Notes under the pieces: generated by a model
Seen by the model: only the letters and a program-made list of their open reading frames with translations
Told to the model about the DNA's origin: nothing
Databases searched by the model: none
Translations under genes and position numbers: made by a program
Part shown: in pieces, positions 1-25,406 of the stretch
How positions within the stretch are numbered: position 1 is the stretch's first letter
Layout: each line of letters opens with the position of its first letter
From: a virus
Taxonomy: Duplodnaviria > Caudoviricetes
DNA: 25,406 nucleotides
IMG/VR virus record: IMGVR_UViG_3300045580_000297
Location: 1 to 25,406 of that record
Reading direction: 5' to 3' (one strand)

Positions 1-1
1 C

Positions 2-337
2 CACATACCGGACGAAGGGGCTCTTGAGGAGGAGTTCACCCTCTTCCAGAACTACTTCATGTCGAAGCCCGGGAAGGAAGGTCTAAAGCTCGACTGGGAC
101 CGCACCTTTATCAACTGGGCCATCAAATCGAAGAACTTCAACCCCAACAGGACCAAAAACAATGGAACGCAAAGGACACAACGCAGGACCCTCGAAGACG
201 CCCTTGCTGGCGCACAACGCCGTATCACTGAAAGATTCGGCACAGGCTGGCTTGGAGGCGATGTCGGAGAGGGAACGGACAGAGAGGCTGGCGATGGCCA
301 GCAGGGTGGTGGGGGAGATCGTCTCCTCCTACCCTGA
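2..337 (+). CDS. Phage replication initiator, C-terminal part (5' truncated), DnaT-like ssDNA-binding motif
   Basis: Frame is open from the window edge: ...EEEFTLFQNYFMSKPGKEGLKLDWDRTFINWAIK matches the F-x2-Y-(W/F)...G-x-K-x-DW-x2-T-(W/F)-x-NW pattern at the C-termini of phage initiators. It overlaps the next gene, as in O/P-like pairs. Confidence 0.7.
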   Translation, partial: HIPDEGALEEEFTLFQNYFMSKPGKEGLKLDWDRTFINWAIKSKNFNPNRTKNNGTQRTQRRTLEDALAGAQRRITERFGTGWLGGDVGEGTDREAGDGQQGGGGDRLLLP

Positions 338-1058
338 GTACGGGTACAATAACCCCGCGAACGAGGCCTATGTCGAAGAATTCACGATGGCCATTGTGCT
401 CTTCAGCAGGGAGGAGCTTGAACTCATCGTGGACAGGAACATTGGCATCAGGTCGCGGTGCACGTTCCTGCCGAAGATCAGTGAGGTCGTAAAGCTTGTA
501 AACGAGTACAGGCTCAAGAAGGTCCCGTTCATCGCTCACATCCTCAGCGCCTATCACAACAGCGACACGTTCTCGATGGACTACCTGAAGGGTCTTCACG
601 ACCACTTCGAGACGCTGAGGCCAGAGGAAATCCTGTGGGTCATGGACAAAAACACGGGCCTCGTGGCTTCGTGCCCGAACTTCCCTCCGTCCGTGGGCAA
701 CATGGTGGAGGTCGTGAACAAGGCTCGTGAGAGGAAGAACCAGTTCCTCCCCGCTCCTTCGTCCTACTCGAAATTCCAGCCAGAGACCTTCGAGAAGGAC
801 GGAACACCTGAGCTTCGTGCTGAGGCTATCAAGCGCATTCTCGAAAAGAAGCCTGAGAGGGCTCCTCGTGTGCGGCCTTACCCAAAGCTCTGGGAGGCCT
901 TCGAGCAGGATGAGTTCCTCCTGCTCTGGAGGGACTTCGAGTGCCTGACACTTGCGTCGAAGGCTCTCGCACAGCACGGCAAGGAAGCTGCTCGTGATGT
1001 GCTGAGCAGGGGCAAGCCCACGTATGAACACACTGGAACATGGAGCTTCGGAAAATGA
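294..1058 (+). CDS. Putative helicase loader/inhibitor-like protein with two tandem copies of one domain
   Basis: Lies directly after the initiator. Duplicated motif: FSREELELIVDRNIGIRSRCTFLPKISEVVKLVN vs LRPEEILWVMDKNTGLVASCPNFPPSVGNMVEVVN. Start is uncertain (162, 261 or 294); 294 has GAGG 6 nt upstream. Confidence 0.5.
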   Translation: MASRVVGEIVSSYPEYGYNNPANEAYVEEFTMAIVLFSREELELIVDRNIGIRSRCTFLPKISEVVKLVNEYRLKKVPFIAHILSAYHNSDTFSMDYLKGLHDHFETLRPEEILWVMDKNTGLVASCPNFPPSVGNMVEVVNKARERKNQFLPAPSSYSKFQPETFEKDGTPELRAEAIKRILEKKPERAPRVRPYPKLWEAFEQDEFLLLWRDFECLTLASKALAQHGKEAARDVLSRGKPTYEHTGTWSFGK

Positions 1059-1387
1059 TCGAGCGTGATGTGACCAAGGACAACTACCGCGAAAAGGGCG
1101 GCAACTTCATCAGGAACAGGGGGAACACTGGCTTCCTCATCGCAACCAAGCCGGGGGCCCTTCAGGGGGTCTCCTTCTGGCCGACAGCACGCCAGTACGG
1201 AGCATGGCTCGACTACTTCAAGACCAAGGGCATCCCCACTGGTTTCATGGAGCAGAGGTGTGCTGCGGGTTACCCCTACACCGTCCCTGCTGAGTGGCCC
1301 GCTGAGTTCGACGGAGACAGGACTGTCGCTGATGACCAACGTGCTGCCAACGACTTCGAGGACAAGTTCCTCAGGGAGGATGTGTGA
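1055..1387 (+). CDS. Hypothetical phage protein
   Basis: ATGA overlap with the upstream stop, GGAG at 1042-1045, phage-like codon usage. Confidence 0.7.
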   Translation: MIERDVTKDNYREKGGNFIRNRGNTGFLIATKPGALQGVSFWPTARQYGAWLDYFKTKGIPTGFMEQRCAAGYPYTVPAEWPAEFDGDRTVADDQRAANDFEDKFLREDV

Positions 1388-1791
1388 TGCTCGTGAAAAA
1401 GATCAGTAGACGGAGGGCCGGGATGCCGCCTGAGGAGAAGGTGCACATCGCATCAGCAAGGCTCCTCAGCATGGCACTGCCGTCCTACGTCATGTGGCAC
1501 CACACGCCGAATGGCGAGGCACGGAACAGGATCGTGGGCGCGAAGCTGAAGCGCATGGGGGTCACCCCGGGCGTGCCGGACATCCTGCTGTACGACACCA
1601 GAACGGGCTACCTCCACGCCATCGAGTTCAAGGGCCCGAAGGGGAACCTGTCCGAAGCTCAGAAGGCATGGAGGGACAAGTTCGTCGCATCGCCCACGGC
1701 TCGATATGCGGTGTCACGATCTGTAACAGACACAGCTACCATTCTGGCTGAGTGGTGGCCTCTCGACATCAAGGTGGCCAAGGTCATTTGA
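1384..1791 (+). CDS. VRR-NUC domain nuclease (Holliday junction resolvase-like)
   Basis: HHTPNGEAR...LKRMGVTPGVPDILL...IEFKGPKGNLSEAQKAW is the typical VRR-NUC PD-(D/E)xK signature. Confidence 0.9.
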   Translation: MMLVKKISRRRAGMPPEEKVHIASARLLSMALPSYVMWHHTPNGEARNRIVGAKLKRMGVTPGVPDILLYDTRTGYLHAIEFKGPKGNLSEAQKAWRDKFVASPTARYAVSRSVTDTATILAEWWPLDIKVAKVI

Positions 1792-1845
1792 TGCCATTTC
1801 CCGGGCCAGAAACGGCCCGCCAGCGGCAAAGTCGGGGGTGGCAGC

Positions 1846-1891
1846 ATGCCACCTACCGGGGAGGGGTCGAAGGGCCTGTACGGCCTTCCTA
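1846..1891. repeat. Bipartite intergenic motif, copy 1 (ATGCCACCTACCGG-N21-CGGCCTTCCTA)
   Basis: The 14-mer and 11-mer recur exactly at 4470-4483 and 4507-4517. Confidence 0.75.
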
Positions 1892-1923
1892 CGGGCTCCT
1901 CCCCATCCACCCAATATTTGGCC

Positions 1924-1952
1924 TTGAAACCCGGGGACCGTCCGTGCACATT
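1924..1952 (+). promoter_or_regulatory. Putative sigma70-type promoter TTGAAA-N17-CACATT
   Basis: -35 at 1924-1929, -10 at 1947-1952, 17-nt spacer. The predicted start (about 1958-1960) coincides with the first hairpin of a structured region. Confidence 0.5.
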
Positions 1953-1957
1953 CGCCA

Positions 1958-2108
1958 GTGTCCAGTGCCCAAAGCGACCCCACCGCACTAGCTGCGGGTG
2001 CTGGACCTCCTCTGTTGGGTTGACGAGGCGTCCCTTGTCTCGCGATGGCGAGGGACAAAAAAAAGGGGTAGGTGCCGCTGGTCCCGGTCACCTACCCCTT
2101 CTTGTTTT
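1958..2108 (+). ncRNA. Putative structured small RNA (about 150 nt)
   Basis: Stems 1961-1970/1996-2005 and 2030-2039/2047-2056 contain G-U pairs that work only on the + strand. It has a candidate promoter and ends at the hairpin 2063-2100. No convincing ORF. Confidence 0.5.
2057..2108. terminator. Intrinsic terminator, probably bidirectional
   Basis: Perfect 12-bp stem AAGGGGTAGGTG (2063-2074)/CACCTACCCCTT (2089-2100). A8 on the left gives a U-tract for the minus strand; CTTGTTTT lies on the right. It sits between convergent units. Confidence 0.85.
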
Positions 2109-2110
2109 CG

Positions 2111-2123
2111 GAAGGACGGACAG
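2111..2123. repeat. 13-bp inverted repeat, left arm (GAAGGACGGACAG)
   Basis: Exact reverse complement CTGTCCGTCCTTC at 4312-4324. Confidence 0.75.
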
Positions 2124-2127
2124 TCCG

Positions 2128-2991
2128 TCAGGCCTTGAGGGCCTTCATCTCCTCAGCCAGTGTCCAGAGAGCCCTGTTGAGCTTGATGTCGCCATCGACC
2201 GACTGCACAGCGCGTGTGCTCATGTGGCGGCGAACGCCCGGGTTATCCTTTTCAGTGGCTGTGTAGTTCAAGCCACCCTTGATCAGGTTCTCCTGAGCCC
2301 TGTTGTACACGGTCCAGAGGTCATCGAGGTTGTCGGCCCGCCTCCGGGGGTTCAGGACCTGAAGGGGCCAGAGGTCAGCAGGAACCTCATCGAAGCGAAG
2401 CTGGATGGCTGCCTTCGCAAAGGCACGCTTCTCATCGACGTTGAGTTCGATGGCCTTCATCTGCTCGACTTGGTCGATGACCTCATCAGAGTGCTGGAGC
2501 ACCTCGTATGAGCCCTCGATCACCTTGTCGATGGCGTTCGAGCGGTGAGGCACCTTCACATCACCGAAGAGGCTCTCGCTGACCACGAGGCCGTTCAGGC
2601 AGACCAGCCGGAACAGGCCCATCATCAGGTGATACTGGCTCGTGCCATCGTGGGCGTTCTTCAGGACCACCTCAGGGAAGGTGTCGCCCACTGACTTGAC
2701 GTTGTTCTCGCGGCGAAGGCGGATCATGTGCTTGGTGAAGGCACGCTTCTCAGCATCCTTCGATCCGCCCACCGACACGCCAGTGACCCTGAAGCCCTCC
2801 TTCATCAGTGCACCGAGCATCTCGTGGGTCGGGATGTGCACGAACCGCTCTGAGCGAGAGCTATGGGGCTCCTCAGCGAAGATGGCCGGGGCATGTGCCC
2901 GGATGGTGTCGAGGTCGAGGAACTCGCCCGGGCGAGCCTGAAGACGCACGGCACCACGGCCAAAGACGGAAGCGCGGTTGATCATGTTCAT
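2128..2991 (-). CDS. DUF932 (DUF945; YafZ/YfjQ-like) family protein
   Basis: APAIFAEEPHSSRSERFVHIPT...FTKHMIRLRR...PEVVLKNAHDGTSQYHLMMGLFRLVCLNGLVV...DLWTVYNRAQENLIKGG...DIKLNRALWTLAE. Start set at 2991 (AAGGAG RBS); the ORF-track extension runs through a ribozyme. Confidence 0.92.
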   Translation of the reverse strand: MNMINRASVFGRGAVRLQARPGEFLDLDTIRAHAPAIFAEEPHSSRSERFVHIPTHEMLGALMKEGFRVTGVSVGGSKDAEKRAFTKHMIRLRRENNVKSVGDTFPEVVLKNAHDGTSQYHLMMGLFRLVCLNGLVVSESLFGDVKVPHRSNAIDKVIEGSYEVLQHSDEVIDQVEQMKAIELNVDEKRAFAKAAIQLRFDEVPADLWPLQVLNPRRRADNLDDLWTVYNRAQENLIKGGLNYTATEKDNPGVRRHMSTRAVQSVDGDIKLNRALWTLAEEMKALKA

Positions 2992-3009
2992 GGTAGTTCT
3001 CCTTGGGTT

Positions 3010-3061
3010 GATCTCATCAGCACTGGCCTCACCAGTGGACCGCCTCACGGCGGTTTCGATC
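3010..3061 (-). ncRNA. Type II hammerhead ribozyme HH1
   Basis: Minus strand: GAUC-GAAA-C-CGCC-GUGA-GGCG-GUC^-CACUGG-UGAGG-CCAGUG-CUGAUGA-GAUC. Complete core and all three stems paired. Predicted cut between 3038 and 3037. Confidence 0.95.
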
Positions 3062-3065
3062 TGCA

Positions 3066-3464
3066 TCACTTGATCCGCATCACCTCGACGTAGTTGCCGC
3101 TGGTGGCGCTGGTCATGAAGGACCCCGGCCCCCAGTATCGCGTGCACCATGCCGTGATGCCGCCTGAGAGGTTGTCCTTCTTGAACTTGTCGAGGGGCAC
3201 CTGAGCCACCTCCCCGGGCTTCAGGCCCTCGATGAGGGGCACGAAGTAGGCCATCTGCTCACCCTTCTTGAAGATGGGCCCGCTGCGCTTTTTCTCAGGA
3301 GCGGCTGCGAGGTATTCTGTGAAGGTCTGCTGCTTCTGCACCTCAGGCCTGTTCGAGTGAATGCGGCCATCTGGGGCCACGATCTCGAACTCGCAGCCCA
3401 TGTTGTGGAGGATGGTCGTGCAACGTTCCATCCAGTCGAGTTGAAGCTTCGATACGGTCTTCAT
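3066..3464 (-). CDS. Hypothetical phage protein (132 aa)
   Basis: GAGG RBS, phage-like codon usage, stop 4 nt before HH1. Confidence 0.8.
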   Translation of the reverse strand: MKTVSKLQLDWMERCTTILHNMGCEFEIVAPDGRIHSNRPEVQKQQTFTEYLAAAPEKKRSGPIFKKGEQMAYFVPLIEGLKPGEVAQVPLDKFKKDNLSGGITAWCTRYWGPGSFMTSATSGNYVEVMRIK

Positions 3465-3471
3465 GTGGTCC

Positions 3472-3660
3472 TCACTTCGGGTTGTCGATGTCGAGTTGAG
3501 CCTGACGCTTCAGCACCTCAGCGCATGCCCTAACACTCAGGCACGCCTCGAAGGCCTCGTTCGCCTTGCCTTCCTTGAAGGCTGCTTCGACGGTGTCGGT
3601 GAACTCCCTCATCATGGCGATGATGTTCGAGGCCTTCACCTTGCTATCAATAGACGCCAT
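3472..3660 (-). CDS. Small hypothetical protein (62 aa, MASIDSKVK...)
   Basis: Strong AGGAGG RBS upstream of the ATG at 3660; overlaps the end of the upstream gene. Confidence 0.75.
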   Translation of the reverse strand: MASIDSKVKASNIIAMMREFTDTVEAAFKEGKANEAFEACLSVRACAEVLKRQAQLDIDNPK

Positions 3661-3940
3661 GTGCGCCCTCCTGTTCGATGTGGTCGATCTTTGCAGTCTC
3701 GCGTTCAGCGAAGCTGATCCAGTAGTCGATGCGGTCCTCCTCAGCGAGGAAGATGCCAAGCTGGCGCTGAGCACGCTTCAGGATGCGGCCCCACACCATC
3801 AGTGAGTTCAGGTTGGCGCGGGTCCGAAGCTCCCGGTCATCCTTGTCGATGATCTCATGGTAGGCATTGTAGGCCACCGCGAGGTCACGGATGTCATCCG
3901 TCATGACGGTGACTTCCTTGTTCACTGGCATTTCGATCAT
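3647..3940 (-). CDS. Hypothetical protein (97 aa)
   Basis: AAGGAG RBS directly after HH2; phage-like codon usage. Confidence 0.8.
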   Translation of the reverse strand: MIEMPVNKEVTVMTDDIRDLAVAYNAYHEIIDKDDRELRTRANLNSLMVWGRILKRAQRQLGIFLAEEDRIDYWISFAERETAKIDHIEQEGAHGVY

Positions 3941-3957
3941 GCTGATCTCCTTGGGTT

Positions 3958-4009
3958 GATCTCATCAGTGCCAGCCTTACTGGCAGACCCCTTTGCAGGG
4001 GTTTCGATC
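3958..4009 (-). ncRNA. Type II hammerhead ribozyme HH2
   Basis: Minus strand: GAUC-GAAA-C-CCCU-GCAA-AGGG-GUC^-UGCCAG-UAAGG-CUGGCA-CUGAUGA-GAUC. Predicted cut between 3986 and 3985. Confidence 0.95.
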
Positions 4010-4257
4010 TAGAAGGGGATTTCAGGGTCGAAGTGGATGTTGGCCTTGGGCCTCACCTGTTGGGCGTAGACCTGTTTGCCGTTATCGTCGATCACCTCGA
4101 AGTCGATGTCGTAGAAGCCTTCGCTGGCTGCCATCATGCTGGCCAGCTTCAGTGCGTAGGCGGCAGTCATGATGCCGTCCCGTTCGAGGCGGCATATTGA
4201 GCGGGGGTCGCAGGGGCTGGTGCCTTCATAAGGCATGCGGGAAATGATGCGGTACAT
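4009..4257 (-). CDS. Small hypothetical protein (82 aa, MYRIISR...FDPEIPF)
   Basis: The RBS GAGGAG is supplied by the HH3 core. The TAG stop overlaps the first base of HH2. Confidence 0.75.
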   Translation of the reverse strand: MYRIISRMPYEGTSPCDPRSICRLERDGIMTAAYALKLASMMAASEGFYDIDFEVIDDNGKQVYAQQVRPKANIHFDPEIPF

Positions 4258-4260
4258 GTT

Positions 4261-4312
4261 GATCTCCTCAGTGCGGGCTTGACCCGCAGACCCTCTCACG
4301 AGGGTTTCGATC
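4261..4312 (-). ncRNA. Type II hammerhead ribozyme HH3
   Basis: Minus strand: GAUC-GAAA-C-CCUC-GUGA-GAGG-GUC^-UGCGGG-UCAAG-CCCGCA-CUGAGGA-GAUC. Predicted cut between 4289 and 4288. Confidence 0.93.
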
Positions 4313-4324
4313 TGTCCGTCCTTC
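4312..4324. repeat. 13-bp inverted repeat, right arm (CTGTCCGTCCTTC)
   Basis: Reverse complement of 2111-2123. Confidence 0.75.
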
Positions 4325-4340
4325 ACGATGTCAATCAGCA
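4322..4340 (-). promoter_or_regulatory. boxA-like antitermination element (TGCTGATTGACATCGTGAA)
   Basis: Resembles boxA (TGCTCTTTAACA) and the TTGACATCGT-type variants I recall from alphaproteobacterial rRNA leaders. It lies in the predicted 5' leader. Confidence 0.45.
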
Positions 4341-4358
4341 GCACCTTTCGGTCCTCCT

Positions 4359-4387
4359 CATATGGACCTGAACTTGGATGAAGTTAA
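4359..4387 (-). promoter_or_regulatory. Putative promoter of the ribozyme operon (TTAACT-N17-CATATG) with an overlapping palindrome AACTT-N5-AAGTT
   Basis: -35 at 4387-4382, -10 at 4364-4359, 17-nt spacer; palindrome at 4371-4385. Confidence 0.45.
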
Positions 4388-4469
4388 CGGGCTCTCACGC
4401 ATGGCAGCCATGCACTGGGAACATGACTATTCGCAGGGAAGGCTCAGGACGGGCAAGTCCGTTCCCCCT

Positions 4470-4517
4470 ATGCCACCTACCGGCCCCCTCGTTCGAGGGC
4501 CCTCAGCGGCCTTCCTA
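4470..4517. repeat. Bipartite intergenic motif, copy 2 (ATGCCACCTACCGG-N23-CGGCCTTCCTA)
   Basis: Direct repeat of 1846-1891. Confidence 0.75.
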
Positions 4518-4606
4518 TTGGGTGTTAAAATACGCTTTGCGCTTCAGGTACTTATGCGAGGCAAGAAAAATCGACATCATGGCTGGTATGCAAAGAAAAC
4601 ATAGCC

Positions 4607-4634
4607 TTGCCTCTTCGCATAGGCGGGGTAAGCT
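4607..4634 (+). promoter_or_regulatory. Putative promoter TTGCCT-N16-TAAGCT
   Basis: Follows an AT-rich tract and precedes the GGAGGAG RBS of the gene at 4678. Confidence 0.35.
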
Positions 4635-4677
4635 CATAGTGTTTCTGGACCGGGGCGAGCCCGGAGGAGATGTGACC

Positions 4678-5106
4678 ATGACCACGTTCGAGCTTTTCGA
4701 GGGAGCCATCCCCGACATGTCCAAGATGGCAAAGATTGCGGTGGAACGAGAGATCAAGGGTAGGCCCGACTACTGCTGCATCAAGCGGGACTTGGCCATC
4801 AAGGCCATCGAGGACTACCGCGAGGCATACATCCAGACCAGTGACTATTCGGACCAGTGGGGCTCGAACGCTTGCATCTGGGCGAACGGTGGCCTTCTTG
4901 GCCTTCCGAACCTCGACCCCCCTCTTGCTCTTTCTGGCCTTCGGGCCGTCCTGAACTGGCGGCAACGCGAGCTTCCTGCTGAGGAGTTCGACCGCTGGAT
5001 GAGGCATGTGGTGAAGGTGCTGAAGCCCATCAACGCGATGGCTGAGATCGACACCGAAGTGCTGAAGACTGAACGTGGCCTTTCTGACAAGGACTTCCAG
5101 AGATGA
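4678..5106 (+). CDS. Hypothetical protein (142 aa)
   Basis: GGAGGAG RBS upstream of the ATG at 4678. The ORF-track extension to 4378 runs through regulatory DNA. Confidence 0.75.
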   Translation: MTTFELFEGAIPDMSKMAKIAVEREIKGRPDYCCIKRDLAIKAIEDYREAYIQTSDYSDQWGSNACIWANGGLLGLPNLDPPLALSGLRAVLNWRQRELPAEEFDRWMRHVVKVLKPINAMAEIDTEVLKTERGLSDKDFQR

Positions 5107-5489
5107 CTGAAGATGACATCAAGGTAAAGATGGCTGAAATTCTCACGGCACTGGGAAAGAAGGTGACACCTGAGGAGCTTGCAGACATGCAGGTCACCCT
5201 CGTGGACAAGAGCACCGACATCACCGTCAGCGAGGATGAGTTCTATCGCCGCATCAAGGAAGGCGGGCCCTTCATCAAGCACATGGAAAAGTGCGGGGCG
5301 CACCTTCAGTCCCTCGTTGATTGCCTCGCGGCAGACATGAAGAGGATCGTCTGCATAGATGACCCCGTCGAGCGCGAGGAACAGGCCTTCTCTGGCCTCG
5401 CTGAGTTCTTCGAGACGGTGAAGGTCTACCACGATGTGGTGACTGGCCGCTCCCCACGGAAAGGGGGTGCATCGTACACATTGAACTGA
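5103..5489 (+). CDS. Hypothetical protein (128 aa)
   Basis: ATGA coupling with the upstream gene; typical codon usage. Confidence 0.8.
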   Translation: MTEDDIKVKMAEILTALGKKVTPEELADMQVTLVDKSTDITVSEDEFYRRIKEGGPFIKHMEKCGAHLQSLVDCLAADMKRIVCIDDPVEREEQAFSGLAEFFETVKVYHDVVTGRSPRKGGASYTLN

Positions 5490-5496
5490 TCAGCCC

Positions 5497-5604
5497 CCGA
5501 CAGGGTCCCCTCCTCCCTACCTGTCGGTAACTGAAGAGCCTGATCCCGGTTTTATGGCTGAAACACCCACAGCCGAAACTCACAACGGGGTCAGGCTTTT
5601 CTTC
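5497..5604 (+). ncRNA. Two-hairpin RNA element: CCUCCUCCC-loop hairpin (cuckoo-like) plus a long terminator-like hairpin
   Basis: CCGACAGG (5497-5504)/CCTGTCGG (5520-5527) encloses CCTCCTCCC (5509-5517). A 16-bp stem 5533-5548/5586-5601 ends in TTTTCTT. Confidence 0.5.
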
Positions 5605-5618
5605 ATAGGAGAAAGAAC

Positions 5619-5798
5619 ATGTACGAGATCGTGAAGGAGCTTTTCACAACTGACGCCGGGATCATCGGTCTACTGACATTCAGTGCACTGATCTACATCG
5701 TGGCGTGGGGCCAGTATCAGGACGGTGAGCACTATCGTCGCCAGAGGGCGAACGAGGAGTTCCTCCGTAGACAGAGGAATGACCATGATCAAGCCTGA
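5619..5798 (+). CDS. Small single-TM membrane protein (59 aa; not in the ORF track)
   Basis: AGGAG RBS; MYEIVKELFTTDAGIIGLLTFSALIYIVAWGQYQDGEHYRRQRANEEFLRRQRNDHDQA. Confidence 0.7.
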   Translation: MYEIVKELFTTDAGIIGLLTFSALIYIVAWGQYQDGEHYRRQRANEEFLRRQRNDHDQA

Positions 5799-6015
5799 CC
5801 AGATACCGGATGAGGTGGTGGAGGCGGCTGCGAGGGCCGCTTGGAAGCTAAAGGACCAAAGGCTCTGGGAGACACTCAAAGCCACACAACCCAACTGGAG
5901 GGATGAAGCACGCGAAGCTCTCGCCGCCGCATTGAATGCGTGGCCGGGGGCGTTCTTGTACCCATTGAACAAGACCCGCCTCATCCTCCCCCTGCCGCAG
6001 AATGACCAAGACTGA
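5785..6015 (+). CDS. Hypothetical phage protein (IPDEVVEAAARA...WRDEAREALAAA type)
   Basis: GAGG RBS; motif is common in small phage proteins. Confidence 0.7.
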   Translation: MIKPDQIPDEVVEAAARAAWKLKDQRLWETLKATQPNWRDEAREALAAALNAWPGAFLYPLNKTRLILPLPQNDQD

Positions 6016-6089
6016 CCCATTGCCCTGCCATGGCTGACCCTTTATGATGATCCGCATACTGATCATCTTTCCTATCAAGGGGTTAGACC

Positions 6090-6479
6090 GTGGCAGCGCC
6101 TCCTTCCAAGATAAAGAACCCTCAGGCCATCAGGCACTCAGATGAAACCCGCATGCGTATATCAGCAAGCAGGATCATCGACCGTGTACAGAAGTACGTC
6201 CTCTCAAGGCCTGTGACCGTCATCGACACCAACTCAGGCACAGTGCGCGTGAGGTTCGAGGACGAAGAAGGCAACGAAGTCCCCGCCATGACGCCTGACC
6301 AGATGAGGGGAGCAAAGCTCCTTCTGGACAAGGCCCTACCCAACCTCCAGACAGTTGAGGTTAACAAAGAAGAAACAAAGACTTACGTATTACGAGCGCC
6401 AGAGCCCGAGCAAAATACTCAGGATTGGCTGAGGAAATACGGGCCCAAGACCATAGAAGCGAAGCCAGAGAAGGCCTGA
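6090..6479 (+). CDS. terS: Terminase small subunit (putative)
   Basis: Directly upstream of TerL with a TGATG overlap. RISASRIIDRVQKYVL...MTPDQMRGAKLLLDKALPNL pattern is seen in podoviral TerS-position genes. Confidence 0.7.
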   Translation: MAAPPSKIKNPQAIRHSDETRMRISASRIIDRVQKYVLSRPVTVIDTNSGTVRVRFEDEEGNEVPAMTPDQMRGAKLLLDKALPNLQTVEVNKEETKTYVLRAPEPEQNTQDWLRKYGPKTIEAKPEKA

Positions 6480-7921
6480 TGACCTTCGAGACCATATGGC
6501 AGCCTCAGCCCGGGCCACAGACGGCCCTCCTCACATGCCCCATCAACGAAGTCTGCTATGGAGGCGCACGAGGGGGAGGGAAGACAGACGGTGTTCTGGG
6601 TGAGTGGGCCAGCCATGCTGCTGAATACGGCCAGAACGCCATAGGCCTGATGGTACGCCGCCAGCGCACGGAACTCATCGAGACCATGGAGCGCAGCAAG
6701 GTGCTCTACAGGCCACTGGGGGCCACCTTCAACGAAAGCAGCAAGATGTGGCTCTTCCCAAATGGAGCCCGTCTGCGCTTCGCCTACCTCGAACGCGACA
6801 GTGATGCGAACGGGTATCAGGGCCACTCATACACAAGGGTCTACATCGAGGAGGCCGGGAACTTCCCGGTCCCCACGCCCATCTTCAAGCTCATGGGCAC
6901 CCTTCGATCAGGTGCTGGCGTGCCATGCCGCATGATCCTCACATGCAACCCCGGTGGGCCCGGGCACCAGTGGGTGAAGGCACGCTACATCGACCCCGCA
7001 CCCATGGGGTACAAGCCCATCGAGGACACCTTCGTGAACCCTTGGACGCACGAGAAAGTCGTCCGTTCACGGATATTCATCCCGAGCTTCGTCACCGACA
7101 ATAAGTTCCTTGGCACCGACTACGTGGCCATCCTGCAACAGGTGGGCAACGACAACCTCGTGAAGGCATGGCTCCTTGGCGACTGGAACATCGTGGAAGG
7201 GGCCTTCTTCGACCGCTGGACGCATCACAACATCGTGCGGCCCTTCGAGATACCGCAGGACTGGCTGCGCTTCAGGGCTGCTGACTGGGGCTTCAGTGCG
7301 CCCTTCTCGATGGGCTGGTATGCCGTTGCTGGCGATGACGCTGGCGACTACGGGCTCCAGAAAGGATGCCTCGTGCGGTATCGGGAGTTGTACACGGTCA
7401 AACCGGGGCAACCGAATGTTGGACTTCGTCTGACTACGGAAGAATTAGCTGAGCGCATCAAGGAGATGAGCCGTGGGGAAAAATACGCATATTCCGTCAT
7501 CGACCCTGCCGCCTTTGCCGAGTCTGGGGGGCCATCTATCGCTGAGCGTTTTGCTCGTGCTGGCGTGGAGTTCAAGCGCGGTGACAATAGGCGCTTGGGC
7601 GCTCGCGGCGCAATGGGTGGCTGGGACATGGTTCGTGCACGGATCATCGGGCAAGATGACAAACCAATGTTTGTCACGTTTTCGACCTGTACGGAATTGA
7701 TCCGTACACTGCCTGTTCTTCAGCATGACCCAGATAGGCCGGAAGACCTTGACACCTCACAAGAAGATCACGCCGCCGACGAGCTTCGGTATGCCGTGAT
7801 GTCCCGCCCGTGGGTGCCAAACAAGGACAGAAGCAAGGAGCCGGGGAGGACCATTCATCAAATGACATTAAATGAAGCTTGGTCTATGCTCCGCGAGCCT
7901 GTCAGGGAGGGAAGAATATGA
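6479..7921 (+). CDS. terL: Terminase large subunit
   Basis: Walker A YGGARGGGKT, Walker B VYIEEA, TCNPGGPGHQWVK, nuclease motifs AADWGFSAPFS and EDHAADELRYA. Confidence 0.97.
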   Translation: MTFETIWQPQPGPQTALLTCPINEVCYGGARGGGKTDGVLGEWASHAAEYGQNAIGLMVRRQRTELIETMERSKVLYRPLGATFNESSKMWLFPNGARLRFAYLERDSDANGYQGHSYTRVYIEEAGNFPVPTPIFKLMGTLRSGAGVPCRMILTCNPGGPGHQWVKARYIDPAPMGYKPIEDTFVNPWTHEKVVRSRIFIPSFVTDNKFLGTDYVAILQQVGNDNLVKAWLLGDWNIVEGAFFDRWTHHNIVRPFEIPQDWLRFRAADWGFSAPFSMGWYAVAGDDAGDYGLQKGCLVRYRELYTVKPGQPNVGLRLTTEELAERIKEMSRGEKYAYSVIDPAAFAESGGPSIAERFARAGVEFKRGDNRRLGARGAMGGWDMVRARIIGQDDKPMFVTFSTCTELIRTLPVLQHDPDRPEDLDTSQEDHAADELRYAVMSRPWVPNKDRSKEPGRTIHQMTLNEAWSMLREPVREGRI

Positions 7922-8352
7922 AACGCTTCGAGGATAAGGTGCTCAAGGGCGAGGGGTGCTGGCGGTGGAGCGCAGCAAAGCTCCCCACTGGCTATGGCAT
8001 TTTCAGGCTCAACGGGCGGAACCATTACGCTCATCGCCTCGCGTATGAGCTTTGGGTTGGCGAGATCAGCAAGGGCATGTTCGTGTGCCACAGGTGTGAC
8101 AACCCGTCATGCGTTCGCCCTGACCACCTCTTCCTTGGCACGAACAGGGACAACATAGCTGACAGGACAGCGAAGGGGCGCAGCCATAGGCCAATAGGGG
8201 AGAGAAACCCGAAGGCAAAGCTTAGTAGTGAAGACGTTGCAGCAATACGAAGTGACACAGGGCGTTCGAGTGACATAGCCAAGAAGTATGGCATCGCTCC
8301 AGACACAGTGCGTCACATCAGAAACCGCAGGATATGGAGACATCTGCAATGA
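7918..8352 (+). CDS. HNH homing endonuclease (HNH_3-type with C-terminal HTH)
   Basis: CWRW...YAHRLAYEL...VCHRCDNPSCVRPDHLFLGTNRDNIAD...AKLSSEDVAAIR; ATGA overlaps at both ends. Confidence 0.95.
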   Translation: MKRFEDKVLKGEGCWRWSAAKLPTGYGIFRLNGRNHYAHRLAYELWVGEISKGMFVCHRCDNPSCVRPDHLFLGTNRDNIADRTAKGRSHRPIGERNPKAKLSSEDVAAIRSDTGRSSDIAKKYGIAPDTVRHIRNRRIWRHLQ

Positions 8353-9692
8353 CTTCGAGCTTCATAAACACCTTCGCGTCCCCGGGTGACAGCGACTACC
8401 TCGCATCGAACGAGATCAGCGAGGACGGCAGGACGAAGCACCTCCAGCGCATCATCATCGAGGGCCACAGCCCCAACAGCACACAGCTTGATGCCTTCGG
8501 GCGTCTTCGTGTGTCGAACCCTCAGGTCCTTGGCTTCAGCAGCTTCGAGTATGCCCTGAACACGCTGACCATGGAGACGGCAGTGAATGGCTCAGGTGCG
8601 GTGGCCAGTCTGCCGAACGAAAGCTCGATCTCCCTCACCAACGGTGGCGGCACGAGCGGGCACTATGCCTATGCCCAGACCCGTGTGCACCATCGGTACG
8701 TGCCCGGGCGCAGCCAGCTTGTGCGCTTCACGGGCTCCTTCGGCACGCCAACTGCGAACGTGCGCCAGAGGGCAGGGTACTTCAACGACAGGAACGGCCT
8801 GTTCCTTGAGTACGATGGCACGACCCTCTACTTCGTGCGCCGCACCTACACGAGCGGTGCTGCCGTGGACACACGCATCGCAAGGTCTGCATGGTCTGAC
8901 CCCCTCGATGGCACTGGCGTGTCAGGCATCAACCTCGACCTCACCAAGACATGGTTGTGCTGGATCGACATGGAATGGCTTGGTGTGGGTCGGTATCGCT
9001 TCGGCTTCGCAAGCCCCACCACTGGCGAGCTTGTCACGTGCTACGCTGCTGCTGGCACGAACGTGCTCTCAGTGCCCTACATGACAACGGCATCCCTGCC
9101 CGTGCGCTTCGAGATACAGAACACTGGCGCAGCATCGAGCCTGACCATGAAGTGGATATGCTATGCCGTGGACACCGAGGGCGGTGATGAGGGTGATCTC
9201 CCCATCCAGAACGCCATCGACAGCGGCACCACTGCCACGGCCCTAGCCAGCGGCTCATACAGGCCCATCCTTGCCATCAGGGCCGACACTGTCGTGAGCG
9301 GCGGATCAGTGCCGAACAGGGGCCAGATCATCGTGAAGGGCATCAGCGTTGCGAACGTGGGGAACACGCCCATCAACGTTCAGGTGCGCCTCAATCCCAC
9401 GACACTGACGGCTGCTGGTGGCGCTGTGACATGGGCGAACACAGGTGCCATCAGTGAGAGCGCGGCCTTCACCAATGCTGCTGACACCATCGCTGGCGGA
9501 ACTCTGATCGAAAGCTTCTTCGTCAACGCCACGGCCACAGCAAAGGGCTCAGGCTCTCAGGACTTCTTCATGAAGCTGCCGCTGGTCTACACACAGCTTG
9601 GCAGCATTCAGGACGTTCTCGCCATCTCAGCCGCTGGCCTTGGCGGAACATCGTCAGCACACGCATCAATTACATGGTCGGAGGTCTACTGA
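8349..9692 (+). CDS. Beta-rich, probably virion-associated protein (DAFGRLRVS family)
   Basis: 447 aa, rich in Gly/Thr/Ser/Ala; DAFGRLRVSNP, YVPGRSQL and IDMEWLGVGRYRFGF motifs recur in viral structural hypotheticals. Confidence 0.6.
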   Translation: MTSSFINTFASPGDSDYLASNEISEDGRTKHLQRIIIEGHSPNSTQLDAFGRLRVSNPQVLGFSSFEYALNTLTMETAVNGSGAVASLPNESSISLTNGGGTSGHYAYAQTRVHHRYVPGRSQLVRFTGSFGTPTANVRQRAGYFNDRNGLFLEYDGTTLYFVRRTYTSGAAVDTRIARSAWSDPLDGTGVSGINLDLTKTWLCWIDMEWLGVGRYRFGFASPTTGELVTCYAAAGTNVLSVPYMTTASLPVRFEIQNTGAASSLTMKWICYAVDTEGGDEGDLPIQNAIDSGTTATALASGSYRPILAIRADTVVSGGSVPNRGQIIVKGISVANVGNTPINVQVRLNPTTLTAAGGAVTWANTGAISESAAFTNAADTIAGGTLIESFFVNATATAKGSGSQDFFMKLPLVYTQLGSIQDVLAISAAGLGGTSSAHASITWSEVY

Positions 9693-12457
9693 TGGCACGC
9701 ATCAAGCAGGGGCGCATCTCAGGCCTCCCATCCGTTCCCGTCATCACGCCCGGGCCGACACAGGCAGACATCGACCTCGTTCGAGAGAAAGAGGCCATGG
9801 CCAATGCTGCTCAACGCTACAACGAAATGCAGCGTGAACTCACCACCTACGGGCGAACCCTCGACGATCCACAGGGAAGCTCGTGGACGGGCAACACGGC
9901 TCAGGGCATGGGTCCTATCGCCAGCGCACGCAAGGCCACTGGTGACCTTCCTGAGGGCCCGCAAATGGGCTCCGGGGACCGCAAGAAGGCTGGCAAGTCA
10001 GGGTGGGACAAGAAGCGCGAGAAAGTGGCTGCTGCCATAGACAACAAGTTGCAGGGTGCTGGCAAGGCGGTGGACAAGGTCATCGGCCCGCACGCATCTC
10101 AGGGACTGGGCCGCATCGCTCAGGCTGGCGACATCGCAAAGTACGCCATCCCTGTGGTGGGCGACATGATCGACATCTCCGAGACCGCTCAGGGCCTCGT
10201 GAACAATGCGATGGAGGGTGACTGGCTTGGCATGGCTGGATGGGGTGCCGCTGGTGCTGCTAGCCTCCTGCCAGCCATGTTCATCGGTCCTGCGGCAAAG
10301 AACTTCCCGGTCAAGAACGCTGACGATGCGTATGATCTGCTGAAGCAGGGCGTTGATCCTGAAACCATCCGTGCACGGACGGGTATCATCTTCGACGCAT
10401 CAGGCATCCCGCGCTTCGAGATAGATGACAGCAAGGCACGCCTCACGCCGAAGGGCGAGCGTTTTGCGAAGGGTGCTGCCATCGACAAGCGTTCCCCTCC
10501 CATGCCATTCGATCAGGCCTTCGATCACCCTGAGCTTTTCGAGAACTATCCCCAGATGCGGAACTACATGACCCGCTTCGCTGAGGATGGCGGGCCCGCT
10601 GGTGCGTTCTATCCAGCATGGGGAGGTCAGGGCCCTGAGGTCGAGGCATACGGCTCCTTCGATCAGCCAGCCTTCGGGTACAAGGCACCGAAGAACCTTC
10701 AGCAAGTCATCATGCACGAGGGCCAGCATGCCGTGGACAACATCGAAGATGCTGCCTTCGGCTCGATGCCCGGGACCGTACCGAAGGAGATCAGGGACAA
10801 GTACCCGAACCTGAGCGAGTTCCAGCTTTACAAGCGAGCCGCTGGCGAGACGCTGGCAGACACGACAGCCATGCGTGCGAACCTCGATGCTGACCAGCGC
10901 GGTGCCATCTCTCCCTACCATGGCGTGGGCAGCCAGTACGATGCTCCGTACCAAGAGCAATTCCCACGCTCAGAGCAGTGGGTGGAGCGCAATGATCCCC
11001 GCTTCGCTCCCGAAGAGGGCTACAGCATCATGCACACGGCATACGACCCCTACACGCCTGAGCCCGTCACGCGCATCCTCGCGAACCAGAATGGCGAGGC
11101 ATATGGTGGTGCGTACACGGAGCGTCCTGTCATGGGCTCAGTGCCTGAGGCAGCCCCGAAGAAGAAGAGGATGGGCCCCATCGCCCTTGGCGCTCACCCC
11201 ACGACAGACCCGAACTACATCGCAGCCACGACACTCGCGAACGGTGGCTACAGCGTGAACGTGCCCACGGGCCAGAACCCCACTGATGGCTACATGATGG
11301 GCATGTACGCGAACACGGACCCTCGCAACATGGTTGTCACTGGCAACATGACGCCTGACGATGCCCGTGCCTTCTACGGCACCAACAAGAAGGTGCTTCA
11401 GGGCGAGGACAAGTATTTCGGCACATGGCATAACCCTGACGATGGCAAGACATACCTCGATGTCTCGCGGCGCTTCGGGCCCGACGAAAAGAGGGCTGCC
11501 ACGAAATTCGGTGAGCGCACTGGCCAGCTTGCTGGCTTCGACGTTGCTGCCATGGACAGCTTCCCTGTCGGGAACTGGGAGCAGTTCATAAACTCACCTG
11601 AGTTCATGACACGCATGAACGAGATGGCTGATGAGGGCGGAAAGTTCCTTGGCCAGTACCCCACGAGGCAGTGGTGGAACATGATGGGCACGGACATCGA
11701 GAAGACCTATGGCCCCGTGAACACGCCCTACATGGCTGGCTACACGGCAGCCACGGCACCGAACGCTCAGCCTCGCGAGAACCTCCAGACAGCATCTGAG
11801 TACATGCGCCGCCACATCAAGGGCGAGCCCGTGATCCAGCCTGAGTGGCGTGTGGGCGATGCTGGTGGTCCCCCCATGTCGCGCAAGCCGGGGACGAAGA
11901 TCGGCATGGAAGGCACACGTGTGGACAACCTCGAACGAGCCCGCTCAGGTGGACCATTGGGTGGTCCAAAAGTCGAGAGCGAGCGCAGGGCCATGCTTGG
12001 TGACCCTGATGCCGTTGTCCTTGACCGCTGGCACGCACGCCTTGCTGAGGACCCGAACAGGGGCATCCTCACGGAAGCTCAGGAGGGCACGGTCTCTCGC
12101 GAGAATTACCCGAAGCTCGAAGACAGGTTCAGGCAAGCTGCGGCAGCACGTGGCATGACGCCTCGCGACTTCTCCGCTGATGTGTGGACTGGCGTGCGCG
12201 AGAAGGTCAGGGGCGGTGGCGACCTGTACGGCACGAAGTACAAGCCCTCAGCAGTACGTGGCGAAAGCAAGGCCTACGCTGATGTGTGGACGGACCTCGT
12301 GAAGGAGAAGGCAGCCTTCCTGAAGATCACGCCTCAGGAGATGATGGCCCGCCTCAAATCAGGCGATGCCAACCTTCTCAGCGTCCTGCCCTTCATCCCG
12401 GGTGGCGCTGCCCTTCTCAGGGAGTTCTACGGGCCTCAGGAGCCTGAAGAGCAATGA
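9692..12457 (+). CDS. Large polyvalent protein: LPD23-like domain, HExxH zincin-like peptidase, further domains including an HhH-glycosylase-like C-terminal domain
   Basis: ETIRARTG...RFEIDDSKA...DHPELFENYP (LPD23-like); VIMHEGQHAVD (10715-10729) and YKRAAGE; C-terminal ATAPNAQPRENL...GPKV...VVLDRWHAR...TPRDFSADVW. Coupled by TGATG. Confidence 0.7.
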   Translation: MARIKQGRISGLPSVPVITPGPTQADIDLVREKEAMANAAQRYNEMQRELTTYGRTLDDPQGSSWTGNTAQGMGPIASARKATGDLPEGPQMGSGDRKKAGKSGWDKKREKVAAAIDNKLQGAGKAVDKVIGPHASQGLGRIAQAGDIAKYAIPVVGDMIDISETAQGLVNNAMEGDWLGMAGWGAAGAASLLPAMFIGPAAKNFPVKNADDAYDLLKQGVDPETIRARTGIIFDASGIPRFEIDDSKARLTPKGERFAKGAAIDKRSPPMPFDQAFDHPELFENYPQMRNYMTRFAEDGGPAGAFYPAWGGQGPEVEAYGSFDQPAFGYKAPKNLQQVIMHEGQHAVDNIEDAAFGSMPGTVPKEIRDKYPNLSEFQLYKRAAGETLADTTAMRANLDADQRGAISPYHGVGSQYDAPYQEQFPRSEQWVERNDPRFAPEEGYSIMHTAYDPYTPEPVTRILANQNGEAYGGAYTERPVMGSVPEAAPKKKRMGPIALGAHPTTDPNYIAATTLANGGYSVNVPTGQNPTDGYMMGMYANTDPRNMVVTGNMTPDDARAFYGTNKKVLQGEDKYFGTWHNPDDGKTYLDVSRRFGPDEKRAATKFGERTGQLAGFDVAAMDSFPVGNWEQFINSPEFMTRMNEMADEGGKFLGQYPTRQWWNMMGTDIEKTYGPVNTPYMAGYTAATAPNAQPRENLQTASEYMRRHIKGEPVIQPEWRVGDAGGPPMSRKPGTKIGMEGTRVDNLERARSGGPLGGPKVESERRAMLGDPDAVVLDRWHARLAEDPNRGILTEAQEGTVSRENYPKLEDRFRQAAAARGMTPRDFSADVWTGVREKVRGGGDLYGTKYKPSAVRGESKAYADVWTDLVKEKAAFLKITPQEMMARLKSGDANLLSVLPFIPGGAALLREFYGPQEPEEQ

Positions 12458-12633
12458 CGGAGCTTCATCCACTTTCCCCAAGCATGCCACAGCCGCTGCT
12501 CCTCATCCGTCAGCACGATGGGGGGCTTTATCTTGAGAAAGCGGCAGCGATGCCTCTGGTGCTCAGCAGAGAGGGGCTGGAAGTCCGTGTACGGATGATG
12601 GTAATCAGGCTTATTCACGAGAGGTCTTTCTGA
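12454..12633 (+). CDS. Possible 59-aa ORF (MTELHPLSP...); strand ambiguous
   Basis: Fills the gap exactly with ATGA and TGATG overlaps, but an in-register antisense ORF (12436-12651) is also open. Confidence 0.4.
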   Translation: MTELHPLSPSMPQPLLLIRQHDGGLYLEKAAAMPLVLSREGLEVRVRMMVIRLIHERSF

Positions 12634-14942
12634 TGGAACTGGCGAACGCACTCAAGGTGGTCGAAGGCGGCTCGAAGGGCAAGGACTACATCTACTGGAA
12701 GCGCGAGGTCGAAAGGGCCGAGAAGCACTTCAAGGAGTTCTGGTCGAAGGCCGACAAGCTCTACAAGCTCTACGCAAAGCAGACGGACACCTCAGATGGC
12801 AAGAGGAAATTCGCCATGCTGTGGGCGAACACTGAGGTCCTGAAGCCCTCGATCTACGCACGACCGCCCATCCCTCAGGTCTCGCGGCGCTACAGGGACA
12901 AGGACCCCGTGGGCCGTCTTGCTGCTGAGCTTCTGGAGCGTGCGTCATCGTTTGAATTCGAGCGCATGAACCTCGACAGCACCCTCAGGGCCATTCGAGA
13001 TGACCTCCTGCTCCCCGGGCGCGGCGCTGCATGGATGAGGTACGAGGCCGACATCGAGGCGGGGCCTGATGGCATGGAGGCCGTGTCGGGCCACAAGGTC
13101 ATATGCGACTACGTGCATTACAGGCAGTTCCTGCACGATCCCGTGCGTCGATGGGAAGAGGTCTCGTGGGTGGGCAAGATCACCTACATGACGGACGCTG
13201 AGGGCAAGGAACGCTTCGGTGAGGCGTGGAAAGGCGTTGAGCTTGATAACAAGGCAGACAGCACAGCCGACAACGACAGCCTGAAGGACCCTGCGCTCAT
13301 CAATGCTCAGATGGCCAAGGCCACCGTCTACGAAATCTGGTCCAAGCCCGACAAGAAGGTGTTCTTCCTCGCCAAGGGCGGCAAGGACCTTCTCGCCACT
13401 GAGGACCCCTTCATCGACTTCGAGGGCTTCTTCCCCTGCCCGAAGCCAGTGTTCAGTACACTGACGAACAACTCGATGATCCCCACGCCTGACTACAAAT
13501 ACTATCAGGATCAGGCTGAGGAGATCGACGCACTGACGGACAGGATCGACAAGCTCACTGACAGCCTGAAGCTGGTGGGCTTCTACCCCGCTGGTGCTGA
13601 GGGCGATGTGTCCAGCGCACTTGAGCGTGCACTGTCCCCTGCCACCCAGAACCAGATGATCCCCATCGCATCGTGGGCTGCCTTCGGTGAGAGGGGCGGC
13701 GGGAACGCCATTGTGTGGTTGCCTATCAGGGAGGTCGGTGAGACGATCAAGGCATGCGTGGAACTCAGAAACCAACTCGTTCAGGACACGTACCAGATCA
13801 CAGGCATTTCCGACATCCTGCGAGGCGCAACGGAAGCCAGCGAGACCGCCACGGCGCAGTCGATCAAGGCCCAGTGGGGCAGCGTCAGGATCAGGGACCG
13901 TCAGCAGGAAATGGTTCGCATGGCTCGCGACATCACGAGGATGGCGTGCGAGATCATCGCTGAGCAGTTCGACCCTGAGTATGTGATGAAGATGGCGAAC
14001 ATGGAGATGCCTCAGCCGCCTCCCATGCAAGCCGTTCCTCCTCCTCAGCCGACAGGTGATCCGCAGCAGGATCAACAGGCTCAGCAGCAGTTCCAGCAGC
14101 AGATGATGCAGCAGCAGCAAGCGATGCAAGCTGCTCAGGCTGAAGCACAGAAGTACCAAGAGGCCTTCGCGATCCTGAAGGATGACAGGCTCAGGGGCTT
14201 CCGCATCGACATCGAGACGGACAGCACCATCCAGCCTGATGAGGACGCTGAGAAGCAGCGCCGCACTGAGTTCGTGACAGCCATCGGCAGCTTGCTGCAA
14301 CAGGCCGTCCCCCTCGTGCAACAGGTTCCTGAGCTTTCCGGCCTCGTGGCTGAGACCCTCCTGTTCACCGCTCGCGGGTTCAGGGCTGGTCGCCAGCTTG
14401 AAGACCAGATCGAGCAGTCGATGAATGCCGTGCAGGAGCGCATCACCCAGATGATGAGCCAGCAGCCGCAGGACCCGAACGCTGCCATCAACGAGGCCAA
14501 GGCCGCGCAGATGAAGATGGAGGCCGAGCACAAGGGCCAGATGTGGGCCATGGAGCGCGACCACGTTGCCCAGAAGAACATGCTTGAGATCGAGCACCTC
14601 CAGCGCAAGACGGACGCTGACATCGAGGTGGGCCAGAAGAAGGCCATGGTCGAACAGGCCATCATGGGCGAGCGTGGCGAGCTTGAGGTGAAGCAGGGCA
14701 AGGCCAAGCTTCGTGATCAAATCCTCGCTGAAGAGCAGGAAGCATTCCTTGGCCAGCCCGGGGAACAGGTGAACGGCGTGGCTCAGGTCCTACAGGAAGC
14801 CATGGCGGGCATCTTGAATGTCGTGCAGCAGTCCAATCAGGCTGTTGTCGCGTCGAACCAGCAATTGATCAGTACACTGACGGCCCCGAAGGTGATAACA
14901 GCACCTGACGGTCGCCAGTACACTGCTCAGACTGTGAACTAA
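12633..14942 (+). CDS. Portal protein (P22-like podoviral) with long Gln/Met-rich coiled-coil C-terminus
   Basis: 769 aa; LWANTEVLKPSIY, DDLLLPGRGAAWMRY, FFPCPKP, YQITGISDILRG, FRIDIETDST motifs; upstream of scaffold and capsid. Confidence 0.9.
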   Translation: MELANALKVVEGGSKGKDYIYWKREVERAEKHFKEFWSKADKLYKLYAKQTDTSDGKRKFAMLWANTEVLKPSIYARPPIPQVSRRYRDKDPVGRLAAELLERASSFEFERMNLDSTLRAIRDDLLLPGRGAAWMRYEADIEAGPDGMEAVSGHKVICDYVHYRQFLHDPVRRWEEVSWVGKITYMTDAEGKERFGEAWKGVELDNKADSTADNDSLKDPALINAQMAKATVYEIWSKPDKKVFFLAKGGKDLLATEDPFIDFEGFFPCPKPVFSTLTNNSMIPTPDYKYYQDQAEEIDALTDRIDKLTDSLKLVGFYPAGAEGDVSSALERALSPATQNQMIPIASWAAFGERGGGNAIVWLPIREVGETIKACVELRNQLVQDTYQITGISDILRGATEASETATAQSIKAQWGSVRIRDRQQEMVRMARDITRMACEIIAEQFDPEYVMKMANMEMPQPPPMQAVPPPQPTGDPQQDQQAQQQFQQQMMQQQQAMQAAQAEAQKYQEAFAILKDDRLRGFRIDIETDSTIQPDEDAEKQRRTEFVTAIGSLLQQAVPLVQQVPELSGLVAETLLFTARGFRAGRQLEDQIEQSMNAVQERITQMMSQQPQDPNAAINEAKAAQMKMEAEHKGQMWAMERDHVAQKNMLEIEHLQRKTDADIEVGQKKAMVEQAIMGERGELEVKQGKAKLRDQILAEEQEAFLGQPGEQVNGVAQVLQEAMAGILNVVQQSNQAVVASNQQLISTLTAPKVITAPDGRQYTAQTVN

Positions 14943-14952
14943 GGAGAGAAAC

Positions 14953-15321
14953 ATGGCACTTATCGCTGACTACATCCTCGATCTCGCGCTGGCCGAATTC
15001 GACACGGCCACCACGACCCTCTACATCACCTCCGCTGAGGCAACGTCCTACGCTCAGGCATCGAGCACCTACGCTCTTGGCAACAAGTCCTCGCTCAGCA
15101 TCGGCGCTCCTGCTGACCGTTCACCGAATGGCCGCAAGGTCACGGTGGCTGCCATCACTGACGGCTCCGTCACTGGCACTGGCACGGCCACGCACTGGGC
15201 GATCACGAAGTCAGGCACGACCTTGATGGCCACGGGCTCACTGTCGTCTTCTCAGGCCGTCACGAGCGGGAACACGTTCACGCTGGCTGCCTTCGACATC
15301 GGCTTCCCTGACGCCGTCTAA
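14953..15321 (+). CDS. Small virion structural protein (fibre-associated type)
   Basis: AAGGAG RBS; GTATHWAI...GSLSSSQAVTSGNTFTLAAFDI motif is typical of small phage structural proteins. Confidence 0.65.
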   Translation: MALIADYILDLALAEFDTATTTLYITSAEATSYAQASSTYALGNKSSLSIGAPADRSPNGRKVTVAAITDGSVTGTGTATHWAITKSGTTLMATGSLSSSQAVTSGNTFTLAAFDIGFPDAV

Positions 15322-15337
15322 TACGGAGTAGGCCTGA

Positions 15338-17332
15338 ATGGCCATCCAGTTCGTCGGCAGCAAGACAGCGTCGAAGGGCGGTGCCACCAGTGGCAACAGC
15401 ACCGTCACCATCAATACGGGTCTCACCGGGGGCATCGCTTCATCAGCATCCTCCGGTGACCTCGTTATTGCCGCCTTCGTTGTTGGCAGCACCGCTGACC
15501 GCACCCTGCTCATCTCTGATGGCACGAACAACTACACGCTCATCGGCACTGAGCAGTACGTTGATGACACTTCCGACACGAACCTTCGTGTCGCCTACAA
15601 GTTCATCACCTCAGACACATCCGTCACCTTCGGCCCTACTGGGTCTGATGCTGGCGCTGGTGCCATGCTTGTCATGGTGTTCCGTGGCGTTGACACGACC
15701 ACGCCACTGGGCGGCATTTCCGTTGTTGAGGTTGGTCAGCAGAACACCGCCCTTGTGAACCCGGGCTCCATCACGCCGACAGACAGCGGGTCATTCATCG
15801 TTGTCATTGGTGGCTCGGCTCACGATGCTGGCGCTGAGACATTTACTTCATCCGACCTCACGAACTTCAAAACAACATCAAGCACCGACACTGGCCAAGA
15901 CGTTTCCATCGGCGGTGGTTACAATGCTTGGACATCAGGTGCGTTCGACCCCGCTGCTTGGACGTTTTCTGACACAAATTCCACGACATTCTCGTGCGCC
16001 TCCACCGTCTTCGTCCTCAAAGAGAAGCCAACAGATGCCCTGACTGCCACTGGCATCACGAGCAGTGGCACAGTTGGCACGCCCGCTCTCACACATATTC
16101 ACGTTCTCACAGCGACTGGCGTCACAAGCTCAGGCACCGTTGGCACACCCGCCATCACACAGGTGCATGTCCTCACAGCGACTGGCATCACATCCAGCCC
16201 GACTGTTGACACGCCTGTCCTGTCTGCCGTTGTCGCTCTCACTGCTGACGGCATCACATCCAGCCCGACTGTCGGCACGCCAGCCATCACGCAAGAGCAT
16301 GCGCTCGCTGCTGATGGTGTCACGAGCAGCCCAACTGTCGGCACGCCTGTCCTCGCTGAAGTCCATGTGCTGGCTGCTGACGGCATCACATCCAGTGGCA
16401 CTGTCGATCAGCCAGCCATAGGACAGGAGCATGTCCTTGCTGCTGACGGCCTCACGAGCACTGGGACCGTAGGCTCTCCTGCCATCACGCAAGAGCACAC
16501 CCTCTCTGCTGACGGGATCACCAGCACTGGCACTGTCGGCTCTCCTGCGATCACACAGGCCCACATCCTTGCCGCTGACGGGATCACCAGCACTGGCACC
16601 GTCGATCAGGCCGTCTTTGCTCAGGTGCATGTCCTGTCTGCCACGGGGATCACATCCTCTGGCACTGTGGGGACGCCTGAACTTTCTTCCCTGTCGAATG
16701 TGGATGTCCTGCCCCCGGCAAACGGCATCACATCGTCTGGCACGGTGGGCACCCCTGCCCTTACTCAGGAGCACGCCCTCGCAGCCAATGGCCTGACCAG
16801 CACTGGCACTGTTGGCTCCCCTGTCTTCGGCCAGTCTCACGCCCTCACGGCCACTGGCATCACGGTCACTGGCGAGGTCGGATCACCCGCCATCGAGGTG
16901 CGTGTGTTCGTGCCCGGGGGCAATTTCGGCATCGGAGCGGCCCCTGATGTTCAGGTGGTCGGGGATACCCGCTGGAAGGGGGTCAGAGAGGCCAGAGAGG
17001 CGGCAGCAGCGGCCTTCCGCGAGGTGGTCGCTACCCCTGTTGCCCGGAAGAAAGAGGCCGCTGTACGGGCTTCTGAAGCGATTTCCCGTGTCGCGAAAGC
17101 TGTGCGCGAGGAGCCGAAGCCAGCTATCGCCCCGGTTGAAGGCGCATGGGATGACGTTCTTCAGGACCTTGAGACCCTTCAGGCCATCCTTGCTGGCCTC
17201 ATGGAGCAGAAGGCCATCAGGGCCCGGGAAGCTCGTGAGGCCGCTGAGCGGTGGGCCATGATCGAGCGCGAGCTTGCCATACAGGCGCAGAGGGAGGAGG
17301 AACTCATGATCGTCTTCGCTCTTGCGCTCTGA
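15338..17332 (+). CDS. Fibre-like virion protein with 13 repeats of about 22 aa
   Basis: N-terminal beta domain (MAIQFVG...GDLVI), repeats of type HVLTATGITSSGTVGTPAITQ, helical C-terminus ending EEELMIVFALAL. Confidence 0.7.
   Translation: MAIQFVGSKTASKGGATSGNSTVTINTGLTGGIASSASSGDLVIAAFVVGSTADRTLLISDGTNNYTLIGTEQYVDDTSDTNLRVAYKFITSDTSVTFGPTGSDAGAGAMLVMVFRGVDTTTPLGGISVVEVGQQNTALVNPGSITPTDSGSFIVVIGGSAHDAGAETFTSSDLTNFKTTSSTDTGQDVSIGGGYNAWTSGAFDPAAWTFSDTNSTTFSCASTVFVLKEKPTDALTATGITSSGTVGTPALTHIHVLTATGVTSSGTVGTPAITQVHVLTATGITSSPTVDTPVLSAVVALTADGITSSPTVGTPAITQEHALAADGVTSSPTVGTPVLAEVHVLAADGITSSGTVDQPAIGQEHVLAADGLTSTGTVGSPAITQEHTLSADGITSTGTVGSPAITQAHILAADGITSTGTVDQAVFAQVHVLSATGITSSGTVGTPELSSLSNVDVLPPANGITSSGTVGTPALTQEHALAANGLTSTGTVGSPVFGQSHALTATGITVTGEVGSPAIEVRVFVPGGNFGIGAAPDVQVVGDTRWKGVREAREAAAAAFREVVATPVARKKEAAVRASEAISRVAKAVREEPKPAIAPVEGAWDDVLQDLETLQAILAGLMEQKAIRAREAREAAERWAMIERELAIQAQREEELMIVFALAL
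16034..16903 (+). repeat. Degenerate coding tandem repeat, about 66-bp unit, 13 copies
   Basis: Counted from the translation; there is a small insertion around units 10-11. Confidence 0.9.
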
Positions 17333-17356
17333 TATGGTCAGTGTACGGAGGAATGT

Positions 17357-17683
17357 ATGACGCAGCGATTTTGCAAAGTATGCCACGGCTGGCATGATCT
17401 GGATCGTCCGTGGCCTGACAATTGCCGACCTGAGAGGAACTGGAACAGGGCTGACTTCGCAGCGCCCCGCCTCATCAGGGACGGCCTCGATGATGTGTGG
17501 AACCCTGCCAATGGCAAGGTCTACGACAGCAAATCAGCATACTACCGCGCCGTGAAGGATGCGGGATACGAAATCGCGGGGAATGATAGCTCCGTGATGA
17601 ACGCCCACGAGAAACCCGTGGAAGTAAAAACGCCCGGAGGCCTGAAGGATGATCTGAAGGCAGCTTGGGAGCAGCACTCATAA
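17357..17683 (+). CDS. Conserved hypothetical protein preceding the scaffold
   Basis: GGAGG RBS; CKVC...NPANGKVYDSKSAY...GYEIAGND. Confidence 0.75.
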   Translation: MTQRFCKVCHGWHDLDRPWPDNCRPERNWNRADFAAPRLIRDGLDDVWNPANGKVYDSKSAYYRAVKDAGYEIAGNDSSVMNAHEKPVEVKTPGGLKDDLKAAWEQHS

Positions 17684-17698
17684 CACAGGAGGCCATCA

Positions 17699-18730
17699 AT
17701 GGCTGGTACTGAAGAGAATGAACTTGAGAACCAAGAAACGGGCGATGATCTCCGCTCCGCGCTCGAAGCAGCTTTCGATGCTGAGGAAGCCCCATCCGAA
17801 GAAGCTGCACCTGAAGGTGACACCACCGAAGAAGGTCAGCCGCGCGATGAGCGTGGGCGCTGGACGAAGGCTCAGCAGGAGCACTACGAAGAACAGCAGC
17901 GCGAACGCGCTGAGCAGGAAGCTCAGTCTCAGGCACCTGAGGGTGAGGAGGGTGAACTACGTCTTGCTCCGCCTCATGGCTGGAACCCCGCTGCCAAGGC
18001 CGCATACGCGAGCCTCCCTCCTGAGGTTCAGGAAGCTGTGGCCCGCCGCGAGATGGAGATCAACAACGGCTTCCGCAAGCTTCAGGACTTCAAGGGGCTG
18101 GAGGACTTTTCCGAAATGGCAAAGGCCTCTGGCACGACCCTGAAGGAGGCCTTCGAGCGGTACAAGGCTGCTGAGGACCTTCTCGACAGGGACTTCTTCG
18201 GCGGCACGATGCAGCTTTGCGAGATGTACGGCATCCACCCCGTTCAGCTTGCTCAGGGCATCATGCAGCAATTCGGTGGCGGTCAGGCTCGACAGGGCTC
18301 CGCACCCCCTCCCGGCATGGACCCTCAGTCGGTCTTGATGGCGAGGCGTTTAGCTGGTATGGAGGAAACAGTCCGTACACTGATCACTGAGCGTGAACGG
18401 CAGGAACAGGAGAGTATCAACACTCACCTCCAGACCTTCGCTCAGGATAAGCTGTACTTTGAGGATGTCCGTCGAGACATGGCCGACCTGATCAGAACAG
18501 GTAAGGCCGATACTCTCGAAGAGGCCTACGACAAGGCCTGTTGGATGCACCCTCAAATCCGCGACTTGCTGATCAAAGAGCGAGCCGCTCCCCAGAATGC
18601 CGCAGCCCGGGTATCACAAGCCCGTAAGGCCTCAGGCAGTCTGCCAACCGGAGCGCCCGCAGGGTCTACCTCCAGCGGAAGCTCTACAAACAGCATCAGG
18701 GCTGCCCTCGAAGATGCGTGGGGGTCCTAA
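17699..18730 (+). CDS. Capsid scaffolding protein (putative)
   Basis: Acidic, helical; PRDERGRW and APPHGW...LPPEVQEAVARRE motifs; directly upstream of the major capsid gene. Confidence 0.8.
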   Translation: MAGTEENELENQETGDDLRSALEAAFDAEEAPSEEAAPEGDTTEEGQPRDERGRWTKAQQEHYEEQQRERAEQEAQSQAPEGEEGELRLAPPHGWNPAAKAAYASLPPEVQEAVARREMEINNGFRKLQDFKGLEDFSEMAKASGTTLKEAFERYKAAEDLLDRDFFGGTMQLCEMYGIHPVQLAQGIMQQFGGGQARQGSAPPPGMDPQSVLMARRLAGMEETVRTLITERERQEQESINTHLQTFAQDKLYFEDVRRDMADLIRTGKADTLEEAYDKACWMHPQIRDLLIKERAAPQNAAARVSQARKASGSLPTGAPAGSTSSGSSTNSIRAALEDAWGS

Positions 18731-18747
18731 GTCAAGGAGAGTGAAAG

Positions 18748-19716
18748 ATGGCTTCGCCTAATCTCAGCGAAATCATTACGACTACGCTCCGCAACCGTAC
18801 CGGCAAGCTTGCCGACAACGTGACTGACAACAACGCGATCCTGTATCGGTTGAAGCAGCGCGGTCGCACCAAGCCCGCCTCCGGTGGTCGGACGCTCGTT
18901 CAGGAACTGGCGTATCAGGAAAACTCCACCTTCATGTGGTACTCCGGGTATGACCCGCTGGACATCTCTGCAACTGACGTTATGTCGGCTGCTGAGTTCG
19001 ACTGGAAGCAAGCCGCAGTCGCTGTAACCATCAGCGGCCTCGAACAGCTTCAGAACGCTGGCAAGGAGAAAATCCTCGACCTCATGGAAAGCCGCATCGA
19101 CGTTGCGGAGAAGACCATGATGAACAAGATTTCCCTTGGCGTGTACGCTGACGGCACTGGCAACGGTGGCAAGGAAATCGGTGGTCTTCAGCACCTCGTG
19201 GCTGACCTCCCGACCTCTGGCACCGTTGGCGGCATCAACCGTGCGAACTTCTCGTTCTGGCAGAACCAGTATCGTGACAGCTCTGACAACTCCGTCACGC
19301 TGGCCTACGACACCATCCAGTCCGAGATGGGCATCATGTACACACGCCTCGTGCGCGGTACGGATCGTCCCGACCTCATCGTCACGGATAACACCACGTG
19401 GCTGGCCTACCTGAAGTCCCTTCAGGCGATCCAGCGCATCACCAACGACAAGATGGCTCAGGCTGGCTTCACCAACCTGAAGTACATGGACGCTGATGTG
19501 GTGCTCGATGGTGGTCAGGGTGGCAACTGCCCTGCCGACCACATGTACTTCCTGAACTCCGATTACATCCACTACCGCCCGCACAGCGAGCGGAACATGG
19601 TTGTCATGGGTGGGGAGCGCATGAACACCAACCAAGACGCCATCGTGAAGCTCATCGGTTGGGCGGGCAATATGACCGCTTCCAACTGTGCGCTTCAGGG
19701 CGTGCTGAAGAAGTAA
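18748..19716 (+). CDS. Major capsid protein
   Basis: 322 aa with strong codon bias and AAGGAG RBS; TTTLRNR...LADNV...SGG...WYSGYDPL...DWKQ...GGINR...FWQN signature of a widespread podoviral capsid family. Confidence 0.92.
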   Translation: MASPNLSEIITTTLRNRTGKLADNVTDNNAILYRLKQRGRTKPASGGRTLVQELAYQENSTFMWYSGYDPLDISATDVMSAAEFDWKQAAVAVTISGLEQLQNAGKEKILDLMESRIDVAEKTMMNKISLGVYADGTGNGGKEIGGLQHLVADLPTSGTVGGINRANFSFWQNQYRDSSDNSVTLAYDTIQSEMGIMYTRLVRGTDRPDLIVTDNTTWLAYLKSLQAIQRITNDKMAQAGFTNLKYMDADVVLDGGQGGNCPADHMYFLNSDYIHYRPHSERNMVVMGGERMNTNQDAIVKLIGWAGNMTASNCALQGVLKK

Positions 19717-19729
19717 GGGAGGACACAAC

Positions 19730-20224
19730 ATGACTTGGCGTACCTCTGACACGGTGATCGGCTCTCAGGCCATCACTGAAACCTCCACCACCCAGAACCA
19801 CCCCCTTGGTACGATCATCAAGGCCACGCACACCACGCTTGGCTCTGGTGAGTTCATCTACCTGAAGGGCGTTACGAGCACGATTGTGGGTTCCATCGTG
19901 AACTACGATGACAACTTCCAGACTGCTCTGGACAGCGCGGCTGTGTCGGGACCCTCGCGTCCCCTCGCCATCGCGATGTCTGCGAACGTGGGTGACCAGT
20001 ACGGCTGGTATCAGATCAGCGGCCTTGCGGTTGCTGCGAAGGCCAATACCGTCAGCTTCGCTGATGGCGCTGGCCTTGGTTCTGGTTCCGGCCTTGCCGT
20101 GGCTGTGGTCACGGGCACGGTCATTCAGGGTGCTGTTGTTCGCACTGTCGCTTCTGCGAAGTCGAACGTCACCACCGTGGCCGTTGCGATCAACAGGCCT
20201 CACGGCCCGTCTGACGTTTCGTAA
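19730..20224 (+). CDS. Capsid decoration/cement protein (putative)
   Basis: Immediately after the capsid gene and before a terminator; HPLGT...GEFIYLKG...QYGWYQISG. Confidence 0.7.
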   Translation: MTWRTSDTVIGSQAITETSTTQNHPLGTIIKATHTTLGSGEFIYLKGVTSTIVGSIVNYDDNFQTALDSAAVSGPSRPLAIAMSANVGDQYGWYQISGLAVAAKANTVSFADGAGLGSGSGLAVAVVTGTVIQGAVVRTVASAKSNVTTVAVAINRPHGPSDVS

Positions 20225-20238
20225 CGATAAACTAAACG

Positions 20239-20267
20239 GGGCGGGGCCAAGGTCCCGCCCTTCTTCT
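20239..20267 (+). terminator. Intrinsic terminator after the capsid genes
   Basis: GGGCGGGGCC-AA-GGTCCCGCCC followed by TTCTTCT. Confidence 0.75.
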
Positions 20268-20286
20268 ATGTGGAGCAGCAGCAGCC

Positions 20287-21684
20287 ATGACACGCCCTAC
20301 ATCGACCCTCTACCAGATGGACTACCAGAACCCTCACGCACAGAACGCCCTCAGGGTTCCCGTCCTCGTTCTCTGCAATACATCAGACGAAAAGCTTCGC
20401 GAGAACATCGCAAAGAACTCAGCACGCCCGGGCAAGTGGGTGTGCGCTCAGCCGCCCTTCGACAAGACGGCCATCCTCGTGGGTGGCGGGCCATCTGTAG
20501 CATACGACATCGAGACCATCAGGGAGATGTCGAAGACGGCCACCATCTTCGCCATGAATGCGGCAGCCACCTTCCTCATCAAGCACGGCATCGTCGTGGA
20601 CTATCAGGTCATCGCTGACGCGAAGCCAGAGACCGTGACGCTGGTCGAGCACGGAGCGATGAACCACCTCTTCGCATCACAGGTCGATCCCATGTGCTTC
20701 ACCATGGAGCCCGGGGCCGTCCTGTGGCACCTCCACATGGAAGGCATGGAGGATGTCTTCCCTCCCGAGCGCGTGAAGGCCGGGGGCTATTCCATCGTGG
20801 GCGGCGGCGCTTCAGTGGGCAACTCAGCATGCGCCCTCGCGTATGTGCTTGGGTACAGGAAGCTGCACCTCTTCGGGTACGACAGCAGCCACAGGGGCGA
20901 TGCCTCTCACGCATATGACCAGCCCATGAACCGCTTCATCCCTGTCATCGACGTTGAGTGGGCGGGGAAGCATTTCAGGTCATCCGTGGCCATGAAGGCT
21001 CAGGCCGAAAAGTTCATGATCACCGGACAGGCCCTGAAGCACTTGGGCTGCGAGATCACCGTGCATGGTGACGGCCTTCTCCCGACCATGTGGAACACGC
21101 CCATCGAGAACGCCACGGAGAAGGACAAGTACAGGCTCATGTGGCAGTGCGATGCCTACCGCGAGCATTCCCCGGGCGAGTACCTCGTGCAGACCTTCAT
21201 CGAGCTTGTGAAGCCTGATGACCTGATCATCGACTTCGGCTGCGGCACTGGCAGGGCTGCGAAGGCCCTGTACGACAAGGGGCACAGGGTCTTCCTGATC
21301 GACTTCGCTGACAACTGCCGCGATGAGGAGGCCATGGACCTCCCCTTCCTCGAATGGGACCTGACCCGCCCCATCCCGGCGAGGGCCCCATATGGTCTGT
21401 GCACGGACGTTATGGAACACATACCGCCTGATGATGTAGAGAAGGTTGTCTCGAACATCATGGAGGCTTCTGAGACGGTCATGTTCCAGATCAGCACGGT
21501 GAAGGATGCCTTCGGTGCCGTTCTGGGTACTGACCTACACCTGACGGTCAAGGACCATGAATGGTGGGGCTCTCTGTTCGAGCGCCTTGGATACGTGATT
21601 AAACAGCAGCAAAAGGGCGATGTGAACTCACTGTTCATCATCACCCGAAAAGGAGATGAAAATGGCAGCATTCGACCCGAGTGA
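20287..21684 (+). CDS. Fusion: DUF115/Maf (MptE-like) domain plus class I SAM-dependent methyltransferase
   Basis: N-terminal AILVGGGPS...IFAMNAA...VIADA...GGASVG...LGYRKLHLFGYDSS; C-terminal IIDFGCGTGRA...CTDVMEHIP...HLTV. Confidence 0.8.
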   Translation: MTRPTSTLYQMDYQNPHAQNALRVPVLVLCNTSDEKLRENIAKNSARPGKWVCAQPPFDKTAILVGGGPSVAYDIETIREMSKTATIFAMNAAATFLIKHGIVVDYQVIADAKPETVTLVEHGAMNHLFASQVDPMCFTMEPGAVLWHLHMEGMEDVFPPERVKAGGYSIVGGGASVGNSACALAYVLGYRKLHLFGYDSSHRGDASHAYDQPMNRFIPVIDVEWAGKHFRSSVAMKAQAEKFMITGQALKHLGCEITVHGDGLLPTMWNTPIENATEKDKYRLMWQCDAYREHSPGEYLVQTFIELVKPDDLIIDFGCGTGRAAKALYDKGHRVFLIDFADNCRDEEAMDLPFLEWDLTRPIPARAPYGLCTDVMEHIPPDDVEKVVSNIMEASETVMFQISTVKDAFGAVLGTDLHLTVKDHEWWGSLFERLGYVIKQQQKGDVNSLFIITRKGDENGSIRPE

Positions 21685-22246
21685 CAGTGAATTCTTCGCC
21701 CCGGCCCCGCCGCAGCAGCGCGGCCCCCGGCCCATGCTTCGCTTCTTCTCAGAGCCCGTGGAGCTTCCCGGCAAGAGCGAGCAGGAAGGCCGTCCGGTCT
21801 ACATCGAGCGCGACTTCGTCGGCATCACCAACCCGGGCAGCCGTGATGAGGTGGTGCGCCGTGCTGAGGACAAGGCCAAGGAGGATGAGTTCATCGCGTG
21901 GGCCTACAAGAAGTGGAAGGCCACTCAGGAACAGGTGGTCGATGGCACGCCCATCGAGACCGTCCCCTTCCTGAACAAGGCTCAGGTGCTCGAACTGAAG
22001 GCCTTGGCGATCCACACGCTGGAGAACCTTGCCCTCGCCCCTGACACTGCCATGCAGCGCATGATGGGCCTCAGGGACCTCAAGAAGAAGGCTGAGGCCT
22101 ACATGGAGGCCGCGAAGGACAGCGCGGTGGTCACCCGCATGCAGTCCGAACTGGACAAGCGGGACCGCACCATCGAGATGATGAAGAAGCAGATGGAAGA
22201 CATGAACGCTCGCTTCGAGGAGCTTCAGAGAAAGGTCTCCACATGA
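21662..22246 (+). CDS. Conserved hypothetical protein with HhH-like segment and C-terminal coiled coil
   Basis: AGGAG RBS; SEQEGRPVY...GTPIETVPFL...IHTLENLA. Confidence 0.7.
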   Translation: MAAFDPSDSEFFAPAPPQQRGPRPMLRFFSEPVELPGKSEQEGRPVYIERDFVGITNPGSRDEVVRRAEDKAKEDEFIAWAYKKWKATQEQVVDGTPIETVPFLNKAQVLELKALAIHTLENLALAPDTAMQRMMGLRDLKKKAEAYMEAAKDSAVVTRMQSELDKRDRTIEMMKKQMEDMNARFEELQRKVST

Positions 22247-22458
22247 AGCTGGAACGTAATCCTAGTTTCCATTATGGGGCCCGCTTCTTCAGGGACGGTG
22301 ATCGTGATATGTTCGAGCACCGCATCGACAGTCGGTCCTGCATCGGCCCAAGGATTGCCACCAAGGTCGATAAACAGAACCACCCTGAACTGTGGTCGAA
22401 ACATCTGGCTTCCATCACGGAGGAAGCTGACAGGAAGCTAAAGAGAAAGGCGAAGTGA
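22243..22458 (+). CDS. Hypothetical protein (71 aa)
   Basis: ATGA coupling; fills the gap to the next gene. Confidence 0.7.
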   Translation: MKLERNPSFHYGARFFRDGDRDMFEHRIDSRSCIGPRIATKVDKQNHPELWSKHLASITEEADRKLKRKAK

Positions 22459-22459
22459 C

Positions 22460-23164
22460 ATGGCAAGGACGCTGCTTCAGATCGTACAGGACGCATGCCG
22501 AGATGTGGGGCAGCCCCGTCCTTCCGTTGTCTCTTCAGCCACGACAGAAACGCCACTGAGAATGCTGACCCTGCTGAACGAGGCGGGTCAGCAACTCATC
22601 AAGGACCATGACTGGAACGCCCTGATGACGGTGGTGACCTTCAGCCCCACCGCCACTCAGGCTCAGGCAAGTCATCCGCCGTCTGATTATGACCGCATGA
22701 CCAGCCAAACCAGCATGTGGGACACTGGCACGAGGCGTCCCCTTGTCGGGCCTCTCCCTATGAACAAATGGCTTCGCCTTGTCGTGGACAGCACTGCTGG
22801 CATCGACCACTACTGGACCCTGATCGGCGGCAAGATCAACATCCTCCCCGTCCCTGCCACCACTGATGAGTTCGTCTATTCATACCAGTCGAACAAGTGG
22901 GTGCTGAACGGATCGAGCGAGCCGAAGACATCATTCACCGCTGATGATGACACTCCACGCATCCCTGATGAGCTTCTCAGGCTTGAGCTTGTGTGGCGCT
23001 GGAAGCAGACTGTCGGCATCGACTATTCCGAAGACATGGCCACATGCAACCGCATGAAGGAGACCATGATTGCCGCTGATCGTGGCCCTCGCATCCTTGA
23101 ACTCTCAACGCCCTTCCGTGGCGGTGTGCCGGAAGGCTTCTGGCCGGGGACGATCACCACATGA
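22460..23164 (+). CDS. Head-tail adaptor (tail tubular protein A-like)
   Basis: TLLQIVQDAC...LLNEAG...HDW...PSDYDR...ILPVP...DDDTPRIPDELL; upstream of the nozzle gene. Confidence 0.75.
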   Translation: MARTLLQIVQDACRDVGQPRPSVVSSATTETPLRMLTLLNEAGQQLIKDHDWNALMTVVTFSPTATQAQASHPPSDYDRMTSQTSMWDTGTRRPLVGPLPMNKWLRLVVDSTAGIDHYWTLIGGKINILPVPATTDEFVYSYQSNKWVLNGSSEPKTSFTADDDTPRIPDELLRLELVWRWKQTVGIDYSEDMATCNRMKETMIAADRGPRILELSTPFRGGVPEGFWPGTITT

Positions 23165-24729
23165 GACAGGCCCTCAGAAAGAACCCGAACAAGGCTGCCG
23201 TTGCGCGGCCTGACATCATCAAGGCACCCACGAAGGGCTGGAGCGCCAACAGCCTCCCCATCGAGGCTGAGGAAGGCACTGCCGTCACCCTTGAGAACTG
23301 GTTCCCTGAGGCGACATCCATCCGTCCACGGAAGGGTTATGAGGCGCATGTCACAGGCGTTGGCGATGCCGTGCAGACCCTCATGCCATTTGTGTCTGGC
23401 ACCACTCAGAAGCTCTTTGCTGCTGGTGATGGCGAAATCTACGATGTCACGAGCAGTGGCACCCTTGGTGCTGCTGTGCAGACCGGCCTGACATCCACCA
23501 AGTTCTCATACGTGAACTTTGCCACAGCCGCTGGCCAGTACCTGTACATGGTGAACGGCGAGGACCCTGCGCGTCACTACAACGGCACGACATGGGTTGA
23601 GCCCACCATTACTGGCGCAACGTCGAGCGACTTCTCTGTCGTGACATCGCACAAGTCCCGCTTGTTCTTCGTGAAGAAGAATTCCACAACGCTCTACTAC
23701 TTGCCAGTGGACAGCATCGCTGGCGCTGCCACGGCCTTCGAGGTTGGCTCCCAACTCAAGAGGGGTGGCCGCATCGTGGGCCTCTCGACATGGTCCGTTG
23801 ACAGTGGTGACGGCATGGATGACCTCCTTGCCATGTGGTCGAGCGAGGGTGAGGTGCTGGTGTACGCTGGCTCGAACCCATCTCAGGACTATTCCCTCGT
23901 GGGCCGATACACGACTGGGCGACCCATCGGTGAGCGGCCCATGTTCCCCATCGGTGGTGACCTTGCTCTCCTGTCTGAGGACGGCATCCTGCCCCTGTCA
24001 GTTGTCATGCGATACGACAGGCTCACGACGAAGGAGAAGAGCCTCACATCCCGCATCGTGGATGAGTACATCAAGGTGGCCCGCCTCTACCGAACGAATT
24101 TCGGATGGCAGATGGCCATCCTGCCGAAGGCCTCCATGGCGATCCTGAACGTCCCGGGTGCTGGCAATGCTGGCTCCTCGATCCAGTATGCCTACAACGT
24201 GTCCACGAAGGCATGGGCCAAGTTCACTGGCATGAATGCCATCTGTTGGGAACTGTTCAACGGCGAGCTTTACTTCGGCACTGCTGACGGCGGCGTCTAC
24301 AAGGCCGAGAGCGGAGGGTCTGACAACGGCTCAGCCATCATCGCAAAGTGCCTTCCTGCCTTCTCCCACATGGGAGCCCCGGGCAAGACGAAGCACGTGA
24401 AGCTGATACAGCCGCTCTTCTCGACTGACCTGAACGAGTACACCTTCGGCACATCTTGCGTGACCAATTTCGCTACCCCCGACACCATCGGCGCTGGCGT
24501 TCCTGTGGCTGACGGTATCTTCACGTGGGATGACAGCTTGTGGGATGGCCCTGATGTGTGGGGCGGAAATTCCGTGTGGGATTATTGGGACAGTTCCAAC
24601 GGCATGGGCTATGTCATCGCGCCATACGCTCAGGTGACGGTGGATGCCGAGAACAACCCTGATTTCGAGTTCAACCTCATAGGATGGAACATTCTCCTTG
24701 AAGTCGGTGGACTGTCCTTCACCAGATAA
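23161..24729 (+). CDS. Tail nozzle / packaged-DNA stabilisation protein (P22 gp10 / T7 gp12-like)
   Basis: 522 aa, beta-propeller-like; APTKGW...LENWFP...RKGY, HKSRLFF, SSEGEVLVYAG; podoviral gene order. Confidence 0.8.
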   Translation: MRQALRKNPNKAAVARPDIIKAPTKGWSANSLPIEAEEGTAVTLENWFPEATSIRPRKGYEAHVTGVGDAVQTLMPFVSGTTQKLFAAGDGEIYDVTSSGTLGAAVQTGLTSTKFSYVNFATAAGQYLYMVNGEDPARHYNGTTWVEPTITGATSSDFSVVTSHKSRLFFVKKNSTTLYYLPVDSIAGAATAFEVGSQLKRGGRIVGLSTWSVDSGDGMDDLLAMWSSEGEVLVYAGSNPSQDYSLVGRYTTGRPIGERPMFPIGGDLALLSEDGILPLSVVMRYDRLTTKEKSLTSRIVDEYIKVARLYRTNFGWQMAILPKASMAILNVPGAGNAGSSIQYAYNVSTKAWAKFTGMNAICWELFNGELYFGTADGGVYKAESGGSDNGSAIIAKCLPAFSHMGAPGKTKHVKLIQPLFSTDLNEYTFGTSCVTNFATPDTIGAGVPVADGIFTWDDSLWDGPDVWGGNSVWDYWDSSNGMGYVIAPYAQVTVDAENNPDFEFNLIGWNILLEVGGLSFTR

Positions 24730-24742
24730 GGGACCCGCAGTC

Positions 24743-25144
24743 GTGGGTAGGGTTCTTCTGTACGCTGACGATCTTGTCGCTGGCTGGATGGAGGCCCAGA
24801 CGGGGGAGGTTATAATTCCTCCGTACACGGCCTTTGGCATCATTGACCCTGATGGACAATTGGGCGGCGCGATGGTATTCAACGACTTTAACGAGGGAAA
24901 TGTCGAGGTGTCCTTGGTGGCTCCGAAGCGCGTTTCCCGAGGGCTGCTCAGGATGGCTGCCGTGTATGCGTTCTCGCAACTCGACTGTCGCCGGATCAGT
25001 GCAAGGACAAGAGCATCAAACCTCCGGGTCCGTAAGTTCATCGAGAAGGTCGGCTTCCAGCAGGAAGGCGTTCTCCGTGCTTACTACCGAGACGGAGATG
25101 ACGCCGTTCTGTATGGCCTCCTCAAAGGCGAATGCAGATGGTGA
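24743..25144 (+). CDS. GNAT-family acetyltransferase-like protein
   Basis: YAFSQLDCRRISART...N...KFIEKVGFQQEGVLRAYY...DAVLYGLL (RimJ/RimL-like); usual position after a podoviral nozzle. The GTG start is inferred. Confidence 0.8.
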   Translation: MGRVLLYADDLVAGWMEAQTGEVIIPPYTAFGIIDPDGQLGGAMVFNDFNEGNVEVSLVAPKRVSRGLLRMAAVYAFSQLDCRRISARTRASNLRVRKFIEKVGFQQEGVLRAYYRDGDDAVLYGLLKGECRW

Positions 25145-25147
25145 AAC

Positions 25148-25406
25148 ATGGCGAGCTACCCTAAACTCAACTACATCCCTTCGGGGAATGCGTACATAAT
25201 CACGCAGGGGAACAGCGGCAGTTCCCGCTCAGGCTCCTCATCCTCATCCGCCACCAAGCCTCCTTCTGGGCAGGGTGCCGTGTTCACCCCGGACCCCACG
25301 GTGAACGGTCCTTGGACCCATACCCGGGCAGACATCCCCCTGTTCAAGGCAGCCAACGCCCCGAACTCCCACGGAACCCCCTACGGAGGCGCTACAGCCC
25401 CTTCTG
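25148..25406 (+). CDS. Start of a probable internal virion/ejection protein (3' truncated)
   Basis: Open frame MASYPKLNYIPSGNAYIITQGNSGSSRSGSSSSSATKPP... to the window end; function inferred from position only. Confidence 0.5.
   Translation, partial: MASYPKLNYIPSGNAYIITQGNSGSSRSGSSSSSATKPPSGQGAVFTPDPTVNGPWTHTRADIPLFKAANAPNSHGTPYGGATAPS

What the first reader, a model, noticed from the sequence alone, without database searches (positions are those of the whole stretch)
3010..4312. Operon punctuated by three type II hammerhead ribozymes, each in front of a translation start
Seen: three 52-nt minus-strand elements with identical architecture A-GAUC-GAAA-C-[4-bp stem plus GNRA loop]-GUC-[6-bp stem plus 5-nt loop starting with U]-CUGANGA-GAUC. 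Stem I and stem III sequences differ between copies but remain fully paired, which indicates selection on structure. Known: this is the hammerhead core open at stem II (type II). A U at position 1.7 and an A just outside a 4-bp stem II match the A-U trans-Hoogsteen contact of fast natural hammerheads. Inference: the transcript cuts itself at 4289/4288, 3986/3985 and 3038/3037 into a leader and three mRNAs, each starting with a 5'-OH hairpin and an RBS. This would be a protein-free analogue of RNase III processing of T7 early mRNA. Hammerheads near phage genes are known in general, but their role is not settled.
Basis: partly seen in the sequence, partly recalled or inferred. Interest (0 to 1): 0.92.

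Follow-up and report, generated by a model that had tools for sequence, protein, structure and literature searches.

The report
Three hammerhead ribozymes between phage genes
A freshwater phage carries three real hammerhead RNA motifs just ahead of gene starts in one small-gene operon, a layout known since 2011 that likely cuts the message into hairpin-capped pieces; related phages carry a different RNA motif, not matched in Rfam, at two of the same gene junctions.

Summary
The three type II hammerheads are real: 3 matches against 0 in 100 shuffles, intact cores, Rfam RF02276 hits for two, and 80 of 80 stem cells paired with 9 compensated pairs across five copies. The reading (self-processing of a phage operon) is the published hypothesis of Perreault et al. 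2011, who showed such triples cut; this scan has noted the layout on other DNA many times. Cleavage and transcription here were not shown. Additions: the elements belong to a common phage subtype (17-nt stem I with U1.7, A before a 4-bp stem II, no pseudoknot). They sit between an upstream stop (221 of 294) and a Shine-Dalgarno start (114 of 141). In copy 1 the catalytic core is also the Shine-Dalgarno, as in 33 of 48 relatives with G at N7 (9 of 255 without). Circularisation is not supported. In the two closest relatives, one hammerhead is kept with a compensated stem II, while a 53-nt covarying motif with no Rfam match (27 distinct copies) fills two of the same junctions in the other phage. 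That motif, a candidate ribozyme or RNase III site, is the most novel lead.

The parts
4261..4313 (-). Type II hammerhead copy 1; predicted cut 4289/4288; N7 = G, so core G5-G10.1 (4269-4264) reads GAGGAG, the Shine-Dalgarno of the AUG at 4257
   Evidence: SD-in-core statistics; not listed by Rfam at E up to 1
4009..4257 (-). ORF1, 82 aa, no family; its UAG stop (4011-4009) overlaps the A and first G of copy 2 stem II; possible 111-aa form from GTG 4344
3958..4010 (-). Type II hammerhead copy 2; predicted cut 3986/3985; followed by AAGGAG and AUG 3940
   Evidence: Rfam RF02276 E 8.9e-4; orthologous copy in L269 before the ORF2 homologue with stem II changed to GGUC/GACC
3647..3940 (-). ORF2, 97 aa, no family; homologues in L269 (35%) and L270 (32%)
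3472..3660 (-). ORF3, about 62 aa from ATG 3660, no family (searched from 3654)
   Evidence: read
3066..3464 (-). ORF4, 132 aa, no family; homologue in L270 (31% over 72 aa); stop ends 4 nt before copy 3 stem II
3010..3062 (-). Type II hammerhead copy 3; predicted cut 3038/3037; followed by AAGGAG and AUG 2991
   Evidence: Rfam RF02276 E 3.6e-4
2128..2991 (-). DUF932 (PF06067) gene, 287 aa, last gene of the operon
   Evidence: Pfam E 3.4e-43
2054..2109 (-). Terminator-like hairpin followed by 8 U, likely 3' end of the operon
   Evidence: inverted repeat I4, fold; not listed by the consensus scan, whose loop limit is 8 nt
4465..4580 (-). Non-coding stretch conserved with L269 (84 of 117 nt) between the operon and the divergent gene at 4678; likely holds the promoter (inferred)
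   Evidence: no sigma-70 consensus found on this strand

Best explanation
These are three type II hammerhead motifs placed at gene junctions of a phage small-gene operon, and they likely cut the transcript during synthesis into a short 5' piece and three mRNAs that would each start with a 5'-OH hairpin next to a ribosome-binding site. Shown here: the structure, its covariation, the U1.7/A pair, and the stop-ribozyme-Shine-Dalgarno layout. Inferred: because a type II hammerhead is open at stem II, the cut leaves stem III as the 3'-terminal hairpin (with a 2',3'-cyclic phosphate) of the upstream mRNA and stem I as the 5'-terminal hairpin of the downstream mRNA; only 4 bp then hold the pieces, so they part. 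Each piece (303, 948 and about 988 nt) is thus capped at both ends and insulated from its neighbours, which would give stable, context-independent expression of presumably early genes without a host nuclease, as the synthetic RiboJ does. In copy 1 the parted core strand is itself the ribosome-binding site.
For: Core and stems intact, beyond chance. Five-copy alignment with L269: 80 of 80 cells paired, 9 of 16 pairs changed on both sides. A before stem II in 110 of 110, 17-nt stem I plus loop in 108 of 110, U1.7 in 108 of 108, none fixed by the query; A in 152 of 154 when stem II was free. Shine-Dalgarno plus start within 45 nt in 114 of 141 against 984 of 7100 random places. An ORF of 50 aa or more stops within -3..+6 nt of stem II in 221 of 294, against 292 of 8820 random places and 169 of 2940 with shuffled upstream DNA. 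With G at N7 a start lies within 12 nt in 33 of 48, otherwise 9 of 255; after clustering 29 of 42 against 8 of 238. Three prophage triples cut in vitro and one in E. coli (PMC3088659); 14 of 18 consensus hammerheads tested were active. RiboJ raised mRNA about twofold and protein two- to tenfold (PMC6206723, passages).
Against: No cleavage or transcription data for this phage; no promoter consensus on the minus strand. In secondary-structure ensembles stem II is weak: 0.96, 0.88, 0.10 with 10-nt flanks and at most 0.11 with 50-nt flanks; in whole-piece folds the 5' hairpin holds in piece 1 (about 1.0) but only 0.19 and 0.17 in pieces 2 and 3. Folding predicts no gain in RBS accessibility after the cut (mean unpaired 0.40 to 0.43, 0.50 to 0.56, 0.64 to 0.61). 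The pseudoknot typical of published type II hammerheads is absent. The hammerheads are not needed for DUF932 as such: none by my descriptor in 11 viral and 29 of 30 metagenome DUF932 loci. In glmS, self-cleavage leads to decay, not stability (PMC6765202, passage).
Confidence: 0.62

Rival explanations
1. The cut is a translation switch: the folded core hides or competes with the ribosome-binding site, so downstream genes are translated only after cleavage, and ribosomes ending at the upstream stop or loading on the core delay the cut.
For: Copy 1 core is the Shine-Dalgarno; 33 of 48 N7 = G relatives have a start within 12 nt. The ORF1 stop overlaps stem II of copy 2; stops abut stem II in 221 of 294. 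An in-frame upstream GTG could run ribosomes through copy 1.
Against: Copies 2 and 3 and most relatives have a free-standing RBS behind an A-rich spacer. No predicted accessibility change (tertiary core not modelled). Tight packing alone explains the overlap.
Confidence: 0.15
2. The cut limits expression: it triggers decay of the pieces so that early genes are expressed as a short pulse.
For: glmS cleavage leads to degradation (PMC6765202, passage). The 5' hairpin is not favoured in whole-piece folds of pieces 2 and 3.
Against: Both products keep terminal hairpins and a good RBS follows each cut; RiboJ raises expression.
Confidence: 0.12
3. Pieces between two hammerheads re-pair through the identical GAUC stem II, re-form a hammerhead across their own ends and ligate into circular mRNAs.
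For: All three stem II are identical, and the two ends of a piece co-fold into a complete hammerhead (-24.6 and -24.3 kcal/mol). 71 of 101 neighbour pairs could form 4 cross pairs against 1442 of 5000 random pairs.
Against: 20 of 101 neighbour pairs can form at most 2 cross pairs. Neighbours share stem I and III triplets 6-7 times more than chance and stem II 5 times more, so duplication explains the likeness. End-to-end stem II has probability 0.006 and 0.012. Perreault et al. looked for circles and found none (data not shown there).
Confidence: 0.06
4. The elements are inactive repeats kept as hairpin-RBS cassettes or recombination sites.
For: Weak stem II in long context; 4 of 18 consensus hammerheads were inactive in the 2011 tests.
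Against: All catalytic residues and the U1.7/A pair are kept while stems I and III change with compensation; stems I and III are identical in only 8 of 101 neighbour pairs each.
Confidence: 0.05

Closest known systems
Clustered type II hammerheads flanking genes in prophages (Agrobacterium tumefaciens, Azorhizobium caulinodans, Clostridium scindens; Perreault et al. 2011, PMC3088659; read: abstract, sections 6, 17, part 1 of 11, passages; Rfam RF02276)
   Same: Three hammerheads in a row around single genes or short gene blocks of a phage operon; same permutation and core; same proposed role.
   Different: No loop I-tail pseudoknot here; a U1.7/A pair instead. The paper's text that I read does not state the stop-ribozyme-RBS spacing or a Shine-Dalgarno in the core. 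Its Figure S5 (legend only seen) classes U...A tertiary contacts and may cover this subtype.
Minimal fast hammerhead with U1.7: stem II loop A contact (O'Rourke et al., as described in PMC11875169, passages)
   Same: Unpaired U seven bases after the cut and an A just outside a 4-bp stem II.
   Different: Here stem II has no loop; the A is the free base 5' of the stem. That paper also has a section heading saying U7 is not essential in its own constructs.
RiboJ synthetic insulator (PMC6206723, passages)
   Same: Hammerhead cut leaves a 5' hairpin ahead of an RBS.
   Different: Synthetic, one per transcript, sTRSV-derived; no upstream mRNA that keeps a 3' hairpin.
RNase III processing of phage T7 early mRNA (site rules: PMC1540722, passages; T7 biology recalled)
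   Same: Cuts between early genes that leave 3' hairpins.
   Different: Needs the host enzyme and leaves 5'-phosphate ends (recalled); hammerheads leave 5'-OH and cyclic phosphate.

Membership tests
Hammerhead ribozyme, type II (RF02276) | Core C3 U4 G5 A6 N7 G8 A9 G12 A13 A14 A15 U16 H17 | tested here: met
   All three copies; consensus as listed in PMC3088659
Hammerhead ribozyme, type II (RF02276) | Stems I and III closed by loops, stem II open, pairs next to the core intact | tested here: met
   80 of 80 cells paired, 9 of 16 pairs compensated
Hammerhead ribozyme, type II (RF02276) | Rfam gathering score of 37 bits | tested here: not met
   36.6 and 35.1 bits; copy 1 not listed. Two elements of the same build in L308 pass at 38.2 and 38.1
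Hammerhead ribozyme, type II (RF02276) | Loop I-3' tail pseudoknot of 4 bp or more (majority feature, not universal) | tested here: not met
   2 bp at most in each copy; 43 of 259 relatives reach 4 bp against 41.3 with swapped tails
Fast natural hammerheads | Stem I-stem II tertiary contact (U1.7 with A beside stem II) | tested here: met
   Sequence level only: 3 of 3 copies; A in 110 of 110 and U1.7 in 108 of 108 relatives; A in 152 of 154
Hammerhead ribozyme, type II (RF02276) | Self-cleavage 3' of C17 | not testable with these tools
   needs in vitro transcription or RNA end mapping
Clustered prophage/phage hammerheads (Perreault 2011) | Several hammerheads on one strand flanking single genes or short blocks in a phage | tested here: met
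Circular RNA-forming tandem ribozymes | Ends of the released piece re-form a ligation-competent ribozyme | tested here: inconclusive
   possible on paper but improbable in folds and not conserved in 20 of 101 neighbour pairs
Known Rfam families (for the second motif in L269/L270) | Match to any of 4227 models, ribozymes included | tested here: not met
   no credible hit
E. coli-type RNase III site (for the second motif) | Helix of 11 bp or more above the cut; AU-rich proximal box | tested here: inconclusive
   about 14 pairs above an asymmetric internal loop meet the length rule; the pairs there are C-G and U-G rich, unlike the proximal box in PMC1540722; the cut register is unknown

The most novel reading that the evidence does not exclude
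The gene junction, not the hammerhead, is the conserved thing: in close relatives the junctions before ORF2 and before DUF932 are filled by a 53-nt RNA motif with the same stop-motif-RBS grammar, two mutually exclusive covarying helices and an almost invariant 3' strand. It is a new class of self-cleaving ribozyme that stands in for the hammerhead, and the swap between related phages makes the long-open question of what phage ribozymes do directly testable.
Probability: 0.2. Interest if true: 0.85.

Novelty: new member of a known kind. Interest (0 to 1): 0.4.

Why it matters
The role of self-cleaving ribozymes in phages is still called largely elusive (PMC6765202, passage). This locus is one more example of a known layout and is ordinary in that sense. 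It is useful as a compact test case: three fast-type hammerheads in 1.3 kb, one with the ribosome site inside the core, and related phages that use another RNA device at the same junctions. If that device cuts itself it would be a new ribozyme class; if RNase III cuts it, it would show that the purpose of the hammerheads is the cut itself.

Tried and rejected
RNA evidence: no RNA holder listed among 10 runs; no evidence either way. DNA contigs of 4 of those runs showed no variant inside the hammerheads; small-share runs were not used to name a habitat. Promoter scan: no minus-strand site. Homologues of the 111-aa form of ORF1: only the window's own protein among 2 candidates, so the start is undecided. 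Cultured phages: DUF932 relatives at 46% or less; only a 20-nt chance match for copy 3 and none for the second motif. Genome scan for the N7 = G pattern: 111 loci, 16 with a structured element, one a named isolate (Hymenobacter glacieicola, 3-bp stem II, no near start); the Rhizobium, Bosea and Yoonia matches failed the structure filter. GAUC as a special palindrome: rejected, 8 of 154 when stem II is free. Circles: see rivals. Second motif in the window or in 98 hammerhead loci: none (one E 0.86 hit). Relaxed patterns added mostly chance matches. A recalled likeness of the second motif to twister and twister-sister loop sequences was not borne out by Rfam; passages of PMC6154101 gave no sequence to test. 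Supplements of PMC3088659: 11 files searched for four short motifs, no occurrence; 12 files are listed and gapped alignments would hide such words, so the subtype may be in Dataset S1. Literature searches listed no paper on a natural Shine-Dalgarno in a hammerhead core or on the second motif; most were seen as listings only and subscription papers, including the 2015 ribozyme-neighbourhood screen, are not held.

Full report
Observation. Each has the full hammerhead core in the type II order, a 4-bp stem II, a 6-bp stem III with a GNRA loop and a 6-bp stem I with a 5-nt loop that starts with U. Rfam assigns copies 3 and 2 to Hammerhead_II at 36.6 and 35.1 bits, just under the gathering score of 37; copy 1 is not listed at E up to 1. 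With two copies from the related contig L269, all 80 stem cells pair and 9 of 16 pairs change on both sides (only five related sequences).

Setting. The window is the whole contig and is a tailed phage: terminase, portal, major head and tail protein families on the plus strand. The best cultured major-capsid match is Bradyrhizobium phage ppBjS10J-1 at 61%; the host is not established. The best holders are freshwater metagenomes. The hammerheads punctuate the one minus-strand operon: ORF1 (4257-4009), ORF2-4 (3940-3066) and DUF932 (2991-2128, Pfam E 3.4e-43), closed by a hairpin plus 8 U at 2109-2054. ORF1-4 match no family. That these are early genes is inferred from size and position. No promoter consensus was found on this strand, but 4580-4465 is conserved with L269 (84 of 117 nt).

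The subtype is common. A pattern fixing only the core and GAUC gave 125 viral loci; 113 passed my structure filter. Among 110 distinct GAUC elements, 110 have A just 5' of stem II, 108 have 17 nt for stem I plus loop, and all 108 have U at 1.7; none of these was in the query. A pattern that left stem II free gave 132 loci from 4 of 64 parts of the collection, about 2200 stretches by the tool's estimate; 122 passed the filter, and of 154 distinct 17-nt elements 152 have the A while only 8 have GAUC/GAUC. The A and U match the contact described for fast minimal hammerheads (PMC11875169, passages). The pseudoknot that Perreault et al. report for most type II elements is absent: 2 bp at most here, and 43 of 259 relatives reach 4 bp against 41.3 with swapped tails.

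Grammar. A Shine-Dalgarno plus start follows within 45 nt in 114 of 141 elements (one at a contig edge was dropped), against 984 of 7100 random places. An ORF of at least 50 aa stops within -3 to +6 nt of stem II in 221 of 294 elements with over 300 nt upstream, against 292 of 8820 and 169 of 2940 in two controls. In the window the ORF1 stop overlaps copy 2 and the ORF4 stop ends 4 nt before copy 3. Copy 1 differs: G at N7 makes the core read GAGGAG and the AUG lies 7 nt after A9. G at N7 is rare (2 of 294). A dedicated scan gave 59 loci, 57 distinct matches, 48 structured; 33 of 48 have a start within 12 nt, against 9 of 255 without G, and 29 of 42 against 8 of 238 after clustering (kinship is not fully removed). 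I found this before seeing that earlier notes of this scan report it on other DNA. An in-frame GTG at 4344 with its own GAGGAGG also runs through copy 1; no homologue decides the start.

Mechanism. Shown: structure, covariation, placement. Known for other triples: all ribozymes cut in vitro in three prophages, and the Agrobacterium set cut in E. coli; no spliced or circular product was detected (PMC3088659, section 6). Inferred: a type II cut leaves stem III at the 3' end of the upstream mRNA and stem I at the 5' end of the downstream one, and 4 bp cannot hold them together. The pieces would be 303, 948 and about 988 nt, capped at both ends. RiboJ, a synthetic analogue, raises mRNA about twofold and protein two- to tenfold (PMC6206723). 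Against this: stem II is weak in secondary-structure ensembles (at most 0.11 with 50-nt flanks), the 5' hairpin is disfavoured in whole-piece folds of pieces 2 and 3, no gain in RBS accessibility is predicted after the cut, and glmS shows that a cut can cause decay. Circles are possible on paper but 20 of 101 neighbour pairs cannot cross-pair and duplication explains the shared stem II.

Relatives. Of 30 metagenome and 11 viral DUF932 loci, only L269 had type II elements by my filter. L269 (DUF932 67%) has two, one directly before the ORF2 homologue (35%), with stem II changed to GGUC/GACC. L270 (DUF932 65%) has none in the part held. There the ORF2 homologue (32%) and the ORF4-DUF932 junction (ORF4 31%) are preceded by another repeated element. 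L269 has two full copies of it and only its 3' half before DUF932. Three viral scans (27, 40 and 116 loci) and a hairpin filter gave 27 distinct copies; 26 have a Shine-Dalgarno start within 30 nt and 21 an upstream stop within -3 to +12 nt. On 26 of them 98.4% of 442 cells pair and 9 of 17 pairs are compensated. Its GGG(C) strand can pair either upstream or with the 3' end; one copy found only by the covariance model changes all three positions together, a single event. Rfam has no credible match. It co-occurs with hammerheads in L269 and L308, not in the window or 98 other hammerhead loci. This motif meets the 11-bp helix rule but not the AU-rich proximal box of E. coli (PMC1540722), and RNase III would not explain the near-invariant 3' strand. 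I put about 0.2 on a new ribozyme class, the rest on a host-nuclease site or a stabilising or protein-binding structure.

Verdict. New member of a known kind; interest 0.4, most of it from the core that doubles as a ribosome site and from the unnamed motif that replaces the hammerheads in relatives. Papers seen: PMC3088659 (abstract, sections 6 and 17, first part of 11, passages, supplement search); PMC6765202, PMC10085705, PMC11875169, PMC6154101, PMC1540722, PMC6206723 (passages); all others as listings only.

Noticed in passing
L270 338-390, 646-698, 1121-1175; L269 3515-3567, 3832-3884; L299-L324, L407, L408, L414: A 53-nt structured motif with no Rfam match sits between stop codons and Shine-Dalgarno starts in 27 distinct copies, and fills the junctions that hammerheads fill in the window. 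Two alternative helices covary (L307 696-748).
   Followed up: partly
window 4344-4258 (-): GTG with GAGGAGG upstream reads in frame through hammerhead 1 into ORF1 (111 aa); the Shine-Dalgarno is partly inside a small GGUCC/GGACC hairpin.
   Followed up: partly
window 4517-4469 and 1891-1846 (-): A repeated non-coding element (family D5, extending to a shared 14-mer) lies upstream of the operon and again downstream of its terminator; it is conserved in L269, also twice. Possible promoter or protein-binding site.
   Followed up: no
window 1990-2022 and 5887-5919: 33-nt inverted repeat, 73% complementary, 3864 nt apart, bracketing the operon and the divergent genes.
   Followed up: no
window 5476-5603 (+); L269 1758-1679 (-): Weak matches to alphaproteobacterial anti-Shine-Dalgarno sRNAs: ar14 (E 0.68) in the window and suhB/MmgR (E 6e-4, below gathering) at a similar place in L269.
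   Followed up: no
window 3949-3943 (-): A second GAUC right after the Shine-Dalgarno of ORF2 can replace the normal stem II strand of copy 2 in the lowest-energy fold.
   Followed up: no
L051 (eight elements), L018, L170-L171: Long arrays of type II hammerheads; in L051 seven have a 3-bp stem II and a longer loop I that looks able to pair with the tail, next to one of the 17-nt kind.
   Followed up: no
window 6425-9692 (+): Terminase large subunit gene followed at once by an HNH endonuclease gene and a virion protein gene; no intron was looked for.
   Followed up: no
window 9674-12457 and 20287-21684 (+): A 927-aa protein with LPD23 and DUF7178 domains, and an MptE-like plus methyltransferase fusion, among the virion genes.
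   Followed up: no
L003, L005, L006 about 1870-1970: int-alpA RNA motif upstream of distant DUF932 genes.
   Followed up: no

Follow-up and report, generated by a model that had tools for sequence, protein, structure and literature searches.

The locus analysed here raises the question of what becomes of a phage transcript that contains several hammerhead ribozymes: is it cut into linear messages, or are the pieces closed into circles or joined anew? Reviews still regard the function of such ribozymes in phages and bacteria as an open question (PMC6765202, PMC6155905). Clustered hammerheads flanking single prophage genes or short gene blocks were described by Perreault et al. in 2011 (PMC3088659), with a triple arrangement around ardA of Agrobacterium tumefaciens shown in their Fig. 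3. Cleavage was demonstrated for three arrays in vitro and for one in E. coli; spliced or circular products were also proposed, and neither was detected (data not shown). According to a preliminary description of the present locus, no account of circles of coding phage mRNA was known, a view that has to be withdrawn because the same products were proposed for tandem prophage hammerheads in that study. The circle hypothesis is not new, and one weakly documented negative result exists.

Ribozymes and genes of the locus

The window, i.e., the whole 25.4-kb stretch of DNA that was analysed, is a phage contig and carries terminase, portal, major head and tail genes on its plus strand (Pfam/PHROG). 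Three further plus-strand ORFs were recorded: an HNH endonuclease gene immediately after the large terminase gene (7918-8352), a 921-aa ORF that carries LPD23 and DUF7178 domains and is flanked by a virion gene and the portal gene (9692-12457), and a 465-aa ORF with MptE-like and methyltransferase domains inside the structural gene block (20287-21684). The small gene unit of interest lies on the minus strand, as do all features described below. It extends from about 4350 down to a predicted intrinsic terminator at 2102-2057, a long hairpin followed by eight U (-30.5 kcal/mol, z -4.6) that was missed by a consensus terminator scan with a loop limit of 8 nt.

Exactly three type II hammerheads were found in the window when both strands were searched with a structural descriptor. 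Hammerhead 1 is located at 4261-4313 (predicted cut 4289/4288), hammerhead 2 at 3958-4010 (3986/3985) and hammerhead 3 at 3010-3062 (3038/3037). Every copy has the complete core (CUGANGA, GAAA and the GUC triplet), a 4-bp stem II of sequence GAUC/GAUC, a stem III of 6 bp and a stem I, also of 6 bp, with a U after it; loops close both stem I and stem III, and stem II is open. The minimum-energy structure of each 62-nt stretch is the hammerhead (z -2.2 to -2.8). Thirteen copies from other phages, with the window copies left out, were used to build a covariance model, which gave scores of 67.1, 68.8 and 65.1 bits for hammerheads 1 to 3 (E about 1e-16), the next match in the window reaching 12 bits. 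Covariation among the 13 copies supports the stems, an argument that is partly circular as these copies had been picked by a pairing descriptor. With the Rfam type II model RF02276, hammerheads 3 and 2 scored 36.6 and 35.1 bits compared with a gathering score of 37, and hammerhead 1 was missed. The copies resemble RF02276 in core, triplet, closed stems I and III and open stem II, but belong to a short subclass with a 4-bp stem II that falls just under or outside the Rfam threshold. Descriptor, folding and covariance model agree with the three GAUC/GAUC hammerheads described before, and at the level of sequence and predicted structure the motifs are confirmed as type II hammerheads of the short subclass. 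About 6900 stored viral stretches match the general type II pattern. Two classes can be distinguished among type II motifs, one with a stem I hairpin of 17 nt and a 4-bp stem II, the other with a hairpin of 21-23 nt and a 3-bp stem II.

The seventh base after the cut (U1.7) is U, and stem II is preceded by A, in all three window copies; among 139 short-class copies collected from viral loci without fixing stem II, these bases are present in 131 and 132 copies, respectively. Minimal hammerheads contain a U1.7-A Hoogsteen contact (PMC11875169), and the conserved U and A of the window copies would fit such a contact. By inspection, a pseudoknot between loop I and the tail, which is present in most but not all type II motifs (PMC3088659), amounts to only about two pairs in these copies.

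The predicted cuts release a 303-nt piece with one ORF and a 948-nt piece with three ORFs, or both together as 1251 nt, as stated in the preliminary description. The 303-nt piece carries an ORF of 82 aa (4009-4257; best Atlas score 0.82, a lead only), and the 948-nt piece carries ORFs of 97 aa (3647-3940), 62 aa (3472-3660) and 132 aa (3066-3464). None of the four has an assigned function or gave a match in Pfam or PHROG. The 132-aa ORF resembles unnamed phage protein clusters, and a sequence search with it retrieved only itself; a search for close relatives of the whole cassette found none. All three fragment lengths are divisible by three in the window, a property that was rejected as a general rule since it holds for only 51 of 185 neighbour pairs in other loci. 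The final gene of the unit (2128-2991) encodes a 287-aa protein with a DUF932 domain (PF06067, E 3e-43; phrog_12094), for which no function was given in the literature matches listed. A ribozyme was found near none of the 11 DUF932 relatives from the viral scan. In a separate locus (L138:1812-3137, minus strand), a DUF932 gene with 36% identity to that of the window lies directly 3' of two type II hammerheads, a layout as in the window; their stem II sequences match each other (GGUC/GACC) and are unlike the window's type.

Ribozymes and translation signals are closely interlaced. Hammerheads 2 and 3 lie directly 3' of a stop codon, and the UAG stop of the 82-aa ORF (4011-4009) overlaps the first base of stem II in hammerhead 2 and the preceding A. 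The core of hammerhead 1 doubles as the ribosome-binding site of the next gene (4269-4264), while hammerheads 2 and 3 are followed by AAGGAG at 3952-3947 and 3004-2999 with starts at 3940 and 2991, respectively. A similar placement was seen in 663 short-class copies: an AUG occurred within 40 nt downstream in 609, an SD-like motif downstream in 545 (upstream in 275), and a stop triplet in any frame just upstream in 627 compared with 196 in a control window, the count of 627 being inflated by anchored scans. In addition, a GTG at 4344 preceded by the SD-like GAGGAGG provides an in-frame start that reads through hammerhead 1 (4344-4257), and an AUG that overlaps with the stop codon of the 132-aa ORF does the same for hammerhead 3 (3066-2991). 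From these starts uncut transcripts could yield N-terminally extended proteins; by chance, two in three frames through the motif are expected to be open.

One may ask whether the ribozymes are mainly regulators that destabilize or uncouple messages, with cleavage gated by ribosomes that terminate on the upstream gene, rather than stabilizing insulators. The stop codons at the 5' strand of stem II, the ribosome-binding site in the core of copy 1 and the upstream starts read through copies 1 and 3 would suit such a role, and glmS offers a precedent for linking cleavage to decay (PMC6765202). However, both new ends carry hairpins, tandem arrays were cleaved efficiently in vitro without translation (PMC3088659), and read-through is to be expected by chance because two of three frames are open by construction. 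We therefore regard this role as most improbable.

Taken as a whole, the window shows the arrangement of Perreault et al., i.e., several hammerheads that flank single genes or short blocks in a phage genome. It shares with their arrays the setting in a phage, the presence of three hammerheads on one strand at spacings of about 0.3-1 kb, the small unrelated genes that separate them and predicted fragments of gene length. It differs in gene content (four ORFs without known family, and DUF932) and in lacking a loop I-tail pseudoknot of four or more pairs.

Stem II of neighbouring ribozymes

The starting point of the circle hypothesis was the observation that stems I and III vary between the three copies while stem II does not. 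GAUC/GAUC is indeed common to all three, but the shared sequence reaches beyond it: an 11-nt and a 9-nt block, each including one stem II strand, are found in all copies, and copies 2 and 3 have 23 nt in common that extend through the ribosome-binding site. This identity past stem II into the tail favours shared descent combined with gene swapping at the DNA level.

Stem II was compared in two sets of viral loci. The unbiased set consists of 351 loci found without fixing stem II, of which 215 hold a ribozyme (249 unique copies). The larger set comprises 899 of 1019 loci, several of the underlying scans being anchored on a stem II type. Matches from a scan of genome contigs were largely due to chance (complete folding in 2 of 120 loci), and none of these 120 loci entered any count. 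Stem II occurs in 28 types among the 139 unbiased short-class copies. GAUC/GAUC was rejected as a family consensus, being present in 2 of these 139, and over-use of GATC in this phage was likewise rejected (126 sites observed, 151 expected). The probability that three unrelated copies have the same stem II is 0.016; hence the match in the window is beyond chance.

Neighbouring ribozymes in other phages often match as well. In the unbiased set, stem II was identical in 28 of 44 short-class pairs (background 0.10) and in 19 of 31 long-class pairs (background 0.13), with one duplicate and four mixed-class pairs left out of the 80 neighbour pairs. The larger, partly stem-II-anchored set gave 109 of 185. 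Of 55 neighbour pairs with diverged stems I and III, 28 had nevertheless retained an identical stem II, which is more than recent duplication alone explains. On the other hand, 34 of 94 contig groups contain a neighbour pair that is incompatible with circle formation, 22 of 38 arrays of three or more ribozymes have mixed stem II types, and only 10 of the 30 groups with a GAUC copy have all-GAUC neighbours. A match between neighbours is therefore above background yet not required. With respect to the preliminary description, matched neighbours are enriched across phages; incompatible neighbours, which it had named as evidence against circles if seen in homologous loci, were found too, in the part of the groups and larger arrays just given.

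Arrays of eight or nine ribozymes were observed in L308/L309, L898, L779 and L834. Stem II is identical in all eight ribozymes of L309 despite very different stems I and III. In the array of L135, stem II of the third ribozyme (L134) contains a mismatch (GUAC/GUCC), next to five copies with GGAC/GUCC, and this ribozyme may be weakened or inactive.

Could the match be devoid of any role of its own? All copies would then stem from one ancestor, the four-pair helix next to the core would simply change more slowly than the hairpins, and linear processing of the transcript would be the same. At orthologous positions stem II differed in 0 of 17 pairs while stem III differed in 8 and stem I in 5, a comparison biased by stem-II anchoring of the scans. 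For stems I, III and the tail, too, similarity within loci exceeds that between loci (kappa about 0.2-0.45, compared with 0.5-0.6 for stem II), and tails are more similar in pairs with matched stem II (3.5 versus 2.6 of 6). Against mere slow change speak the 28 types among 139 copies, i.e., the free variation of stem II across lineages, and the occurrence of hybrids and of flank switches inside ribozymes (see below). On balance, we consider an explanation by slow change alone possible but unlikely.

Circle geometry and predicted folding

Each internal fragment begins with one strand of stem II near its 5' end and ends with the other near its 3' end. The preliminary description had inferred that the two ends can assemble a hammerhead and be brought together for ligation, by the reverse reaction or by a host RtcB-type ligase. 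On this reading, functional circles or re-joined mRNAs would result, and matched stem II would be selected for this purpose. Retrozymes and viroid-like RNAs offer a parallel in that the unit set free by their same-strand tandem hammerheads bears a 5'-OH and a cyclic phosphate at its ends. Retrozyme circles are, however, non-coding, 600-1000 nt in size, and derived from retroelements that contain type III or type I motifs in tandem (PMC6155905). The units of the window are coding phage genes with ribosome-binding sites, and the copies share only 11-23 nt; the window thus lacks the non-coding unit bounded by long near-identical repeats that is typical of retrozymes. No ligase or reverse transcriptase family was detected among 30 ORF regions scanned in this contig, which represents a partial genome.

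In structure predictions, hybrid junctions with 30-nt flanks fold about as well as native ones, and the ends of each fragment could in principle rebuild a full hammerhead, as had been proposed. End-to-end refolding was predicted at 0.35-4.5%, and native folding in a 300-nt context at 0.15-3.7% (ViennaRNA); the former is not lower, and whole-fragment folding did not separate the hypotheses. In the predicted 303-nt and 948-nt circles the junction ribozyme is buried (P 1.5e-5 and 5e-4, respectively), which could protect a circle once formed. Further, a 12-bp helix is predicted between 4252-4241 (5' arm) and 3086-3075 (3' arm, within the final codons of the 132-aa ORF). With a pair probability of 0.97-0.98 in the 1251-nt fold, it would tie both ends of this piece to each other. 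Only 1.5% of 5677 random 30-mer pairs were as stable (nominal p about 0.015), which becomes p about 0.05-0.09 after allowing for the three to six geometries examined. The 5' arm has its best partner within the transcript in this helix, which does not hold for the 3' arm; the arrangement requires copy 2 to remain uncut, and no such helix was found in other arrays. The helix is a lead that would favour circularization of the 1251-nt piece.

Three predictions that are specific to circles failed. Among non-identical neighbour pairs, those compatible with a circle only (18) exceeded those compatible only with skipping, i.e., with direct joining across a fragment (11), without significance (p=0.26; by group 12 versus 6, p=0.24). 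The flanks of adjacent copies did not pair better in circle geometry (-9.0 versus -8.3 kcal/mol, n=133, p=0.13), and among 206 non-adjacent pairs the top 5% was reached by none in circle and two in skip geometry. Finally, matching of stem II does not fall with the distance between copies.

Functional circles thus draw on the excess of matched neighbours, the local folding of hybrid junctions, the bridging helix, the possible protection by a buried junction and the slight surplus of circle-only pairs; moreover, extended hammerheads ligate faster than minimal ones (PMC6155905). They are opposed by the missing end pairing and distance effect, by the mixed arrays and the minority of all-GAUC groups, and by the negative result of 2011 (PMC3088659). 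In addition, ligation of matched ends would restore a complete ribozyme at the junction and thus expose the circle to renewed cleavage. The stem II strands overlap or adjoin ribosome-binding sites and stop codons, and translation would therefore compete with refolding. Taken together, selection of stem II for circles or re-joined mRNAs appears improbable.

Gene exchange at ribozymes and probable processing of the transcript

Among 790 ribozymes with flanking sequence, 74 pairs from 40 families have the gene on one side in common but not the gene on the other side. These flank switches were seen in phages other than that of the window, in loci chosen for holding ribozymes, and ribozyme-free gene boundaries were also shuffled in one phage family. 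The switch point precedes stem III in 6 families, falls at the cut between stems III and I in 7, and follows stem I in 10; further 9 and 9 were uninformative and 17 unclassified, and one family can count in several classes. A restriction of swaps to the cut, as predicted by RNA ligation, was rejected, with 7 of 23 informative family assignments at this site; compared with a rough length-based expectation of 16%, this is not a significant excess (p=0.06). Non-Watson-Crick pairing in stem II was seen in 22 cases; 3 of them are wobble hybrids, and both parent types are present in their contig group.

Eighteen metagenome loci (L606-L639; e.g., L611:4000-4360, L623:3508-3590 and L627:190-1190) belong to related phage contigs in which small genes occur in many orders and stem III and stem I modules are re-assorted between ribozymes. 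L623/L632 resemble an exact skip junction between the two L611 ribozymes, located in an interval of 7 nt that contains the cut site.

Stem II might also be a lineage-specific compatibility code, with ribozyme-bounded genes re-joined at the cut as RNA to give circular or re-ordered mRNAs (here a 1251-nt circle held by the 12-bp helix) and possibly some of the DNA swaps. We consider this very improbable. Our preferred interpretation, which we hold to be probable, is that the hammerheads cut the transcript into linear mRNAs and that the match of stem II stems from shared descent combined with gene swapping at the DNA level, not from RNA circles.

Starting from the layout and from the swaps observed in other phages, we infer from sequence how cleavage, stabilization of the products and the match of stem II may be connected. 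The motifs at the gene boundaries would cut the transcript during its synthesis, leaving linear pieces of 303 nt, 948 nt and about 980 nt. Since only four base pairs and one U-A contact would hold them, the products would part after the cut. Each downstream piece would start with a 5'-OH hairpin followed by a standard, uniform ribosome-binding site, and the upstream piece would end in a hairpin with a cyclic phosphate. This recalls the insulator RiboJ, whose self-cleavage leaves a uniform 5' hairpin before the ribosome-binding site independently of the upstream sequence (PMC6206723) and raises mRNA about twofold (PMC6206723); by analogy, the phage motifs may act as natural counterparts. RiboJ, however, is engineered, derived from sTRSV and placed after a promoter, while the window copies are natural, recur between genes and, in addition, provide the upstream piece with its 3' end.

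The same architecture may account for the match of stem II. As self-contained hairpins, stems I and III would remain intact when a crossover joins two copies. Stem II extends across the entire motif, and hybrids would therefore work only if their stem II strands are compatible. This need for compatibility, together with slow change of a short helix, would preserve the similarity of stem II among the ribozymes of one phage lineage.

The evidence at hand makes the locus a further instance of a layout that has been known since 2011. In the literature searched, where subscription journals are mostly missing, no paper was found that deals with circles or with a matched stem II in phage type II arrays, and the sections consulted of Perreault et al. 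discuss neither stem II matching between neighbours nor gene swapping at ribozymes (PMC3088659). New with respect to this literature are a stem II that is common within loci yet differs between lineages, and genes that are swapped inside ribozymes. If true, circles or re-ligated messages would amount to protein-free splicing of coding phage mRNA, which would be surprising. The locus of the window offers a compact, testable example of hammerheads in a phage.

Follow-up and report, generated by a model that had tools for sequence, protein, structure and literature searches.

Can the catalytic core of a self-cleaving ribozyme also serve as the Shine-Dalgarno (SD) sequence of the gene behind it, and if it can, do cutting and translation then control one another? 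The question is raised by a hammerhead on a phage fragment of 25,406 nucleotides (the window; Caudoviricetes, IMG/VR record IMGVR_UViG_3300045580_000297), which carries terminase large subunit, portal and major head genes on its plus strand. A short operon occupies the minus strand from approximately position 4260 down to 2109-2054, a hairpin that ends in a U run. It is composed of four small genes without a Pfam or PHROG family and one DUF932 gene, and is punctuated by three predicted hammerheads, HH3, HH2 and HH1. The features of this region, all on the minus strand, are as follows.

4258..4359, minus: in-frame leader, with GAGGAGG at 4359-4353, GTG at 4344 and 10 coding-like codons, open through HH3
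4261..4313, minus: HH3, predicted type II hammerhead; core 4271-4265, G7 at 4267
HH3 parts, 5' side, minus: conserved A 4313; open 4-bp stem II, 4312-4309 with 4264-4261; GAAA 4308-4305, then stem III
HH3 parts, 3' side, minus: predicted cleavage after C17 at 4289; stem I hairpin 4288-4272; U1.7 at 4282
4264..4270, minus: UGAGGAG, core bases U4-A9 plus G10.1, likely SD of AUG 4257
4009..4257, minus: 82-aa ORF, AUG 4257 to UAG 4011-4009, without Pfam or PHROG family
3958..4010, minus: HH2, predicted type II hammerhead; U7, core 3968-3962, predicted cleavage after 3986
3647..3952, minus: separate SD 3952-3947 and 97-aa ORF 3940-3647, no family
3066..3660, minus: two more small ORFs, 3660-3472 (62 aa) and 3464-3066 (132 aa), no family
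3010..3062, minus: HH1, predicted type II hammerhead; U7, core 3020-3014, predicted cleavage after 3038
2128..3004, minus: separate SD 3004-2999 and DUF932 gene 2991-2128 (287 aa), domain match
2054..2109, minus: long hairpin ending in a U run, closing the operon

The closing hairpin is likely the intrinsic terminator of the operon; the terminator scan, with its loop limit of 8 nt, did not call it. No promoter was returned for the minus-strand operon by the promoter scan, nor any tRNA by the scan of the window. The search for a matching phage record returned none, all Atlas hits lay below 0.9, and no viral locus was found for the 97-aa neighbour protein. A direct repeat of approximately 45 nt (4469-4517 and 1846-1891, minus strand) flanks the hammerhead operon on both sides; its copies are 80% alike over a 25-nt seed and each folds into GC-rich hairpins, different ones in the two copies. 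An operator, a promoter element or a recombination site are candidate roles for it. Elsewhere, the window encodes an HNH endonuclease after the terminase gene (7879-8352), a 927-aa protein with LPD23 and DUF7178 domains (9674-12457) and an MptE-like and methyltransferase fusion (20287-21684).

The hammerhead pattern matches the window three times, and matched none of 100 shuffles. Each copy carries CUGANGA, GAAA and NUH around a three-way junction, with C3-G8, G12-A15 and GUC intact in all three, and in the fold of each, loops close stems I and III whereas the 4-bp stem II is open, the type II topology. All 17 predicted pairs are kept in the three copies, seven of them with compensatory changes in stems I and III; stem II is invariant across the window copies and shows complementary variation across the wider family. 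Hammerhead_II (RF02276) is the best Rfam family for each copy, with full-length matches of 36.6, 35.1 and 25.0 bits (E of 4e-5, 1e-4 and 0.046), all below the gathering threshold of 37 bits, at which Rfam gives no hits. As judged from sequence and predicted fold, HH1-HH3 are type II hammerheads by topology that lie below the curated RF02276 score, such that copies of this kind may be widely missed. For a loop I-3' tail pseudoknot, only 2 nt of complementarity are present in each window copy. Where DNA contigs of four sequencing runs cover positions 4258-4344, they show no variants; among 10 runs, none is listed as an RNA run containing this DNA's transcript.

HH3 has a G at core position 7 (CUGAGGAG), 6 nt before AUG 4257. 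Minus-strand positions 4271-4255 read CUGAGGAGAUCAACAUG, that is GAGGAG, 6 nt and then AUG 4257, exactly as an earlier note on this DNA had described. The same note had stated that HH1 and HH2 keep CUGAUGA and possess their own downstream AAGGAG, and these sites are indeed seen at 3004-2999 and 3952-3947, respectively; the AUG stands 21 nt behind core base G10.1 in HH1 and 20 nt in HH2. Downstream of the HH3 core no other SD was found, and the core itself offers anti-SD complementarity within the approximately 5-10 nt before a true start that are typical of an SD. With an assumed anti-SD tail, the duplex of the HH3 core is computed at -9.2 kcal/mol versus -2.7 kcal/mol with U7. This tail, on which all duplex energies given here are based, is our assumption and may not be the host's.

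This reading depends on where the 82-aa ORF begins. Besides the query, the seven proteins returned by a HMMER scan (E of 0.001 or better) comprised three of 81-91 aa that stand alone and three long ones, and a profile search added three further stand-alone homologues to give six in total (P0002, P0003, P0006 and P0008-P0010), which were aligned. The long proteins P0004, P0005 and P0007 match only in part and were omitted; P0004, on inspection, proved to be a repeat protein whose match is short and local. The first residue of all six homologues (81-91 aa, 32-48% identity) aligns with Met 4257 or with the position just ahead of it. A word-index protein search found only the protein itself, and the search for the DNA context of the six homologues found none; three metagenome loci proved to be chance matches to one short peptide and were dropped. 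The family so defined (81-91 aa) has 14 invariant residues and a C-terminal proline plus aromatic residue, without a Pfam or PHROG match.

A start further upstream, whose SD the earlier note left unmentioned while naming GTG 4344, has to be weighed here, in which the gene would begin at GTG 4344 and read through HH3 to give 111 aa (29 extra residues), with cleavage then yielding the 82-aa form or with the core SD unused. The 111-aa form is the one called in the protein database, and GTG 4344 has the strongest SD among the 25 window starts scored (-12.0 kcal/mol with the assumed anti-SD, at 8-nt spacing). The 10 codons that follow score as coding, at a level reached by 0.2% of 1038 intergenic windows and 0.1% of 9634 off-frame windows. 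Against this, the extension is absent from all six homologues, the first 48 residues of the 111-aa form have no relative among proteins of 61-195 aa, and the leader peptide has no DNA match in viral contigs. The ribosome site at 4344 is also predicted to be buried (opening cost 9.2-10.7 kcal/mol, versus 2.5-5.8 at 4257), and an upstream in-frame start with an SD is rare in the wider hammerhead family described below (4/44). GTG 4344 with its SD and coding-like codons would be explained equally well, and most likely, as the leftover start of a lost first gene. That this gene starts at 4344 is highly improbable on our estimate; a minor long form may be made from there. A leader helix over the AUG was also considered; it was not significant relative to shuffled leaders (39/300). 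The claim of the earlier note that the ORF starts at 4257 rather than 4344 is borne out by the agreement of all six homologues, none of which has the 29-residue extension, and AUG 4257 is well supported as the start by this protein comparison.

Whether the overlap is peculiar to this locus was addressed with related hammerheads collected by patterns that contain no start codon. Four scans were combined: viral contigs with a GATC stem II (22/64 parts; among the matches listed), viral contigs with G7 and a free stem II (63/64 parts), the same pattern with U7 (6/64 parts), and the G7 pattern in prokaryote genomes. A structure filter (stem I of at least 5 bp, stem III of at least 3 and stem II of at least 3) kept 335 distinct copies, reduced to 303 upon removal of near-duplicates (75% identity) and of copies with less than 150 nt downstream. 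A close start was defined as an ATG or GTG that opens at least 30 codons and lies 3-10 nt after G10.1.

Among the matches listed, a close start follows 44 of 65 G7 copies versus 11 of 238 others (odds ratio 43, p 1e-26), the latter divided into 10/200 with U7, 0/33 with C7 and 1/5 with A7. The two matched scans taken by themselves give 34/49 versus 8/116. The first such ATG lies at a median of 6 nt in G7 copies and of 24 nt in the other copies (among the matches listed), and at the 11 loci that carry both kinds a close start follows 6 of 11 G7 copies versus 1 of 17 non-G7 copies. The 44 close-start ORFs form 43 families without a BLAST link, on 40 loci, and their lengths are ordinary (median 78 vs 87 aa, p 0.3); thus, the association is not one lineage's gene counted repeatedly, even if the ribozymes may share ancestry. 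The close AUG is the only possible start in 38/44, of which 30 have an in-frame stop within the ribozyme and the other eight lack any upstream start. An upstream in-frame start without an SD is present in two of the remainder and one with an SD in four. The present locus is one of those four and has the strongest such SD, which counts against the reading favoured below.

The separate SD also appears to be affected. The best downstream duplex of G7 copies with a close start has a median of -3.3 kcal/mol, versus -6.4 to -6.5 kcal/mol in the other groups (assumed anti-SD), and the loss of a separate SD from these G7 copies is well supported by this comparison. G7 is a minority form (approximately 120 pattern-matching stretches versus approximately 1400 for U7, among the matches listed); loci yielding a first-seen validated copy number 50/121 for G7 and 92/126 for U7, again among the matches listed. 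The 21 of 65 G7 copies without a close start also count against the favoured reading, and 15 of these 21 (71%) have an SD-like site downstream. In bacterial genome bins from several phyla, 12 of 33 loci with the G7 layout were validated, with a close start in 7 of the 12. At one locus (L138:1500-2530), four tandem G7 hammerheads each have an AUG closely behind them, a whole array with the core in the position of an SD. Together, the homologue starts, the association of G7 with close starts and the loss of the separate SD make it very probable, on comparison of sequences, that the HH3 core is the SD of AUG 4257, and this much is common to the three accounts of its function that are weighed below.

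The 5' edge of these hammerheads is likewise shared with genes. In HH2, the base before stem II is A4010 and the first stem II base is G4009, and these first two bases of the ribozyme are the final two bases of the UAG (4011-4009) of the 82-aa ORF. The earlier note had proposed that this stop supplies the A-G that starts HH2, and both bases are found in the sequence where it placed them. Similarly, the 132-aa ORF (3464-3066, minus strand) ends 6 nt ahead of the conserved A of HH1. Among the matches listed, the stop of an upstream ORF of at least 55 codons falls no more than 6 nt from the conserved A in 176/293 copies; the counts for three control windows lying further upstream are 20, 5 and 3. 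A UAG overlaps the conserved A and G in 57 of the 84 copies with this triplet at that place. A stop codon abutting the 5' edge of the hammerhead is a family-wide trait, and an economy like that of the core and SD is thus seen on the 5' side too.

The collected copies share further marks. The A before stem II is present in 303/303 copies among the matches listed, and was required only by the prokaryote-genome pattern. U1.7 is present in 288/288 copies with a 17-nt stem I region (among the matches listed); it was forced by the G7, U7 and prokaryote patterns and free in the GATC stem II scan. Stem II is exactly 4 bp in 287/303 copies (among the matches listed). A Hoogsteen contact between U1.7 and an A beside a 4-bp stem II has been described (PMC11875169), and by analogy the invariant A and U1.7 seen here would form that contact. 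A loop I-3' tail pseudoknot was considered for the family and set aside, as complementarity of at least 4 nt occurs in 2/64 G7 and 8/224 other copies and equals permuted controls. A 3' tail without such a structural role leaves the AUG free to move up against stem II, which likely matters. By their sequence marks, namely the open 4-bp stem II, the 17-nt stem I region, the invariant A and U1.7 and the lack of the pseudoknot, the 303 copies (L001-L405) are a distinct type II subfamily.

A 303-nt fragment between the predicted cuts of HH3 and HH2 (3986-4288, minus strand) contains the two halves from which a hybrid hammerhead could be assembled, and their stem II strands match. Its circularisation through the shared stem II is possible in principle and was set aside. 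Adjacent copies in the family are cross-compatible in stem II in 51/78 pairs versus 28 permuted (among the matches listed), which is explained by kinship within a genome. According to Perreault et al. (2011; PMC3088659), neither circles nor spliced products were detected.

What, then, would the overlap do? The known structure of the core contains the pairs G8-C3, A9-G12 and G10.1-C11.1, with G8 as the general acid (PMC11300833). The SD bases of HH3 are U4, G5, A6, G7, G8, A9 and G10.1. Since these bases hold fixed partners within the core, a catalytically folded core and an SD-anti-SD duplex cannot coexist, and the proposal that ribozyme folding and ribosome loading are mutually exclusive follows from the crystal structures (PMC11300833).

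The mechanism that best accommodates these observations is composed of several steps. The sequence shows an operon interrupted by three hammerheads, with the stops of upstream genes at their 5' edges. As in tested relatives, each hammerhead would cut after GUC, and the cut products would separate, with only the 4-bp stem II to join them. A 5'-hydroxyl and the stem I hairpin would then form the beginning of the 3' product of HH3, followed by the SD, with the AUG 31 nt from its end. The change from U7 to G7 would have raised anti-SD pairing from -2.7 to -9.2 kcal/mol, after which the separate SD and approximately 18 nt of spacer were presumably lost, both steps being well supported by comparison. 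A folded core and a bound 30S subunit would exclude each other, and HH3 would likely first cleave the transcript of the operon and afterwards act as the ribosome site on the mRNA so released. HH3 is probably best read as a compacted mRNA-processing cassette of the kind already known from Perreault et al. (2011), with its core reused as an SD. That this reuse saves space and couples cutting to translation only modestly is, by a narrow margin, a probable account.

A stronger coupling would arise if the folded ribozyme hid the SD, such that translation had to wait until the RNA had cut itself and the 5' product had left. The fixed partners of the SD bases (PMC11300833) favour such masking, and a stem II of exactly 4 bp in 287 of the 303 matches listed suggests that the products should part easily. 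The invariant A and U1.7 fit a Hoogsteen contact (PMC11875169) that is invisible to the folding model, and engineered constructs with a sequestered SD made 5- to approximately 100-fold more protein with an active ribozyme (PMC5052635). Across the family, the computed gain in access upon cleavage is positive, with a median of 1.0 kcal/mol for the 44 G7 copies with a close start versus 0.24 kcal/mol for 190 non-G7 copies whose AUG lies far off (p 0.045), and 9/44 versus 16/190 gain at least 2 kcal/mol. This slightly higher gain of G7 copies counts against the space-saving account.

HH3 itself, however, shows no gain in access. The cost of opening the stretch from SD to AUG, precursor minus product, differs by -0.07 kcal/mol in the nearest-neighbour model (-2.0 to +2.1 kcal/mol over 28 window choices), and the earlier suggestion that translation needs cleavage first is not supported by these modelled secondary-structure energies. 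The pair probability of stem II in the three window copies is just 0.00-0.22 in the model, and the SD pairing (-9.2 kcal/mol) more than offsets the 2.5-5.8 kcal/mol computed for opening the precursor. Furthermore, in the 3' product of HH3 the SD is covered by a local hairpin of similar opening cost, no stronger than in shuffled coding sequence (143/300), and in the engineered P1 design the hairpin that cleavage left just upstream of the SD lowered expression (PMC5052635). The closed form is only marginally stable, so the predicted effect is few-fold at most and does not amount to an on/off gate. As the model lacks the tertiary core, Mg2+ and the U1.7-A contact, the computed masking is a floor, and masking of the SD may be larger in reality; no measured rate for a G7 core was found in the literature. 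Translation that waits for cleavage is, on this evidence, unlikely.

The control could also run in the opposite direction. A 30S subunit on the core would unfold the ribozyme and delay cutting, so that cutting would occur mainly on idle mRNA, and ribosomes terminating on the UAG would act likewise on HH2. Consistent with this, the energy of the SD duplex outweighs what opening the ribozyme is computed to cost, and stops overlap or abut the conserved A at the frequencies given above (176/293, with UAG overlap in 57/84, among the matches listed). The overlap with stops is equally explained by economy, however, because the A is fixed and a G comes next in nearly all copies. Moreover, in the non-G7 copies, which are the large majority, the ribosome site lies away from the core and the stop layout is the same (137/229, among the matches listed). 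Cutting gated by ribosomes is the less credible of the two directions of control, and quite improbable in our estimation.

In broader form, either direction would make this a natural ribozyme-controlled switch: in a recurring subset of phage hammerheads the core would be the ribosome site, cutting and loading would control each other (cutting turning the gene on, or ribosomes holding off cutting), and the base at position 7 would set the coupling gene by gene. At this locus, the upstream start could add a long form made from uncut RNA only. Such a switch is a tentative possibility, which the evidence leaves in some doubt.

Type II hammerheads were described by Perreault et al. (2011; PMC3088659) together with clusters that flank prophage genes. 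Three triple clusters cleaved in vitro and one in Escherichia coli, and the processing of long transcripts into gene-length mRNAs was proposed. The present operon resembles these clusters (RF02276) in its type II topology, canonical core and tandem copies flanking genes or short blocks in a phage operon; it contains three such copies, in a window that also carries terminase, portal and major head genes. It differs in that the type II copies of Perreault et al. mostly have the loop I-3' tail pseudoknot, whereas the subfamily described here is without it and has the 4-bp stem II and the invariant A and U1.7. The main text of that paper (PMC3088659) contains no occurrence of Shine-Dalgarno, RBS, ribosome, translation or stop codon, and its Dataset S1 may hold G7 examples. 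Type II hammerheads have also been found to cleave in D. vulgaris cells (PMC8782182). Perreault et al. (PMC3088659) further found the antirestriction gene ardA behind such ribozymes. In the present operon, the DUF932 gene (2128-2991) stands directly behind HH1; by analogy with ardA, an anti-defence role of the operon is a lead only. Of 11 viral DUF932 loci, none carries a hammerhead by the structure filter used here.

The closest designed counterparts are engineered on-switches in which the SD is hidden in a ribozyme stem (PMC5052635, where the hammerhead design of Wieland and Hartig 2008 is cited and twister versions were tested). These likewise place the SD inside a ribozyme fold, from which it is there freed by self-cleavage. 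They set the SD in a stem against a designed anti-SD, whereas in this natural RNA the SD is the catalytic core and the predicted masking is weak. In RiboJ-type insulators, a hammerhead is placed before a separate RBS (PMC8942793). Like RiboJ, HH3 is predicted to remove upstream sequence and to leave a uniform, hairpin-led 5' end before the ribosome site. RiboJ is engineered, with the ribosome site separate from the ribozyme as in HH1 and HH2, whereas in HH3 the site lies in the core.

Among natural systems, cleavage by type I hammerheads enables cap-independent initiation in fungal and plant RNA viruses (PMC13725137), which similarly have a viral hammerhead directly before a start codon. Those systems are eukaryotic, cap-independent and type I, and the text of that study contains no occurrence of Shine-Dalgarno; hits in DNA bacteriophages were discarded in it. 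Dependence on cleavage was shown in those viruses (PMC13725137), whereas for the phage HH3 it is a hypothesis. In a search of mainly open-access literature, no paper was found in which a natural hammerhead core serves as an SD. Two reviews call the role of hammerheads in bacteria and phages open (PMC6155905, PMC6765202).

On comparison of sequences, the reuse of the core as an SD is well supported, and its regulatory reading is weaker. The layout is found at dozens of phage genes that are unrelated to one another, and its benefit likely lies more in compactness than in turning translation on. The G7 pattern shows that selection ties these hammerheads to the translation of the next gene, and thus that the hammerheads act on mRNA. 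The two functions are separable, because the SD depends on position 7 and catalysis can be turned on or off at other single bases. If the coupling is strong, engineered ribozyme switches would have a natural counterpart in this RNA; if it is weak, a very compact part would still remain, a ribozyme and ribosome site within approximately 55 nt that would be usable as an insulator. In either case, the overlap of core and SD provides a direct handle on what phage ribozymes do.
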